A stretch of 64,000 nucleotides of DNA. Source: a virus. Lineage: Duplodnaviria; Caudoviricetes. The translations under genes and the position numbers were made by a program. Every line of letters starts with the position of its first letter. Positions within the stretch are counted from its first letter, which is position 1. The DNA lies in IMG/VR virus record IMGVR_UViG_3300033120_000574, positions 32,001-96,000 of that record; one strand, given 5' to 3'. Below are positions 1 through 64,000 of this stretch, piece after piece. The notes beneath the pieces were generated by a model that saw only the letters and a list, made by a program, of their open reading frames with translations, searched no databases and had not been told where the DNA came from.

Positions 1-479
1 CTAGTAGCTAACAGTGAACCAAGCGTTTGATTTAGCTGGCCTATGACTTCAGACTGTACTTCACCAACGGAAGATAACGTAACAGCTTCTAGTGTGCTGG
101 CTACGTTGGAATTAATTCTTACTTGCCCAGTGCCACTGCTTACTGCATTTGTAAGTGTGTTTGCACTTACTGCATGAATTGGCGCAACGCCTGTAGTAGC
201 GACAGTTAGTAGGTCTAGGGTGTTGGTGCTAGACCCAGTGGAAACAGTGGTACCTGCGCTGGATACAGTAGCAGCACTCAGGGTAGTTGCAGTGGTACCC
301 ACCACCAAGACAGTACCAGTACTTAGTACAGCGAGTGACCCTAAAGTAGTTGTACTAGTTCCTACGACCGTAACAGCGCCAGCACTCGAACTAGTAAGAG
401 TTCCTAGTGTGGCGTTTACTGTTCCTACGACCGCGCTTGCTGTGGTTTCGTCGAAGAATTCGAAAAGAATCCTAGACAT
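1..479 (-). CDS. Thr/Ser/Val-rich repetitive virion or fibre protein (partial; 3' end lies beyond the window)
   Basis: Not in the ORF track. ATG at 479-477 with GGAGGA upstream, frame open to the window edge: MSRILFEFFDETTASAVVGTVNATLGTLTSSSAGAVTVVGTSTTTLGSLAVLSTGTV..., with about 21-aa periodicity. Confidence 0.75.
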   Translation of the reverse strand, partial: MSRILFEFFDETTASAVVGTVNATLGTLTSSSAGAVTVVGTSTTTLGSLAVLSTGTVLVVGTTATTLSAATVSSAGTTVSTGSSTNTLDLLTVATTGVAPIHAVSANTLTNAVSSGTGQVRINSNVASTLEAVTLSSVGEVQSEVIGQLNQTLGSLLAT

Positions 480-491
480 GGATTCCTCCGA

Positions 492-1142
492 TCATCTGTT
501 TAGTAGCGCAAAGGTTACCCCTGCTGCTGGAATTCCTGTGAATCCGCCACCAACAGTAATGGCTTTGGTTGTGCCATCATATGCAGTTACTCTCTTTACT
601 TGCCCGATTAAGGCACCACTTGTAATACGAACAAGATTGTCTTTCCAGTAGTCATCCACACTTTCGCTCAAATCAGTAACAAAAGTAGAAGCTGTATTAC
701 CTGCATCAAATACAACTACAGAAGTCTCTTCTGGTTGTGCTAACCAAACAGCTGCTGCAATAGCTGTAGGATCTCCACCAGCTGCAATCTGTGTAAGAGA
801 AGAAGTTTCTAATCTAGTTTGAACAAGAAAACTTCCCAACGTATTTGTAAATATTGAGTCTCCTGCGTTGTTTGGATACAAGTTTCCAACGAGAGTAAGA
901 GTGTGATCTTCCTCTCTTGGACGGATTACCCAACCGTCTAGAGTATTTAAGAAAAAGTAATCCCCTTGAAACCTACCACCACCTAAAGCTTGCCCACCAT
1001 TTGCTGTGAAGGCAAATACCCAAGGAGACCCAACACCACTAAGTACCCAGTCTTTCCAACGAGAGTAAATAGTTACAACTGGAATCTCATCTCCATCGGA
1101 TGCTTCAAGAATTATAAGAGAGTTAGGTCCATCGAAAATCAT
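492..1142 (-). CDS. Putative virion structural protein
   Basis: 216-aa ORF. Its C-terminal beta domain (DDYWKDNLVRITSGALIGQVKRVTAYDGTTKAITV) resembles inserts in the sheath and baseplate proteins of this window. Confidence 0.6.
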   Translation of the reverse strand: MIFDGPNSLIILEASDGDEIPVVTIYSRWKDWVLSGVGSPWVFAFTANGGQALGGGRFQGDYFFLNTLDGWVIRPREEDHTLTLVGNLYPNNAGDSIFTNTLGSFLVQTRLETSSLTQIAAGGDPTAIAAAVWLAQPEETSVVVFDAGNTASTFVTDLSESVDDYWKDNLVRITSGALIGQVKRVTAYDGTTKAITVGGGFTGIPAAGVTFALLNR

Positions 1143-1150
1143 ATTCTCTC

Positions 1151-4100
1151 CTATGGAGTGTATTGCAAATCAGTTGTTAGTGAAAGTGGAATAGAGATAT
1201 CTGCATTCGATGAAACATCAAAATAACTCAAACGTTGCAAATAGTTAGCTTCTCTAGCAACAACTATGTTAACAGCATTGTAAGTATCTACTGGAATAGA
1301 GAATGAAGCTTTGCCAGTACCTCCAGTAACAGTGGCTTCACCGATCAGGTCAATAGCAATGTCTCCGTCATACACACGTACAATTGTACCATTTGGAAGA
1401 CCAGTCACTTCTAAATTAAAGAAGTCTAGGGGGTACTTTGTATTTCTAGACGTGGTTGTTGACCCCGTAAAAACATACAATGCTGTAATCGCTGCAACGT
1501 TAGTAGCTACTGTAGTAAACCTCCATTTAAGGTTAAATCCATTCAGGAACGATGGAACAACTTCCGTTGGCAACCTGAAGAATGTTAGCGTTCCTGACAC
1601 AGTGCCAATGTTTGGAAGGCTTACAGTTATGTTAGTTGAAGAGTCTACAGACACAACAGTTGCATACACAGCTACGTTAGTTCCAGAGATGTAGTCACCT
1701 ACGCTAACTCCAGTAGTATCTGTCATTGTGACAGTAGTGCTTGCACTTGCGCCTCCACCACCTGTTCGTGGATAAGCAAGATTCTTCCAAGAAGAATAAC
1801 CATTTCCATCTCGCAAATCGATTTGATATTCTATGTGATGGTTGCTTAGTGTACCACCAAGCATAACGGGTAATGCTCTACAGAAATGGGTATATCCAAG
1901 TATCTGATACGGTGTTGTGAATACCACTTGGTCGCCAATGGTAGGCATGTAGAGTTGCCCTGCGCTGGTAAATGTAGGAGTCCCTGCAGTGACAGTAACC
2001 TGTGCCGCTGTGTTAGCTGTTGGTTCATTCATCTGAATAGCAATGCGACTAGCAACTTCTTCAAAGTCCATAGTTCCAGATGTGCCACCAGCGTTTAAAC
2101 AAGTGAAAGAAAACGTATCAGGAGTCAATGCAGTTATAGTTTTCACACCACGAACAACTGCAGCTGTATCCGAGCACACGATAACATTGATAAAATCACC
2201 AGTACGCAAACCGTGATTGACCGATGTGACCGTTGCTGTAGTACTGCTACGTGTCCATGGAATGAAAAATCTATCTGGAGAAAGCTCTTGGAAATGCCCA
2301 TCATACCAATGTGTTCCGTATGTAGAAGTCTGTGCTGTAAATGGAGTAAGAGCCTCTACACCACGTGCAGTCATATTGAGTGCTGGCAACAATAGAGTAC
2401 CCCATTGTGACCCATACACGTTGTCAAATACTATCCTGGTAGAACTGTTATCACTAGACAACAAAAATTGTCTAAGGTTACTTAGGTACACTTGTTGTAC
2501 ACGTATGTCCACAGATGACGCTAACACCAACAAAGCTCCAACTACTGTAGGAGTGTAAGATAACGTTCCGCTAGTGCTTCCTGCGTTTAATGCTGCAAAC
2601 GTAAATGTGTCTGCAGTTGGCACAGTTGCTATTGTCTTGGAAGCAACTGTTATCGCTGCAATATCTGAGGATATACTTACATATACAGAATCTCCAACCT
2701 TCAAACCGTGTGCTACAGAGGTAACAGTCGCAGTAGTACCGCTGCGCGACCACGATACAGCGTTTACAGGGGGTGCACCACAGTCTAATGGACCAGTAGA
2801 TGAACCAAACTGTCTAATGTCTATGCGAGCGCAACCAGCGGAGATATTAACAAATCCTAGGTATGGGCCAGACATGAATAAACCACCCATACTAAAATTA
2901 CGCAGTACTATGTCATTGCATACAGACAAGCTAGCCGCATAAACACCTGCAGTAGAGTTGGTGCTTCCAGCGATGCGATCATAATATTGAACGTCTTCAA
3001 TTACACAGCTTGAACAGTTGGTCATGAAAATACTTCCACAACCGAGTACACACGCATTCCACAAAGAATTTTGCACACGGGTAGCTGACCAGGCACCAGC
3101 ACCAACGTTTCCACGTTGTAAGAACGAGTGCGTTCTAACTTGTAGGAACTGTAGGTTAGCACAATCACTAACAGAGCAAATAAAGTTAGATGCGCTTGTT
3201 AGTGAAGCTCGTGTACATGTCAAGTTTGTGAATGTACCTCCAGCAAGACACAAGTTTAAAAACAAAGGAGTGTTTACTTGTGCTGCTGTTTGGCCAACGA
3301 GCACGTCAGTAACTTCAATAGCAGTTGCACACTCTAGGATAGTGATGGTTTCCAATACGCCACTGTACAATACACGCACTGCATATGGTTGTGTGAATTG
3401 TGTATGCCAAGCAAGACACATGTTTTCTATATCTATTGTTCCTGCTCCAGTTGTTGTGAAGTCATAACGTGTTGCCAACGTAGCATTAGGTACTGCATTG
3501 GTGTTCATCGCTCCTGCAGTAACGTTAATCGTGATTACGTTTGGAGTCCTAATGCGCAAGCCTGCCGCTGGAAGAAAGCCGTTTGTATTGGTTCCATCTG
3601 TGCCAAAACGAAGTAACCCTTGAGAAGAAATCCAACACATTTTTCCACGAATTGTGTCGTTTGCAATGGTACCCACGCCAACCAAAGAACCTGCACAAGG
3701 GTAGTGTTCAAACTCACCAGTTCCAACAGCAGTTTCTACCCAAACACCTGGATAATATGTATTTGCTTGCGATGCTGGAAGTTGATATGTGGTCGCACTA
3801 GACCCAGACGTAGTGTAAAGCTCAAACCAATTACCACGAACAGTAAACTTACCCGTACGTGAAATTGTCATTGTGGCTGCTTCTACACCAACAACCTCAA
3901 TCCAACCAACAATGTCTGGGCCGGTAGCTGTGCATGCAGGACCTGTAATTGCTCCTGCTGCGAAGTCACCACCAGTTTTGTTCTTTACTTTTACCCAACC
4001 AGTGGTGGGCATTGCTGCTCCAGCAGCTGTGGGTGCTGCATTTAGAGCGGACCACACACCCAACAATACAGCAGTTACACCACCTTGTGTAACCGTAGTA

Positions 4101-4366
4101 CCCGTTGCAGGTACGTTTCCAGTTCCCGTATTATACGGGATAACACGAACGTTATTGCCATCAATATATACTTCACCACCAGAAGCGGCTGAGATGGTTA
4201 CTGGACCCAAGTTTCCAGTAGTAGCTGTTGCATTAGTGCAGTAACGCGTATCTGTGTCTATTGTTAGTCGTGCGTTCAACGACAAGTTATACGTATCATT
4301 TCCAGCACGTGTGGAAAAGAACGCTTCATCAAATGTGCGGTTTGAGTTAACAGTAAACGTTGCCAT
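1151..4366 (-). CDS. Large fibre or spike-like virion protein (beta-helix region with inserted beta-domain repeats)
   Basis: 1071 aa, Thr/Gly/Ala-rich, with a beta-helix-like central region and two copies of W(S/T)RS(G/S)TTATVTSV(A/N)HGL..GD...TF(T/S)F. Confidence 0.6.
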   Translation of the reverse strand: MATFTVNSNRTFDEAFFSTRAGNDTYNLSLNARLTIDTDTRYCTNATATTGNLGPVTISAASGGEVYIDGNNVRVIPYNTGTGNVPATGTTVTQGGVTAVLLGVWSALNAAPTAAGAAMPTTGWVKVKNKTGGDFAAGAITGPACTATGPDIVGWIEVVGVEAATMTISRTGKFTVRGNWFELYTTSGSSATTYQLPASQANTYYPGVWVETAVGTGEFEHYPCAGSLVGVGTIANDTIRGKMCWISSQGLLRFGTDGTNTNGFLPAAGLRIRTPNVITINVTAGAMNTNAVPNATLATRYDFTTTGAGTIDIENMCLAWHTQFTQPYAVRVLYSGVLETITILECATAIEVTDVLVGQTAAQVNTPLFLNLCLAGGTFTNLTCTRASLTSASNFICSVSDCANLQFLQVRTHSFLQRGNVGAGAWSATRVQNSLWNACVLGCGSIFMTNCSSCVIEDVQYYDRIAGSTNSTAGVYAASLSVCNDIVLRNFSMGGLFMSGPYLGFVNISAGCARIDIRQFGSSTGPLDCGAPPVNAVSWSRSGTTATVTSVAHGLKVGDSVYVSISSDIAAITVASKTIATVPTADTFTFAALNAGSTSGTLSYTPTVVGALLVLASSVDIRVQQVYLSNLRQFLLSSDNSSTRIVFDNVYGSQWGTLLLPALNMTARGVEALTPFTAQTSTYGTHWYDGHFQELSPDRFFIPWTRSSTTATVTSVNHGLRTGDFINVIVCSDTAAVVRGVKTITALTPDTFSFTCLNAGGTSGTMDFEEVASRIAIQMNEPTANTAAQVTVTAGTPTFTSAGQLYMPTIGDQVVFTTPYQILGYTHFCRALPVMLGGTLSNHHIEYQIDLRDGNGYSSWKNLAYPRTGGGGASASTTVTMTDTTGVSVGDYISGTNVAVYATVVSVDSSTNITVSLPNIGTVSGTLTFFRLPTEVVPSFLNGFNLKWRFTTVATNVAAITALYVFTGSTTTSRNTKYPLDFFNLEVTGLPNGTIVRVYDGDIAIDLIGEATVTGGTGKASFSIPVDTYNAVNIVVAREANYLQRLSYFDVSSNADISIPLSLTTDLQYTP

Positions 4367-4369
4367 GGA

Positions 4370-4777
4370 TTAGGCGTTTCCGTCCGTAAGTGTGAAAGAT
4401 GTGATTGTTACTTGTTGACCGGTAGCAAGAGACGTGTTGTCTAGTGTCATGTCACCGCCACCACCAGTAATGGTTACGGTTCCTTGTAGACCGCATACCG
4501 TTCCAGCGGAGTCGTAGAGTCTAAAGTGCGCTGCTGTGCCTGTAGCGTCTGCTGACAAGTCTTGCCACACACCTGACAGTGCTTTGCTACCGGCTGAGGC
4601 GGCTGCCATCCAATCTGCCGGAAGTGTCAACGTAGCCAATACCGTGCCAGAGTCTGCAGTTGCACAGGTTGCAGGAGGCGGACCTGATCTAATACGCAAA
4701 ACAGCAGTAGCACCAATAGTACTCTCAATAACATCTAGACGTGCGTTGCGTACAGCAATAGAAAGTTGAATGGCCAT
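4370..4777 (-). CDS. Small virion structural protein
   Basis: MAIQLSIAVRNARLD...ADATGTAAHFRLYDS...GGGGDMTLDNTSLATGQQVTITSFTLT. GAGGA SD lies just before the ATG at 4777. Pattern typical of small phage structural proteins preceding fibre genes. Confidence 0.65.
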   Translation of the reverse strand: MAIQLSIAVRNARLDVIESTIGATAVLRIRSGPPPATCATADSGTVLATLTLPADWMAAASAGSKALSGVWQDLSADATGTAAHFRLYDSAGTVCGLQGTVTITGGGGDMTLDNTSLATGQQVTITSFTLTDGNA

Positions 4778-4891
4778 ATAGTTCCTCAATCGCTTAGTTG
4801 AAATGACCTGTCGGTTTGAGGATACGTATGCCGTATTAACCTTGACAGGTTCTGTTGCAACTAATCTAGCAGATTGAGCCCTATATGGCCA
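4771..4891 (-). promoter_or_regulatory. Long imperfect RNA hairpin occluding the RBS and ATG of the downstream gene
   Basis: Nested complementary blocks: 4771-4781/4881-4891, 4785-4791/4872-4878, 4794-4800/4858-4864, 4806-4812/4844-4850, 4813-4816/4838-4841, 4822-4826/4832-4836. Confidence 0.75.
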
Positions 4892-4897
4892 CGTATA

Positions 4898-5077
4898 TTA
4901 CTTCGTAGTTTCAAGTGGAGGTAAACCCTCATCTTCCCTAACCATGTTTACCGTCCGCTGGTCAGGTAGCTTTGATTTCAAGACACGTACCTCAGATTCT
5001 AGCTTACCAACTCTATCTAATAGCTTGTATACTTTTTGCTCAAGATTGTAAATCTGTTGTTCTTGATGTAGACTCAT
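4898..5077 (-). CDS. Small coiled-coil hypothetical protein (59 aa)
   Basis: Below the ORF-track cutoff. ATGA overlap with the upstream gene; MSLHQEQQIYNLEQKVYKLLDRVGKLESEVRVLKSKLPDQRTVNMVREDEGLPPLETTK. Confidence 0.7.
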   Translation of the reverse strand: MSLHQEQQIYNLEQKVYKLLDRVGKLESEVRVLKSKLPDQRTVNMVREDEGLPPLETTK

Positions 5078-5274
5078 TGTTTACCTTCAATAATTTGATC
5101 CAGTCCACACACAGCAGCAGCAAGTGTAATAGCAGAGTGTGAGACTGTGTTAACGCCCTGAACGCCTGTGGCTGTGAAAGAGCCCCACAGGACACTAAAG
5201 TTCACAGTCATTGCATGTTTCCGCATCAAAAGTTCTAGTTCTTCAACACTTAAATTGCTGTTCATTTTGTCCAT
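5074..5274 (-). CDS. Hypothetical protein
   Basis: 66-aa ORF in the packed minus-strand run. Confidence 0.55.
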   Translation of the reverse strand: MDKMNSNLSVEELELLMRKHAMTVNFSVLWGSFTATGVQGVNTVSHSAITLAAAVCGLDQIIEGKQ

Positions 5275-5702
5275 TCCTTTGGAAAGTTGATCTTAGCTAT
5301 GGCTTGTTGTGCAGCAGCTACTTCGTAATACAGTTCATCAAGGTTCTTATTCTTCTCTGCAAGAGCTTTAGTCAAAAACCTTACTTGTTCACGAAGTTCA
5401 TTACGTTCCGCCAACAGAGGAGAAAACCCAACACCATCTGGTTCTGCTTTTGCATCATCACTGCTAACCGTACAAAGAGCACAGCCTATGCGATGCTCAT
5501 TGCACTTACAACAGCTTGGGTGAACCTGTGGTGCTAACTCAAGTTCTTCCGGAAGATAGTTTCCGCCGTTGTATGGTTGCAGACAGCCGACAACATCCCA
5601 CTTAACATTCACGCTGTTGGCTTTGGGTTGATATCTAACAGTGCCGTGTTCTCGGTTCCACGGTCCGTTTACTAGACGGACTCTGTCATTAGTCTTAAAC
5701 AT
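5262..5702 (-). CDS. Hypothetical protein (SH3/KOW-like N-terminus, Cys cluster, coiled coil)
   Basis: FKTNDRVRLVNGPW..HGTV; CCKC...CALC; heptad-pattern C-terminus; GAGGA SD. Confidence 0.6.
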   Translation of the reverse strand: MFKTNDRVRLVNGPWNREHGTVRYQPKANSVNVKWDVVGCLQPYNGGNYLPEELELAPQVHPSCCKCNEHRIGCALCTVSSDDAKAEPDGVGFSPLLAERNELREQVRFLTKALAEKNKNLDELYYEVAAAQQAIAKINFPKEWTK

Positions 5703-5708
5703 AGATCC

Positions 5709-6380
5709 TCACAGATGAATGACGGTTGGCAGCCAGTGAGCCTTGCCTGTAGAGTCACCTTGGCAGGCTGCATTCACGACTATGGTGCCAAAGTCAGTAG
5801 CGTGCACTCCAAATCCGCCATGAATGTGACCACAAATATGGTACTTAGGGCGAACAACCTTGAGTCGTGCAAGCAGACCTAAGTCGCCAACACATATTCT
5901 GTTGTTGGCATCGTACATATCATCCACTTCATCAGCAATGCCAAGCGGTGGACCATGAGAAACAACAATGTCCGTTCGCTCTGGAATCTGCTTCCAATGT
6001 TCTTTACACGTGAGCTTTCCACTTCCACTGTCTCGCTTTAACTGAAATGCCCAACCATGTCCAAACTCAGGCGTATAAGGACTGCCCCAAATATACTTGC
6101 CCATTATCTCGATACCCGATTGGTTGAGATAATGAATATTGTATGTTTTGCACAGATCTTCAACAACCTCTGAGTTGTTTTGACAAAAGATATCGTGGTT
6201 GCCTGCGATGATTACCTTGTGTTTTATTTGTCCGTGGTTAGCAAGCCACTTCACAAAGTCTTCAACTTCTGAGAAACGACCTGCATTTGTGAAGTCTCCT
6301 GCATGAATCAAGAGGTCACAAGGAGGTAAAGACAGTTTACGATGCACACTGTGTGTGTCACTAATACATACAATTTTCAT
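5709..6380 (-). CDS. Calcineurin-like metallophosphoesterase
   Basis: Motifs ISDTH, HAGDFT, IAGNHD, SHGPP, CGHIH. Start taken at MKIVCISD (6380). Confidence 0.9.
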   Translation of the reverse strand: MKIVCISDTHSVHRKLSLPPCDLLIHAGDFTNAGRFSEVEDFVKWLANHGQIKHKVIIAGNHDIFCQNNSEVVEDLCKTYNIHYLNQSGIEIMGKYIWGSPYTPEFGHGWAFQLKRDSGSGKLTCKEHWKQIPERTDIVVSHGPPLGIADEVDDMYDANNRICVGDLGLLARLKVVRPKYHICGHIHGGFGVHATDFGTIVVNAACQGDSTGKAHWLPTVIHL

Positions 6381-6529
6381 TTGAATTCCCTGTCTGCTTT
6401 GATTTTGAAAGCAAGTCCTTGCTTTAGGATTTGTTTGGATAACGTGTGTACACGGGTAGCAATACGAAAGCACACTATTGAGAGGTAATAGTGTGCGTAT
6501 TGTCTCTTTAGTTTGAAGAACTGCTTCAT
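6377..6529 (-). CDS. Small basic hypothetical protein (50 aa)
   Basis: MKQFFKLKRQYAHYYLSIVCFRIATRVHTLSKQILKQGLAFKIKADREFK; ATGA overlaps at both ends. Confidence 0.55.
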   Translation of the reverse strand: MKQFFKLKRQYAHYYLSIVCFRIATRVHTLSKQILKQGLAFKIKADREFK

Positions 6530-6780
6530 TGCATGTCGAAGTGCCATTCTTTAGCTTGTGCAATCTTGATCCCCAAGTCAATACCGTGTCGCATAATATC
6601 TACAACTTGAGGACGCGGAATGCGACTATGTTTATCTACGTAGTCTTCCAAAAGACAACCCAAGTACGCTTCAAACTGTTCCTCTTTAGGTAAAGCCAGA
6701 ACACGGTAAGTTTGGTCTGTTCGTGTCTGTATAAGCTGTACACGCTCTCTATCGAGAAACAAAACAAGATTCATGCTCAT
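6526..6780 (-). CDS. Hypothetical protein
   Basis: 84-aa ORF, SD AGGA. Confidence 0.55.
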   Translation of the reverse strand: MSMNLVLFLDRERVQLIQTRTDQTYRVLALPKEEQFEAYLGCLLEDYVDKHSRIPRPQVVDIMRHGIDLGIKIAQAKEWHFDMQ

Positions 6781-6786
6781 GGAATC

Positions 6787-7122
6787 CTACCTACCTGCCA
6801 AACGTTGGCCAGTCCAAGTGTTAGCAGTGCGTTTTGCAATGAATTGCATAGCTGCAGATTGCACGCGAGCGGCTTCTTGTAATGCCTTGTACAAGGCTTT
6901 AATAGCTATTTGTGGAGACACGTACCCACCCGTGGCTTCAATGCCAGCAGCATATGCATTCCACGTCTCTGTGCCATCATCCCACTTTATCATATCCAAA
7001 TACACGCACGGATCAAGAATGTTAGACTTAGTGGAAATCCACTGTTCTCCAAATTTAGAACTATAAATCTCTCTAAAGTTCATACTCAGAACAGTCTTAA
7101 TTCGTGGCTTTTTAGCTTTCAT
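6787..7122 (-). CDS. Hypothetical protein
   Basis: 111-aa ORF with ATGA coupling. Confidence 0.6.
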   Translation of the reverse strand: MKAKKPRIKTVLSMNFREIYSSKFGEQWISTKSNILDPCVYLDMIKWDDGTETWNAYAAGIEATGGYVSPQIAIKALYKALQEAARVQSAAMQFIAKRTANTWTGQRLAGR

Positions 7123-7319
7123 TTCTTCAACTCCGTTGCTTCACACTTACACATGAGAAGGATCTTGTGACACTTCTCACATTTTGGAAGTTCTTTAGGT
7201 TCTTCTTTTTTAGTCATATACCTGTTTACCAACCTATCCAATAAACCACTTCGCAGTAGTGGAAAGCCAATTGACGCAAGAACAGTCAAAAACAAAGTGA
7301 CAGTAAGAGCTATAATCAC
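7119..7319 (-). CDS. Small membrane-anchored protein with Cys cluster
   Basis: N-terminal hydrophobic helix and CEKC...CKC. Confidence 0.55.
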   Translation of the reverse strand: MIIALTVTLFLTVLASIGFPLLRSGLLDRLVNRYMTKKEEPKELPKCEKCHKILLMCKCEATELKK

Positions 7320-7969
7320 TTAAGTACTCCAAGCCCATCCTTCAATAACCACACTTTTTTGTCACTTGCCAACAATAAATCCAACGCAAAAATGTAATTA
7401 CCGGTCAAAGGACCAGTACGTATGTTGATTATTGTGGATTGCAGCTGTTGCTCTTCTTCGTGTATCCTGGCTTTGCTGTCAACGGTACCTGCCAGTGCCT
7501 GCCAACGAGGCTGAGTCATCCAGTGAAAGCGATTGTGTGTCGAAGACAGCATGCAGTACACAGGTGAATGGTTCTTTGTGAAGACAAGCAATGGAACCTT
7601 ATCTGGTGGACACTCACGCACAGTCTGTTCCCACCAAGAATGAATCTTAGTCTTGTTTGAAGTTAGGATCTGTTCAAGAGTCCAGCCTTCAACCTTCTTA
7701 GATTCTACACAGAATGGGAATGTAGAGTCAGTAGTTACCAAGTCGCCAGCCATAGAAGACGTATCAATGCCTGCAAATCCCTTAGTTGCAAATGCACCAG
7801 ATCCAGGCGTACGGAAGAACTCGGAACCCCACCAAGCAGAGAACAGTTTTGCTAACCTACGTTCAGCGCTCTGTCCCTTAGTGCGCGAGTTGATCTTCTT
7901 TTTCTTTGGTGTCTCAACCAAAACGGAAGCCACTTTTTTACTAGTGGCTTTCTTAACTGGCTTTTTCAT
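7316..7969 (-). CDS. Holliday junction resolvase (Hjc-like PD-(D/E)XK nuclease)
   Basis: NSRTKGQSAERRLAK...RTPGSGA...AGDL...FCVESKK, the pattern of large-myophage resolvases. Confidence 0.8.
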   Translation of the reverse strand: MKKPVKKATSKKVASVLVETPKKKKINSRTKGQSAERRLAKLFSAWWGSEFFRTPGSGAFATKGFAGIDTSSMAGDLVTTDSTFPFCVESKKVEGWTLEQILTSNKTKIHSWWEQTVRECPPDKVPLLVFTKNHSPVYCMLSSTHNRFHWMTQPRWQALAGTVDSKARIHEEEQQLQSTIINIRTGPLTGNYIFALDLLLASDKKVWLLKDGLGVLK

Positions 7970-8424
7970 AGATCCCACGCAAACGATTGTGATTTTGGCA
8001 ATTTAGCAGGCTTTGCTGTTGTTACTGGAACTTGGTTCTTAGCTGGACGCAAGAAATATGCAGTGGTTGCATCTATGGTCTTATATCCCTTTTTCATTTT
8101 GTCTTTAGTACGCTGACTAATGTATTGTCCAGCCAACCATTTATTATCAAACTCTTTAACCTCAGACTGTCCAAGTAAGTTAACCTTACCCCAACGAAGT
8201 ATGACCCTTATTTTATAAGAATCCATCGGTAGTGGTAGCTGTAAAGAATCTATTGCAATGCTTCCTACTACGTAGTAACTCCAATACTTGTCAGACCCGT
8301 CCTCAGTGCAATGCAGGTGAATCGTGTCATACAAGTAGTTAAACTCTTGAGGCAGCGGTGTAACTAGGTTAGCAGTGTCCAGAGTGTAGATGTCTTTTTG
8401 TGCTGAGTTAGTTAACAGATTCAT
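7966..8424 (-). CDS. WGR domain-containing protein
   Basis: GSDKYW...VILRWGKV...GQSEVKEF...KDKMKKGYK matches the WGR domain pattern. Confidence 0.7.
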   Translation of the reverse strand: MNLLTNSAQKDIYTLDTANLVTPLPQEFNYLYDTIHLHCTEDGSDKYWSYYVVGSIAIDSLQLPLPMDSYKIRVILRWGKVNLLGQSEVKEFDNKWLAGQYISQRTKDKMKKGYKTIDATTAYFLRPAKNQVPVTTAKPAKLPKSQSFAWDL

Positions 8425-9038
8425 AATCCTCTTTTATTTACTGTGAATACTGCGTCTCTTGGACTCCAGTTGCGCTCCAGTCTCTTGTATATCGTGAATT
8501 GCGTGACTTGGCAACGAGGATCTCGTGACCACTCAGAAACAGTTTTAGTTTCTCCATCGATTGTCAAACGTACATTACTTCTAGTATTTACGTTCTGTTC
8601 TGCGCGAGAAGCCCAACGCACGTTTCCTGGTTCATAAGACTTGTTAGAGTCGATGCGCTCGATCGTGGCTTCCGCAAATGGACGTTTACCAACCATCAAA
8701 AGAAACGCTTCAAAGCTTTCCTTCCAAAGGTCACAAACTACAATTCCACGTCCGCCGTAGTTCTTGTAGTCTTTGTTCTTTGGATTGTGACAGCGCTGAA
8801 GCATGTGGCTCCACGTTGTGTACTCTGGAGATGTGTTCCCCATTGGAGAAGCGCCATGAGACTTCTTAGACAAGCCAACAGAGCAACGCTTACACATAAG
8901 CGTCTTGCCTTGTTCAAGGTCGTACTTGCGTAAGGTAGTCTCTGTTCGCCCACAAGAACAAGAGCATGTGAGCCTTGCTGGATCAACTGGAAGGCGAACA
9001 ACTGTCCACATTCCGTATTTTTTGCCTATGTCAGACAT
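8421..9038 (-). CDS. Free-standing HNH homing-type endonuclease
   Basis: WSHMLQRCHNPKNKDYKNYGGRGIVVC..W..SFEAF...TIERIDSNKSYEPGNVRWAS..EQNVN. Confidence 0.85.
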   Translation of the reverse strand: MSDIGKKYGMWTVVRLPVDPARLTCSCSCGRTETTLRKYDLEQGKTLMCKRCSVGLSKKSHGASPMGNTSPEYTTWSHMLQRCHNPKNKDYKNYGGRGIVVCDLWKESFEAFLLMVGKRPFAEATIERIDSNKSYEPGNVRWASRAEQNVNTRSNVRLTIDGETKTVSEWSRDPRCQVTQFTIYKRLERNWSPRDAVFTVNKRGL

Positions 9039-9634
9039 ACGGTTAATACTCTTATAAGTCGGGATAGTATGGAATTGCTTATGTTGTTGTGATATCCATC
9101 AACCTGATCGAGCAATACTTGGTGTTGCATCTCTACTTGTTCATCATGCAACACGTGTGAAGCAAAGAAGTTCTCCAAGTACTGCAACATTTCTTGTGTT
9201 TTCATTGTAGGTGGTATCGCGTCAATGCATTGTTCTAAGTCAGTAGCCAGGGATAAGTGCATTGGCACAAACATTTGAAATAACGCTAATGACTTTACTT
9301 GTTTGTTATACGGCGAACGGGGTAACCGTAAAGTACTAGGATTGTTTGCTAAGTTCCTAGTCGCAGCGCTGCGTGAAAGACCAACAAACTCAGTATCAAG
9401 CTCACAGTATTCCGAGTACTGTGGAGCTATAAAGTGTGAGTAACGAAGTACAAGATGAGTAGGGAACCAACGGGAAAGTACCTTGTATTCCTTGTCAACT
9501 ACCAATGCAGTGACGTTGAACACATACGAGCGTTCATCTGTAAGCATCGTACAAGCCAAGTCCATGCCAGCTCTCGTACGTGAGAGAAACCGTATGAACT
9601 GTGCTCTACCTTCTGTTGGTTCCCAAACTATCAT
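9026..9634 (-). CDS. Hypothetical protein
   Basis: 202-aa ORF. Confidence 0.6.
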   Translation of the reverse strand: MIVWEPTEGRAQFIRFLSRTRAGMDLACTMLTDERSYVFNVTALVVDKEYKVLSRWFPTHLVLRYSHFIAPQYSEYCELDTEFVGLSRSAATRNLANNPSTLRLPRSPYNKQVKSLALFQMFVPMHLSLATDLEQCIDAIPPTMKTQEMLQYLENFFASHVLHDEQVEMQHQVLLDQVDGYHNNISNSILSRLIRVLTVCLT

Positions 9635-9637
9635 AGC

Positions 9638-9910
9638 TCAGTGCTTCTTCTTTAAGAGTTTGGTGAGGTCATCCTGTGTAGCAAGTTTGATACCTGGCTT
9701 CTTAGCCTTCTTTGGCTTTCCACCAAGAGACTGCATAACCACTTCCGGTGGCTTTTCAAGGACTTCAACAGTGATCGTCTTCTCTTCATCATCGATGATT
9801 CGACGAATCTCGTAATTGAGTTCTACAAACTGCTTAAAGCGGTCTGACGCTAGGAGTTGAAGGAACACTTCACCGTGATATTTGAGATTTGCTTCGTTTG
9901 TCATTTTCAT
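9638..9910 (-). CDS. Hypothetical protein
   Basis: 90-aa ORF with a Lys-rich tail. Confidence 0.6.
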   Translation of the reverse strand: MKMTNEANLKYHGEVFLQLLASDRFKQFVELNYEIRRIIDDEEKTITVEVLEKPPEVVMQSLGGKPKKAKKPGIKLATQDDLTKLLKKKH

Positions 9911-11739
9911 CCTTTGAATACAGCTTCATTTAGTAAGGTTTTGCGATACTGCTGCCATGGAGCAGCAAAGTTGGATACACCACGAATATTCTCATTCAGA
10001 CAAACAAATGCTTGATGCTCAAAAGGACTCATATGTCCACAGGCAGCCAACATATCGTGACGAGCCATTTCTTCTTCAAGAGTCTTCGTAGAAGAATGCT
10101 TCTCATAAGAGACAGCCGCACAACGAGCAACGCTAAGCTTGATTAATACCTTAGTCGAATACAGCTCACGTTCACGATCTGTGACCAAAGGAATGTGCCA
10201 CTCCCGCTCATTGAGAACAGTTGGTGTGGACGCTTCAATAGCAGCCTTCATGGCACGTGCTGCAGCTTGAATCTCGGGAGCAGCAGCGGCATGGTCACGC
10301 AAAGCAAAGTAGTTATCCCACTCGGTTGCTGAGATGATTTGTGTGACCCATGCAAAAGGCTCTGTAATGCGGTTTGCCAGTTGCTTATGGGCTCCAAGCT
10401 TCTCTAGTCTACGAGCATGCCTCAAAGCATCCGCAAGAGCTTCACGCCAAATCTGCTCAGCTTCTATTGAAGAAGCTTCATCTAGATCCTGTGATGCAGA
10501 CATCCCCTTTTGGTTCTTTCCAAATGCAGAGGGAATGAAAGGCATCTCTTCAATTGCATTACAGCGAGTAGCAACAGGAATAGCACGAGATGACGCAGTA
10601 TTACGTGAATTATGAACAACTATGTCGTTTGCAAAAAAGTTAGGAAACTCTCCAGCAATGGTTAGGTCATACGTGGGTTCGTTCCCACGAAAAGTTACAG
10701 AGGTCACAGCGGCAGTAGCACCATACAAGTAAGTTCCTCCTTGCCAACCTTGGTTTTCATGCGCTGCCTTGTGACAAGGAACACATAGAAGTGTTATGTT
10801 GCTGTTTTCGAAAGCTAACTCTGGATGTGTATGTACCGGAAGAATGTGGTGGATATCTGTACCTTCCGACTTTCCACAGGTTCTACACAAGGGAGATTCC
10901 ACATACATCTTTTCTCTCTCTTTACGTTGCCATACGCTCCTCCAACGTCCATCAAATACACGGAAACGATTCTCATCCACTTTATCTTCTTCTCGTTTCC
11001 CAAACTTTTGAACGATTATGGAATCTGCTGTGGTCAGTTCTTTAATCTTCTTCCATCCATCTACTGTTAGTACAAGATGGTCTTCACTTCCTGCGACCTT
11101 AAAAGAACCTGCGGTAACTTCATACACTGGCTTTATACCTGACTCAAAAGCATCAGTTACAGTAGACCATTGGACATCTCCAGTTGTCTCGTTGATTTGT
11201 CTGATTTTCATATTTTTCAAACGAGGTTGCATATCAAATCTCGTATGAATTGGCTTGCTGTTTCGCCACGCAAAAAAATCACTACCAAGAACAAGCCATT
11301 GTCTTTTATCACTTGCTTTGATAGCGGTAAGATCGCCCTTTCGGCAGGCTGTGTGAACATTTGTTTTGGTCATACCACACAGCTTCGCAATCTCACTTCC
11401 TGTGTATGTCTTCGTAGGAAGTACATCATCTATACTAATTGTCTTTTTTGGATTTGCAGTGATGTGATTTGCTCCATTCAACCACTTATCTACAAAAGAA
11501 GAGATAGTCATCTTGTGTGATCTATACTCTCCTTTACTTTGTTTGCTTGGAAGATCAAACTCTAGTATGGCGTCACCAGCAAGACAAAAAGTCCTATGAG
11601 TATTTTGTTCAGCTAGAATGATGCGAGGAATCGTAATTGCCAAAGTAATCAAACGTGTTTGACGTTTATTCTCTGGAGAGAGTACCTTGTAGGTAGGAAT
11701 TGAGTCGGCAAGGATTTCGCAATGATATGGAGTGGTCAT
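9907..11739 (-). CDS. thyX: Flavin-dependent thymidylate synthase, intein-containing
   Basis: Exteins rejoin as ILAEQNTHRTF|SRNTASSRAIP...HKQLANRITEPF...HMSPFEHQA, the phage Thy1/ThyX signature. Confidence 0.85.
   Translation of the reverse strand: MTTPYHCEILADSIPTYKVLSPENKRQTRLITLAITIPRIILAEQNTHRTFCLAGDAILEFDLPSKQSKGEYRSHKMTISSFVDKWLNGANHITANPKKTISIDDVLPTKTYTGSEIAKLCGMTKTNVHTACRKGDLTAIKASDKRQWLVLGSDFFAWRNSKPIHTRFDMQPRLKNMKIRQINETTGDVQWSTVTDAFESGIKPVYEVTAGSFKVAGSEDHLVLTVDGWKKIKELTTADSIIVQKFGKREEDKVDENRFRVFDGRWRSVWQRKEREKMYVESPLCRTCGKSEGTDIHHILPVHTHPELAFENSNITLLCVPCHKAAHENQGWQGGTYLYGATAAVTSVTFRGNEPTYDLTIAGEFPNFFANDIVVHNSRNTASSRAIPVATRCNAIEEMPFIPSAFGKNQKGMSASQDLDEASSIEAEQIWREALADALRHARRLEKLGAHKQLANRITEPFAWVTQIISATEWDNYFALRDHAAAAPEIQAAARAMKAAIEASTPTVLNEREWHIPLVTDRERELYSTKVLIKLSVARCAAVSYEKHSSTKTLEEEMARHDMLAACGHMSPFEHQAFVCLNENIRGVSNFAAPWQQYRKTLLNEAVFKG
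10609..11586 (-). mobile_element. Intein in ThyX (326 aa) carrying HTH and HNH domains
   Basis: Starts CLAGDA; block B GSEDHLVLT; block F EPTYDLTI; ends VVHN|S. Internal CRTC..DIHH..NITLLCVPCHKAAH HNH motif. Confidence 0.9.
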
Positions 11740-12551
11740 AGTACTTTCAAAAAGATATCAATGTTGTGTTCTAGTTGAGCAAGTGTTCCGTCATTCCTAA
11801 GAATGAAATGAAACTCACTTAGAGGAAAATCCTGCGTTTCGGAAGCATGTTGTGGAATACCAATAGATGCCGCCTCTGCATCTGTTGCTTCACGCAGCAC
11901 CTTCACCAAGGTTCCATGCTTATCTCGGATAGCTGCAAACTCATTTTGAAAACGAACATCTGAGATGACAACGCCTTGTACGTGTTCCGAGTCATGTGTT
12001 TCACGTAAGCCGTGCGCTGGATCGTAGCGAAGTGTAGCGCGTCCCTCATCTGCCATCGTTCCATTCCATCGGGTATGCAGCAACTGTTTCGCTGTGTCAA
12101 GCACAAGGGAGATCCAAACGTCTTCATCTACAGAGTCGCGTCCCCATTCTGTTCCAAGAGCTTGAAGCATGATGCGTGGTGACAAGTCTGGATAGTTACT
12201 CTCAAGGTCGTCAAACCAAGAAAGCAGGGATTGCTTTACTGCCATGATATCCAAATCTGGATACAACTTAAAGATAGGTTCTAACCAGCGGTCAGCTACT
12301 GCAACTAAACGAACAGCTGCATTCTTCCAAGCAGGAGAGCCTGCAAAGTATCTTGTATCGTGTGCATTTCTCATTTGTGAGGGTCCCCACAGTTGATTGT
12401 ATGAGAATAGGAACACTGAGCTTCCTAGACGCTTTAATGGGTCTGCCAAAGCTATGCGTACGTAGGCGTGATGGTCTATCAGGTAGTCAGCAACTGTATC
12501 TTTGCCAGATCCTAGATTGCCACTAATTCCAATGATTCGTTCTTTTTTCAT
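11736..12551 (-). CDS. Deoxynucleoside monophosphate kinase
   Basis: IIGISGNLGSGKDTVA, ALADPLK, SPRIMLQALGTEWGR, VISDVRFQNE, HASE. Confidence 0.88.
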   Translation of the reverse strand: MKKERIIGISGNLGSGKDTVADYLIDHHAYVRIALADPLKRLGSSVFLFSYNQLWGPSQMRNAHDTRYFAGSPAWKNAAVRLVAVADRWLEPIFKLYPDLDIMAVKQSLLSWFDDLESNYPDLSPRIMLQALGTEWGRDSVDEDVWISLVLDTAKQLLHTRWNGTMADEGRATLRYDPAHGLRETHDSEHVQGVVISDVRFQNEFAAIRDKHGTLVKVLREATDAEAASIGIPQHASETQDFPLSEFHFILRNDGTLAQLEHNIDIFLKVL

Positions 12552-12904
12552 TAGCTTGATGTCTTTCGAATAAACTCATCACTGATACGATAATTGACGT
12601 TGTCCACAAGTGTAGTGGCAAATACATTCAACTCTGCTAGTTGTGTCTCCAACTCAGCTGCACGTTCTATGCACGCCTTGAAGAACAGGGCTTGTTCATT
12701 TAGTGCTCTTGTTCCATGCAGTGTGACCATCAGTGCAATAGCAGTCTTAGTATCTGGCATCTCTAACGCCATACGTGACAAAAGCTTGTCTAACGCTATT
12801 TGTAGTGCATTGGTTTTGTGTTTTATATTCTGCTTGATCTTCTCACCAGGGAGAACGCAGTAGTCGCCTTTAGTAGTATCTACTATCTCAGCTTTCATTG
12901 TCAT
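12551..12904 (-). CDS. Hypothetical protein
   Basis: 117-aa ORF. Confidence 0.55.
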   Translation of the reverse strand: MTMKAEIVDTTKGDYCVLPGEKIKQNIKHKTNALQIALDKLLSRMALEMPDTKTAIALMVTLHGTRALNEQALFFKACIERAAELETQLAELNVFATTLVDNVNYRISDEFIRKTSS

Positions 12905-14813
12905 CCTTTATGGAAGTTATTCCATCCTTTTTAATTACTGTCAATGTTTGTGTGAACAAATCACTGAAATCTGGGCGGTGAGTAACAACGAACACCGTCT
13001 TGTACCTGGACTTTTGGTCGTTCAGCAAGCGGACTATAGCTTCTGTACCGGACCTGTCAATCGACTCGAAAGGCTCATCTAGGAAGCGCCAAGGAAGCTG
13101 TTTGGCGGTTCTAAACTGTGCAAGGTCTCCAAGTGCAAGGGACACGATCAAGTCGATTCTAGCGCGTTCCCCAGTGCTGGCACCCTTGTATGAGTTGGAC
13201 CCATGCTGGTACTCACAGTTTACTGAGAACTTGTCTTTCTCCACACCCGTTTTGAGTGTGCTCTTTGTGGAGAAAGACACTTTGAGTTCTCCACTTGTGA
13301 GTATGTTGCTGTAGTACGCTGCTCGGTCGTTTAGAATAGGTGTAACAAAATCCAACATGTAGCTTCGCAGACCAGCAGGACCAAAACCAGTTACCCAAAA
13401 TTGGTACAGTGAAAGTTGCTTTTGAGTCTCTTCCTCTTGTGTACTTAACGCAGAGAGGCTTTCCTCACAAGAAACTAGCGTCGCTTTGAGTGCATCAAAC
13501 TTCTCTGTGTAAGAAGAGTTGCTTTTCTTAGCTTCCAGTAAAGCAACTTCTTCCTTAGCTCGATTAAGCTTTAGGTTGCGTAAGTCAGTTTGTATTACCT
13601 TGCTCTTCCACTGGTTCTCCGTTTGCAAAGCATATTCATCCTCTGCAATCTTGTTCTTAGATTCGAGAGTTTCACAAAACTTTAGATGCTCTTTAGTTTG
13701 CTGCTCAAGCTGAGCGGTCAACTTAAGCAAGTCTTGTTTTAGAGTTTCATCAAACTTGAATAGCCTTGTGTACTCGCTTTGTGCTTGTTGAAGCAAGCAG
13801 GCGTGCTTTTCCGCAGGAAGCGATTGTTCACAATGAACACAGTCTGTTTGACTTTTTGTCTTCTCAAGCAAAGAGGCGTGTTGTGTAACAGTGGCGCTAG
13901 AAACAGCTAGTTTGTTCTTGGTGCTGTGTATTTTATCTTCAATAGCTTTAGTTTGTTTCTCTTGCTGCTTTGTGTAGTCACTAGTTAGCTTTTGTATAGC
14001 TGCTAATGCTGACTTTGCAGCTGCATAATCAACATCTGTGTTGGCATAGATGGCAAGAGACTTCTCATGCTCTGCTATCTCTGCATTTGTTTGTGTAAGA
14101 GCAGCTTCACACTGTGTAACTATCTCTTCTTGTCTAGCTTCTCGATCTTGAATAAGTTGCTCAAGGTCAGCCATGTGGCGTTGCGTAGACGCAACCTCTA
14201 CTTCAAGAGCTTTCTTCTTTGCTTGCAGTCCAGCTATCACAAGTTCTAGGTCTTTTGATTTTTGCTTAGCGAGGTCACCAGCTGCAGCAAGTTGCTTGGT
14301 TTGTAAAAGAGACTCTAGAATATCTTTGACCGCCTTATCTGTCATCTTGGCAACTTTAATGCCAGTTCCAGGCATCATTGCACAGAATGTAGTGAAGTCG
14401 AAACCTACGATCTGGTTAACTAGCTCTTGCGTTGCTGCCATGCTAGGCGCGGATTGCACTTGCTTTCCATCAATAGCTATAGTCAAATCGTTTGGTTTCT
14501 TTGAGGAAGTGTCAAGACGATGCCTTGAAACTGTGTACTTTTTACCCTCTACTTGAAAAGTAAGAGCAACCACACAGTCTTTACCAAAAGCACGGTTAAC
14601 TACTTCATCACCAGTTAGGTCACGAATAGTCTCACCCCACAAACACCAACAAATAGCTTCGAGAAGGATCGATTTACCACTGCCATTCGAGTCCGCCAAA
14701 GGCGCATCCGCATTGATACCCTTAATCAAGACCAAGCCTGGCTGGTTGAGGGCAAGTTCAATGTGTTTGATTGAACAAAAGTTACGTATTGAAATGTGAT
14801 GTAGGTCCATCAA
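12888..14813 (-). CDS. Rad50/SbcC/gp46-like recombination ATPase
   Basis: Walker A NGSGKS, coiled coil with CVHC zinc hook, signature STGE, Walker B FLDEPFESID, VTH. Confidence 0.92.
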   Translation of the reverse strand: MMDLHHISIRNFCSIKHIELALNQPGLVLIKGINADAPLADSNGSGKSILLEAICWCLWGETIRDLTGDEVVNRAFGKDCVVALTFQVEGKKYTVSRHRLDTSSKKPNDLTIAIDGKQVQSAPSMAATQELVNQIVGFDFTTFCAMMPGTGIKVAKMTDKAVKDILESLLQTKQLAAAGDLAKQKSKDLELVIAGLQAKKKALEVEVASTQRHMADLEQLIQDREARQEEIVTQCEAALTQTNAEIAEHEKSLAIYANTDVDYAAAKSALAAIQKLTSDYTKQQEKQTKAIEDKIHSTKNKLAVSSATVTQHASLLEKTKSQTDCVHCEQSLPAEKHACLLQQAQSEYTRLFKFDETLKQDLLKLTAQLEQQTKEHLKFCETLESKNKIAEDEYALQTENQWKSKVIQTDLRNLKLNRAKEEVALLEAKKSNSSYTEKFDALKATLVSCEESLSALSTQEEETQKQLSLYQFWVTGFGPAGLRSYMLDFVTPILNDRAAYYSNILTSGELKVSFSTKSTLKTGVEKDKFSVNCEYQHGSNSYKGASTGERARIDLIVSLALGDLAQFRTAKQLPWRFLDEPFESIDRSGTEAIVRLLNDQKSRYKTVFVVTHRPDFSDLFTQTLTVIKKDGITSIKDDNES

Positions 14814-15934
14814 TCCTCGGAAGCATCAGCAAGCAAAGCATTGCCAGTGGTGATAAGAGATTCTTTTGCAGGAGACGCAGCAGTGTACAGATTGCGTGAG
14901 TCAACCCAACTGGAGACCATCCTAGCCAATGAAAGGTCTGCGTCCAGCACCATTACGTCTGGTGCCTCTTCCGGGGCTGCAATGACTTCGTAGGTGCTGC
15001 TCTTAGCCTTTGAGCGAAGCTTTGTAACCTCATCCAAACTCAAGTTCTTGGGAGCCATGTAGCGCACGAAGTCTATGTCACGTACTTCGGTATCCTCTGA
15101 CTGTGTGACAATAAAGCGTGGTGCTGCTGTAGACTCAATGTGAGTAAAGTCTACATAGTCTCGGTAAACACGAACATGTAGGAAACCACGCTTTGTATTT
15201 GCATCCCCCCAATTGTGTTGGTGCGTGGCGCCTACATACCAACCGTTTTTGAATAGCTGTTGGTGTTCATGGTAATGGCCAAACAAACACAAAGAAAACT
15301 TATCCACTGGCAGGTCTGTAGTAGTTACATCTGAGTCAGACACGAGTACGTAATCAGATCCTACCTTTGCACCTTGAATTCCTAGATGCGAAAACAGCAT
15401 GTGTGGAATTAGTGGTTGCGTAAGATTAGACAGTTCTTGTATTTCTTTGGTAGCCAGCGCACGGTCATCTGTGTATGGCACAAAGGAAAACCTAAGTTGT
15501 TCACCCATTTTACTCATTGGTGTGAGTGTGCTGTTTTCTTTGCCTGCCTCAGTTCGATCAAAAATCACAACATTTGGCAAAGACTTAAAAGTGTGCAGTG
15601 AGTGTACTTTTCCAGCACGGTCAGCGTAATCATGATTTCCAGGCATCATGTAAACCTTGGAATAATACGACAATGACTCTATTGCATCATACATCAAGTT
15701 TGTAGCCAAAGTAGGCACAGAGGACCGTGTATGGAACATGTCTCCACAGAACACTGTGTGTTTGATTTTGTTGGTGCGACAGTAAGCAGTGATTTCATCA
15801 ATCACAAGCTTAGAGGCAAGCAAACGGTCATTTACGAAAACTCCGTTATGTTCCACTTCATGTGACCCGTAGGGAAACGGATGTGCATGGTGATCGGAAA
15901 ATACAACGAACTCGTCAATTACAATGTCAGGCAT
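14810..15934 (-). CDS. Mre11/SbcD/gp47-like nuclease
   Basis: FSDHH, CGDMFH, PGNHD, FGHYH, VGA..Q.NWGD; adjacent to the Rad50-like gene. Start taken at MPDIV (15934). Confidence 0.9.
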   Translation of the reverse strand: MPDIVIDEFVVFSDHHAHPFPYGSHEVEHNGVFVNDRLLASKLVIDEITAYCRTNKIKHTVFCGDMFHTRSSVPTLATNLMYDAIESLSYYSKVYMMPGNHDYADRAGKVHSLHTFKSLPNVVIFDRTEAGKENSTLTPMSKMGEQLRFSFVPYTDDRALATKEIQELSNLTQPLIPHMLFSHLGIQGAKVGSDYVLVSDSDVTTTDLPVDKFSLCLFGHYHEHQQLFKNGWYVGATHQHNWGDANTKRGFLHVRVYRDYVDFTHIESTAAPRFIVTQSEDTEVRDIDFVRYMAPKNLSLDEVTKLRSKAKSSTYEVIAAPEEAPDVMVLDADLSLARMVSSWVDSRNLYTAASPAKESLITTGNALLADASED

Positions 15935-15942
15935 AGTTCTCC

Positions 15943-15980
15943 AAAGAAAGAAGTCCCTCAAATGTTACTTCAAGGGACTT
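15943..15980 (-). terminator. Intrinsic terminator-like hairpin
   Basis: AAGTCCCTT-12 nt loop-GAGGGACTT followed by CTTTCTTT on the minus strand. Confidence 0.55.
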
Positions 15981-15999
15981 AGGTAAGAATCAATCTAAA

Positions 16000-16449
16000 T
16001 CAAACAAGCTGTTCGCGGTGATAGGTAATCCAACCATTAGGACAGTGCTTGTTCATGTATACATCACTCATGTTCTTAGATTCATCATCTGTAAGCAAAC
16101 GAACATGTGGAGCATACACTTTGTCTTTGAAAGCAAATACTGTTGGAGTAAGACCTAAGTGTGTGAGATTCAGTTTATCATGCTCTAATGATAGCCGCGA
16201 ACACACGATGAATGCTTTAAGGGTTTCCTTATCACCTTCCCATGCATTTCGAATAAGTAAATCATGTTGCTCTTTGTCAACAACTAGCAAAGCTATGTGT
16301 CGTGTAAACTGTGTTGTACTGTTTGGTTCACTACAGTTAAACTCAACTAAAGTGTTGGACTGTTGTTCAAGACTAGCAAGTGTGTATGTAGCGTCTCCTA
16401 TTTGAAGGACTACAGGCTTACCAGTGATACGCATCATTTTATTTTCCAT
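16000..16449 (-). CDS. Hypothetical protein
   Basis: 149-aa ORF. Confidence 0.6.
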   Translation of the reverse strand: MENKMMRITGKPVVLQIGDATYTLASLEQQSNTLVEFNCSEPNSTTQFTRHIALLVVDKEQHDLLIRNAWEGDKETLKAFIVCSRLSLEHDKLNLTHLGLTPTVFAFKDKVYAPHVRLLTDDESKNMSDVYMNKHCPNGWITYHREQLV

Positions 16450-16452
16450 TTC

Positions 16453-16818
16453 TTATTCTCCACGTGTCTTATCTAGTTTGTAAACAGGGCAACCATAGTG
16501 GTGCCAATCTAACCGTTCTTGCACACACTCTTGGATCGAGTATGCAGGGTTTGCGAGGCGAAGCAACAAGGAAATGAACGCAGGGTGCAATCCGTCGTAC
16601 TTCTTTGGGATCACCTTGTGTTCAATCAAGTGCTCACCTAGTGTTGGTGCACGTCTAAGCTCCGCTATCACATTATCCGCAAAGCCTTTCTTCCAGTGTG
16701 GTGAACCGCCTTCCTCTTGCTTTCGCGCTTCCTTCTTTTGCTGTGCAACTTTGCAAAATTCAATGTTCTTACATTCATCTGTGGTTTGGTGACCACATCC
16801 ATTACAGCTATTCTGCAT
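16453..16818 (-). CDS. Cys-rich hypothetical protein
   Basis: [10 protein letters not shown]...C...C; start overlaps the recA 3' end. Confidence 0.55.
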
Positions 16819-19180
16819 CTTCAGGGATCTCCTCTTCAGTTTCAAACACGATAGGCTCAGTCAAAGGAACTGCTTGACTTCCTGTTGTTGCTTCAGGCAA
16901 ACGAGCTTGCTTCTTGATCTCCATTTCTAGAGACTCCATAAGGTCTGGATGTTCTTCAAGATAAGCACACAGTTTCTTGTGTCCTTGTGCAATGAGTTCA
17001 CCTTGATAGGAATACCATGCACCTGCTTTCTCCACAAGATTGTAGTACACAGAGAGCGTGGCAATGTCGTTTGATTTAGATACACCTTTACCGTAGTAGA
17101 TTTCAAAGTCTACTTCACGGAATGGAGGTGCAATCTTGTTCTTGATAATCTTGACGTGTGTCAAGTTTCCAACAACACGATCACCTTCTTTGATGGCCTC
17201 TTTCTTACGGATATCTAGACGCTGAGATGCGTAGAACTTAAGTGCGTTTCCACCTGTTGTAGTCTCAGGAGAACCGAACATAACTCCAATCTTCATACGC
17301 AACTGGTTGATGAAGAAGATCAATGTATTTGTCTTGTCCGCAATAGCTGTGAGCTTACGAAGAGCTTGACTCATCAAACGAGCTTGCAAACCCATTTGTG
17401 CAGTGCCCATGTCCGCATCCAACTCAGCTTGCGGCACTAGTGCGGCCACAGAGTCGAGCACAACGATGTCAAAGCCACCAGAGCTGATTAGCTCTTCCAT
17501 GACGGTTAGCGCCTGCTCAGCGGAGTCTGGTTGGCTCAGGACAAGCTTATCCATGTCTACGCCTAGTTGCCTAGCGTACGATGGTGACAAGGCGTGTTCA
17601 GCGTCTACAAAGGCTGCTGCACCACCAAGCTTTTGAATCTCTGCAATAGCGTGCAAAGTCAGCGTAGTGTTGTGCGTTACAACACCGTTTGCAATGAATG
17701 AGTGTGTTTCACTCATTTCAAAGTCAAAGGTAGGTTCCTCACCAGCAGGAGAGACTCCTACTACAGCTACGTAAACATAGTGTTGTTCCGCTATTTCCCG
17801 CAACCTAGCAAGCACTGGCCCTTCCTGCCAGTCAAGACTCAAAATCTCTTTAAGTTTTGCGTAAGTTGGAGAATGCCCGCCTCTAGTATAGTCACCAACT
17901 AGACCATCATGCATTCTAGAAGTTTCACTCATGCCATACAAATCAGTGAGCAAAGACGTGAGATTGGGAATCAAGTCAATAGTAGATTTCACACAAGGCT
18001 TAACTTGGTATTCGTTTTTTCGAATATCAGATTTAAAACCTATGTAGGTATTATAGGCTGCATAGGAAGGTCCAGAGATATTCAAACGCCAATAAGAAGA
18101 GTTTGGGTACTTTGCCACAGGTTTAGGAAACACAGTAGAGTGCACGCCAAAACAAAGTAGTGCTATCTGTACTTCACTAAGAAGTTTTTTAGAGGCAGAG
18201 CAAACTTCGATAGTTGTTCGTTCTGTGTCGATGTGTGATTCACAGTCAACATAGCCCATTAGGAATGATCGAAGACTAGCTAGGTCATTCCTAATCTTTG
18301 GGGGAATGAATTTAGAGGAAGCTACTCCCATAACTAAACCAGTTTCCTCCCTAAAACGAACACTGCCCTCTGTGCTGTTAAAATGGTACTCAACTGTATT
18401 GTTTTGTGTACGAGGATATACTTTTGGTGCTGCGAAACCAAAAGTATTTTGCATTTCAGTAAGAACAACGTTAGTTACTACAGGATCATTGTTTGTGAAA
18501 GATACTCGGCTATCTGTAGAGAGGCAAGAGTCTGCCACAACACAACCCAATGCGTACGCACTGGAAACAAACTCTGTGTGTTGTGGAGTTTCTCGCAGCT
18601 TCAGCAACACATCACCCTCAGATATTTCACTGGTACGCTTCCATACCCAGTTTCCCGTTGGGCTCATGGTCAAATGTGGGTGATTGTGAGTACTCGTAAT
18701 GCTACTTCCATCTGCTAGGTCAACACGTGAGACTTCTCGCAAACCGTTATTAGTAAACTTTACAGTACGCTCTGGCAAACCAACACGGTTTAGCAACGTA
18801 ACAGACTTTTCTGTCACACGAGTTGTACAACTCGCTGCAAGATCATTTTCTGTGAAAAGTTCCTCTATAGTCTGTATACCTGTATTTGTGCGGATATAGG
18901 TATCTTTGGTCAAACACTTGCCGCTAGCTTCAGGTCCAAAGATTTCAACAATCCTTCCACGTGGGTAGCCACCGCCAAGAGCAACGTCCAAGCTAATCGA
19001 ACCACTTGGTGTGCAAGACACGTTTGGCAATGGATGCTTTGAAAACTCAAACACTGTGCCGCTACCAAAACGCTTATTCAATGAAGTCAGTGCAGCTTGT
19101 CTAGCTTCCTCTTTGTTAGAGTGCACTACCTTGATTTCCTTGATCTTAGGTTCTTTCTTCTCTGCTTTTTCTTTTGCCAT
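16808..19180 (-). CDS. recA: RecA recombinase (bacterial type), intein-containing
   Basis: [14 protein letters not shown]|[66 protein letters not shown]. Start taken at MAKEK. Confidence 0.95.
17669..18916 (-). mobile_element. Intein in the RecA P-loop (416 aa) with a LAGLIDADG-type domain
   Basis: Starts CLTKDT; block B STHNHPHL; block F EPTFDFEM; ends VTHN|T. Inserted between K and T of Walker A. Confidence 0.92.
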
Positions 19181-19205
19181 TTTCTTGATTCCGTTCTTTG
19201 TATTT

Positions 19206-19245
19206 AAAAAGAAAGAGGACCCGATGAGTGAACACCAGATCCTCT
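19206..19245 (-). terminator. Intrinsic terminator between ssb and recA
   Basis: AGAGGATCTGGTG-TTCACT-CATCGGGTCCTCT (G-U pairs) followed by TTCTTTTT. Confidence 0.65.
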
Positions 19246-19263
19246 CACTCATGTTTTGATAGA

Positions 19264-20190
19264 TCAGCCTAGTTGAGCACGCATCTCAGCAGCCAAGTCT
19301 GCATCGTCATCGTCTTCCTTGATGGCAGTTCCACCAAGTGACCAACCAGGATTGCCTGCGTTACCAGTACCTGTTGGCATCGCTCCTGCATTACCACCTG
19401 GAGTATTTGCAGGAAGAACACCCTTGATATAGGACGCAGCCTTACCCTCTGACAAGACCTTAAGCATTTCTGCTACAGTCTGGAAAGAACGACCAACGTT
19501 TGCAAGGTTTGGAATTGTGAAGTCAACTGGAAGTGGAACCTTTGTTGGCTTCATTTCTGGAGTTACTGTGTACTTGGTGTTCAAGCCATCACCAGACTTG
19601 GTAATCTGAATGTTGTGTCCAGCTTCCAAATCTGTAATGTCCAACTCATTGCTGAGTACTAGAGTAGCAATACCCTCGTACACAGTAGAAGTTGCTGCGT
19701 AAACCTGTACCTTGGGATCTCCGACTGCAAATGGAGCCTCAGTCTCAGGGCGTGTGTTCTTCCACTCAGTAAGATCCTTACTGGTGTAGAGCGGATCCTT
19801 CAAGTCGATGATTGACATGTTATACGCAACCTTCGCCTTGAAATCTTTAGCAAGCTCTTGAGCTTCTGGATTTGACTTCTGTGACTTCAACTGTTCAACA
19901 AGTGCACAGATTGGACAGTCAGTGTCAGTCGCGCCAGGAGTCTTTGCGGGGCAAAGAACAGGTCCAGCCTTCTCAGGTCCGGCATTCCAATGCTGCCATA
20001 CTTCACGCCAAAATGATCCAGCGTAAAATCCCTCGTCAGTCCATGGTGGAAGAATACGAACCTTATTCACACCCTTCTGTGGCTTCCAATACTTAAGTGC
20101 TGTAGTCTCGCCCCCTCCACGTGTCATTCGTGCTTGTACTTCAGCGTGAGCCTTCTTCAACTTTTCATTCATTACGGAATCGAGTGCCAT
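19264..20190 (-). CDS. Single-stranded DNA-binding protein (gp32-like)
   Basis: [19 protein letters not shown] zinc site, D...[18 protein letters not shown], acidic C-terminal tail. Confidence 0.8.
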
Positions 20191-20251
20191 TTGTTTTATT
20201 TCTTTCTTTGTTTACTAGTTTCTACCAGTTAAGGTAGGTTTGGTTAGCGAC

Positions 20252-20279
20252 AGTCTACCACATTGTGAACTGTCGTCAA
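20252..20279 (-). promoter_or_regulatory. Sigma70-like promoter upstream of ssb
   Basis: TTGACG-16 nt-TAGACT with TG in the extended -10 position. Confidence 0.5.
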
Positions 20280-20286
20280 CGAAGTC

Positions 20287-20769
20287 TTAGCGGTTACGCA
20301 TCTCATTTGATAGCAAGGTAGTATCCGCACGGAACTCAGTACGGAAGTTAGCTCCCAAGGAAACTAACATCTCTTTGCGTGCAGCCATCGCATCTCGTGC
20401 AGCCTTTAGAACACCAAGTTCACGCTCAGCTTCCATGCATTCATCTTGCATTGCAACGTACGTGTCATCGATGATTACGCTGTTCTCTACCATCTTCTCA
20501 GTCATTTTCAAGCCTGATAGGTGGGCTTCTTGTCGTTTCTGAATGTCGAGAACTGCGTACTGTCTCTTCAGGTTAATCTCTAGTCGTCTAAGTTTATCAG
20601 CAGCAAGCTCGAAACAAGTAGAGTAATAAGCAAAGCGCTCGCTATGTTCAGCAAACTCAACAGACAAATCTGTGCGGTTAATGTACAAATGATCATCGAG
20701 TTCGCTTGTGTATGTGATTTCGCCTACAGTGTGCGTGGGTGCAAGTTCAGTTAATTTTGGTCGTGTCAT
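20287..20769 (-). CDS. UvsY-like recombination mediator
   Basis: Helical 160-aa protein (L.INRTDLS.EF..H...F.YY...KMTEKMVEN.V..D..Y...A..ARKEMLVSLGA) located between the polymerase and ssb genes. Confidence 0.65.
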   Translation of the reverse strand: MTRPKLTELAPTHTVGEITYTSELDDHLYINRTDLSVEFAEHSERFAYYSTCFELAADKLRRLEINLKRQYAVLDIQKRQEAHLSGLKMTEKMVENSVIIDDTYVAMQDECMEAERELGVLKAARDAMAARKEMLVSLGANFRTEFRADTTLLSNEMRNR

Positions 20770-20792
20770 AACTTCCTTTTAGTACAGATTTT

Positions 20793-23700
20793 CTAAAAGT
20801 GAAGCGATTTCTTGTCGCCCCAAGATGTTTCACTATAAGAGAATTCTGCGATAATATCGATTGCAAACTTCCAGTCTTCCATAGCTTTCTTGATAGCAGG
20901 AAGTAAGTCCATTTCAGACTTATGCATATAGATTTGTACTTCGTCATGTACAAAGTTGACAAGTTTGCTCTTCTTACCCTTCAGGATGTTCCTGATACGC
21001 ACTACGGCAACCTTGAACAAATCAGCTGCAGTGTTGTGTTGCACCAACCCACGACAAATATACGAATGGTCTTCTCCATGTAGTTCAAGATCCATAGTTG
21101 GAAGAACTCCCTTTGGATTGATCTCAAGAATAGTTGCCCAATCCAGTTTTAGCAGGTCGCGAAGATTGGTTTCAACCGCACCAACTTTATCTAGTAATGC
21201 AAGGGCGGTATATTTGTTCATGCGCAAGGATTTGACTGCAACTCGCTCAGACTTGGTGAGAAGCAACCAGTTACTTGAGCCGCTGACTGCTTGTTTCACA
21301 GCAGCAAGTAGCTCTCTTGGAAGCTTACTTTTCGTAAACTTTTGTGTAGCATGGGTCAATGCATGCTGTTGCTTATAGTCAAGGCCATGGATAACTACTT
21401 GTGTGTAAGCTTCCAGGTGTTCCTGGCGAATAAGAACCCGGTAATAGCCCGCATCTTCTTTGAGACGAGACTGTATGCCTAATGACTGTAGTAGCAACTG
21501 TACAGACTCTGCGACCTGTTTTACCTTGTTAGTAAACCCAATACATTGTCCATTCAAGCCACCATCGGTGTCCATAAGCCCACGAAGTACTGCTGCTCGA
21601 ATAGCTCTCGGCTGCGTCTGCAACCAAGAGGGAACTACTTTGTCTAGCTTGGAAACACGTTCCAATCCAAGAGAAAGCAATGCTTCCCGTGCTTCTTTGT
21701 TTTCTACGGAAACAACGTAATTTATGTTTCCAGTGGACTTAACAACGGTTCTTAGTTTTGGTGTAGTTTGTGGAAACACACGTAAGACAAGGGCTTGTAC
21801 ATATTCAGCCCAGTCTTTAGACAAGCCACAAGAAACTGTGAACACGTTTCTAATGTGTTCTTTATTTCTTGTGCCATTGATCCCTCTTACTATTCCGTAA
21901 GAACCATCACCCACCAAAATACCAATCAACTCCGCCATGTCTTCAGTAGTCTTAGCTTGGCCACCTTCTACATTTGCGGTCAAACCAACAACTTGTTGAC
22001 CAACAGACAAATCGCAGATGGATTTAAACTCCAAATCCATTGTAGCTGGATCAAGTACAAAGAACTTGTGTTCCGTAGAACAAATCCCTGTTGAGATACT
22101 TGTTACTACTTCCACAGATGCTTTCTCACCAGTATCCAAAACTGTGTAGTTCTCTTCTGTACCTGTGTATGTCACCAGTGGGGGCTTGCCCAACTCTTCA
22201 AGCTTGTTCAACGGCACATAACCTTGAGTAGTTAATACCGGTGCGTTTGGATCTTGGCAGCCCTGTACCAGGAAGTTAACCCCTTGTCTAGCTGCACGTG
22301 CTTCCATCCAACGCAGTGTCTTATCCCTTGTGACTTTAGAAATGTTGGCATGTGGCAGATGACGTACACGACCAAAGTAGTTTGTTACCTGCAAGTCTCT
22401 AGCAACAAGTGCTTTTCCTTGAGAAACAAACTGGCGCACGCCCACATATTTATCTAGATACTGGTCAATATACCCTTGGCAGATTCCAACCCACTCTTCG
22501 TCGGATGCATCTTTGTATTTGCTAGGACGCTCAATCTGCTCCGAGAGCCCAGGTGCTCCAACACCATAGATAATGCCGAAGTTGATACGCTTCGCAACAC
22601 CACGAAGCAATGAGTATTCCTTATACATAGGATGGTTCTCATCCTTGAGTATTTCGGACACAGCTTCTACGTCTAGACCCCACATCTCACAGAACGTGCG
22701 CGTGTGAACGTCCTGGTTTCTTCTATATGCATCAAGAAGTAAAGGATCTTGAGAATAGTGTGCAGTTAAGCGTACTTCTATTTGGGAGTAGTCGGCAAAT
22801 ACATAGATGTACTCATCACTCCACGGAACAAAGGCTTTACGAATGCTTTTATTGCGTGCAGGAATGTTTTGGAGGTTTGGATCCTGTGACGACATGCGTC
22901 CAGTAGCAACGTTTTGATTAAACGAACAGTGAAGTACGTCCTCGTTGCTGATCTTCTCGAAAATACCGTCTACATATGTGTTCTTTGTCTTGAGAACTTC
23001 ACGCAAAGACAGGATTGCCTTTACAATCTCGTGTTTTGACTTGAGTTTCTCAAGAACTTTCTTATCTAGAACGTATTTCTTACCCTCATCGTCGTCTTCT
23101 AGATGTGCAGTGGCCTCTGTTGCCTTTGTAAGCTTCACTCCCTTGTCTTGTAGCGCCTCTGCAAGCTGCTGCACGGACTTGAGATTGATGTCACCAAGCT
23201 CAGCCTTGATAATGGTTGTCAGTTCTTCTATACGGGCGTCTAGAATCTTTCCAGTTTCGACTAGATGTGCACGAGAAACGCGCATGCCATGTTCTTCTGC
23301 TTCAAAGAGAGCAAGAAGAAGGTTCATTTCGTTCTTATACAGTGCAGTTAAGCCTGCAGTCCATGTAATGTTCCTTACACAGTACTCATACACACGATAA
23401 GTAAGATACGTATCTAGTGCTGCGTACTCCGTCATCAAAGAAATAGGAATAAATCCGTAATGGATATCTTCTTTTCCTGATTTTGCATACTCGTGGTCTA
23501 CTAACTCTTTAGCAATGTGCTTTTTTAGCTCATTGCGCTTCATATGTTGAAACTCAATTTGCTTACAACGAATATCTGCTTCGGCCATTACAAGCTTACG
23601 AAACAGATCTCTACGTAAACGAGACTCACGTGTGCGCCACTCTGAGAGTTGCTTCTCTTTGACGGATGCTGCGCCATCCACGATGCCCTTATGCCAACGA

Positions 23701-25301
23701 CCAAGCTCATCCTTCCAGCCGGAAGCAATGACTTTCAAAGCGCCAGGCGCATTCTCATCAAAGAAATGCCAAAGGATGCGTGTGTCATGAATCTTACAAA
23801 GAATGTCTATGCCTTCTCTCTTGTAGAAGTGCATATCAAACTTGCAATTTGATACACAAAACCCTGCGTTTACGAAAAAGTTCTTGTTATCCTCTACAGC
23901 GATACAATATTCTCTTGCCTTTTGAAACTTTCTAGAAATACCATCTCGCCCGTTCTTTTGGAACAATGGAGTAATGGATGCAACAGTTTCAGCAAACAAA
24001 GAAGTATCAAACAAATTCCAATCTGCAGTAGCCACAACACTACCAACTGGAGTTTTACGTGCCATGCATGCAGGAATCCAAGGACACAAAAGATCCCACA
24101 CAGGAGTGGGAGATCCACTAGATAGATAAATACGACATACGTCTTCTCCAGCGCCCTCCACATCTCGGTACCGTATAGAGAATCCAAGGTTATTAAGTTT
24201 GTTAGCTAGCGCTTCTCTAAGAGAAGCGGGCACAGTTGATGTAATTACTGGATAATTACCGGATTCTATATGCCCGTCATCACAATACCACATGGCTACT
24301 GCAGGAACGTCTACAGCAGCTATCCAATCAACGTTCAACGATTTTGTTCCAGTTGGTGCCACTGTAGCAAAGATGTCATGAAGTCGCGCGTCAGTGCTGG
24401 TCGTGAACTTAGACAGTTGTCCTGTAGGTTTACCAAAACCTCGATTATTTTTACTTATGACAATCGTTGAAGGACACAAAGAAGACAAGATTGAACGCTT
24501 CCACTCTACATAAGCCAAATCTTCTATGCAATGTGCAATAGTAATGTGAGGAGTTTTAGCTTTCGCTGTTTTCTGCAGTGAAATTGAAGCATCCCCTAAA
24601 AGGGTTCCTAACAGAAAGGAACGAAGTCCAGCAAGGTTAGGCAAAGCAGTTACTACTTTATCTCCTGGCATCAATGAGTCGGCGGTGACGCGACCACGGG
24701 ATGTGATGATTTCATGGTCAATTGTGCAGGACACTACACCTTTTGACGCAAAAGAAATACGAAGCCACTCTTCATTTGGACGAAGATCCCCTTTAAGCCA
24801 ATTAACCACTCTCTTAGATTCGAGTTGTCCTGTCTCCTCATTAAGACACAAGACAGGGCCAGGATGCTTGTCCTTCACCATCTTATCTATCTTCATCTTT
24901 GTACCGTCAGCAAGCAATACTTCTGAGGAGGCATGCATGCAGTTATGCCATATCGTCGATTTAGTCTTATCACTAAAGAACTCAATCAAGTCATCTTTGA
25001 TATCCAGAATATCAATCTGGGCTTCTTGTGGACCTTCTTGAACTGACGCGCTGTGACGCAAGGGTATATAGAAGTGTTGGTCTTTCCAACCAAAGGACAA
25101 GCCAATTACTTCATGGTCCTTAAACCACTGGAAACCTGTTGTTTCAGTATCGCAAGCTACCAGCTTTTGTTGTGCCAGGATTTCGTAAAACGCCTTCCAC
25201 TCCGTAAGAGTATTAACACAGTATAAGTAGGAGTCTCCAATGCTGCGCCAGCAGGTCATTGGTACGTTATTGAATATTTCAGTTGGTAGGTTACTTAGCA
25301 T
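20793..25301 (-). CDS. polA: Family A DNA polymerase with 3'-5' exonuclease and two inteins (about 728 aa after splicing)
   Basis: ExoI DTETTG, ExoII WHN|CKFD, ExoIII YAALD, TGRMSSQDPNLQNIP, motif A ADYSQIEVR, motif B R..AKRINFGIIYG, VQG|TAAD, motif C VHDEV. Confidence 0.95.
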   Translation of the reverse strand: MLSNLPTEIFNNVPMTCWRSIGDSYLYCVNTLTEWKAFYEILAQQKLVACDTETTGFQWFKDHEVIGLSFGWKDQHFYIPLRHSASVQEGPQEAQIDILDIKDDLIEFFSDKTKSTIWHNCMHASSEVLLADGTKMKIDKMVKDKHPGPVLCLNEETGQLESKRVVNWLKGDLRPNEEWLRISFASKGVVSCTIDHEIITSRGRVTADSLMPGDKVVTALPNLAGLRSFLLGTLLGDASISLQKTAKAKTPHITIAHCIEDLAYVEWKRSILSSLCPSTIVISKNNRGFGKPTGQLSKFTTSTDARLHDIFATVAPTGTKSLNVDWIAAVDVPAVAMWYCDDGHIESGNYPVITSTVPASLREALANKLNNLGFSIRYRDVEGAGEDVCRIYLSSGSPTPVWDLLCPWIPACMARKTPVGSVVATADWNLFDTSLFAETVASITPLFQKNGRDGISRKFQKAREYCIAVEDNKNFFVNAGFCVSNCKFDMHFYKREGIDILCKIHDTRILWHFFDENAPGALKVIASGWKDELGRWHKGIVDGAASVKEKQLSEWRTRESRLRRDLFRKLVMAEADIRCKQIEFQHMKRNELKKHIAKELVDHEYAKSGKEDIHYGFIPISLMTEYAALDTYLTYRVYEYCVRNITWTAGLTALYKNEMNLLLALFEAEEHGMRVSRAHLVETGKILDARIEELTTIIKAELGDINLKSVQQLAEALQDKGVKLTKATEATAHLEDDDEGKKYVLDKKVLEKLKSKHEIVKAILSLREVLKTKNTYVDGIFEKISNEDVLHCSFNQNVATGRMSSQDPNLQNIPARNKSIRKAFVPWSDEYIYVFADYSQIEVRLTAHYSQDPLLLDAYRRNQDVHTRTFCEMWGLDVEAVSEILKDENHPMYKEYSLLRGVAKRINFGIIYGVGAPGLSEQIERPSKYKDASDEEWVGICQGYIDQYLDKYVGVRQFVSQGKALVARDLQVTNYFGRVRHLPHANISKVTRDKTLRWMEARAARQGVNFLVQGCQDPNAPVLTTQGYVPLNKLEELGKPPLVTYTGTEENYTVLDTGEKASVEVVTSISTGICSTEHKFFVLDPATMDLEFKSICDLSVGQQVVGLTANVEGGQAKTTEDMAELIGILVGDGSYGIVRGINGTRNKEHIRNVFTVSCGLSKDWAEYVQALVLRVFPQTTPKLRTVVKSTGNINYVVSVENKEAREALLSLGLERVSKLDKVVPSWLQTQPRAIRAAVLRGLMDTDGGLNGQCIGFTNKVKQVAESVQLLLQSLGIQSRLKEDAGYYRVLIRQEHLEAYTQVVIHGLDYKQQHALTHATQKFTKSKLPRELLAAVKQAVSGSSNWLLLTKSERVAVKSLRMNKYTALALLDKVGAVETNLRDLLKLDWATILEINPKGVLPTMDLELHGEDHSYICRGLVQHNTAADLFKVAVVRIRNILKGKKSKLVNFVHDEVQIYMHKSEMDLLPAIKKAMEDWKFAIDIIAEFSYSETSWGDKKSLHF
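21033..22259 (-). mobile_element. Intein 2 in PolA (409 aa), LAGLIDADG
   Basis: Starts CQDPNA; LIGILVGDG and VLRGLMDTDGG blocks; ends VQHN|T. Confidence 0.92.
23847..24941 (-). mobile_element. Intein 1 in the PolA exonuclease domain (365 aa), LAGLIDADG
   Basis: Starts CMHASS; block B TIDHEI; FLLGTLLGDAS and AMWYCDDG blocks; ends CVSN|C. Confidence 0.88.
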
Positions 25302-25325
25302 TATTATTACCTATAGACTAGTACA

Positions 25326-25955
25326 TTACTTGTACGTCCTTGCTGCAAATATGTCTAATGGGACTTTTCCAGCACGCATGTCATCTGTGATTCGGTCATC
25401 ACCGATGCATGTGTACGATCTACAAGTCATTGGACGTGTAGCATAGATTCCACACTTGTTATTGTCCGTTAGGAATGGGCAACGTTCACCAATCTTACCT
25501 TCCAAGTAGTAAGCATTTTGAGCGTCTTGCATAGGCATACCAACTCTTGCTGCCTGTAGGAAGCTGCTGCCAAGCTGGTTAACTATGTCTGGAGTTATCT
25601 CCACTGCGTTGTCACCAAACAAACCGGAATCGTATTCTTGCTTGGATATGTTTACGGCAAACACAGTACAGCACACAGCAACACAAGTGTCACACGGTGG
25701 AGTCTTGTCTTTTGGTATTGGTGGGTGTGTGTCATACACCACACGCAAATTAACCTGTAACTTAGCTTTCTTGACTGTGTTATCTATTTGCACTTTAGGA
25801 AGCTTGAAAACAGTTGTCTTCGCTTCCGCAGGCAATGGAGACGTGTTCTCATTGGATACAAAAGTACGTGGAAGCTTTCTGGAGGCTTCCATGCTTTGCA
25901 AGTGTGTGGGCTTTAGCAAAGCGATATGTATTGGCTTCTTAAGTATGTCTGTCAT
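25326..25955 (-). CDS. YkgJ/CxxCxxCC-family Zn or Fe-S cluster protein
   Basis: PCDTCVAVCC...CPFL....CGIYATRPMTCRSYTC. Confidence 0.85.
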   Translation of the reverse strand: MTDILKKPIHIALLKPTHLQSMEASRKLPRTFVSNENTSPLPAEAKTTVFKLPKVQIDNTVKKAKLQVNLRVVYDTHPPIPKDKTPPCDTCVAVCCTVFAVNISKQEYDSGLFGDNAVEITPDIVNQLGSSFLQAARVGMPMQDAQNAYYLEGKIGERCPFLTDNNKCGIYATRPMTCRSYTCIGDDRITDDMRAGKVPLDIFAARTYK

Positions 25956-26227
25956 TTCTTACCTGTAACGTGACGTGACATCTTTATGCTGGTGGGATCT
26001 TGCTTTAATAGCTTTTTTGTATGGTCACGAGAACGCTTACGTAAACTCTTAGCTTGGTCATCCTTGCTAAGCATAGAATACACAGCAGGCTTGGGAGCAG
26101 ACAGAGTGCTTGCACACAACCTAGAACATGCTGGACAGGCAGCGTCAGAGCTTCCGCCAGACTGGGTCATGTCTTCAAAAGAAGAATCACATGCAGCACA
26201 ATAGTAGTCACGTAAAATCCAAGCCAT
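25952..26227 (-). CDS. FmdB-like zinc-ribbon protein
   Basis: DYYCAACDSSFE...ACPACS....TLSAP. Confidence 0.75.
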   Translation of the reverse strand: MAWILRDYYCAACDSSFEDMTQSGGSSDAACPACSRLCASTLSAPKPAVYSMLSKDDQAKSLRKRSRDHTKKLLKQDPTSIKMSRHVTGKK

Positions 26228-26663
26228 ATATGCTCCGAATCGCTTGTAGTAAAATGTCTATTTGTGCTGTTGTAGTAACTAGCACACGTTTAGTGAACGG
26301 TTTGCACTTCTTGATGTTTCCAACAGGAATGGTTTCCACTGGAAGAAGTGTATGGATAGCACTTGCTAATCCGTCATTCAAGTCAAGAAAACAGGCAGAC
26401 TTTGAGTCTGTCCAAAGTCTAAATGTCTTGTTTCCATACAGCAACAGCATGTGTGAACTTGCTGCTTTTGCCCACAACACATTTCCTAAGTTCGAGTACA
26501 GGTGAAGGAAAGACTGTGTAGAAGTATGAAACCAACGAGAAGGTAGAATTCCATCATGTTTTACTTTAGAAACAAGGTACTGTAAAAGTACATCGGAGTG
26601 ATTACCACGGGAATAGTAGCCACTCCGAATGTACTTGTATTCATCTTCTAAACTATCGGTCAT
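26208..26663 (-). CDS. Hypothetical protein
   Basis: Likely start MTDSLEDEY (26663, GGAG SD). Confidence 0.55.
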   Translation of the reverse strand: MTDSLEDEYKYIRSGYYSRGNHSDVLLQYLVSKVKHDGILPSRWFHTSTQSFLHLYSNLGNVLWAKAASSHMLLLYGNKTFRLWTDSKSACFLDLNDGLASAIHTLLPVETIPVGNIKKCKPFTKRVLVTTTAQIDILLQAIRSIYGLDFT

Positions 26664-26982
26664 CTCCACTACCTTGAAGCGTACCAGCAAGCTTACGTGC
26701 AGCAAGCTTAGCAATGTTCTTTGAAGCTATGGTTTCCATGTCATAGCCAAGTTCACTTGCGCAACTTGCAACGTACCAAAGCACGTCACCAAGTTCCTTA
26801 GCCATGGCAGCCTTAGCTTCTTCTGTTGCTACTCCATTGCAATCACGGATGATCTTCTTAACCTTGTCCGCAAACTCTCCAGACTCTCCACACAAACCCA
26901 AGGCAGTGTATGCAAGGTTGTTACCCTTGTTTGGGTACACCGCAGTGGAAATAGCCATCTCTTGATAATCATTCATCTTCAT
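26653..26982 (-). CDS. MazG-like nucleotide pyrophosphohydrolase
   Basis: LGLCGESGEFADKVKK...KELGDVLWY...NIAKL..R. Confidence 0.9.
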   Translation of the reverse strand: MKMNDYQEMAISTAVYPNKGNNLAYTALGLCGESGEFADKVKKIIRDCNGVATEEAKAAMAKELGDVLWYVASCASELGYDMETIASKNIAKLAARKLAGTLQGSGDDR

Positions 26983-28811
26983 TTTTTATTGCCTTTACGT
27001 AACATGCTGTCAAGAATTGTTAAGGGTTCTTTAACCAAGTCATTCAAGTCGTTGATTACAACGTTCTTTGGATAGTAGTTGACTACGTCATCCGACTGAA
27101 TACCAAAAGCCACAACCTCAACGCCAACTTTTGTAGCAGAGGCTACAACGTCTCGCAAGTGCTGTTGGCAGTCTGCCAGGTTTCCATAACCAGGGTATGG
27201 CATACCGTCGTTGAATACGAACAATATCTTACGTTTCTCTTTACGTTGAAGAAGACGCTGAATGCCATGCTTCACAGATTCTGCGTCTAGAGTGTTTTCA
27301 CGAACGTTCCTAGAACAAGCTGCGAGATGCAGTGCCCCCTGTTCCCAAGGTTCATGGAAATCCCGATAGTAGTGAATCCACAAGTCAGACCAGCGAGAGT
27401 ATAGTTGCTGCTCTTGCTGAGATGGAGACTCCCTAGGTGACGTAGTGGAGTAGCCATACACTGCAAAGGGTATCTTGAGGGCCTGCAAGGCATCTCCAAC
27501 CACAATGGCACTCTTACCAGCAAGAGACAAGCGTCCGCCAGACATAGAGCCTGAGTGGTCGATAGCGAACATTACAGCAGTGTCCAACGTGGACTTATCC
27601 GTAAGTTGCTTGTAAACCCGATTATCAATCCCAAGTGCAGCTTTGTACAACTGCTTAGAGTTGATTTTACCTTCCTCTTTGCCACCTACCCAACGACGGC
27701 GTGATTGTGCACGCAAAGAGTTTACTAGCTTTGTCTTGATTACGGAAGTGAGGGTATTGGCCTCATCTCGGTTTTTCTGCAAAGCTTTGCCATCTTCTTG
27801 CAAAGAAGAACCCCTATTGACCTGCACAATGTCATTCTTAGTTGAATAAACAAGATATGGCTTTTGCCCTGCAATATTGTGAGAGTAGCCACTATTGCTT
27901 GTGTTCTTAGCGCCAGTTCCTCCACTATTTACAATGAGTTGAACTGCTGCTTGTTTGAGTCGGTCACCAAGTGACTTAGGAGAGTCTACTTCTTTCAAAG
28001 ACTCCGCTGAGTTTCCAGGCTTGCTGTCTTTGCCTTTACCCTGGCTTGGCTTGTTTGACTGCTTTCCAGACGCTTCCTGCTCTTCGTCAGATTCGTCACC
28101 ATCGCCATCCTCAGATTCCGAGTCGGATTCATCAGATTCGTTGCTCTCTCCATCATCCTGTTCAGACTCGTCTTCTGATTCGGAGTCTGGAATCAAGTGC
28201 TTCAGCATCTCAAACAGCTTGAGACCAACATCAATGGAGTCTGCAGTAGAGTCCATATCTTTGATGTCAGCAGCTAGGTACTGAATGCAGTCTTGTACTT
28301 GTTGTTTGATCTCTGGAGACTGCACTGCAAGAAACTCAGGCGAGTCATCGCCATAAGTAACATAGTCACCAAAAGCAGTAAGTGCTTGATGAAAAGGTGA
28401 AATGGTTTTCCAGTCCTTTGTCAAAGCACCAAGCAACCACTCACGAGCATAGCGAAGGTTTGATGGTGCACCTGGAAAGAAGTCACCAATGCGTTTTTCA
28501 ATACGCAGGTCTTCTATGGTGTTGACCGCGTCAAACTGATTCTTCGTAAGTTTGCGAGACTTACCTATGTTGAAATCTGTGAACAACACATGGGCTGTTT
28601 CGTGGTCAAGGAAACCTTGTGTTGCACAAAGCAAATCGTTTGGTGCGTCTGGAGGAAGAGTAGGCAAGTAAATGGTTTTGCCATCGGTCTTACATACTCC
28701 GTGCTTCCACACAACACGGATATTAAACTGCTGTGAAAGTAACCGTGCAGTACGTTCAATGGAACGTTCAGCCAAAGCTACCTGTCGTGTCTTTTGAATT
28801 GCAGTGCTCAT
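26979..28811 (-). CDS. CobT-like vWA domain protein with N-terminal HEXXH
   Basis: TDGKTIYLP, DHETAH, EDLRIE, acidic linker, MIDAS DHSGSM...T...NDG. Confidence 0.85.
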   Translation of the reverse strand: MSTAIQKTRQVALAERSIERTARLLSQQFNIRVVWKHGVCKTDGKTIYLPTLPPDAPNDLLCATQGFLDHETAHVLFTDFNIGKSRKLTKNQFDAVNTIEDLRIEKRIGDFFPGAPSNLRYAREWLLGALTKDWKTISPFHQALTAFGDYVTYGDDSPEFLAVQSPEIKQQVQDCIQYLAADIKDMDSTADSIDVGLKLFEMLKHLIPDSESEDESEQDDGESNESDESDSESEDGDGDESDEEQEASGKQSNKPSQGKGKDSKPGNSAESLKEVDSPKSLGDRLKQAAVQLIVNSGGTGAKNTSNSGYSHNIAGQKPYLVYSTKNDIVQVNRGSSLQEDGKALQKNRDEANTLTSVIKTKLVNSLRAQSRRRWVGGKEEGKINSKQLYKAALGIDNRVYKQLTDKSTLDTAVMFAIDHSGSMSGGRLSLAGKSAIVVGDALQALKIPFAVYGYSTTSPRESPSQQEQQLYSRWSDLWIHYYRDFHEPWEQGALHLAACSRNVRENTLDAESVKHGIQRLLQRKEKRKILFVFNDGMPYPGYGNLADCQQHLRDVVASATKVGVEVVAFGIQSDDVVNYYPKNVVINDLNDLVKEPLTILDSMLRKGNKK

Positions 28812-28823
28812 GATAACCTTGAT

Positions 28824-28937
28824 TTAAATACAACTTCGTAATACAAAAATCACAAGTATTGGAAGTACTAGGAAGAGTAGGATGGCAGGTATTGGATTCC
28901 AGGGACCACGACCATCATCGTTGTATACCTGCATCAT
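28824..28937 (-). CDS. Small single-pass membrane protein (37 aa)
   Basis: MMQVYNDDGRGPWNPIPAILLFLVLPILVIFVLRSCI; ATGA-coupled to the upstream gene. Confidence 0.55.
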   Translation of the reverse strand: MMQVYNDDGRGPWNPIPAILLFLVLPILVIFVLRSCI

Positions 28938-29299
28938 TGTTGTAGCTCAAATTGAAGTTGCTGCATGGGAGTAAGCACTCCACCAAGCAGTTTGTGTAGG
29001 ACGAGCATACCATGCTGGCTTAATTTAATTCGGTTTCCTCCGCTTTGAACATGGTGACTTGGAATAGAAGCACAATATCCATGAAACCACTTCAACTGCT
29101 TAGAAGAACCTAGCCAATGTGCTTGCACAGTTTTATTGTTTTGATAGAAAACAAGACGCAATAATACAGGTCCGCCACGGACTGCATCAGGCCAACGAAG
29201 TATCCAGTCTATGTAAGACTCACATGGATTATACTTTGTGCCTTTGCTGACCGTGGCGAACAGTAAATCAAACGCTGTCACCTTTTCGTGGTCAGCCAC
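28934..29299 (-). CDS. Hypothetical protein
   Basis: 121-aa ORF between the AAA and vWA genes. Confidence 0.55.
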   Translation of the reverse strand: MADHEKVTAFDLLFATVSKGTKYNPCESYIDWILRWPDAVRGGPVLLRLVFYQNNKTVQAHWLGSSKQLKWFHGYCASIPSHHVQSGGNRIKLSQHGMLVLHKLLGGVLTPMQQLQFELQQ

Positions 29300-30339
29300 T
29301 TCTTGTCATCCGTGTCTGGAAGTTTGAAATTGCGTTGAATCAAGCTTGCAATGCTGATTGCATCATTAGGTGGAAGCTTATCCAAGAAGCTGTGACGTGC
29401 AGCACGCATTGGATGAGGAAGACGAGTAATCTTCTCCAACCAGTTGATGCCATCACGAACAGTCAAAGGTACAGACATAGTTCCACCCTTGAACGCTTCA
29501 CGAACACTTTGCAGTGTACGGATAACACCAGGAATACAAGCCTTTGCGTGTGGCTCACGAAACATGGATTCCAACACCTTTGTCTCATTCTCCGCTGAAA
29601 TGTAGTCAACCTGGATTACAGTCTTCCAACGGTTCAAGAACGAGAAGTTCTGTACGTTCGTACCTGCAATGTACAGAGACGAATCATCTCCCATACCATT
29701 GGTATTTGCAGTACCCACAATCGCGTTCTGTGGGTGGAGTTCAATGATCTCGTTCGTCTCATGCATGAGAAACTTCAAGTCGCTTGAAACGGCACGCTGA
29801 AGGACGAATGCTGTCTCGGGTGGGCAAGCATCGATCTCATCAAACAACACGATGGTGCCTGGCTCAGTGAAAGCAATTGGAATGAGGCCGTAACGGAAAG
29901 TCATGTCACCGTTGGAGATCTTCCAGTCACCAATCAAGTCACCACGAGACAAGTGACCATCAAAGTTAATTTGAACCACGTTGTAGTTCAAGCGTGCAGC
30001 AACTTGATTGGCCAACTCACTCTTACCCGTGCCCGAATGTCCAACAAGGTAAGTGGTATCGCGTGCTTCCAAAGCTTTCAAGAACTCAATAAGCTCTGCC
30101 TTCTGGAAGATGAAGTGTGGGTTGATCTTTGGAGTAAGCACTCCAGGTTCTGCGAAACCGTTAATGAAGTGATCCTTGTACTTGATGTTACCCTTTTCAT
30201 CAACAACGTCGGATCCATCACTATTCTTTAGTGGTTGTGTCTCCACCTTGAACGTCTCAACAATAGAGAACTTCTTTGTATCGCGGTTAGGACGATGTGC
30301 GATTTGTTCGATTTTAGCAGCTTGCAACATGTTAGTCAT
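29278..30339 (-). CDS. MoxR/CobS-like AAA+ ATPase
   Basis: GHSGTGKS, DLIG, LFDEID, GTANT.G.GD, FLNRW. Confidence 0.9.
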   Translation of the reverse strand: MTNMLQAAKIEQIAHRPNRDTKKFSIVETFKVETQPLKNSDGSDVVDEKGNIKYKDHFINGFAEPGVLTPKINPHFIFQKAELIEFLKALEARDTTYLVGHSGTGKSELANQVAARLNYNVVQINFDGHLSRGDLIGDWKISNGDMTFRYGLIPIAFTEPGTIVLFDEIDACPPETAFVLQRAVSSDLKFLMHETNEIIELHPQNAIVGTANTNGMGDDSSLYIAGTNVQNFSFLNRWKTVIQVDYISAENETKVLESMFREPHAKACIPGVIRTLQSVREAFKGGTMSVPLTVRDGINWLEKITRLPHPMRAARHSFLDKLPPNDAISIASLIQRNFKLPDTDDKKWLTTKR

Positions 30340-30773
30340 AGATCCCAGTCAGTTTTCAGTTGTATTGTTTGTTTAGTTTCGTTTGTTTTGACGTGCTTAA
30401 AATAGTCAGCTGTGCTGTTTAAGCACACTAACGTGGTGTCAGTGTTCATGTGAATCAACGCGCCACTTAATGGAATAGGTAAAGCTTCTAATCCTAAGTG
30501 TCTAGATTCAAACTTCACACCAACACTCTGCAGTAAATCCCTCAGTCGTATTACTGTAGCTTGTATGCTTGCATTGTCAAGACTGTATGCGATCAGCTTC
30601 ACGTTTGAAGGAAAAATCCAATTATCAGGCAAGTCATAGTCATCTCCATGGGAGAACAAGATTACTAACTTGTAATCCCTGGATAGTGCCTCTATTGCGT
30701 CTTCATGCGGAACATCTACTGGTAGCGCGGACGGGTCTTTAACGAAGATCAGTCGGTCCAAGATATTTGCCAT
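30336..30773 (-). CDS. Hypothetical protein
   Basis: 145-aa ORF. Confidence 0.55.
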   Translation of the reverse strand: MANILDRLIFVKDPSALPVDVPHEDAIEALSRDYKLVILFSHGDDYDLPDNWIFPSNVKLIAYSLDNASIQATVIRLRDLLQSVGVKFESRHLGLEALPIPLSGALIHMNTDTTLVCLNSTADYFKHVKTNETKQTIQLKTDWDL

Positions 30774-31825
30774 TTTGCATACTCCAAAGAGTTGGTGACA
30801 TCTAAACAGTCAAGTAAAGCACTCTTTAGAATATCAGAACCCTCTGGAACAGCAAGCATGTTACCTGGATCTTTATTTTTAGGCCAGTTTTTCATCCAGC
30901 ACACGAAGACTTGGTCAAAGTGCATAAGAAGTTCTTTTGCTGCTTTGATTATTTCCTTCTTAGCATCCTTGCGATCCCAAAACACTGTGACCGTCTTCAC
31001 ACCCCATTCTTTAAGTTTGAATATCTGATCAATCGATATCTTCTTGGAGAATGTAGCGTATGCGTTCATTCCCTGGACACGACGAACTGCAAGAGTGTCA
31101 AGAATGCCTTCAGTTAGAACAGCATGTGTTCCAGTGGGAGGAACGTAAGGCCACAGCGTGCGTACAATCTCAGACTCAGGGCAGACTAGGTACTTGTCAT
31201 GTCTAGGGTATTCAGGGTCAATTACACGTGCTTGCCAACTAACCAAGTCGTTGTTTCCTCCATACACAGGAAAGATCAAACGTCTACCAACGTCGCCACG
31301 CATGTTTCCTTTGGCATCAAATACACGGCACACTTTCTCAGGTACAAAGTGAACACGAATAGCTTTGATTTCTTGTGGAGTCATACCACGGTCGATCAAG
31401 TACTCATACCCAGCAGCGTGTGCAACAGGATCTAGTAGCTTTGCTTCCTCTGGCATCTTGGCCAACTTAATAGGTGTCAAGGAAACTGTAGGCAGTATTT
31501 CCTCTTTAGCCTTACTTAAGAGGTCAAACATAGGGTCGTTTGGTGTCGTGCGCTTGTATTCCTGCAAGAGACGAGCAATCACACGATGGCGTGGAATGTT
31601 CTCCTGTTTGGCTACAAAGTCAAATACATCGAACTTTCCAGACTTGAAACCACACTTAAAGCAGTTCCATTTCCCTTTCTCAGGGTTAATATACAATCTG
31701 TGTTTTGTGTCATCACATACGAAACAACACGCTCGGATTTCTTCGCCAGAAGTGCGCTTCACATCCAAGTGTGTCGTTACATAGTCTTCCCATTCAAACG
31801 CTTCCTGTATGTTTGGAAACAGCAT
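30749..31825 (-). CDS. DNA primase (zinc finger plus TOPRIM)
   Basis: CFVC..HRLYIN..WNCFKCG, YLIDRG, RLIFP, EGILD, WDRKD. Confidence 0.88.
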   Translation of the reverse strand: MLFPNIQEAFEWEDYVTTHLDVKRTSGEEIRACCFVCDDTKHRLYINPEKGKWNCFKCGFKSGKFDVFDFVAKQENIPRHRVIARLLQEYKRTTPNDPMFDLLSKAKEEILPTVSLTPIKLAKMPEEAKLLDPVAHAAGYEYLIDRGMTPQEIKAIRVHFVPEKVCRVFDAKGNMRGDVGRRLIFPVYGGNNDLVSWQARVIDPEYPRHDKYLVCPESEIVRTLWPYVPPTGTHAVLTEGILDTLAVRRVQGMNAYATFSKKISIDQIFKLKEWGVKTVTVFWDRKDAKKEIIKAAKELLMHFDQVFVCWMKNWPKNKDPGNMLAVPEGSDILKSALLDCLDVTNSLEYAKWQISWTD

Positions 31826-31826
31826 A

Positions 31827-33215
31827 TCAATCCAATATCAAGTCTCCAACTTGGTCTAGAGACAGTTCGGGTTCATTGTCAGTCGCGTAGTCAGTGTTAC
31901 TAGCACTGCCTGCTTTGTCTTGCAACGAAGAAGATTCGACTGTGCCCTTGTAGAAGGTCATGTGTTCAAAGTCTGTCGTCAACTTGATAGTACGCATGGA
32001 CCTACCATTACGATTCTTGTTGATGAAGATACGCATGATGTTCAACTCTTTCTCTTCCTTCGTTTGTGCAAGGATTAGAGCAGCATCAGCAGTGAACAAG
32101 CGGCTAATACTTCCAGAAAGTCCAGTTTCGTCTGCAGTTTCCATAGCCATACCAGAACGATTAAGCTGAAGCGCTGACCATATACGAATGTCAAACTCTT
32201 TGGACATACCACGAACAGCTTTAACAACTGCCGCTTGTTCTTGGTTAACATCATGGTAATTGCGATGTGGCTTCATCAAATCCAAGTAGTCAATGATAAC
32301 TAGCTTTGGTGTAACACCAATGGAAGACAGCTGTTTGTAGTGTGACTTGATTGTATAGATCGTTGCTTCGTCTTCTGGGTATTCCTTAATGATTAGGTTG
32401 TTTCCAAACTTAGCGTGCAAGTCATGCAATGACTTGTAAGCTTGGTTATTTAAGCTTTTGAGTTCATTGTGTTTGATATAGCAGAATAGTGAGTCGAACC
32501 TGTCTGCGATGTCTTCAGCACTCATCTCAAGTGTGTAGTAACACACCTGTTGACCTAGTAAGATACCAACACGAGATAGCCATTCCAAGAAGATGGACTT
32601 ACCTCTACCGGAACCACCCACAACCAAACCAAGTTGCTTGGTCTTTAAACCACCATTCATCATCTCGTCCAACTCGGGAATGCCTGTGCTCAGCTTACGT
32701 TCTTCTTCCTTTGCTGCTCGGTGTTCTAATCGATCTTGAAATTCTTGAAAGTAGTTTGTGCCTACAGTAAGGATATCCATGCCAGTGTTGGACGCCTTTT
32801 GAACAATGTCAACAACTTCATCCCATCGCTCTTCCTTCACCAGATCAAAGGAATCTAGGATCGCTTGCTTCATACTTTGTGTACGTATGAACTTCAAGAA
32901 AGTTGCTTGAATGTGTTCAACCTCTGTTGGCAGCGGAGGTTTTGCTACAAAGTTGTAGTAAGAGGCTACCTTATCAACGTCTGATTCTCGAATCGTCTTT
33001 GTCTTTGCAGCTTTTATTAACTCTTCACGCAGAGTTACAGCTGAGAGACTGGTTGCGGCATTCTTGATTATAGAGAAATACCACTGCAATGCACGGTTTG
33101 CGAAGTGAGTATCGTCAATAGCGTTGGAAGCAATATCCTTAAACGAAGGATTATGCAACATATATGCGAGTACTTTAACTTGGTACTCTTCTGTATAGAG
33201 AACTGTCTCGGTCAT
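31827..33215 (-). CDS. Replicative helicase (DnaB/gp41-like SF4)
   Basis: GGSGRGKS, YTLEM, IIDYLDLM, ALQLNR, KNRNG. Confidence 0.92.
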   Translation of the reverse strand: MTETVLYTEEYQVKVLAYMLHNPSFKDIASNAIDDTHFANRALQWYFSIIKNAATSLSAVTLREELIKAAKTKTIRESDVDKVASYYNFVAKPPLPTEVEHIQATFLKFIRTQSMKQAILDSFDLVKEERWDEVVDIVQKASNTGMDILTVGTNYFQEFQDRLEHRAAKEEERKLSTGIPELDEMMNGGLKTKQLGLVVGGSGRGKSIFLEWLSRVGILLGQQVCYYTLEMSAEDIADRFDSLFCYIKHNELKSLNNQAYKSLHDLHAKFGNNLIIKEYPEDEATIYTIKSHYKQLSSIGVTPKLVIIDYLDLMKPHRNYHDVNQEQAAVVKAVRGMSKEFDIRIWSALQLNRSGMAMETADETGLSGSISRLFTADAALILAQTKEEKELNIMRIFINKNRNGRSMRTIKLTTDFEHMTFYKGTVESSSLQDKAGSASNTDYATDNEPELSLDQVGDLILD

Positions 33216-33841
33216 TTAATAGCTTTCCACACAGGGTCGACGTCTAAGAAGGATTGAGGAAACATGGCTAGGTGGTTCTTAACCAACTTGGTGTATACCT
33301 CTTCTCTGGACATAGACTGTGCACGCATAAGGTCTGCCATGTGTTTTTCACAACGGCGAAACAAATCTCCCATAGGTACGTTGGCAGGAATGTTATCTGT
33401 TGTGACTCGCTTTGGTGCAGTTGCAGCTGCCCTACAAACAGCGGCGTCAGTGGTAAGTTGAACCACTTCTGGTGGCTTCTTAAATGCTTGGTGAAACCAA
33501 GCAAACTGACTGCGCACAAAAGACTCAGCATCAGTATTGGCTGTGTTGATGGCAGCCGCTACACGCTTCCACAAAGCTAAGCCTTTTGGTGTAAAGTCCG
33601 TCTGGTGAGCTTGCGCATTAAACGTGCCAGTGTACTCACTAAGTATATGATAGTACGTAGACCTTGCGACAAATGCCTCTAGGTGATCTAGAGGCACGTT
33701 TTGATTTTCCTTGTTCAATAGCTGCTTAACCTGTGCAGCTATGTTCGATACTTTCTTCTCATGTCTGTCAGTAGCAGCCATGCTTTTAATTAGAGTTGCA
33801 CAACGCTTTTCTTGAACCAGGCGAAGAATATCTATAGTCAT
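33212..33841 (-). CDS. Hypothetical protein (helicase-associated by position)
   Basis: 209-aa ORF ATGA-coupled to the helicase gene. Confidence 0.55.
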   Translation of the reverse strand: MTIDILRLVQEKRCATLIKSMAATDRHEKKVSNIAAQVKQLLNKENQNVPLDHLEAFVARSTYYHILSEYTGTFNAQAHQTDFTPKGLALWKRVAAAINTANTDAESFVRSQFAWFHQAFKKPPEVVQLTTDAAVCRAAATAPKRVTTDNIPANVPMGDLFRRCEKHMADLMRAQSMSREEVYTKLVKNHLAMFPQSFLDVDPVWKAIK

Positions 33842-34191
33842 TGTTTACTCATGATCTTTTCGTAAGCTGTTTTTGCCTGTAAAAACAATGCATTATCCCC
33901 ACCTTGATCTGGATGCAAGGTCTTTACAAGTTCTCGCCAAACAGCCTTCACTATAGCGTCTGGGGCGCTAGGGAGCAAGTGAAGGATCGCGTATGGGTTG
34001 GTGTTATTTTCACCAGGCGCCAAAAAGGTACGCAACTCTGGCTCATACCGCAAAAGTACATACCAAGAGTTCCCAACGAACTGTCTATGGTGTGACTTCA
34101 ATGCACGGATCCAGCTAACAGCTAATGGTGGCGGACTCTTTACTTCAATCCAACCAGACCAATATCCTGAGTCGTGTACGATAAGTTGCAT
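33838..34191 (-). CDS. J-domain (DnaJ-like) protein
   Basis: NPYAILHL...VKAVWRELVKTLHPDQGGD...AYEKI. Confidence 0.85.
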   Translation of the reverse strand: MQLIVHDSGYWSGWIEVKSPPPLAVSWIRALKSHHRQFVGNSWYVLLRYEPELRTFLAPGENNTNPYAILHLLPSAPDAIVKAVWRELVKTLHPDQGGDNALFLQAKTAYEKIMSKQ

Positions 34192-34212
34192 CGTACATAA
34201 CTTGTCACAGGT

Positions 34213-34620
34213 TCAGTACAATTCAACTTCAATTAGAGTTCTATACGGATAAAACTCTGTGTTGGATGCAACAGCTGTTGGACGTAGTGGATTTTGTGGT
34301 CTACCTAGAGTAGCTTCTTTAGACAAGAAACGTAATCTGGTTAGGCTAAAGTATGGGATGTCTGCCTGTATCGATTGTGATACCGCAGTGCCAAGACGGT
34401 TCATTTCCTGAAACTCCAAAGAAAGTACCTTGTTCACTGTGTCATTTCGTACAACTAACCCAGTAAAACGCTGGATGTCATCCTTGGCAAAACGCGTAGG
34501 CTTGTTTGGTACATAGCGGTACATCTGTTTTGTAGCACCTATGTATGCCTTACGTAAGGCATACCCTAGACGCATCCAGCCCATAACATTGTCACCAGGC
34601 TTTAGTTCAACGACTTTCAT
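34213..34620 (-). CDS. Hypothetical protein
   Basis: 135-aa ORF. Confidence 0.55.
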   Translation of the reverse strand: MKVVELKPGDNVMGWMRLGYALRKAYIGATKQMYRYVPNKPTRFAKDDIQRFTGLVVRNDTVNKVLSLEFQEMNRLGTAVSQSIQADIPYFSLTRLRFLSKEATLGRPQNPLRPTAVASNTEFYPYRTLIEVELY

Positions 34621-36058
34621 TCCAAAGCTTCCTAACTAGTTCTATGTCTGGAGGACTTTGGTAAAGTGGGAAACACTCTTCCTTCTTGTAATCTTCATAC
34701 CTGACTAGCGAATGGCGTAGCAAGTGGTCATGGCAGTAGTTAGCAAACTCAACTGCGATTAGCTTGTTTCCCCGAAGACCACGTCCAAGACGTTGCATGG
34801 TCTTGATCTTGCTCTTACGTGAACCTGCCAGAATCAAAGCATCAATCGTAGGAACGTCAACACCTTCATCTAATATCGATGAGCTAACCAAAACTGGAAG
34901 TCTTCCCTCTGCGAAATCCTTCAAGGTGTTCTTACGTGTCTCCGAATCCTCGGAACCATGAATAAACTGGTGAGGAATGAACTGTCCATCTGTTGCAGTC
35001 CATAGCGCCTCATCAATCGCTTTGCCATGTGCGATCTCTTCACAGAGAATCAGCGTTCCCATCTTTAGTTCGGAGAATATCTTAGCCCAAGCAACTACGG
35101 ATGCCAAAGCTACTGGATTGTCCACGATTCCTTGCTTGTATGCAGTCGGATAAGTCAACTTCTTTGGCAAGACTGGAGAAGTGATCTTAGTCCAAATAAT
35201 GGATGTCTTTGCGCTTATTCCACGCTCCATAAGGAACTTGTTTGGAATGTCTACAATAACATCTCCAATGGCTGCAATGAGTCGCAAGTTAGCACCATCA
35301 GTGCGATCCATGGGTGTGCCGGACAAACCAAATCGGTACGCAGCAGGGCACAGCATACAAATCTCATACCATGTTTCAGACCCCATGTGATGCGCTTCGT
35401 CTGCGAACAACACTTGGATTCCTTGTAAGAATGCTTGACATTCCGGAGTCTCCACACGAGATTCCAATGTACCAATCGTAGCAATAGTTACAAAGCTGCC
35501 AGGTTCCCAATGACCATCACCAATCAAACCAATCTCTTTGTCACCAAGTCCTAGACGCTTCCTAAAGCGTTCACGTGCTTGGTAAAGTAGCTCTTTGGTT
35601 GTGACTGCGAATAGAGTTTGCAGTCCGAGGTGTTTAGTGATTGCACAAGCAATCTCGCTCTTGCCCCCGCCAGTAGCAACACGAATGATACCTTGCTTCT
35701 CTTTCACTGCTGTCTGTGCAGTGGTGAGTTGGTAATCGTACTTGCCCGTCATAGACACGCCTACAAGGTCGTAGGAGGTGCCCAAGCGAGTAGGGGTTAC
35801 TCGGTGGTCTACTTTCGTGTAGACAGTCTCTGTAGTTGCCAAAACCTCTTCAACGATACGTAGCAACCCAGTTGGAAAGCTGTTGGATGTGGCCTTGAAC
35901 AAATGCTTCCGTCCATCCCACACCTTAGACTTAAACGCCTTAGAGAACTTGGCACCCTCTACAGGGTAGGAGGTCGCTAAGCGAATAGCAGCTTTTGGAA
36001 ACGGTCCGGAGATCTTAGACACAGGTCCGTAGATGTCAATCTGTACTTGTTCGTCCAT
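34607..36058 (-). CDS. UvsW-like superfamily 2 helicase
   Basis: WDGRKHLF..FPTGLL, ATGGGKS, DEAHH, GLSGT, EGVDVP, QRLGRGLR. Confidence 0.9.
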   Translation of the reverse strand: MDEQVQIDIYGPVSKISGPFPKAAIRLATSYPVEGAKFSKAFKSKVWDGRKHLFKATSNSFPTGLLRIVEEVLATTETVYTKVDHRVTPTRLGTSYDLVGVSMTGKYDYQLTTAQTAVKEKQGIIRVATGGGKSEIACAITKHLGLQTLFAVTTKELLYQARERFRKRLGLGDKEIGLIGDGHWEPGSFVTIATIGTLESRVETPECQAFLQGIQVLFADEAHHMGSETWYEICMLCPAAYRFGLSGTPMDRTDGANLRLIAAIGDVIVDIPNKFLMERGISAKTSIIWTKITSPVLPKKLTYPTAYKQGIVDNPVALASVVAWAKIFSELKMGTLILCEEIAHGKAIDEALWTATDGQFIPHQFIHGSEDSETRKNTLKDFAEGRLPVLVSSSILDEGVDVPTIDALILAGSRKSKIKTMQRLGRGLRGNKLIAVEFANYCHDHLLRHSLVRYEDYKKEECFPLYQSPPDIELVRKLWNESR

Positions 36059-36494
36059 TGGCTTTTACTAGCAGACTGCTCGCAGGAAGCAACGTAGAGG
36101 ATGGAAGTATGTCCAAATAGCTGGAAGAAGGAGTCCAAGAGTAAACAGTACTTTGACCTTGTAACTTCTTGAAAGCGGAGACGTTTAAGGTCTTAACACT
36201 AGGAGTGTCTAGTTCTTTCGTAAAAATGCCAGCACGTATGGAGTTGGGTTTATCGTGCCATTTGAAGTAAGCAATCAATAGTTTGCCCTCAGGCACTACT
36301 TCGTTGAATATGAAGTTCACACGTTTCACCAAAATATCCATGCATCCAATGTTTGCAGGACAATGGTCATTCTTGAAACAATGTAATGGATGGTAGTTTG
36401 GGTAGTGATCCAAGAGGGATGAGCACTCTGGATACAAGAATTTAAGTGGTATGAAAACTGTGTGTTTTTGGAAGACAAAGTAATTGTAGGTCAT
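36036..36494 (-). CDS. Hypothetical protein
   Basis: Likely start MTYNYF (36494, ATGA overlap). Confidence 0.55.
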   Translation of the reverse strand: MTYNYFVFQKHTVFIPLKFLYPECSSLLDHYPNYHPLHCFKNDHCPANIGCMDILVKRVNFIFNEVVPEGKLLIAYFKWHDKPNSIRAGIFTKELDTPSVKTLNVSAFKKLQGQSTVYSWTPSSSYLDILPSSTLLPASSLLVKANGRTSTD

Positions 36495-37312
36495 AGTTTG
36501 TATGCGCCACGCTTCATCAACGTAGCATGCTTCGCAAAAACTTTCCAAAGATCTGGAGTCATGAAGTTTTCTGCCCAACCAATCAAAGCCTCAACAGGTT
36601 CACCTTCATTAACGAACTCAAATAAATGTGCATCAAGTTCTTTGGCAGTCTTGGCACGATAACCAGTCGCAGTCTTAGCATATGTACCAAAATTAGGAAC
36701 TAGTTGAATCTTGCGATCTCCAATCGCAGCTAGGAAATCTGCGATAGACCTATCTACTACACCATCGTCTGTATAGGTTTGTCCACCAGCAAAGCATTTG
36801 CCTGGATAATGAATTGCCATAGCTGCCAGGAACGCCAGCAGGGGAAACCACTTCATACGTACACCAGAACCAAATGTGGACAAGCCTAATACAATATCAG
36901 GAAACCTTGCGTGAATGAGGTTTATAAGCTTTGTGGCTCCAGCATTGGCTCTGGTTTTACCTGCACCCGATGCAGCTCTTGTTGGGTTTGATCCAAGCTC
37001 AGGATCTAGTAGAATATTAGCACCAGTAGTTCCTACACAACGTGCCATCGCGTTTACAAAAGCTTCTTCACGTCCTAGGAATGGGTATCCCCAAATATAT
37101 GGAACCAGTCCTGCAGCCTTTGCGGCTTCAATAAGCTTGATACACGTAGTTGGACTATTGAGATAGCGAAGCCCCTCTGGGTCATCATCCCAAGGCCCAG
37201 CGATAGCTATCCAGCTAGCTCCGTTAGCTTTGAATTTCTGCATTAAAGCTTTTGGAGTGCCATGTTCTCTTTCAATGTAGCGACGTAAGTAGAGTGCAAA
37301 TCCTTGTGGCAT
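36491..37312 (-). CDS. Putative endolysin (TIM-barrel glycoside hydrolase, GH25-like)
   Basis: Start MPQGF with GGAGG SD; GASWIAI...AKAAGLVPYIWGY...LLDPE (DxE); adjacent to the spanin-like genes. Confidence 0.55.
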   Translation of the reverse strand: MPQGFALYLRRYIEREHGTPKALMQKFKANGASWIAIAGPWDDDPEGLRYLNSPTTCIKLIEAAKAAGLVPYIWGYPFLGREEAFVNAMARCVGTTGANILLDPELGSNPTRAASGAGKTRANAGATKLINLIHARFPDIVLGLSTFGSGVRMKWFPLLAFLAAMAIHYPGKCFAGGQTYTDDGVVDRSIADFLAAIGDRKIQLVPNFGTYAKTATGYRAKTAKELDAHLFEFVNEGEPVEALIGWAENFMTPDLWKVFAKHATLMKRGAYKL

Positions 37313-37320
37313 AATTCCTC

Positions 37321-37767
37321 CTATAAGGCAAGCAAGGCACCAAAAACAACAGTTGTAACTAACAGAACACCAGCAACAACCCAAGGCACTAAATCCCATT
37401 CATTGCTAGATCTGAGTTGTACGTTTTCTTGCAAAGCAACATCAAGGGCTTGTGAAAGTCTCACTCGCTCAGCATCTAAAGTCGTGTGAATATCAGTACA
37501 CGCTGTCAATGCAACCTGTAAGTGTGTTTGAGCTTCTTCAAGAAGAGATATCTGCGTTGCTTGTGCAGCAGCTGTTGTCTCAGTCAAACGCAAGTCATTG
37601 TCCATGTTGAGCAATTCTTGAAACTCAGGCAAAGTGTAACCTTGGTATGTTACGCTGTTCACGGTGAGTCTTGAACCAACAGGCAAACGATACCGAGTAT
37701 ACGTTTGTGCAAATACAACACTGGGTACCAGCCAACACAAAAGTATAAAGCTACTCCACTTTAGCAT
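37321..37767 (-). CDS. Exported coiled-coil protein with C-terminal membrane anchor (o-spanin position)
   Basis: Signal peptide ending VFA|Q, coiled coil, hydrophobic C-terminus WVVAGVLLVTTVVFGALLAL; overlaps the 3' end of the i-spanin-like gene. Confidence 0.55.
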   Translation of the reverse strand: MLKWSSFILLCWLVPSVVFAQTYTRYRLPVGSRLTVNSVTYQGYTLPEFQELLNMDNDLRLTETTAAAQATQISLLEEAQTHLQVALTACTDIHTTLDAERVRLSQALDVALQENVQLRSSNEWDLVPWVVAGVLLVTTVVFGALLAL

Positions 37768-38140
37768 CTACATCACTCCATGTATTTAGACTTTGGATTA
37801 GGTCTCGGTTTTCAGCATGTGTGTACCTTAGCTGAGAGAGCTTTCCATTTATCTCTTCCACACGAATCACAGCTTGCTCAGCAGCTAGTGCAGCCTTTTG
37901 TTGTTTGTCAGTTAGGTTAGATACTTCTCCAAGTACAGCAGCAGATCGAATCTCTGCTTGTAGCAAATCTTTCTCATGCTGGAGACGCACAATCTCGTCT
38001 GACCGCAACTTCATTCTTAGCGAGAAGACAAATAAGAGTACAACAACTAGTAACGTTACAACGCTACCAATAAGCCATTTACGCCAACCGGTTGGATTGC
38101 TCTTCTTGTAGTTTTCTATATAATCAAGTATTTTTTGCAT
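37751..38140 (-). CDS. Inner-membrane spanin-like protein
   Basis: Start MQKIL (38140); single N-terminal TM helix followed by a coiled coil. Confidence 0.6.
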   Translation of the reverse strand: MQKILDYIENYKKSNPTGWRKWLIGSVVTLLVVVLLFVFSLRMKLRSDEIVRLQHEKDLLQAEIRSAAVLGEVSNLTDKQQKAALAAEQAVIRVEEINGKLSQLRYTHAENRDLIQSLNTWSDVDAKVE

Positions 38141-38142
38141 AA

Positions 38143-38552
38143 TCAGATACTCCCGAATTTCAATGTGAGTAGGACTCCATTGCAGCAATCTGCGGCCCCG
38201 TAGCGACGCCTGACATGAATGACGACCTCGCCAATCGTGACGGTGGTCGCGCCACCAGCGGCCAAAGCAGCATCTACAGCGTCCATCTCCGCATCGGTCC
38301 ACTCCGTGTCAGCGAAAACAAGTTCTCCGATCGCACCGATACAGCGATAGAAACTAGGCGGTGAGACGATACCCACGATCACGCCGAGGCGGGACGGCAG
38401 GCAGTCCGGGAGGCGTGCGGGAGGGAACCAGTGAGGAGCGATGTTCATGCCGGGTTGTCGGGGCGGGCGCGCGAGGGTTGCTACCAGCGCGCAGATATTG
38501 CCGCGTCTACCGCATCCATAGTCGCGTCGCTCCACACAGTTTGGATAGTCAT
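38143..38552 (-). pseudogene. Three decayed alternative C-termini of the upstream fibre-tip domain
   Basis: Fragments QTVWSDATMDAVDAAISARW*, IGAIGELVFADTEWTDAEMDAVDAALAA(R)W and IGEVVI/MSGVATGPQIAAMESY/LTLKFGSI* align by eye with the active end VGAVKEVILIDAVIGGADLAALSASMIARWP*. Confidence 0.6.
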
Positions 38553-40204
38553 GGCCACCGCGCGATCATGGATGCGGATAGCGCGGCAAGGTCCGCTCCC
38601 CCTATCACTGCGTCGATCAGGATGACTTCCTTGACCGCGCCGACGAGAGGAAAGACGAGACTGCCAAGGCTGCCGATAGTCAGTGCCGCGTTGGCCGAGC
38701 CGAGGCTGCCAAGGCTCATCGCGATAGGAGCGCCGTTGATGTAGACGGTGCCTCCGGTGGGACCGAAGGCCCATGAGCACACTGCACTCACGGGGTACGC
38801 GCCGACCGCTACAGACGCGTCTGGCCCTGACAAATTGCCGCGTATACGCAGACGGTCGCCGCTGCCCGTGTTTTGTACAAGCGCGCTGGTGTGGCTGTTG
38901 AGCACACTGTATTGAAGGGCCGCTTGCGATGTTCCGCCTGCGCGAAAAGCGACGGCTCCAGACGAACGCGCGCCCATCGCGAAGGCGGGTGTGACCATCT
39001 CCTGCCCTCCAGCGAATACGACCTCTCCACCGCTCACTGTAGGCCGGAGCGCACCTGCCGCAGTGGGGTGCCGTCCGTGCCCGCTCAACTCAGTCCACGA
39101 ACTGAGCAGGCCCGGAGCAAGGGTCTTCGCGTCAAGCCATATCTCTGGAGACAGTGAGAGCACGTAGTCCGCCCACGATAGCCCGTTGCTCGTGTCGACG
39201 TCTGAGCCTGCGCCATTCGTGATCGTGACCTCGCACGTGACCTCTCCGAGCATGTCCGCGCTGACGACCGTGTACGTCGACGCGGTCGCCCCGCCGATCG
39301 CGACGCCATCCCGGTGCCACTGGTACGTCGGCGTCACGGGCTCGGTGCCCGTCCACGTCCCTGGCGTGCAAGTGAGCACGCTGCCGATCGAGTACGTGCC
39401 CGAGATGGCGGGCGACGTAGCGAAAACAGGAGGTAACAAATCAACAGCAATTAGATTGCTTTCTGCGCTGGTAGAGCCCACAAAGTTAACCAAAGTTACA
39501 AAACAAGTTATGTCAGTGCCTCCGTCAGCATCTACAGTAGTATATAAGTCCAGGGTCTCTCCTACAATGTCTACACCATCTCTACGCCACTGGAAGTTAA
39601 AAGCTATGGGCTCAGTGCCTCCCCATGTTCCAGGGTCACAAGTTAAAAGGTCTCCAGGTGTAGTGCCTCCAGTAATCGTTGGACTAATAATAAAGAAAGG
39701 AGCTATGAACTCTATAGGATCTCCACCACCTAGGACAACCAAAGACTCAAATGCGTCATTACGAGACCCACCAATCAGATCATCTTCAATAGAAATGGCA
39801 GTTAGAATGTTGCGGATATTTGATGTGGTACGTTTGTCAAAATGACTTGGAGTAGACTTTAGTATTTGGTCTATTTTAGTTTGTCTAGATCTGTAGGGAA
39901 ACACACGAGGCGGGTATGATATAAACGGCAAACCCTCTGTGTTGGTTAAAGTGACGAAACTCAGTCTGTATATAGTGCTGGGAGAATGCGTTGTTGTCTG
40001 TAGAAAAATAGTGTCCGTAGCTACAATGCTATCATCTGTAGGACGTAAAACGGACACTACCTGTACATTGTTAGCTGTAGAGTAACCGTATGACGCCGTG
40101 ATAACCCAGTTACTTGGGTTTAAGAAGTCACTGTCAATCCTAGCACGTTCGCTAAGTGTGACTTTTATTAGGTCAGTATTCAGGTACGTTACAGCTGTAA
40201 TCAT
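38549..40204 (-). CDS. Fibre or receptor-binding protein with two Ig-like repeats and a LamG/ConA-like tip
   Basis: Two P.I.G....G..LTC.PGTW.GTEP....QW.RDGV.I.G.T repeats, then LSPEIWLDA..SWTELSGHGRH..VYING..EVIL. Confidence 0.75.
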   Translation of the reverse strand: MITAVTYLNTDLIKVTLSERARIDSDFLNPSNWVITASYGYSTANNVQVVSVLRPTDDSIVATDTIFLQTTTHSPSTIYRLSFVTLTNTEGLPFISYPPRVFPYRSRQTKIDQILKSTPSHFDKRTTSNIRNILTAISIEDDLIGGSRNDAFESLVVLGGGDPIEFIAPFFIISPTITGGTTPGDLLTCDPGTWGGTEPIAFNFQWRRDGVDIVGETLDLYTTVDADGGTDITCFVTLVNFVGSTSAESNLIAVDLLPPVFATSPAISGTYSIGSVLTCTPGTWTGTEPVTPTYQWHRDGVAIGGATASTYTVVSADMLGEVTCEVTITNGAGSDVDTSNGLSWADYVLSLSPEIWLDAKTLAPGLLSSWTELSGHGRHPTAAGALRPTVSGGEVVFAGGQEMVTPAFAMGARSSGAVAFRAGGTSQAALQYSVLNSHTSALVQNTGSGDRLRIRGNLSGPDASVAVGAYPVSAVCSWAFGPTGGTVYINGAPIAMSLGSLGSANAALTIGSLGSLVFPLVGAVKEVILIDAVIGGADLAALSASMIARWP

Positions 40205-40539
40205 GGTTTTGTATCTTCTATTTCAGCATCCAGCTTACTTGATGTGTCTTTACCAAGCAAGCGCATTACAGCTTTGTAGCTCCAAGCGGAGCATATTCCC
40301 GCAACCAAGCCAAACAATATACGTGTGCCTATCTCATCCCCAATAGCACTTGGCATAGGGAAAATAGGCATAACTGCAATGATTGGAGCGATCACAGCAG
40401 GATGAAAAACAATAGTACGTTTGTACCACGTTTGTTTTAAGATGCTTGGAAATGCACGTTTTACAGAGTTTCCCATATAATACACAAACACGCCCAAGAA
40501 TAAAAACGACCACCACTGCAATACGTCTGCTGCTGTCAT
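40201..40539 (-). CDS. Putative holin
   Basis: About 112 aa, three hydrophobic segments and a charged C-terminus, between the fibre and lysis genes. Confidence 0.65.
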   Translation of the reverse strand: MTAADVLQWWSFLFLGVFVYYMGNSVKRAFPSILKQTWYKRTIVFHPAVIAPIIAVMPIFPMPSAIGDEIGTRILFGLVAGICSAWSYKAVMRLLGKDTSSKLDAEIEDTKP

Positions 40540-40546
40540 AGTCACC

Positions 40547-43500
40547 TCAAGAAAGCTTGTTGTTTGCTGTGTACGTCCAGTTACCTGCAGCCACGGCTGG
40601 CGTCAACACACCAGTATTGATTCCATTACCAAGACTGTTTCCAATTGCAATTCCGTCCAATACGTTTGCAATCAAGATGTAGATCTCACTGGTTCCTGCA
40701 TTTGCATCTGGAGAAACCTGATTTCCAGAAACCACGAATTGTCTAAGTGTTGCAGCCACATTTGTGCCTAAGTAGATACCGTCACCTTCTGCAACTGCAG
40801 GGTGTGACCAATCAACGTTGTTATCTGAGATGTTTGCTCGTTCACAGTCTAGTAAACGGATACCAACACGGTTTGTTGTCAATGCACCAGTCTTCATGCC
40901 AGCCAACGTATTTCCACGTATTGTTACGTTACGTGTAACAGCTGGAGCATTATGACCAGCAACTTCAATAGCTATGTGATTATCACCAAGTGCATATTCG
41001 CGTACTATGTTGTTAGCTACGGAAATTCCAGAGGAGTTCCCGCCAGCAGTCAAGCTAATAGCCGTCCAAACACCAACCCAATTCATGACTACCGTGTTAC
41101 CTTGAATTACTATGTCTTCATGTGCAGCAGAAGTGTTTATGCGTTGAATAGATATTCCAGTGACGCCACCAACACTAGAGGTTGTACATATGTTGTTTGC
41201 AACCGTAAGATGTCTAATCGAATCGCTGTAAGCATAGATCACATTAGGTACACGTGATCCAGTTCCAACTGTGGCGTTAGCTTGTGAACAAATATTCCCT
41301 GTAATCTTAACGTTCTCAACATTGCCAATCATCTTTATGGAAGTACCACCCAAAGTGACTGCGGCGCCAGTACCTCCACGACAAGAGAATACCGTGTTAT
41401 TGGCAACGATTAGTCCAGTATTGTTTGCACTACCGCAATTAGAAAGCAAAATTCCACAACAATCTGCATTTGGAGAAGCACTAGCAACAGTAGTTATTTT
41501 GTTTCCAGATATTGTGCAGTTTTCTAGACTGACTACATGTATTCCGGAAGTGTGAGATGTCGTAGTTGCATCACTTTGAACCACGGAGGAGATGGTGTTA
41601 TTCAATATAGAATATTGTGTTGTGTTTCCTGCAAAATCAGGGTTTAAATAGATACCTGACAGTATGTCGCCATCGGATTTCAATTCAAAAATCTTATTGT
41701 TACACACGGACAGCGTGCCAGTACTTGCGGAAAGTGGAGGAACATATACAGCTATTACGGTAGAAGAGTAAACGTTGTTTCCAAGATAACGAAACTCATT
41801 TTCATCTACCGAGATATTTGCTGTTGCAGCGGAGGGAATACACTTAACACCGTACACAGGCGACCCAGTACTACCTGTGTAGTTTATAAATGTGTTGTTA
41901 CGGATAGTAGCACTGTAAACGCCAGGAACTGAAGCGCCTTCGTAGAAGTCAATTCCAATAGCACCTTCTGTCAAACCATCGTTATTGTGAGTGTTTCCAT
42001 CTATAAGAAAGTAGCCATTCGTCATGTTAGATGACGGACTACCTAGTCTAACAAGAGAGTTACCACCACGTATGGTGTTGTTACATACCTGTATGGGTTG
42101 CGCGGAAGTACCAGTCATATCTAGAATAGTAAATACAGTGTATCCAAGCGCTGGAAATGTCGCAGTGTTTCCACTTATTTCCAATCCATTAGTGTCTCCC
42201 AATGTTACACAACGCACGATAGCCCCTGGGGCACTTGAACTTGTTCCAGAGTTTCCAGTAACAATGAACTTGTTGTTCTTAATAGTGGAGTACTGCAGCA
42301 AAGCAGTTGCAGCAAAGTCAATAACAGGCGATGTAGTCAAGGAGTCAATACCAACAGCGTTATCTACTACGTTCAAGTAAGCAACGCTTTGAGTATTGGC
42401 CGACGCGAACACACGACCGTTTATTGTATTGTTAGCAATCTGTACATCTACAAAAGGCGCACCAGCTACAGATCCAGCTATGACCACACTTGCAGTGACA
42501 CGACTGTTAACTATTCGAGAATACAATAAAGCAGTGCTTATAACCGCGCTAGATGCAGCAGTGAATGTACAGCTATCAAATACACTGTACGCAAGAATTC
42601 CATTGCTAATTGGAAGGAAGATAGCACTTGCTGCTGGAGAAAAGGTGAACACACAGTTGTATGCACGAAAAGAAGCCTGTACGTTATTGATGCGTACTCC
42701 TGTAGCCAATGAGCAGCGATCCAGAGACACTGTGATGTTAGCCGTTACATCTATAGCAGACTGGAGTCCTGCTCCTGTTTGAGAGATCGCAATGTTCTCA
42801 AAAGCAGTTGCAATGGAAAGCGTGAATGCAGCTCCTGCAGCGTTAGCATTCAAGATTGAAGTGTTTGTTGTACCTGATCCTAGAAACGTTACAGCCTTTG
42901 CAACAGTTACAGTATTCGCAAACGTGTAGGTTCCTGGCTTAACAAAAATCACACCACCAGAAGCAGGTAAAGCTGACAGAGCTGCCAAGAATGGAGCCTC
43001 TGTAGTTCCATTGAAGTCTCCAAATGTAGTAGTTCCGTTTCCTATAGTAAATGTTGCTGTACGTGCACCCTGTACTGAGCCTGCGCGGTCATACCAACGT
43101 GGGCGTGGGGGAAATGAAGCTGGTGGCGCGGTAGAGATTATTTCAGGACGTGGTGATCCAAACTTAAGTTCTCTTAGTTGCGCAGCCAAGTGGTCTACTT
43201 GGTCTTTAATGTTGTGGATACTCAAGTCATCTCTAGCACCTGGGTAGTCTTGACTAACCATGAGGGCGCTACCACGAACTTCGTTAGCCTGCCACAAGCG
43301 TTGCGCCATGTCTGGATGTCCAGGCGTAGCTAGCAATGGATTAAGTACTGGGTCACTTGGATCTTTGTTTTGTGCAGCAAAGTAAACTAGTGGGTTTGTT
43401 ACTTGAACAACTGCCCCAGCTGGATGGGCATTTGTTAATGCTACAGAGAGAGTAAGTATGTCATTGACTTTATCATGTGTTGACACAGTTCGCGCTTCAG

Positions 43501-44197
43501 GAATACCACTCCCAAAGTCAAAAGAAATGTCAAATGGAACTGGAGGCAGTATACGACCATCAAGCACACGAAAGGAAGTTGTTCCGCTGGGAACATCAGA
43601 TTCGACAATAGCAACAGGATTCACAAGCAACAATCCAGGGTTTGCTCCAACATCAATCACGTTAGCGCCATCAGTTCGAAGTACGGCAACTGGAACACGC
43701 AAAGAGTTCGGATTACTGCTCTGCTCAAAGCCAGTAGTGGATACAGGACGAACAATACGCCAATCAGACGCTACGCGAGTCGCTACGTTCTCCATGAACT
43801 CTGACCCGTTTGGAATAGGAGGAGAATTAAATTCTGTAGGATCCCAAAAGTACCTAGCATCACAGTCACCAGTGACTGTTGCCAACTCAACTTCTACATA
43901 AAAGGTAGTGTTGAGCCCCTGTAAAGTCGTAGACCTTGAGTCGTCAGGCGTATCTTCATTTGTGAATACCTGGCCTGCTCTGTTTATAGCCACGCCATTA
44001 TACACAGTAATCTGGCCAGGAAATGTTCCTTGGTCTTCTATTCTTACACGAAAGCCATCACTAATGCGTGCACGGTTATCTATCAGTTCTTTTTCAGAGA
44101 TGAAGTTAACAGACTCTTGTGTGAAAACGGATGTACCATGTACCAGGTCTGGAAGGTCTAAACGTTCACCTGTGTGTAGTTTTACGAACTTTGGCAT
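40547..44197 (-). CDS. Tail fibre or tailspike with right-handed beta-helix
   Basis: N-terminal baseplate-attachment-like region; GGVIFVKPGTY followed by many I..N repeats typical of pectate-lyase-like helices. Confidence 0.8.
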   Translation of the reverse strand: MPKFVKLHTGERLDLPDLVHGTSVFTQESVNFISEKELIDNRARISDGFRVRIEDQGTFPGQITVYNGVAINRAGQVFTNEDTPDDSRSTTLQGLNTTFYVEVELATVTGDCDARYFWDPTEFNSPPIPNGSEFMENVATRVASDWRIVRPVSTTGFEQSSNPNSLRVPVAVLRTDGANVIDVGANPGLLLVNPVAIVESDVPSGTTSFRVLDGRILPPVPFDISFDFGSGIPEARTVSTHDKVNDILTLSVALTNAHPAGAVVQVTNPLVYFAAQNKDPSDPVLNPLLATPGHPDMAQRLWQANEVRGSALMVSQDYPGARDDLSIHNIKDQVDHLAAQLRELKFGSPRPEIISTAPPASFPPRPRWYDRAGSVQGARTATFTIGNGTTTFGDFNGTTEAPFLAALSALPASGGVIFVKPGTYTFANTVTVAKAVTFLGSGTTNTSILNANAAGAAFTLSIATAFENIAISQTGAGLQSAIDVTANITVSLDRCSLATGVRINNVQASFRAYNCVFTFSPAASAIFLPISNGILAYSVFDSCTFTAASSAVISTALLYSRIVNSRVTASVVIAGSVAGAPFVDVQIANNTINGRVFASANTQSVAYLNVVDNAVGIDSLTTSPVIDFAATALLQYSTIKNNKFIVTGNSGTSSSAPGAIVRCVTLGDTNGLEISGNTATFPALGYTVFTILDMTGTSAQPIQVCNNTIRGGNSLVRLGSPSSNMTNGYFLIDGNTHNNDGLTEGAIGIDFYEGASVPGVYSATIRNNTFINYTGSTGSPVYGVKCIPSAATANISVDENEFRYLGNNVYSSTVIAVYVPPLSASTGTLSVCNNKIFELKSDGDILSGIYLNPDFAGNTTQYSILNNTISSVVQSDATTTSHTSGIHVVSLENCTISGNKITTVASASPNADCCGILLSNCGSANNTGLIVANNTVFSCRGGTGAAVTLGGTSIKMIGNVENVKITGNICSQANATVGTGSRVPNVIYAYSDSIRHLTVANNICTTSSVGGVTGISIQRINTSAAHEDIVIQGNTVVMNWVGVWTAISLTAGGNSSGISVANNIVREYALGDNHIAIEVAGHNAPAVTRNVTIRGNTLAGMKTGALTTNRVGIRLLDCERANISDNNVDWSHPAVAEGDGIYLGTNVAATLRQFVVSGNQVSPDANAGTSEIYILIANVLDGIAIGNSLGNGINTGVLTPAVAAGNWTYTANNKLS

Positions 44198-44198
44198 T

Positions 44199-47102
44199 TT
44201 ACCTCTGTGTTATGAAAGAAACTTTTACGCCTGCTGCTCTGATCAGATTAAGTACATAACGTAAGCGTTCCTCAAAAGAAACAGGAAGACGTACAGGAAA
44301 CTCAAATCCAAACTGTTTAGGATAACCAGTATCACCCATCGGAGAAACATTGTCAATCTGTTGATGGTTATGGTTTACTAAAATACTACTAGGAACAGTC
44401 AGGGTGGCGCCTGTTTTATTAGTATAGCTTAAGTTCTCTTGTGGGCCAGGTGTGAATGTAACTGTGGTACCTTCTGCGTAATCCCAACAAAGTGCATGTG
44501 ACAGCGTAAGTTCGTTTGTACCAACATTATTGTTAGTCACAGTATGTACTTGCTCATACAGTGGACCTGCACCAGGTGAGATAGTAATAAAGTAGGGATA
44601 AACTGTTGGAAATTGTGCAGTACTTAACAGGGATATAGTAGTTGTTCCAGCAAAATAAGAAGAACCTGTTATGTTTTTTACTGTCTGGGTCTTGCTTCCG
44701 AAATTAAAACAAGCGGTACCTTCTTCTTCAAAGTCTGTACCAGAGGTCAGTACCAGAGAGGAGTACACAGGTCTGCATATATCAGCAGACAGGTACTGTG
44801 ATTGTTTTGGGTAGAATGCCTTCAGGTCTACACCTTCACTGATTCCTAGGTGATCATCAGTAAGCCCTGGACTAACGCGGATCACGTCTGCAAGCAGTCT
44901 AATTTGCTTTGCAGAGCCGTGGTTTTGCGTGAGAGGGGAACCAAGCAAAAGCCTGTTTGGACCCGTAGCAGTTCCAATAACTTCAACAACCTCGCGAGGT
45001 CCAATACCGCCTGCACCAGTTAGTACAACACGATAAGATGACCCATTTGGGAAAGTGTGCAGCGGACCTACAGGTCCACTCAAGGACGATACTGGCAGTT
45101 CCATATCGCCAATGTTCACACCACTAGACAGTAATGTCCTTGTTCTGTTTTTTAAAGCAATCTGCTGTGCAGCAACGGTCTCAACGTTTCCCGAATTCTC
45201 TCCGACACGCAATTGAAAAGGAAACGTTGTTGGGAAATAACTAGCATCTTCTACTTCCAATACATTACGACCTGCATAAGTATCTATTGCTATTTTTGTT
45301 GGACCCGCAGTGGGTGAAGTAGCGACGACGTTACCCACTGTTTGGTTTAATGGTACGTTTTCAAAAAAATCCCAGCAGTAAGGACCAGGCCAGTTGTTGA
45401 AACCACTCCACATGTTTCCATCTAAATATGTGGAGAAAAAGCTTACAGCGCTACCAGCCAATACAGTAATTTGTAGTGGGTTACCTAACTTCAATACAAC
45501 GGATTCTTTTAGTTTACTGCCTTTAGGTATGTAGAAAGACGTAGCCGGAACAACAAGTGCTGTTGAGGATGCCACCAAATATGTAGTATTTCCTAATGAA
45601 GAACCATTGTAGGTCACATCTACATCTCCAGTGGAAGGAAACAATGAGGTGTCATCCACTTCCAGCAGGGTTGAACCTGCCTCAGCATCAAGGTTGGTCC
45701 AAGTATGAGGAACTGTGTAGTTATACTGTGCAAAACCATTGAGTGTGATCATTCCAAGGTCAGAGAAAGTTGAAGTGTCTGTGATTTGAATTGATGTATC
45801 ACCTACACCAGCAGTCACAGCCATAGTACTCGCAGCGGCAAGATTTACATTAGGATCTCTTATATAACTAGCTGTTCTAAGGTCGTTAACGACTAGCTCT
45901 CTAGGAATGAGCACTTCGATGTGTCTTGGATCACTTTGAAATATGTCCCACCCTTGTGACTTAACTTGAACCTGAGCAACACACACCGTGTTAGTTGCCT
46001 TGAGTTGGGTAACTTTGTTTGGACTGACGAATGACGTTAAATTAGGTGCTGGCTCCTTCAACAGGATAGTTCCGTTCTCTGGAATAACTCTGTTGTACTG
46101 GAAGGGAAACAAAATATCAAAATCATCGCCAACAACAGGAGCAGCGGGAAGAACATTAGAGAGATAAAAGGTATCTGCAGCTACAAAAGAAACAAACCCA
46201 AGCTTATCTTGTAATGCTGGTGTTGCTGTGCCACGAAAACGAAGAACGCAACCTGCAAAGTCTCCACCACCCAAAGCGGAAGTCAGCGGAGTGTAGGATA
46301 CAACAGTTGTAGTGGTGCCTCCAGCTGCGGGAACCTCACTCAGTAATAGAACACTAAGTAACCCGCCCTTAGCCTCCAAAGACGCTACGTCACTAAGTGA
46401 GATCTCTACTGCGTTTTCTTGCGCAGTGTCAGCAACGTTCATTACGTTTGGAGTAGCCTGTGCCCCTGTAAGAGGATTTGCTGTTCCAAACTGTACAGTT
46501 ACAGAGTGTCTGTTTAGTGCACTAGAGTACACATCTACGTGTTCTTGTGGCGTACCTCTACCAATGCATACGGTGTGTTCAACTGTAGGAAATCCAGATG
46601 AATCGAAAACGCTGTATGTGCTATCCATCGCAGCAACATCATTGATTATAGGTGTTTCCCACACTTTGTTCACTGCAGCATGTGGCATGGTGATTGGGGT
46701 AACTAGTGTTGCCTTACCTGTGTCTTTGTCTAGGAAAGAGTAGGAAACTACTTCAGACTGAGAGATGTATTGGTCTAAATGAAACGTTCCAACTTGTGGA
46801 AACCTTTCCGGTTCTAGTATGTATATCTCTGTGTCTCCTGGTGACGCATTTTGTGCCAAGGCGCTACACACCGTGACTCTAGGTCCAAGAAGAATGCTAA
46901 GTACTGCCTCAATTTTGTTTATGGTAAGCTTGTCCTGTATAGATAACGCACGTACGATCGCACGCCACACGTCATCAGAGAACCCATTCACGCTTCTTGG
47001 AAACCCAAGATTCGCAGTTACAACGTCCAGTCTGTCATCATCAGCAAAATCCAGACATAGCTGGTCTCTGACTTCTGCAATAGCGGATTTAATAGTCATC
47101 AA
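44199..47102 (-). CDS. Baseplate wedge protein with repeated beta domains
   Basis: LDVV..NLG.PR...SDDVWR at the N-terminus and IRAAGVKV at the C-terminus (gpI/wedge-like); follows baseplate J. Confidence 0.7.
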   Translation of the reverse strand: MMTIKSAIAEVRDQLCLDFADDDRLDVVTANLGFPRSVNGFSDDVWRAIVRALSIQDKLTINKIEAVLSILLGPRVTVCSALAQNASPGDTEIYILEPERFPQVGTFHLDQYISQSEVVSYSFLDKDTGKATLVTPITMPHAAVNKVWETPIINDVAAMDSTYSVFDSSGFPTVEHTVCIGRGTPQEHVDVYSSALNRHSVTVQFGTANPLTGAQATPNVMNVADTAQENAVEISLSDVASLEAKGGLLSVLLLSEVPAAGGTTTTVVSYTPLTSALGGGDFAGCVLRFRGTATPALQDKLGFVSFVAADTFYLSNVLPAAPVVGDDFDILFPFQYNRVIPENGTILLKEPAPNLTSFVSPNKVTQLKATNTVCVAQVQVKSQGWDIFQSDPRHIEVLIPRELVVNDLRTASYIRDPNVNLAAASTMAVTAGVGDTSIQITDTSTFSDLGMITLNGFAQYNYTVPHTWTNLDAEAGSTLLEVDDTSLFPSTGDVDVTYNGSSLGNTTYLVASSTALVVPATSFYIPKGSKLKESVVLKLGNPLQITVLAGSAVSFFSTYLDGNMWSGFNNWPGPYCWDFFENVPLNQTVGNVVATSPTAGPTKIAIDTYAGRNVLEVEDASYFPTTFPFQLRVGENSGNVETVAAQQIALKNRTRTLLSSGVNIGDMELPVSSLSGPVGPLHTFPNGSSYRVVLTGAGGIGPREVVEVIGTATGPNRLLLGSPLTQNHGSAKQIRLLADVIRVSPGLTDDHLGISEGVDLKAFYPKQSQYLSADICRPVYSSLVLTSGTDFEEEGTACFNFGSKTQTVKNITGSSYFAGTTTISLLSTAQFPTVYPYFITISPGAGPLYEQVHTVTNNNVGTNELTLSHALCWDYAEGTTVTFTPGPQENLSYTNKTGATLTVPSSILVNHNHQQIDNVSPMGDTGYPKQFGFEFPVRLPVSFEERLRYVLNLIRAAGVKVSFITQR

Positions 47103-48949
47103 AGCACCTGTACAAGAGAAGCACCGCTACCATCAAAAGGTAGAGGCAATTCACTCTCTAAAACGGTTATATTTGCTGTTGGTGTAATTATTCGTATGTC
47201 TTCCAAACCTACGACGGAAAAAGCTACGTCTATTAACTTTGATCTAACAACGTCTCTACCTATACGAAGGGAAGAAATATATGACTCAATAGCACGCCTT
47301 ACTTGAGGTGCAAGAAAGGACTCCGAGTAGCCTTCTGCTGCAGTTATTGAAGCAACGACAGTTACACGTTTTATCGTAGGTTCTTCTACAACTAAAAACG
47401 TACCAGCAGCTTTTACACCAGGATAACGAGTAGGATCCAGTGGATCACCTTCCATTACTTTTTGAACCTCGGCAATCAAGTTAGTGTAGTATATGTAGTG
47501 AGAGATTACCTTTGTTCCAGCTAAAAACCCACCAACGTCTATCAACTGAAACTCACCAGTACCTCTATTTAGATTGTACTCAGTACGGCTCAACAGTCGC
47601 CATACACCGGAGGGTGGCTGTATCCAAACACGTTCACTTCCACGGACCAATGGAAAGTTTGTGAACTGTAAACGACGTTGAGTAGCCTCTGTTGAACTAG
47701 ACAAAACGTCCACAAAGTTTACGATAGTTGTAGCTAAATGTGGAAAAGCAAGAGGAGTTGTTGTAGTTGGATAGAATGTGTTAGCATCATATTGTAAAAG
47801 CTCTGGGTCAGTAGAGTCTTCAATGTATAGCCATCCTGACTCTGGCCAGTCGTCAGAGTTAACAAGGGGAACACCAGAAGCTCCAGCCAGGATGTCAGAC
47901 GCTATCGAGTCACTAGGGAGAATCTGTGTTCTTGCGGAGCTTCCAGTCCCATCATCAATGTAGAGAATAACTTCATCATTAGCAAAGTCTTCTACAATGT
48001 TTGACGAGATAACGCGAGTTTGAGATACTGGATCTTCTACTCCAATGGCTTTTGACTTCAGCGCTAAAACAGTACCAAGTCCTAATGCGGCCAACTGTTG
48101 TAAAGCTCTTGTTCTAAGGTCTATGTCGGTCTCTGCATCCAATCCACCTTGTGCCTGTGTAATGTTTGATACTGCCCCACCAACAAAAGGAGGCGAACTA
48201 GCCCATTGGTTGATTCTACCAGTTCCTATGTTTCCTGCCAAGCCGCTAGTAGTACATTTAACTATAACCTCATTGGATTCATAGTTACCTTGAAGAATTG
48301 TAGCTGGTTCAATCGTTGTGTAAATTCTAGCTGTTTCGTTAACTGTAGGTGGTGCTTGTACCTCGGTTCCTATTGGAAGAAATCTAGATGAAGAGGAAGG
48401 TGCAACTGGAGCAAAGAGAGAACCACCAGTTACAAAGGCAAGACGATCTCCAATAAACAAATCTGAAGTGGTAGCGGAGGAGATAGTCATGGTTCCAGTA
48501 GATGTGTCATTGTTAGTGACTTCAAGATTTTGTTGACGTGCTGTGCCTTCTCCAACACGGACAGTGTATGGATACCCCGTTGTTGGAAATCTTGTAGTAT
48601 CAAACCCGTTTACAAACAAACTACCAGCAGTTATATCAATTCCAAGTCTGGTTCGTATTAGGTTGTTGTCATAGAACTTAACCAAAGCTGTAGCAGGTTT
48701 AGCAGATCTACGTGTTATGCCAAAATCTGCTAACCTACGATCGAGGTCCTCGCCAGCAGCGGTCGTATAACTAAACAAGTCTAACAATTGAACCATTTGA
48801 AAGTACTGTTCATCGTCTTCCAATGCAGCAGCTTCAAGTATGGTTCGTATTACAGATCCTACGTTATAATCGGAGACTATGGTACGCGTTTGCATATATG
48901 CGACCATGTCTGTTAGAATCTGGTCAAAAGTTCTAGGTAGAAATGCCAT
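47099..48949 (-). CDS. Baseplate J-like protein
   Basis: DYNVGSVIRTILEA, A.GEDLDRRLADFGITRR.A, GGLDAETDIDLR.R, YISSLRIGRDV. Confidence 0.9.
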   Translation of the reverse strand: MAFLPRTFDQILTDMVAYMQTRTIVSDYNVGSVIRTILEAAALEDDEQYFQMVQLLDLFSYTTAAGEDLDRRLADFGITRRSAKPATALVKFYDNNLIRTRLGIDITAGSLFVNGFDTTRFPTTGYPYTVRVGEGTARQQNLEVTNNDTSTGTMTISSATTSDLFIGDRLAFVTGGSLFAPVAPSSSSRFLPIGTEVQAPPTVNETARIYTTIEPATILQGNYESNEVIVKCTTSGLAGNIGTGRINQWASSPPFVGGAVSNITQAQGGLDAETDIDLRTRALQQLAALGLGTVLALKSKAIGVEDPVSQTRVISSNIVEDFANDEVILYIDDGTGSSARTQILPSDSIASDILAGASGVPLVNSDDWPESGWLYIEDSTDPELLQYDANTFYPTTTTPLAFPHLATTIVNFVDVLSSSTEATQRRLQFTNFPLVRGSERVWIQPPSGVWRLLSRTEYNLNRGTGEFQLIDVGGFLAGTKVISHYIYYTNLIAEVQKVMEGDPLDPTRYPGVKAAGTFLVVEEPTIKRVTVVASITAAEGYSESFLAPQVRRAIESYISSLRIGRDVVRSKLIDVAFSVVGLEDIRIITPTANITVLESELPLPFDGSGASLVQVL

Positions 48950-48950
48950 G

Positions 48951-50846
48951 TTAACGCCTTCTTAATGCAAAACTGGTAGATAAGGTATCATGAGATTCAG
49001 TCAATTGTACATTCGCACTTAAGGCGAGTATATCATTGTTAGTGGCAAGATCCAAGTTGGATACCCGTAGTACGCGAGTGTCTGAGAGCAACGTCCCCAA
49101 AGCGTTCAACCTAATCTGGTTAACACTCGCTTGTGTTAACTTTCTTCCAATAGGTATTTTCGTACCAAAGTATGTATGCGCAGGAAGCTCTCCTTGCTCT
49201 GTAGCAAACTTGATACGTACTGCTTGTTCTACATTTGGAACTCCAGCTATAGTAGACAAGTCGCCACGTTGATTTATTAGTACATCCGTTAGTTCTTGTG
49301 AACCAACGAACTGTGAACGCAAGCGCAAGTCTCTACCATATGGCAACTGCGTTAGACTAGACCCCTGCGCATTTGCCAAGTTTTCAGCATCAGGTGCATT
49401 CTGGGTGCTCACTAGAGAAGAAGACGAAGTGGTGGTCGGAAACAGTATAGCATCTCCAGGTCCCAAGGTGTCTGGTAGACCTTCATCGGATATATAAGGA
49501 TATCGTAGTCTGTTTAAAGCAACTAAGATACGCCATCTTGCTCTGTCGTTTAATACACGTGCGGCAATGTCTCTGATTCCTTCTCCAGGGGCAACTATAA
49601 CAGAGCCTGTGCTAACTGGAGTTGGTTCCAATCCAATGAAAGAAGGACTAGACGTAGGAGACCTACGCGGACTTGTAATAGTTCCTGCAGCTTCATATGC
49701 AGTTGCCATACGATTCAAAGTAAAAGCAACGTCAGAAACTGAGGAGCTACCAACTGCATCCTCTGACAGGACACGTGCACCAGTAACAAGGACTCTGTTT
49801 AGACTCCTAAACATGTCTATAAAGTCTAAATAGTCTTGATCTACTTGACGTAGACTAGACAACTCAGTTATCGCAGCTTCAACATTTGAAACCAGCGTTA
49901 AAGCTTTATCTCGAAGTCCTTTATGTACGCCAAAAGCGGAAGTCTTAACAGCGTTAAGGCCGTTAATGACTGCTAATAGCGGGCTCAGTACAGTGTTACT
50001 GACGAATGTTGTGTATCCTTGAATGCTGTTTATTCTGTTTGAAATTGTCAAGAACATGTTCAACAGATTTTGACTGTATTCTTGTAAACGTGCTTGTAAA
50101 CGCTGTCTATCCCTAGCGGCTGCTAGAGGATCTGGACCTGGTGTATAGCTAAAGTTGAAAACACCCAAGGTTTTAAGGCTAATGTTATATTCGTATGTTA
50201 GCGGACTAGCAGAGTTCTGGGACAGTCTAAAATCTTCAGGCTCAACAATCCAATAATCAGCGTCTTTTAGGTTACGCCACAGCAACAACACACGACTAGA
50301 CAGCTCGTCAGAATGCTTGATATCAGAGTACTTCCTAAAAATGTTACGCAAAAAGATGATGTCATCATGTCCTGTGATCTCTCGTGGTGAAAGACGACGA
50401 ACATCTGTAGTTAATCCGCTGCCCAAAAGAGTTTGTATCTGGTCATCGCTTATTCCAAGTAATGGAATCGTTCCACTTCGTACTTTGTTTGGACGGAATC
50501 CAGTCGTACCTGATATGCGAAGAGACTTTAGAATTGAACCATAAGATTCAACAAACTTACCTGCGTCTTGTGTACATATGATGCTTGTGGCAAACGGTTC
50601 ATCAAACTCATGTACTTTGGGTGGTACACGAAAGAAGTACTCTGCATTTTGTGTACGCTTTGCTGGGTCTAACCCTGGGGCTACTAAAGTCTCACTAGTA
50701 GCTGTATCAAACAAAACAAGAGAATAAAGTGTTTGTATGACCTCAGACAGCTGAGTAGCTTGAACGACTTGGGCACGTTGTTCATTTGAAAGAGTAGTTA
50801 CAGTGTTACCAGATATACCAACACTTGTTTTTCCATTGTTTGCCAT
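48951..50846 (-). CDS. Baseplate protein with LysM-like and gp25-like domains (tube initiator or wedge)
   Basis: GEGIRDIAARVLND..RW..LVALN.L.YPYI (LysM-like); GDL..IAG..NVEQAV..TEQGELP.H..FG..LLSDTRV (gp25/gpW-like). Confidence 0.75.
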   Translation of the reverse strand: MANNGKTSVGISGNTVTTLSNEQRAQVVQATQLSEVIQTLYSLVLFDTATSETLVAPGLDPAKRTQNAEYFFRVPPKVHEFDEPFATSIICTQDAGKFVESYGSILKSLRISGTTGFRPNKVRSGTIPLLGISDDQIQTLLGSGLTTDVRRLSPREITGHDDIIFLRNIFRKYSDIKHSDELSSRVLLLWRNLKDADYWIVEPEDFRLSQNSASPLTYEYNISLKTLGVFNFSYTPGPDPLAAARDRQRLQARLQEYSQNLLNMFLTISNRINSIQGYTTFVSNTVLSPLLAVINGLNAVKTSAFGVHKGLRDKALTLVSNVEAAITELSSLRQVDQDYLDFIDMFRSLNRVLVTGARVLSEDAVGSSSVSDVAFTLNRMATAYEAAGTITSPRRSPTSSPSFIGLEPTPVSTGSVIVAPGEGIRDIAARVLNDRARWRILVALNRLRYPYISDEGLPDTLGPGDAILFPTTTSSSSLVSTQNAPDAENLANAQGSSLTQLPYGRDLRLRSQFVGSQELTDVLINQRGDLSTIAGVPNVEQAVRIKFATEQGELPAHTYFGTKIPIGRKLTQASVNQIRLNALGTLLSDTRVLRVSNLDLATNNDILALSANVQLTESHDTLSTSFALRRR

Positions 50847-50848
50847 TG

Positions 50849-52339
50849 TCATCCTGTAGTAGTGGTTGTAGAAATCGCAGCTGTAATAGAAGCGGCCAGA
50901 GCGGCAGCTGCGTTAGTCAGTGCTAATGCATATGCAGTCTCTACAGTGGCTGATGCCTGTGCTGCGGCCACTGACGCTGCGAATGTTGCTACTGCCTGTA
51001 GCAAAAATGTTCCGCCAACAACACCACCAAGAGATCCACTGCCTATGGTAACTCCTGCAGGTTGGATAGCGATTGAGCCAGGAGCACCAGATCCACCAGA
51101 CGCCAGGGTGATGTTTGTTCCAGCAATTGCAGTTGTAGTGCTGTTAATGGAATATTGTGTACAAGTAATGTCGAGATTGTTAGCAACGGTGCAAGTAACA
51201 CTGTCTGCGCTAGATACAGTGCAGCTGCCCGTCATATCCACACTTGTAGCTTGGGTAACCACCACTTCTAGGTCTGCTGACACTGTTGTTGAGCTGTTGC
51301 CTGTAATGGTCTCGGTCTTGTCACCATCTGTGGATAAATTTGTGTCACCAGTAACTTCAGTAGTTAAATCACCACCTACGTTAATTGTAGTATTTTCATC
51401 GGAGGATAGCAAGATACTTGATGCACTCTCTACGGTAAAGTTGTCTGGAACTTCAACCAAAAACCTATCCTTCTCAATTAACAGGTACGTGTTATCCTTC
51501 TGTGTTGCACGTTCTGGGTTGCTTGGATTCGGTTGTGCCAAGTTTGGATCTCCCAGGTCCAGTACGCCAACGCCGTTTGCAGGTAAATTGAAATCAAGTT
51601 CAAAGGATTGAGAAGGTTTGATCCAAGCTTTGAAACTGCCACCAGTATCTGCGTTAACAGTTCTAGGAAAACGGCCATCTGTAGAGGTGACAGGGTCGCC
51701 AAAAGACATGGCAGCATTAGAAAGGTGTGTAGAGAGGTAAATAGTGCCTTCTTGGGTTATTGTGAACTCAGCCCCATTTATACGTTGAAAGTATCTGTTT
51801 TTTTGGTCCAAGTAACGTTGGCTGCCTCCGTTTGATGAAGGATTTCTATTTGCTGATGTAGCTGGGTCAAATCTGTTTCTAGGATGTGGCCACCAACGTA
51901 GTATGAATGGACTGTCTAAACTTCCACCTAGAAAGCCAACAATACACCAATCTCCATCCAAATCGAAGGGATTGATGTTATTCATATCCCCATTCCATGC
52001 TTGCCCTGTAACCAAAGTTGTACTTCCCCTGGGCAGCTGCTCACAATAGTTGTCAATTCCTACGTTAGCATTTGGTGTGATGATTACGTTTGCCAAAGGA
52101 AAGTTAGAAGAACGTCCATCTTCAACAACCAGAACAGTGGCAGTATGCATGTATCCACGTCGATCCGCAGTTTGAATGGCAGTACGGTTCTCTTCCGCAT
52201 CTGAATGGTTCACAGACAGCACTACACCCAAAACCAAACGGTCAAACGCAAGGCTAGCATTACGCTGCGCTGTCAACGCTTGTGCAACAGGTTCACCATA
52301 CCCATTGATTATTCTTCGTTGTCCAACTACTCCACTCAT
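50849..52339 (-). CDS. Baseplate central spike (gp5/gpV-like)
   Basis: N-terminal OB-fold-like GDWCIVGFLGG...PFIL; periodic V.G.....V.GD beta-helix repeats. Confidence 0.75.
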   Translation of the reverse strand: MSGVVGQRRIINGYGEPVAQALTAQRNASLAFDRLVLGVVLSVNHSDAEENRTAIQTADRRGYMHTATVLVVEDGRSSNFPLANVIITPNANVGIDNYCEQLPRGSTTLVTGQAWNGDMNNINPFDLDGDWCIVGFLGGSLDSPFILRWWPHPRNRFDPATSANRNPSSNGGSQRYLDQKNRYFQRINGAEFTITQEGTIYLSTHLSNAAMSFGDPVTSTDGRFPRTVNADTGGSFKAWIKPSQSFELDFNLPANGVGVLDLGDPNLAQPNPSNPERATQKDNTYLLIEKDRFLVEVPDNFTVESASSILLSSDENTTINVGGDLTTEVTGDTNLSTDGDKTETITGNSSTTVSADLEVVVTQATSVDMTGSCTVSSADSVTCTVANNLDITCTQYSINSTTTAIAGTNITLASGGSGAPGSIAIQPAGVTIGSGSLGGVVGGTFLLQAVATFAASVAAAQASATVETAYALALTNAAAALAASITAAISTTTTTG

Positions 52340-55300
52340 ATTCCATCTCTCCTCACTCTTGCAAGAGCGTCACTGTATGTTGAGTTGCTGGCTGGATTAG
52401 TTGAGAAGCCAGAGGAGCTGTTGTTAGCAGAGGTGATACCCAATGAACGTGCCTCTGCTTCTCTCAATTCTGCTGCAAAGTTAGGATCCGAAGTACCAGT
52501 AACAGCATCTATTAGAGTCTCATTGTAGTTATCTCTGCGTTCTCCAAAGTCAGTCTCATTGTAGGCTGCACTGACTCGTGCTTGTGCAGGAACTACTTGA
52601 GTTCCTTTACGAACAGTAAGAGCACGTCGAACTGCTACTGGATCTGGGCACATAAAGAACGCTCCGAGACGAGAGTTTACTCTTCTCTGTGTCTCTGTTG
52701 CACCAAGCCCTTCTAGAGCAGGGCACACATAGACTGGGTGTGGATTGGTTGGTTGACCACGGGTTACTTGTAGGTTAGTGGTCATGTGCTGGTCAACATT
52801 CCAAGTATGGGATACGCTTTCAACATAGAAAGACATGTTACGATCAGGAAGGTCCAACCTGTATCCTGCACGTATTTCTGGTGCACCACGCATCTCTATA
52901 TTTCCTGACACGTACTCTATGTTGTGTTGATACCAATGGTCATGCAGGAGTGTCCAACGTGCTAGCTGCCTTCTTGTCATGGCAGTATCTACATGAGTAT
53001 ACATTTGTTGTGTACTTGTGGTTGTGTCTGTTGTTTCCCTAGTACCAGGCGTTGGTGGTGTCTCAGGTAAGTGTGCTTCTTCACCACCATCTGTTACTTC
53101 AACCTCGTCATCTGGAGATAGGAGACCTGCAGTACCAACAGGTAAAGTAACACCAAACAGCTCTCTAAACACTCTAACAGGATCCTGACTTACCGTTAAA
53201 GATTCATCTGGATTAGGAGGTCGTGTAGGAGAAAGTACGCTACTTACAGCGGGTGCACCAGCAGGTACAGCATCTCTGAATCTGTCAGGAGCCAATCTGT
53301 TTCTGTCTGACATGGAGGAATAGCTACGTCCGTTTCGTTCAATATTGAACTCAAAGTGAAGGTGTACTCCAAATCGAGATTCATCTACACGCGTCTCTGG
53401 ACGATCCACAGGCTCTGCATCTGTGTTACCTACATAACCGATAACATCTCCTGCGCGGACAGGCACTTCTGTATACCCACCACGGGCATTCAATCTTGTG
53501 GACTGGAAAGGTGCAAGATTGCTACTAGATCTTGCACGTGTTACTGGTTGCACGTTTTCCGCAAAGCGATCTAGGTGTCCATAAAGTGTGTACATATTGT
53601 CTTGCGGATGGAATATGTAAACACAATTTCCATAGGCAGGGACTACGTTAGGGCTTCGTGGACGTTGTGGCAAAGCCATACACACGAGACCATCACGTAC
53701 AGCGCGTACAGGTGTTCCACGAGGAGCATGTATATCTACGCCGTTGTGGAACCTCCAGTATCTTGTTCCTGCTGCTGGTGTTATGTTGTTTGGGTTATTG
53801 TTTACTGGTCTTTCAAATCTGGTTTCTTTAGGACGATACCACCATTGGTTTTCAGGCGTAACGAATCCTTGAGATAAAACGCCATCTGCCTCTACCAAAG
53901 CAACAGGTAGCACGGTCACGCTGCTAGCAGGCGCGGGGGTAGTTGTCTCAGCCAAAGCTTGTTCTGGCTCGTTTACAGTGGTTACCCGATTTGCTAAATC
54001 CAAGCCACCACGTGCACAACGTGTATTCAAGGTACGTTTACGTAGCCCATGACGCACAATAGCAACAGGTGTAATAAGTGGACTCAAGTCTCGCATGTAG
54101 AATCTAGAAGCTTCACCACTCAGGGCACTTTCAGACACCATCTCTATCAGATTAAAATGATCGGTGTCACTTCTGCTTAGACTTGTAGAAATTATCTCAG
54201 TGTTGTGTACTACGGCTACATCTAAATGTTTCTGTGCAGTTTCAGGGGAAGTTCCATTTGACCTAGCTTGTACCGAGATAGTTGGAATGGTTATTACATG
54301 ACGACCTGGTTCGTTTGGACGATCGCTAAATATTGCACCGAATATAACAGTTCCCAAATTTCCAATGGCGTTACCTGTGAACGAAGTAGCCGAAGTGCTG
54401 CTTTGCACGACTGTGATTGGTACATTCTGTGCATCAATTCGGTCAATGGTAGAAAAAGGATACTCACGCATTATCAAAGCTGGTACGTGACAAATACCGT
54501 TCACTCCTACATCAGCTTCGTTTCCTCCAAGCTCATCCAACTCTCTGGAGAAATCGGTACCAACAGTCAATCCTCCATCGCGGCTCAAAGGACGCAAATC
54601 TAGGAACAACTCATTTACAATTTCATTTGAGACAGAGTTGATGAAGCTCCACACACTATCTTGTCTTTCCCAAATTGACAACTCGGCAAAGTAACCATCA
54701 ATAGCATTTCGCTCTACGAATGTAGATAGATCAATTATGTCCAATAGCGTTGGAGGGGCACTAGACACGGTAGTGTTGAGTATTGAAAAAGCTTCACCAC
54801 CGTTCAATGGCAGTCCGTTTCCTCCCGTGTCATTTGGACCACGTCCATCCAAAGCACGTTGAGCAGCCAAACTAAAACGCTGTCTGTCGTTACGACGAAT
54901 GTCTCCAGCAAGTGGAGACTCAGGGTCAGTTCGTAACAGTTGATCCGTGCTTATAGTGTCATCAAACCCTGCTTGGGTTTTGATTTGATCCAAGAAAGCT
55001 TGGTAACCACCCAAATCCAGCACCTGCCTACGTATATCCTCAGACAACAACCCCAATGCAAACTCTGCCCGTTGTGCACGTATTTGATTTAGGTTTCTGG
55101 GAACAAAAGACGCAGGTAATATGAATTGTCCACCAAACCCCATTAGAAGCAAAATAACGTTTACCACCACGTCAGCAGGGGATCCATGAGCAAGCAATCC
55201 CCGTGTACGCAGTGCTGCACCTCCCATATTAGTGGTTCCAATAAAATTTCCATCAAAGTCAGGTCTTGCTGCAACATGTGGATTGAAGTAAAGTTGTGTT

Positions 55301-55686
55301 CGTTCAAATGCTTTTTGGAAGTCAGAACAAACAATTGTGTACAGTGTTGTTGGCTTTCCAGCAGCGTCCACTCTATCTATTTCTGTGATGTTATCTACAA
55401 ATCCAAAGTGTACACGAGTCCATCCTTGTCCATCTCCTTTATCACAATAAGCAGCTATGTAGTCATTGGGAAATACATAGTTTAAGTAGTCACGGTCAGC
55501 TACCAAACTCATGCTTAAGTTTCCGACAGACTTTGTAGTCTTTGTAGTGTTTACTGTGACGAGTGCTTTAGATAGGTCAACAGTGTTATTGTGTTGGTGA
55601 CTCTTAACCAGAATCTTCCAACGTGTTTTGTATCTACGAGCACCATCTGGACCTAGTGCTCTATCAAGTATTGTTATTGCACTCAT
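52336..55686 (-). CDS. Baseplate hub with inserted M23 peptidase (tail-associated lysin)
   Basis: HNGVD, YGHL, GDVIGYVGNT, HLHFE; hub-type C-terminus G.PEIRAGYRL...FYVESVSHTW...T.LQVTRG. Confidence 0.85.
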   Translation of the reverse strand: MSAITILDRALGPDGARRYKTRWKILVKSHQHNNTVDLSKALVTVNTTKTTKSVGNLSMSLVADRDYLNYVFPNDYIAAYCDKGDGQGWTRVHFGFVDNITEIDRVDAAGKPTTLYTIVCSDFQKAFERTQLYFNPHVAARPDFDGNFIGTTNMGGAALRTRGLLAHGSPADVVVNVILLLMGFGGQFILPASFVPRNLNQIRAQRAEFALGLLSEDIRRQVLDLGGYQAFLDQIKTQAGFDDTISTDQLLRTDPESPLAGDIRRNDRQRFSLAAQRALDGRGPNDTGGNGLPLNGGEAFSILNTTVSSAPPTLLDIIDLSTFVERNAIDGYFAELSIWERQDSVWSFINSVSNEIVNELFLDLRPLSRDGGLTVGTDFSRELDELGGNEADVGVNGICHVPALIMREYPFSTIDRIDAQNVPITVVQSSTSATSFTGNAIGNLGTVIFGAIFSDRPNEPGRHVITIPTISVQARSNGTSPETAQKHLDVAVVHNTEIISTSLSRSDTDHFNLIEMVSESALSGEASRFYMRDLSPLITPVAIVRHGLRKRTLNTRCARGGLDLANRVTTVNEPEQALAETTTPAPASSVTVLPVALVEADGVLSQGFVTPENQWWYRPKETRFERPVNNNPNNITPAAGTRYWRFHNGVDIHAPRGTPVRAVRDGLVCMALPQRPRSPNVVPAYGNCVYIFHPQDNMYTLYGHLDRFAENVQPVTRARSSSNLAPFQSTRLNARGGYTEVPVRAGDVIGYVGNTDAEPVDRPETRVDESRFGVHLHFEFNIERNGRSYSSMSDRNRLAPDRFRDAVPAGAPAVSSVLSPTRPPNPDESLTVSQDPVRVFRELFGVTLPVGTAGLLSPDDEVEVTDGGEEAHLPETPPTPGTRETTDTTTSTQQMYTHVDTAMTRRQLARWTLLHDHWYQHNIEYVSGNIEMRGAPEIRAGYRLDLPDRNMSFYVESVSHTWNVDQHMTTNLQVTRGQPTNPHPVYVCPALEGLGATETQRRVNSRLGAFFMCPDPVAVRRALTVRKGTQVVPAQARVSAAYNETDFGERRDNYNETLIDAVTGTSDPNFAAELREAEARSLGITSANNSSSGFSTNPASNSTYSDALARVRRDGI

Positions 55687-57806
55687 CGTTCACCTTGTCC
55701 GCCTGTGCTATCAAATACAGCACTGTAGGAAGGAGGAACCGTCAGTTGCACACTGGCTAGATACGCAAAAACTTCACGCATTTCTCGACCACGTTCCAAG
55801 CTAGGGCCAATATTAGGAGCATTACCACCATGGTTTCGTTGTGCCGCACGGAAAGCTGCCTCTAACAGTTGTATTGCAGCATCTTCCGCACGTGTCTTAA
55901 ATGCTTCATTAGCTTCAGTACGGTTGTATTCAGTCATTCCACGTATAGCTGGATCGTTTCGGTCAATTCCTTGATCACGAATGAAGAGTGCTGCACTTCC
56001 TGCTTCCATTGTGTTCCTAATCTGAGACTCATCCAAGTTTGCGTTAGGAACTAGCATCTCTGCATTATTTTTCATCATGTTGTTTATGATCTGATCTGAA
56101 CCGCTTACTTTCTTTTTGTCACTGCTAGAGAAACCAAAGCCTTCAGCGATAACATCTAAATTCTTAGCAATTTCACCCATACCACGCAACAGGTCAGTCA
56201 TTGCAAGAATGCCACCACTCACAGCTTGCATTATAGGACGTAATGCAGTAAGCGCATCAGCAGCAGCCTTGGTTGCGTTAACCATAGCTGTTTGGTTTTC
56301 CATTATAAACTCATGGAAAGAGTCATGAACACTTTCCATAGAAGTGTGCAAACTTTCTCCTACATCCACTGAATCTGCTTGATACCTAGCCATTCTTCGT
56401 GTTTCTTCCAAAAGTGGATCATTATCACCACTAAGTAATCTACGGATGTCTTTCAAGACATCCGTTTCTGACTCCGTCATACTCCTAATCATATTGGAGA
56501 GGTTCTCATCTGACTCTCCTGCGGCCATAGCAGCTTGCACGGATTCAATCTGATCTAGGCTCAAAGATCCACCAAGAATCTGCTCAAGCGCTAAGTTAGC
56601 TTCTTCTCCAGGCCCGCCAAAGGAAGCGTTATTGTATTCTATCTGCCTCCTAACGAAATCTGCTTGACCTTTTCCATCGGAGCCTAACTGCACTGCCTTA
56701 CGTGCTTGGTAGTAGCTTGCGCCATTTCCATAACCCATAGCTGCCATAGCACGTAACTGTCCTTCGTCACCACCACCAGGGTTCCTAAAACCCTGCTCAA
56801 GAGCAGACCCGACAGCAGCTCCACGTGCCCCTTGTAACCCAGCTTGTCCTGACCTGCCTAAAGTAGCAAGAAGCTGTGCATAAGGACCAGTAGTTACAGT
56901 ACCACCTGCACGTGAAGCTCCTTGTTGGGTCATTGTCATTACACCTTCAAGAAACTCAGGCATACGCGACTTCTCAATTCCAGATACCATACCTGCGGCG
57001 ATAGCCCTAGTAAGCTGCTTATACCCAGCTCCTCCTTCACTAAAGCCAGTTGTGCCTCCCTGTCTAATGGTTCCAAACATACCAGCTGTCTGGTTCATGT
57101 CAGTTCCCAATAGACGGGACACAGCCATTGTGGACCCAGCACCATCTGCACTTCCCGTAGCACGTGCAGTAAGTGCAGTAGCGTTTATAGCCTCCTCTGG
57201 TGTGTATCCCAGCTTACGTGCAGGTATGTTTCGCAGCATCTTCATGCTGTCTGCAGTTGCTCCACCACCTGCATATCCACTGACATTCGCTAAGTTCTTT
57301 GCGTAGCCTTGATAAGAATCATACTGAGATGTAATGGCCTGGAAAGGCATGGATACTAATGCTGCCAAAGCTGTAAGTGCAGCACCACCAACCATACCTG
57401 CTGCACTACCAAGCCCACCTCCACCGCCTCTAAACAGTTGTTTGCTTTCACGGCTACGTTTAAGTTCTTGCTCTTGCTTCTTCTTCTCCCTGTTTATATG
57501 GTCTTCGGCTTTTTTCTGTTCTCTAGCAATCGTACGTGCTGCTTTGGCAGCTTCACGTTGTGCGACCGTTGGACGTGCTGCTGCCTTAGACAACTTGTCA
57601 TAGAGTGCAATTTGCTCTTTGAGAGCTTTATTTTGCGCAATGGTCTCAGCAGATTGCTTCTTTTGTTGCTTAAGAAGGTTTGGGATGTTCTCCTTGTTCT
57701 TCTTACGGAACTTCTCAACAATAGAAGTAGACTTCTTTGTTTCTGCGTCAAGATTCTTTGAATCACCTTCAAAGGTTACTAATACTTTGTGATTTGTATC
57801 ACTCAT
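55683..57806 (-). CDS. Tape measure protein
   Basis: Ala/Gly-rich helical 707-aa protein directly downstream of the tail assembly chaperones. Confidence 0.75.
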   Translation of the reverse strand: MSDTNHKVLVTFEGDSKNLDAETKKSTSIVEKFRKKNKENIPNLLKQQKKQSAETIAQNKALKEQIALYDKLSKAAARPTVAQREAAKAARTIAREQKKAEDHINREKKKQEQELKRSRESKQLFRGGGGGLGSAAGMVGGAALTALAALVSMPFQAITSQYDSYQGYAKNLANVSGYAGGGATADSMKMLRNIPARKLGYTPEEAINATALTARATGSADGAGSTMAVSRLLGTDMNQTAGMFGTIRQGGTTGFSEGGAGYKQLTRAIAAGMVSGIEKSRMPEFLEGVMTMTQQGASRAGGTVTTGPYAQLLATLGRSGQAGLQGARGAAVGSALEQGFRNPGGGDEGQLRAMAAMGYGNGASYYQARKAVQLGSDGKGQADFVRRQIEYNNASFGGPGEEANLALEQILGGSLSLDQIESVQAAMAAGESDENLSNMIRSMTESETDVLKDIRRLLSGDNDPLLEETRRMARYQADSVDVGESLHTSMESVHDSFHEFIMENQTAMVNATKAAADALTALRPIMQAVSGGILAMTDLLRGMGEIAKNLDVIAEGFGFSSSDKKKVSGSDQIINNMMKNNAEMLVPNANLDESQIRNTMEAGSAALFIRDQGIDRNDPAIRGMTEYNRTEANEAFKTRAEDAAIQLLEAAFRAAQRNHGGNAPNIGPSLERGREMREVFAYLASVQLTVPPSYSAVFDSTGGQGER

Positions 57807-57812
57807 TGCGCC

Positions 57813-58346
57813 TCACTCATCTGGATCGAAGTCACCACCAAATGTAGGTTTACTGAACAAACTATCCAAAGGAGTTTGTCCTTTTACATGCAAACCACTT
57901 CGGTTTGCATCATTGGCTACACTTTCAAACGTATCCTTTATAGATACAGCTGCATAAGGATCTCTAGATTTTGCAATTTCACGTATCTTAGAAATCTGCT
58001 GAAGAGATTCTTCGTTAAAGGACTCTAACAAATCAGGAGTGATTCCGTCCGCAATTTGTTGTTCCCAACGGTCAACCATTTCATCGCCAGTATCCTTGAA
58101 CTGGATCTCTCCATCTGCATTTCTGTGCGACTCTAGTGGAGTCTCTTCATACTTAGAAATGTAGAAGTCTAGTAGGTGTTCGTATACTGTACGTTCTTGA
58201 AACAGTTCATGGTTCGAGGGCAGCCCGTACTTCTTTATCCACCACCGTGACAGAGCCTCTGTCAGAGTTGGCTTGCGGAACATTTTCTTCGCTGCTTCCT
58301 GCGCCAGTTCCGTTATTGGCTTTTCGCTCGCTCGCCCTTCGGAGAA
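57813..58346 (-). CDS. Tail assembly chaperone, frameshifted C-terminal part (GT-like)
   Basis: Overlapping +1 frame lacking a convincing start of its own; LSRWWIKKYGLPSNH; lies between the chaperone and tape measure genes. Confidence 0.65.
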   Translation of the reverse strand, partial: FSEGRASEKPITELAQEAAKKMFRKPTLTEALSRWWIKKYGLPSNHELFQERTVYEHLLDFYISKYEETPLESHRNADGEIQFKDTGDEMVDRWEQQIADGITPDLLESFNEESLQQISKIREIAKSRDPYAAVSIKDTFESVANDANRSGLHVKGQTPLDSLFSKPTFGGDFDPDE

Positions 58347-58689
58347 ACGAGTTCTCGAATTCGAGAACCTCCTGGAATACCTTTCCAATAAGCTGTGGGT
58401 CAGAGATCTTATCCAAGTTCCACCAATCTGGGTGTTGCTTAACTGAGATCTCCAAGTGTGCGATCATGTTATTGAAGTCATCAGTCTGCTCGTCAACACC
58501 ACGACCAGGATTCTCGGAATCGTAGTACATTCCGCCATTCAGTTGAGACTTGCGTACACCAAGTGCACCCATCTCACGAATACCTAGCTTCTTAACTGTA
58601 AAGGTCCCTTGATACCTTCTGTCTTCTAAATCAGACATGAAATCAATGGAAAATGTTTTTGTGAACGAATTCTTTGTGTCCAAACTCAT
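58207..58689 (-). CDS. Tail assembly chaperone (G-like)
   Basis: Y.GTFTVKK...IAHLEI....PDWW....D...V..EVLEFENSF; directly downstream of the tube gene. Start MSLDTK with GAGG SD. Confidence 0.75.
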   Translation of the reverse strand: MSLDTKNSFTKTFSIDFMSDLEDRRYQGTFTVKKLGIREMGALGVRKSQLNGGMYYDSENPGRGVDEQTDDFNNMIAHLEISVKQHPDWWNLDKISDPQLIGKVFQEVLEFENSFLRRASERKANNGTGAGSSEENVPQANSDRGSVTVVDKEVRAALEP

Positions 58690-58731
58690 GTAACCTCTAA
58701 CCAAGACTTACCATTAAGTAATCTTGTAGTC

Positions 58732-58764
58732 AAACAAATAAAGCAGGCCGTCAAGCCTGCTTTA
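58732..58764 (-). terminator. Intrinsic terminator after the tail tube gene
   Basis: TAAAGCAGGC-TTGACG-GCCTGCTTTA followed by TTTGTTT. Confidence 0.75.
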
Positions 58765-58794
58765 CTTAGATGTCAAGTATAAGCCAGGTTTAGC

Positions 58795-59217
58795 TTATAG
58801 CCCATTTTCACTTTCATCCAAAACTCGGATAGCAACGAAGCTAACGGACTCTTGTACGATGCCTCTAGCAGTAACGTCCCAAGAGTGTCCAGAACACTTA
58901 ACGCCTTGAAACAATGCGATAGTAGACCCTGTGACCTTGTCCTGAATGGAAGCATCCAAGTCACCGGATGTGAGAATATCTTCTTGTCGAGGAAGAATTC
59001 CAAGACGCTTCAAGCTATCACCAACAACACGGAAAACCTGTGCATTCAGACTAACTCGGTATGCAACGGGCACGAACTCACGAACCTCTAGCAAAGCTAG
59101 AACGTCCACAGGTTCATAGTCAATCATTTCTTCACCGGAGACTCCTCCAGCAAAAGCCACAGGAGCACTTCCAATTAAGAAAATAGCTCTTGCGCCAGAA
59201 AAGGTCTTTGATGCCAT
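58795..59217 (-). CDS. Tail tube protein
   Basis: 140 aa; YEPVDVL.LLEVREFVPV.Y..SL...F.VVG.SL...GIVQESVSF; downstream of the sheath gene. Confidence 0.85.
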   Translation of the reverse strand: MASKTFSGARAIFLIGSAPVAFAGGVSGEEMIDYEPVDVLALLEVREFVPVAYRVSLNAQVFRVVGDSLKRLGILPRQEDILTSGDLDASIQDKVTGSTIALFQGVKCSGHSWDVTARGIVQESVSFVAIRVLDESENGL

Positions 59218-59230
59218 AGTAAATCTCCTT

Positions 59231-59268
59231 ATGCACCTAGGTTAACTAAGTGCATCTTGATTATATCA
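59231..59268 (-). promoter_or_regulatory. Extended -10 promoter-like site plus hairpin upstream of the tube gene
   Basis: TGATATAAT at 59268-59260, then hairpin ATGCACTTAG..CTAGGTGCAT just before the AAGGAG SD. Confidence 0.45.
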
Positions 59269-59276
59269 GGTATTTC

Positions 59277-60542
59277 TCAAGTTGGTAGTGTGAACGCAGC
59301 TACTGCAGCTTGAGCAGCACGAATCAGTTCTGCTAGGATGCGATTGTCTCTCATCTGTCCGCCTGCAGTAGCAGTGTAGTTGCGGCTAGCATCTGCAGTA
59401 TTTTCCGGCATTGTGATGGAAATTGATGCGCCATCTGCAATTGTGGTAAGGTTTCCAGCCACAGTAAGAGTGTTCTCAGTATTTGAGACAATCTTAGCTA
59501 CCTGTGCGCCTGCAGTAAACTTCATGTTCTTGAATGCATCGATACGGAAAGAGCTACCCTTCGTATTCAAACGCACTGTTGTATTGTAGGAGCGACGTGT
59601 AACCAATGCAGCAGATGAAGCGCCCACAGTAACTCCAGAGAACAAAATCTGTTCAGGAGCCAAGGTTCCGCCAAGCTGTTGTACAATGCGAATCAAAACG
59701 TCAGTTGTGATGCGAGAGTCCGCGTATAGGGAGGTAGCAGCAGCGTCTCCACGCCCACGACCATTGCGCAACACGTTGATTGCACTGTTAGCCATGGTAC
59801 CACGAATTGTGTAAGTATCACCAGCTGCAGATGCTACTGCAACACCTGCGGAGCCAATCACAGGGCCAGTAAAAGTAAGTATGTTTGCAGTGTTTGAAAG
59901 CACTACAGCAGTCTTACCTGCAAGTGCAGCAGTTACGTTACCTGTAAAAGTAACGGTGTTGCCGATCTGGGAGTTAGCAACAAATGCGCCAGTATCTGTA
60001 AGCGTGCTTGTTGTGCCAGAGACTACAGTCAAAGTAGCTACTGAGTTCAAGCTGTCCATCAAAACTTCAAGTACAGAGGCCACGTCTTGTGCCCTAACAA
60101 AGTTAGATGGCAAAGTAGCGATAGCGTCTGCCCCACCACGACCACCAGACAGGTTAGCAGTAGAAGCGACTGAGATACTTCCTGCACCAGAGCCAGTAGG
60201 CAACACAGCAAGTACTAGAGCTGAAGCAGCTGCACTGCCATTGATTGCTGCAGCGATCAATGTAGCTGTGTTGGAAGCACCAACCACAACACCACTGCTT
60301 ACAGCTAGTGCTACTGTGATTGCATTACCAACCACAGATACAGTTAGGCCGCTTGTGCCTGCAGGCACTGTGAAGGCAACTGAGATGTTATTTCCAGTAA
60401 CTCCAGGTTCTTGCGCAATCAACTGCACACGAGATGTAGTAGATCCTACAATCAAAGAAGCAGTGGAATAGTTAACACCAGAGCGAAGAAGGTCTCTGAT
60501 TCTCTTTAGGTAGATTACATTGTCAGTAGGAATTGCAGGCAT
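59277..60542 (-). CDS. Sheath-associated structural protein
   Basis: Contains a sheath-like segment A.EPG..GNNISV...TAT.IAAAIN...LSGG and beta-domain inserts; located between sheath and tube. Confidence 0.6.
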   Translation of the reverse strand: MPAIPTDNVIYLKRIRDLLRSGVNYSTASLIVGSTTSRVQLIAQEPGVTGNNISVAFTVPAGTSGLTVSVVGNAITVALAVSSGVVVGASNTATLIAAAINGSAAASALVLAVLPTGSGAGSISVASTANLSGGRGGADAIATLPSNFVRAQDVASVLEVLMDSLNSVATLTVVSGTTSTLTDTGAFVANSQIGNTVTFTGNVTAALAGKTAVVLSNTANILTFTGPVIGSAGVAVASAAGDTYTIRGTMANSAINVLRNGRGRGDAAATSLYADSRITTDVLIRIVQQLGGTLAPEQILFSGVTVGASSAALVTRRSYNTTVRLNTKGSSFRIDAFKNMKFTAGAQVAKIVSNTENTLTVAGNLTTIADGASISITMPENTADASRNYTATAGGQMRDNRILAELIRAAQAAVAAFTLPT

Positions 60543-60560
60543 GATTACTCCTTAAGTAAA

Positions 60561-62903
60561 TTAGGCAGACTGTGTCGCTCTAGAAAGATAGATATCTGTT
60601 AGTTCAAAGTTGATTCCGGGCACTGGACATACGCCTACAGCTAGACGAACAATGTCGCCATCTGAGTACACACGCATGTTGTGATACGCCTTGACAAAAG
60701 CACCTGTTGCAGGGTCTGTAGAATCCACAATGATGGAATCTGTTCTGTACGTTTCCAACAAGGAGGATGCAGTATCCTTGATGCTCGCCACAGTTGCTGG
60801 TGTTGCCTTACGTCCAGTAAATTTACGGTCAATTTCTGTACGAAGTCCATAAGCTACATGACGGACTACATCACGTACACTGCCTTCAGTGTAGGCAAGA
60901 TTGTCATCGCGCACCCAAGTTGTGAGGTCACGTACCCAACGTGTTCCACGACCAGGAACAGTCTCTGCAAACAAGCAGCCTGCAGCGATCAAATCTCCAG
61001 AGTCGGTAACATCAGCTGGATCCCAAGAAGAGTCTTGAGCAATTGCACTTACACGAAGGTACTTATTAGTTAGGGGCTCTCCTACTTCAGCAACACCACA
61101 GCGCATACTTGCACCCATGACTGCAAACTCACGAGGTCCCTTGAGTACCAAGTCTCCGGATGCGGAAACTACGGTTGGGCTTTGTGAAACAAGTTGAATA
61201 TCAAAGTCATTCAAGCTGTTTGCAGCTGCAATGTAAGCAGCCTTGTTTCCACGGAACCCAAGCCATGCTCCACGCTCTAGACCAGCGCTGCCACGTGCAG
61301 CTATTACATGGTCCTTCAACTGTGCTGACACAGCAGCCCAGGTAGCAGTTGATCCATTGCCTTCATTAACCAAGTCTTGGTCAATCAAAGGAACTACTTC
61401 GTCAACTACCTGTAGCAACATGCTATCAAATCCTGCTTGAAAAGCAGAGTTTGAGGTGGTTCCACGTTCACCACCGTATAGTTGAAAAGTGTATGGAAGG
61501 GCATCACCAGTTGTTGCGGGGTAGTCCACTACGTTCGCGTCACTACCATCCAATACGTCTGTAGTTGCTCGTGTAGCAATCAAGTACTCGGATTCCAAGT
61601 TGATCCAACTTACAATCTCTTGCAAGTCCTGTCTAAACCCAGCGGTAGATACAGTACCAGTATAGCTACGTTGCAAATTAGTAGTTGTTCCGGTTCCAAA
61701 ATCAAACTGACTTGCAAGTGTCGTATCACTGTTAATGCGAGCAGGCACTGTTGCAACATAGTTTGGGTTAGTGTTGATCAATGCTGCCAACTGACGTAGT
61801 GTCATTGTTGACGTAATTGCAATGTTCAGGTCATCCCCAGTAACACCAGTGATTGTTGTTGCGAAAGCTGTAGCAACACCGGAAGTGCCAGTCATTGTGC
61901 CTGTAGCGTTGGTTACTGATCGCAGTTCTACAATGTCGCCAACAACAGGTACAGCACTGAGTGCTACTGAGAGCGTGACAGCATCAGTGGTATTAGAAGC
62001 TACTTTGCTAACTGCTTTCACATTTCCGGAAGAATCCTTCAGGATGAAAGTGTGGTTAACGTGAGCAGCTGCAATCAAGCTAGCCACAGTGACGTTAACA
62101 ACAGTGGTAGTAGATCCGGAAACAACAAGAGAGTTGTCAGCTAGTGTACCACCACGGTACAACACATGTAAGTAGTTTCTAAGTTGTCCACCAAGGCTTG
62201 GAGACAATTGTGACACGCCTTCAAAGCTTGAGTACACTTGGTACGCTTCAGTAGTTGGATCGTAGTCCACAGAAGCGTCGATTCCTGCTGTGTGCAAACC
62301 ATAGTCACGAGACTGTACAGTAAGCAAAGTGCTTCGGATCAACACAGGGTCAGCAGCTACTGGCGCTTGTGGAAGCGCAGCATGCAAAGTAATGGAAGAG
62401 GTTGTGTTAGCAACGATCCTACGAAGAAATGTAGGAGTACCTGGAGCAGCCAAGATTTGAATCTGTACCCAACGACCAATCATTGCACCAGCAACTAGTG
62501 TTGCTGCAACGTTAACCACAGTAGAAGTTGATCCAACTAAAGCAGTAGTTGAAAACAGGTTTGTTGTAAGGCTAGGAAGCTGAACGCTGCTTCGTGTGCT
62601 GGAATTTGTCTTATAGACAGCAACTTGTGCTGCACCACCAGGAACAATGGGATCTCCTGACGACTGGAAAGCAAGCTTAATAGCATCTACAAGGGGGCCA
62701 CTTTTGAACAAGTCAGTAGCACGACTTGGGTCACGAAGAAATACAAGCCCAGCAGATCCTGGTGCGCCACCATCTGCTTCTCCAACCAAGCCAAGAACAC
62801 CACCAGCGGAAACACCAACCTGGTTGAGTGCATCTGCGTTGACACGGGTGATTCCACCTGGACGGAATCTGGTAACTCCATTGAAAGTAACTGATCTAGT
62901 CAT
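60561..62903 (-). CDS. Contractile tail sheath protein
   Basis: FNG...RPG, GLVGEADGG.PG, FKSGPL.DAI, SRDYG, GEPLTNK, RDLTT, C-terminal PVPGINF. Confidence 0.9.
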   Translation of the reverse strand: MTRSVTFNGVTRFRPGGITRVNADALNQVGVSAGGVLGLVGEADGGAPGSAGLVFLRDPSRATDLFKSGPLVDAIKLAFQSSGDPIVPGGAAQVAVYKTNSSTRSSVQLPSLTTNLFSTTALVGSTSTVVNVAATLVAGAMIGRWVQIQILAAPGTPTFLRRIVANTTSSITLHAALPQAPVAADPVLIRSTLLTVQSRDYGLHTAGIDASVDYDPTTEAYQVYSSFEGVSQLSPSLGGQLRNYLHVLYRGGTLADNSLVVSGSTTTVVNVTVASLIAAAHVNHTFILKDSSGNVKAVSKVASNTTDAVTLSVALSAVPVVGDIVELRSVTNATGTMTGTSGVATAFATTITGVTGDDLNIAITSTMTLRQLAALINTNPNYVATVPARINSDTTLASQFDFGTGTTTNLQRSYTGTVSTAGFRQDLQEIVSWINLESEYLIATRATTDVLDGSDANVVDYPATTGDALPYTFQLYGGERGTTSNSAFQAGFDSMLLQVVDEVVPLIDQDLVNEGNGSTATWAAVSAQLKDHVIAARGSAGLERGAWLGFRGNKAAYIAAANSLNDFDIQLVSQSPTVVSASGDLVLKGPREFAVMGASMRCGVAEVGEPLTNKYLRVSAIAQDSSWDPADVTDSGDLIAAGCLFAETVPGRGTRWVRDLTTWVRDDNLAYTEGSVRDVVRHVAYGLRTEIDRKFTGRKATPATVASIKDTASSLLETYRTDSIIVDSTDPATGAFVKAYHNMRVYSDGDIVRLAVGVCPVPGINFELTDIYLSRATQSA

Positions 62904-62916
62904 AGACTACTCCTGT

Positions 62917-63144
62917 TCAGTAATTCTGAATTTTGGAATCCCAGTTTTCCAAAGAAAACTTGCTTCCTGCCTCAGCACCCAAAAATGCACGAATGCCTTG
63001 TAGGTGCCGTTCTGGACGGTTTCTAATACGTGCCCACTGTTCAAAACTGTAAACCTTTGATGTATTGATTGAAATCAACGTCTTAACTCGTGGAGCTATG
63101 ACATCTGATTCAGATACTTCAAATTCTTCTGTTTTCTTTGCCAT
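62917..63144 (-). CDS. Small hypothetical virion-module protein
   Basis: 75-aa ORF upstream of the sheath gene. Confidence 0.6.
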   Translation of the reverse strand: MAKKTEEFEVSESDVIAPRVKTLISINTSKVYSFEQWARIRNRPERHLQGIRAFLGAEAGSKFSLENWDSKIQNY

Positions 63145-63145
63145 G

Positions 63146-64000
63146 TTAAACTTCTAGGTCTGCTACGTCTATCCTAATTGGGTCAGTGGAGCAGCAACCA
63201 CTTGTTAGTGTAATTTGAATTCTCTTTATTGCTTCTTGTTCAAGAATGAAATCAAATGGGTAAGAGAATTGTAAGGTCATGGACCTAGTAAACACTTCAT
63301 CTGGAAGTAGTTCACTTCGAGGAGCTAAGTCAGTTCCAGAGATGCGAAGAGCCATTACTCCTTGTGCTTCTAAGAAGTCACGTTGTGCAAACAATATAGC
63401 TTTTAGAATACAATACAGGTAAATAACTTCTTCTTGAGATCCTGCCAAAACTTCCAATTGGTATTGAACTTCATAGTTAGCACCAATACGTCTTTGTGTT
63501 TTGTTGTTAACATCGTACTGTCTTGTGGGCTGCCCATAAGCTAGTTCTTTGTCTTCCGCAAGACGAATGTCTATGATGGAAGTTTCATTACAGTTTACTT
63601 CAAATATACCCTCTATGTCAAGGCGATCAGAGCAAATCGAGTCTATTATTTTAACCTGTCCGGCTCCTGCACCAGACACAACGTGGATTGCTAGGGGAGG
63701 CCAAGAAGAATTCTCAGAGAAGAACGCTTCAAGGACCTCTTGGTCCTCCTCTGTAAAACGAACAACAGAGTATGGGCGCACACCAGTGTCAACCATATTA
63801 ACTTGGGACAGTACATGAAGGTTACCTAAAACTAGCGCAGGCAATCCAGCTGTTGGACTTATAGTAGCCCCTCCGTTTCCACCCAAGGTGTCTATTGCCA
63901 TGTCTTGATCTGGCATTCCATAATTAGGATGCACACCCATTAAATCGCCAAGAAATTGATTCGACTCTGATTCGGTCTTCAACAGGAGAATAATTGCTGG
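63146..64000 (-). CDS. Putative tail completion or neck protein (partial; 5' end lies beyond the window)
   Basis: Frame open to 64000 (PAIILLLKTESESNQFLGD...); Y.L.V....EEVIYLY.ILKAIL...ISGTDLAP...VFTRSMTLQF; upstream of the sheath gene. Confidence 0.65.
   Translation of the reverse strand, partial: PAIILLLKTESESNQFLGDLMGVHPNYGMPDQDMAIDTLGGNGGATISPTAGLPALVLGNLHVLSQVNMVDTGVRPYSVVRFTEEDQEVLEAFFSENSSWPPLAIHVVSGAGAGQVKIIDSICSDRLDIEGIFEVNCNETSIIDIRLAEDKELAYGQPTRQYDVNNKTQRRIGANYEVQYQLEVLAGSQEEVIYLYCILKAILFAQRDFLEAQGVMALRISGTDLAPRSELLPDEVFTRSMTLQFSYPFDFILEQEAIKRIQITLTSGCCSTDPIRIDVADLEV

Follow-up and report, generated by a model that had tools for sequence, protein, structure and literature searches.

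Phage host range depends on fibre tips, and the trading of such tips is already known. What a phage keeps of the tips it has given up is the question raised by a locus in an uncultured 139-kb phage, analysed here over 64,000 nucleotides of its record (hereafter the window). Its fibre gene (38549-40204, minus strand), which serves host recognition, ends in a ConA/LamG-like tip with the C-terminus ...GAVKEVILIDAVIGGADLAALSASMIARWP and is separated from the next gene by a spacer of 408 nt; elsewhere in the operon, neighbouring genes lie -88 to +1 nt apart. A sequence-only reading had quoted this live end together with three similar-looking pieces behind it, and all four readings are present in the sequence. 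Our analysis confirms three decayed C-terminal ends of the live tip's family downstream of the fibre gene, on the same strand. We propose that the gap is non-coding debris and, as one reading with it, that this debris is what remained after serial C-terminal displacement of the receptor-binding tip by cassettes with an Ig handle, in ordered events (probability roughly 0.7).

The fibre gene itself consists of a native and an imported part. The native 5' part (39421..40204, minus strand; 42% GC), delimited from the ORF and its translation, encodes an N-terminal anchor (aa 1-165) and Ig-like repeat 1, and the fibre's N-terminus is 61% identical to that of P0007, which alone among the fibres shares this anchor and which carries two LamG-like domains in tandem within a single ORF. 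The imported module (38549..39420, minus strand; 65% GC), 94% identical to P0003, encodes Ig-like repeat 2 and the ConA/LamG-like tip, whose end we call type B. The Ig-like assignment comes from PHROG and Pfam Ig_2, and the two repeats share 53% DNA identity. An AF2 model of the tip (pLDDT 95.9, pTM 0.92) predicts a beta-sandwich of 15 strands with a C-terminal helix, the last strand spanning 177-186 and the helix 192-205, and with Foldseek it identifies the jelly-roll beta-sandwich of a ConA-like tip. Foldseek matched the model to ConA-like lectin domains with a probability of 1.00, at identities of 8-14% that denote likeness of fold only; the matches were the lectin domain of trans-sialidase, the lectin-like subdomain of clostridial toxin binding domains and the tailspike of cyanophage Pan3. 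Laminin_G_3 (PF13385) matches 17 of the 41 aligned HMMER relatives of the tip (best E 3e-10), and the window's own tip has no Pfam match at E 0.1 or better.

Directly behind the live gene lies fossil A1 (38481..38552, minus strand), the last 18-22 codons of a type-A tip with their own stop (...VWSDATMDAVDAAISARW). Read from 38552 to 38481 it gives MTIQTVWSDATMDAVDAAISARW followed by a stop, and it can be taken as an ORF of 23 codons, beginning with an ATG that overlaps the stop of the fibre gene (ATGA). Fossil A2 (38251..38376, minus strand) derives from a second type-A tip, of which about 40 codons covering the last strand and helix are left without the final RW and stop (38376-38257, VGIVSPPSFYRCIGAIGELVFADTEWTDAEMDAVDAALAA); A1 and A2 are identical at 27/36 nt. 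The sequence-only reading had described A2 as a homologous-looking end, which holds, and as one base short of RW, which is not demonstrable: a missing base in A2 is possible but does not improve the alignment. Fossil C (38143..38250, minus strand) comprises the last ~31 codons and stop of a type-C (Y-x-x-x-K-F-G) tip, and from 38238 to 38143 it reads TIGEVVI, an extra base (38217), MSGVATGPQIAAMESY, a missing base (38168/38167) and TLKFGSI before the stop. In a contig of run X2 (record 13) the fossil C peptide is read in a single frame (AHVGEVVISAGVATGPQIAAMEAYFLSKFGV), which confirms both frameshifts. The indels themselves are confirmed by no more than two assemblies, possibly from one sample, the compared runs being assemblies and not raw reads. 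An intact relative of A1 and A2, reading IGEMIFADALWSDATMDAVDAAIAVRW and a stop, occurs in a contig of run X14 (record 6), and A1 is identical to a live end in X14 at 30/34 nt.

The membership of the three pieces in the tip family was examined by several kinds of alignment. Using tblastn, as the sequence-only reading had suggested, A1 is matched to the end of P0010 (83% identical over the last 18 residues, E 7e-5) and A2 to the ends of P0010-P0013 (E 1e-7 to 1e-6). Fossil C goes undetected by tblastn with single family members because of its frameshifts, and a frameshift-tolerant alignment is therefore needed. A profile of 51 columns was built from the family C-terminus, leaving out the window's tip and P0003. 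Of the 3632 six-frame peptides from the whole window it places four at the top, namely the live end (5e-16), A2 (2e-8), A1 (0.16) and the middle of fossil C (0.49), a result that was unchanged when the whole 139-kb genome was scanned and that supplies the profile similarity to the tip on which the sequence-only reading had staked its case. Read through their breaks, A2, C and A1 score 33.6, 25.4 and 15.3 bits; in frameshift-tolerant alignment no shuffles reach these scores, and among 20000 real GC-rich control windows they were reached 0 times for A2, once for C and twice for A1. The three remnants align to profile positions 15-46, 29-48 and 21-49 of 51, that is, to the C-terminal strand and helix of the family, and together with the AF2 model these positions bear out the earlier view of them as the terminal strand plus helix of a LamG/ConA-type tip. 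A full-length tip profile finds solely positions 179-210 of 212 in the gap, with neither Ig nor N-terminal tip positions among its matches there.

Judged by sequence comparison, the stack is not purely tips. A1 is separated from A2 by a 104-nt donor flank (38377..38480, minus strand), in which intergenic DNA (81% GC) is followed by 24 codons from the start of a donor ORF (MNIAPHWFPPARLPDCLPSRLGVI), cut between 38377 and 38376. The contig of P0003, 23,977 nt long, matches the window from 38481 to 38376 (~85%, 6 nt of indels) and then continues ...ELGALDLEVW, and record 7 of X14 has the same continuation (VIELGPFDIE). This arrangement bears on the possibility that an ancestral gene with several LamG domains decayed in place, a stop codon and internal deletions having spared the distal ends. 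The tandem LamG-like domains of P0007 give such an ancestor some plausibility, but its decay would need three separate deletions, each sparing the last 20-40 codons alone. Also against it are the restriction of the full-length profile match to the tip's final positions, the stop that A1 has of its own, succeeded by the same intergenic DNA as stands behind tip B in the P0003 contig, and the non-tip donor fragment between A1 and A2. We consider a decayed tandem array very improbable.

The gap contains two open frames that might be taken for real small genes, for example for a fibre chaperone: one of 23 codons, coupled to the fibre stop, and another of 101 codons (38143-38448), whose product is P0001. 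The ATGA overlap of the former and the uninterrupted frame of the latter would suit such genes, as would the finding that in X14 record 7 the ATG of A1 heads a longer frame. However, P0001 has no Pfam or PHROG match and, in a near-length search of 5.8 billion proteins, matches itself alone; the 101-codon ORF is a chance chimera that joins the start of the donor ORF to A2 and a part of C, and open frames are cheap in DNA of 60-70% GC. An intact conserved gene at this place, which the sequence-only reading had named as fatal to its proposal, is thus not what was found, and small genes here are extremely unlikely. A tail-fibre assembly protein or chaperone was also considered for 38143-38448 and rejected, there being no Pfam or PHROG match and no homologue in the near-length search. 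Searches of Pfam, PHROG and near-length proteins found no conserved ORF between the fossils. Promoter-like sites number 0 in the region, versus 2.3 expected by chance, a single terminator-like site (2.0 expected) lies outside the stack at 37732-37720, and Rfam has no match in the region.

The base composition sets the same segment apart. In a phage of 44% GC, the fibre module and the stack form an uninterrupted 1.28-kb island of 64% GC, the sole stretch of at least 0.60 GC in 139 kb, and the fossils have 56-57% GC versus 41-42% in the flanks. The 5' joint is sharp and in frame, between 39421 and 39420 (...cctgttttcg/ctacgtcgcc...), and it is placed where Ig repeat 2 begins, not within a stretch of DNA homology. 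At the other border the GC-rich DNA stops at the stop codon of fossil C, 2 nt ahead of the ATG of the next native gene (37751..38140, minus strand; 129 aa with a membrane helix and a coiled coil; 41% GC), as read from the ORF list and the sequence, and the ribosome-binding site of that gene, GGGAG (38150-38154), is located within the end of fossil C. The DNA distal to the native Ig repeat 1 is imported, high-GC DNA. Given the metagenomic origin of the record and the wide distribution of Ig repeats, a contig of a GC-rich organism might have been joined to the phage by the assembler via the shared Ig repeat; but phage DNA in gene order borders the island at either end, the 5' joint is in frame, and the IMG/VR record is base for base the same as a 98-kb Logan contig of even depth, which leaves an assembly chimera barely credible.

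Contigs of runs X1, X2 and X14 share the Ig-plus-tip module and have a common 5' limit at 39418. Among the window, P0003, P0008 and P0010, the Ig handle is 80-91% identical while the tips are 31-43% identical, and P0010 combines the same Ig handle with an intact type-A tip. On the 3' side, the module has at least four distinct continuations across metagenomes. In the window the stop is followed by A1, the flank and A2; in the P0003 contig by 9 nt, the flank and other sequence, A1 being absent; in X14 record 7 by 49 nt of A1 and other sequence; and in X2 record 14 by other sequence. The comparison contigs were seen as aligned ranges with 30-letter loose ends, and uncovered parts in X1, X2 and X14 were not counted as absence unless a contig bridges them. 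The comparison of the locus that the sequence-only reading had recommended thus yielded the same module with different 3' joints; the decoupling of handle and tip, the single 5' limit and the varied 3' continuations support its picture of serial tip import, in which crossing-over takes place at the Ig repeat and the 3' side is joined untidily. A downstream ORF possibly accompanies tip B in donors, the window having kept its first codons alone.

The same contigs bear on how many events took place in this phage. The 1.28-kb island might have come in a single event from a GC-rich donor in which the three fossils were already stacked, leaving one tip switch in the phage itself, and the uniformly GC-rich fossils within one uninterrupted island fit this, as does the recurrence of the joint between tip B and A1 in X14 record 7, which places the making of A1 outside the phage. 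Nevertheless, the P0003 contig and X14 record 7 diverge from the window at 38376 and 38504 into a different continuation that they share, and A2 and C therefore lie outside that donor context. In addition, the end of the GC-rich DNA at the stop of C and the native ribosome-binding site inside C are expected if C is the resident end. Taken together, import in one step appears unlikely. The native origin of fossil C is itself uncertain, because C is not specially close to P0007 (in a test of this origin against the end of P0007, the latter fell outside the best eight) and its 5' half has 63% GC. Sequence beyond the joints in X1 and X14 shows no similarity to A2 or C above shuffles. Among the compared runs, A2 and C occur in the probable source run alone, and their joints consequently lack population support. 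Scans of viral contigs with the fibre anchor, the 1216-aa neighbour and the downstream gene found no backbone relatives, nor did a scan of metagenome contigs with P0007. In run X2, a contig of 243 nt is 93% identical to 37840-38082. Scans with P0003, P0010, an alignment and a type-A DNA pattern returned distant Ig repeats or nothing, and megablast of the region against phage records gave no match.

Serial displacement could have proceeded as follows. In the source population, the Ig domain would serve as a conserved handle and tips of types A, B and C as alternative cassettes. A new cassette would enter by a 5' crossover in or at the Ig handle and join on its 3' side wherever chance has it, usually a few dozen codons ahead of the resident stop, and the old tip's terminal strand and helix would stay behind unused. 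A resident type-C end, collinear with the next native gene, would first have been replaced by a type-A cassette, leaving fossil C. In a GC-rich donor lineage, tip B would have displaced a type-A tip, leaving A1. A donor block running from Ig repeat 2 through tip B, A1 and intergenic DNA into the first codons of the donor's next ORF would then have replaced the resident type-A tip of the phage, leaving A2. Since tip B, A1 and the 104-nt flank apparently came as one block, A1 would have been made in the donor lineage, and on the best reading at least this one layer was inherited from the donor. The gradient of decay fits this order, A1 being intact with its stop, A2 maybe one base short and C broken by two frameshifts. 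The earlier notion of old ends layered by successive switches is thus upheld as regards displacement, but it has to be amended in that A1 probably arose in the donor lineage and 104 nt of the stack are donor flank rather than tip.

The sequence-only reading had alternatively cast the fragments as silent donors. A working reservoir, in which programmed or frequent switching of tips draws on the pieces as silent donors or 3' landing pads, would accord with their position directly downstream of the expressed gene on the same strand, with the ends being the family's most conserved part and able to offer short 3' homology to A- and C-type cassettes, and with the identity of A1 to a live end in X14 at 30/34 nt. 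The pieces, however, are 22-40 codons long, consist of the last strand and helix only, and two of them are broken; their direct DNA similarity to the live end amounts to at most 10 nt, the genome holds no full-length spare tip, and the contigs of the source run show no variant joints. Neither a reverse transcriptase nor a serine or tyrosine recombinase was found in the 139-kb record, which extends to the whole record an absence first noted for the window. We regard such a reservoir as highly improbable and the earlier silent-donor idea as not supported. A narrower role, in which the fossil ends, being the 30-60 nt best conserved in each tip type, act as 3' homology landing pads and a cassette of type A, B or C is captured by two short homologous crossovers, one at the Ig handle and one at the fossil, is quite unlikely; if true, a fibre locus richer in fossils would switch hosts more easily.

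Side-uses of the debris are possible. An inverted repeat (38491..38596) pairs the part of the live gene's end that encodes the helix (38561-38596) with A1 (38491-38526) over 36 nt at 75%, and this potential 36-bp hairpin has a predicted RNA fold of -68.8 kcal/mol (z -4.2). The inverted pairing of 23/29 nt was reached by 0/2000 shuffles and was not seen between the live end and A2 or C. A second possible side-use is that of the A1 ATG, which heads a downstream ORF in one variant.

Several known systems resemble the locus in part. The invertible tail-fibre shufflons of Mu (Gin), P1 (Cin) and p15B (Min) hold intact inverted cassettes with crossover sites and a recombinase gene nearby. Alternative fibre C-termini are likewise kept beside the expressed gene here, but the fossils are short, broken pieces in direct orientation, and the search for a recombinase found neither a Resolvase nor a Phage_integrase match in the 139-kb record (82% complete). 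Diversity-generating retroelements also act on phage fibre tips, for example on Mtd of Bordetella phage BPP-1, which has a C-type lectin fold. Common to both are a receptor-binding C-terminus that varies and, immediately behind it, sequence resembling repeats, whereas the present tip is ConA-like rather than a C-type lectin; no RVT_1 domain, as of the retroelement's reverse transcriptase, was found in the 139-kb record, and no direct repeat longer than 10 nt, as of a template/variable pair, exists between the live end and the remnants. Distal domains of tail fibres and tailspikes are exchanged mosaically between phages, as in T-even gp37/gp38 and the fibres of P2, Mu and lambda. The locus shares with such exchange a constant anchor, a replaced receptor-binding end, a foreign base composition and a dead 3' remainder of the old allele or of its helper; it differs in having three stacked stumps of two end types, one layer of them probably donor-inherited, in the donor flank that lies inside the stack, and in the four 3' contexts of one module in metagenomes.

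C-terminal displacement is known from rhs loci, where tips acquired laterally displace the resident one, which remains silent downstream on the same strand, and where repetition gives arrays (Jackson et al. 2009, PMC2935791); the 'orphan' cdiA-CT modules (Poole et al. 2011, PMC3150448) are grouped with it. As in those systems, a conserved core is decoupled from variable tips, and the displaced tips lie downstream on the same strand, A1, A2 and C following in order on the minus strand. In contrast to them, the gene encodes a phage receptor-binding fibre and not a toxin, there is no immunity gene, no cognate downstream gene accompanies each tip, with no conserved ORF between the fossils, and the 3' joints are untidy rather than made via a circular intermediate. 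The displaced pieces, at 22-40 codons, also carry no core fragment, and re-attachment by core homology is therefore not available to them. We found no description of stacked fibre or tailspike remnants in the literature; a paper on phage epsilon34, checked as a possible report of a tailspike remnant, proved to be wrongly taken as such.

Displacement as a process is already known; what is unusual is the clarity of a record in three layers. The locus also cautions annotators that ORFs such as those of 23 and 101 codons behind genes of this kind are debris and not genes. It further defines a portable unit, an Ig domain plus a ConA-like tip of ~290 codons. Serial displacement would explain how one 5' joint serves many swaps while debris builds up on the 3' side. 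Lastly, the steps of tip swapping are usually erased, and here three successive ends appear to be kept in order with the donor population visible, a concrete and datable record of receptor switches across a GC gap, in which DNA of 64% GC came into a phage of 44% GC.

The source record (139,128 bases, 44% GC, 82% complete) carries the fossil tip ends in a tightly packed structural operon in which the genes around the stack all lie on the minus strand, and which includes a baseplate wedge gene (47099-48949, minus strand). Spacers between neighbouring genes of the operon run from -88 to +1 nt, the sole exception being the gap of 408 nt that separates the fibre gene P0002 (38549-40204, minus strand, 551 aa) from the next gene (37751-38140, minus strand). 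The two genes after the stack (37321-38140; 129 and 148 aa) overlap by 17 nt and have no family in Pfam or PHROG; the 129-aa gene, directly after the stack, encodes a membrane helix at the N-terminus together with a coiled coil. Scans of viral and metagenome contigs found no relatives of the phage backbone.

From 38151 to about 39450 the GC content is 56-81%, against 41-42% in the flanks, and no other stretch of the genome reaches 0.60; the only other one with a 300-nt GC of at least 0.55 lies outside the window (genome positions 134951-135350). The island's 5' edge is sharp, at 39421/39420 (between ...cctcctgttttcg and ctacgtcgcccgcc...), in frame and exactly where Ig repeat 2 begins. The sequence-only reading had new tips imported by recombination at the Ig repeat, an inference that the analysis supports. 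Ig1 and Ig2 share only 53% DNA identity, so extended homology to the Ig1 now present did not form this joint. At its 3' side the island's edge coincides with the stop of fossil C (38143-38145), 2 nt ahead of the start codon (ATG) of the native gene that follows, whose ribosome-binding site, GGGAG, is inside the final codons of fossil C. The GC content of fossil C is 63% in its 5' half and 48% in its 3' half (samples of 54 nt each), and it shows no special closeness to the end of the related fibre protein P0007. Mis-assembly of the island into the phage is unlikely, since the phage gene order resumes after it, the reading frame is kept across the 5' joint, and two assemblies concur, though possibly from one sample.

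In P0002 an N-terminal anchor spanning aa 1-165 precedes two Ig-like repeats, at about aa 170-343, which lead to a tip of 207 aa. HMMER found 58 relatives of the tip among 1.84 billion representatives; Laminin_G_3 is matched by 17 of the 41 that were aligned, and the tip of P0002 itself has no Pfam match. AlphaFold2, run on the alignment of tip relatives, predicts a confident beta-sandwich (pLDDT 95.9) whose last elements are a strand (residues 177-186, AVKEVILIDA) and a helix (192-205). Foldseek places the model among ConA-like lectin domains, cyanophage tailspike included, and its matches to the lectin-like subdomain of the clostridial toxin binding domain are fold-level only (8-14% identity). 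Three styles are recognisable in the C-termini of the relatives: type A, ...IGE(L/V)xFADxxWSDAxMxAVDAAxAARW, in P0010-P0013; type B, the live end of P0002, also in P0003, P0005, P0006, P0008 and P0009; and the common type C, ...G-x-I-x-E-...-Y-L-x-x-K-W-G.

The strings quoted earlier for the live end and for the three pieces, A1 (38481-38552), A2 (38251-38376) and C (38143-38250), are all present in the sequence, and the similarity of the remnants to the tip family was recovered by tblastn for A1 and A2, and by a C-terminal profile and frameshift-tolerant alignment for all three. With the tip family as query, tblastn matched 38391-38257 to the ends of P0010-P0013 (E 1e-7 to 1e-6) and 38537-38484, in A1, to P0010 (15/18 residues identical, E 7e-5). 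A profile of 51 columns, from which the window's tip and P0003 were left out, ranked the live end, A2, A1 and the middle of C as the top four of 3632 six-frame window peptides, and the same four lead among the 8058 peptides of the whole genome; C scores 25.4 bits with its two breaks read through. In frameshift-tolerant alignment C scored 31.6 bits, A2 45.2 and A1 26.3, values attained by no shuffle and reached by one, none and two, respectively, of 20000 real GC-rich control windows, some of which may contain true tip-family members.

Logan contigs of four metagenome runs were aligned to 37800-39800, and the aligned cores with 30-letter loose ends were translated. A 1752-nt contig from the wastewater run X2 matches 38210-38176 and reads AHVGEVVISAGVATGPQIAAMEAYFLSKFGV in a single frame, which is fossil C minus the extra base after GEVVI and with the missing base after ESY restored; the indels proposed for fossil C thus have an uninterrupted counterpart. 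A 565-nt contig from run X14, aligned at 38536-38503, translates as IGEMIFADALWSDATMDAVDAAIAVRW-stop; A1 and A2 have a live relative here. Decay increases in the downstream direction: A1 remains intact down to its stop, A2 has lost its final codons and perhaps one base as well, and C carries two frameshifts. The ORF P0001 (38143-38448) matched only itself in a near-length search and belongs to no family, so it is not an intact conserved gene, and the ORFs in the gap are not genes.

The freshwater protein P0003 (309 aa, 23,977-nt contig) is 94% identical to the live tip and 82% to Ig2. The Ig domain is nearly the same in P0008 and P0010 (80-91%, all pairs), and past the linker SNGLSW(A/S)DYV these two proteins continue into different tips (31-43% identity between types); P0010 bears an intact type-A tip that matches A1 at 83% identity over its last 18 residues. 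Between P0008 and P0010 (roughly 310 aa each) the 17-residue N-terminus is almost identical, the Ig domain 91% and the tip 31%. The Ig domain and tip may together stand alone as a gene in GC-rich donors, with alternative alleles. Contigs of run X1 and of run X2 (record 17) both have 39418 as the 5' limit of the module, and the sequences upstream of it are mutually unlike (RAAAVAPAFV and QGAALAPSFT).

The 3' continuation of the module differs in each of the four contexts compared. In the window the stop is followed by A1 (72 nt), a 104-nt flank and A2; in the P0003 contig by 9 nt, a flank matching 38481->38376 (about 85% identity, 6 nt indels) and ...ELGALDLEVW; in X14 record 7 (98.4% identical to the window across 438 nt) by the first 49 nt of A1 and then VIELGPFDIE, a continuation also found in the P0003 contig; and in X2 record 14 immediately by unrelated sequence. 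From these contexts it follows that the joint between tip B and A1 is older than the block's arrival in this phage, that 38377-38480 is donor flank, made up of intergenic DNA and the opening 24 codons of an ORF from the donor, and that 38377/38376 is a true joint, beyond which the donor sequence is unrelated to A2 and C. In X14 record 7 the ATG of A1, in an ATGA overlap with the fibre stop, opens an in-frame fusion to sequence downstream in the donor, MTIQTVWSDATMDAVD-VIELGPFDIE... (window 38504-38552), at a joint with 2-3 nt of microhomology; a dead tip end may here have been turned into the start of the next ORF.

Serial displacement is the simplest history of the stack. A resident tip with a type-C end would have been taken over by a type-A cassette, leaving the last ~31 codons of C collinear with the next native gene; a donor block consisting of Ig2, tip B, A1, donor intergenic DNA and the start of the donor's next ORF would then have displaced the type-A tip, of which the last ~40 codons would remain as A2. 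The joint at 39421/39420 would date from the first import, and in later swaps the homologous 5' crossover could occur in the GC-rich Ig handle, giving a single 5' joint yet several 3' layers. We infer both this succession of events and that fossil C is native. Import of a complete ready-made stack in one step accounts for the GC content of A2 and C, but it is improbable, as it leaves unexplained both why the donors continue differently and why the stop of C fits the start of the native gene so exactly.

The sole protein with the native fibre anchor is P0007 (710 aa; from a metagenome, JGI contig of 6095 nt), the start of which is 61% identical to that of P0002. Its one Ig repeat is followed by two tandem LamG-like domains in a single ORF, the first with a type-B-like end (...DRW) continuing directly into the second. 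The C-terminal end of another protein, P0063 (590 aa), matches the anchor at 38% identity and finishes ...AISIEDDLIGGSRNDDL; as its source contig is 2254 nt, P0063 probably represents a fibre gene truncated by the contig end, with repeated domains before. The layout of P0007 suggests that the stack might be a decayed tandem LamG array, a very unlikely origin that requires three deletions, each sparing just an end, and is contradicted by A1's own stop, the donor intergenic DNA and the non-tip fragment within the stack.

That the pieces might instead serve as silent donors, a working reservoir of tips, is also unlikely: they span only profile positions 179-210/212, two are broken, their direct identity with the live end is at most 10 nt, and the genome has no full-length spare tip. 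The reported absence of a recombinase or reverse transcriptase was borne out, with no reverse transcriptase, resolvase or integrase found in the 82%-complete record.

The codons of the live tip's C-terminal helix (38561-38596) are the reverse complement of 38491-38526 in A1 (36 nt at 75%), with a core of 23/29 nt unreached by any shuffle; A2 and C have no such inverted match. The RNA hairpin (dG -68.8 kcal/mol, z -4.2) is not followed by a U-run and is thus not a classical terminator; it is a candidate mRNA 3' stabiliser or recombination hotspot, or is due to chance.

In rhs genes, incoming tips acquired by lateral transfer take the place of the resident one, and arrays of dissociated tips lie downstream of the conserved core (PMC2935791); orphan cdiA-CT modules are similar (PMC3150448). 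The process at the fibre gene works similarly, but there is no toxin/immunity pair, no part of the core remains with the displaced pieces, and joining on the 3' side is untidy; the stack is not a member of these systems. We take it to be an instance of the mosaic exchange of distal fibre domains in phages. In the part of the literature covered, no account of such a multi-layer stack downstream of the fibre gene of a phage was found, and the stack is an unusually informative example of a known process.
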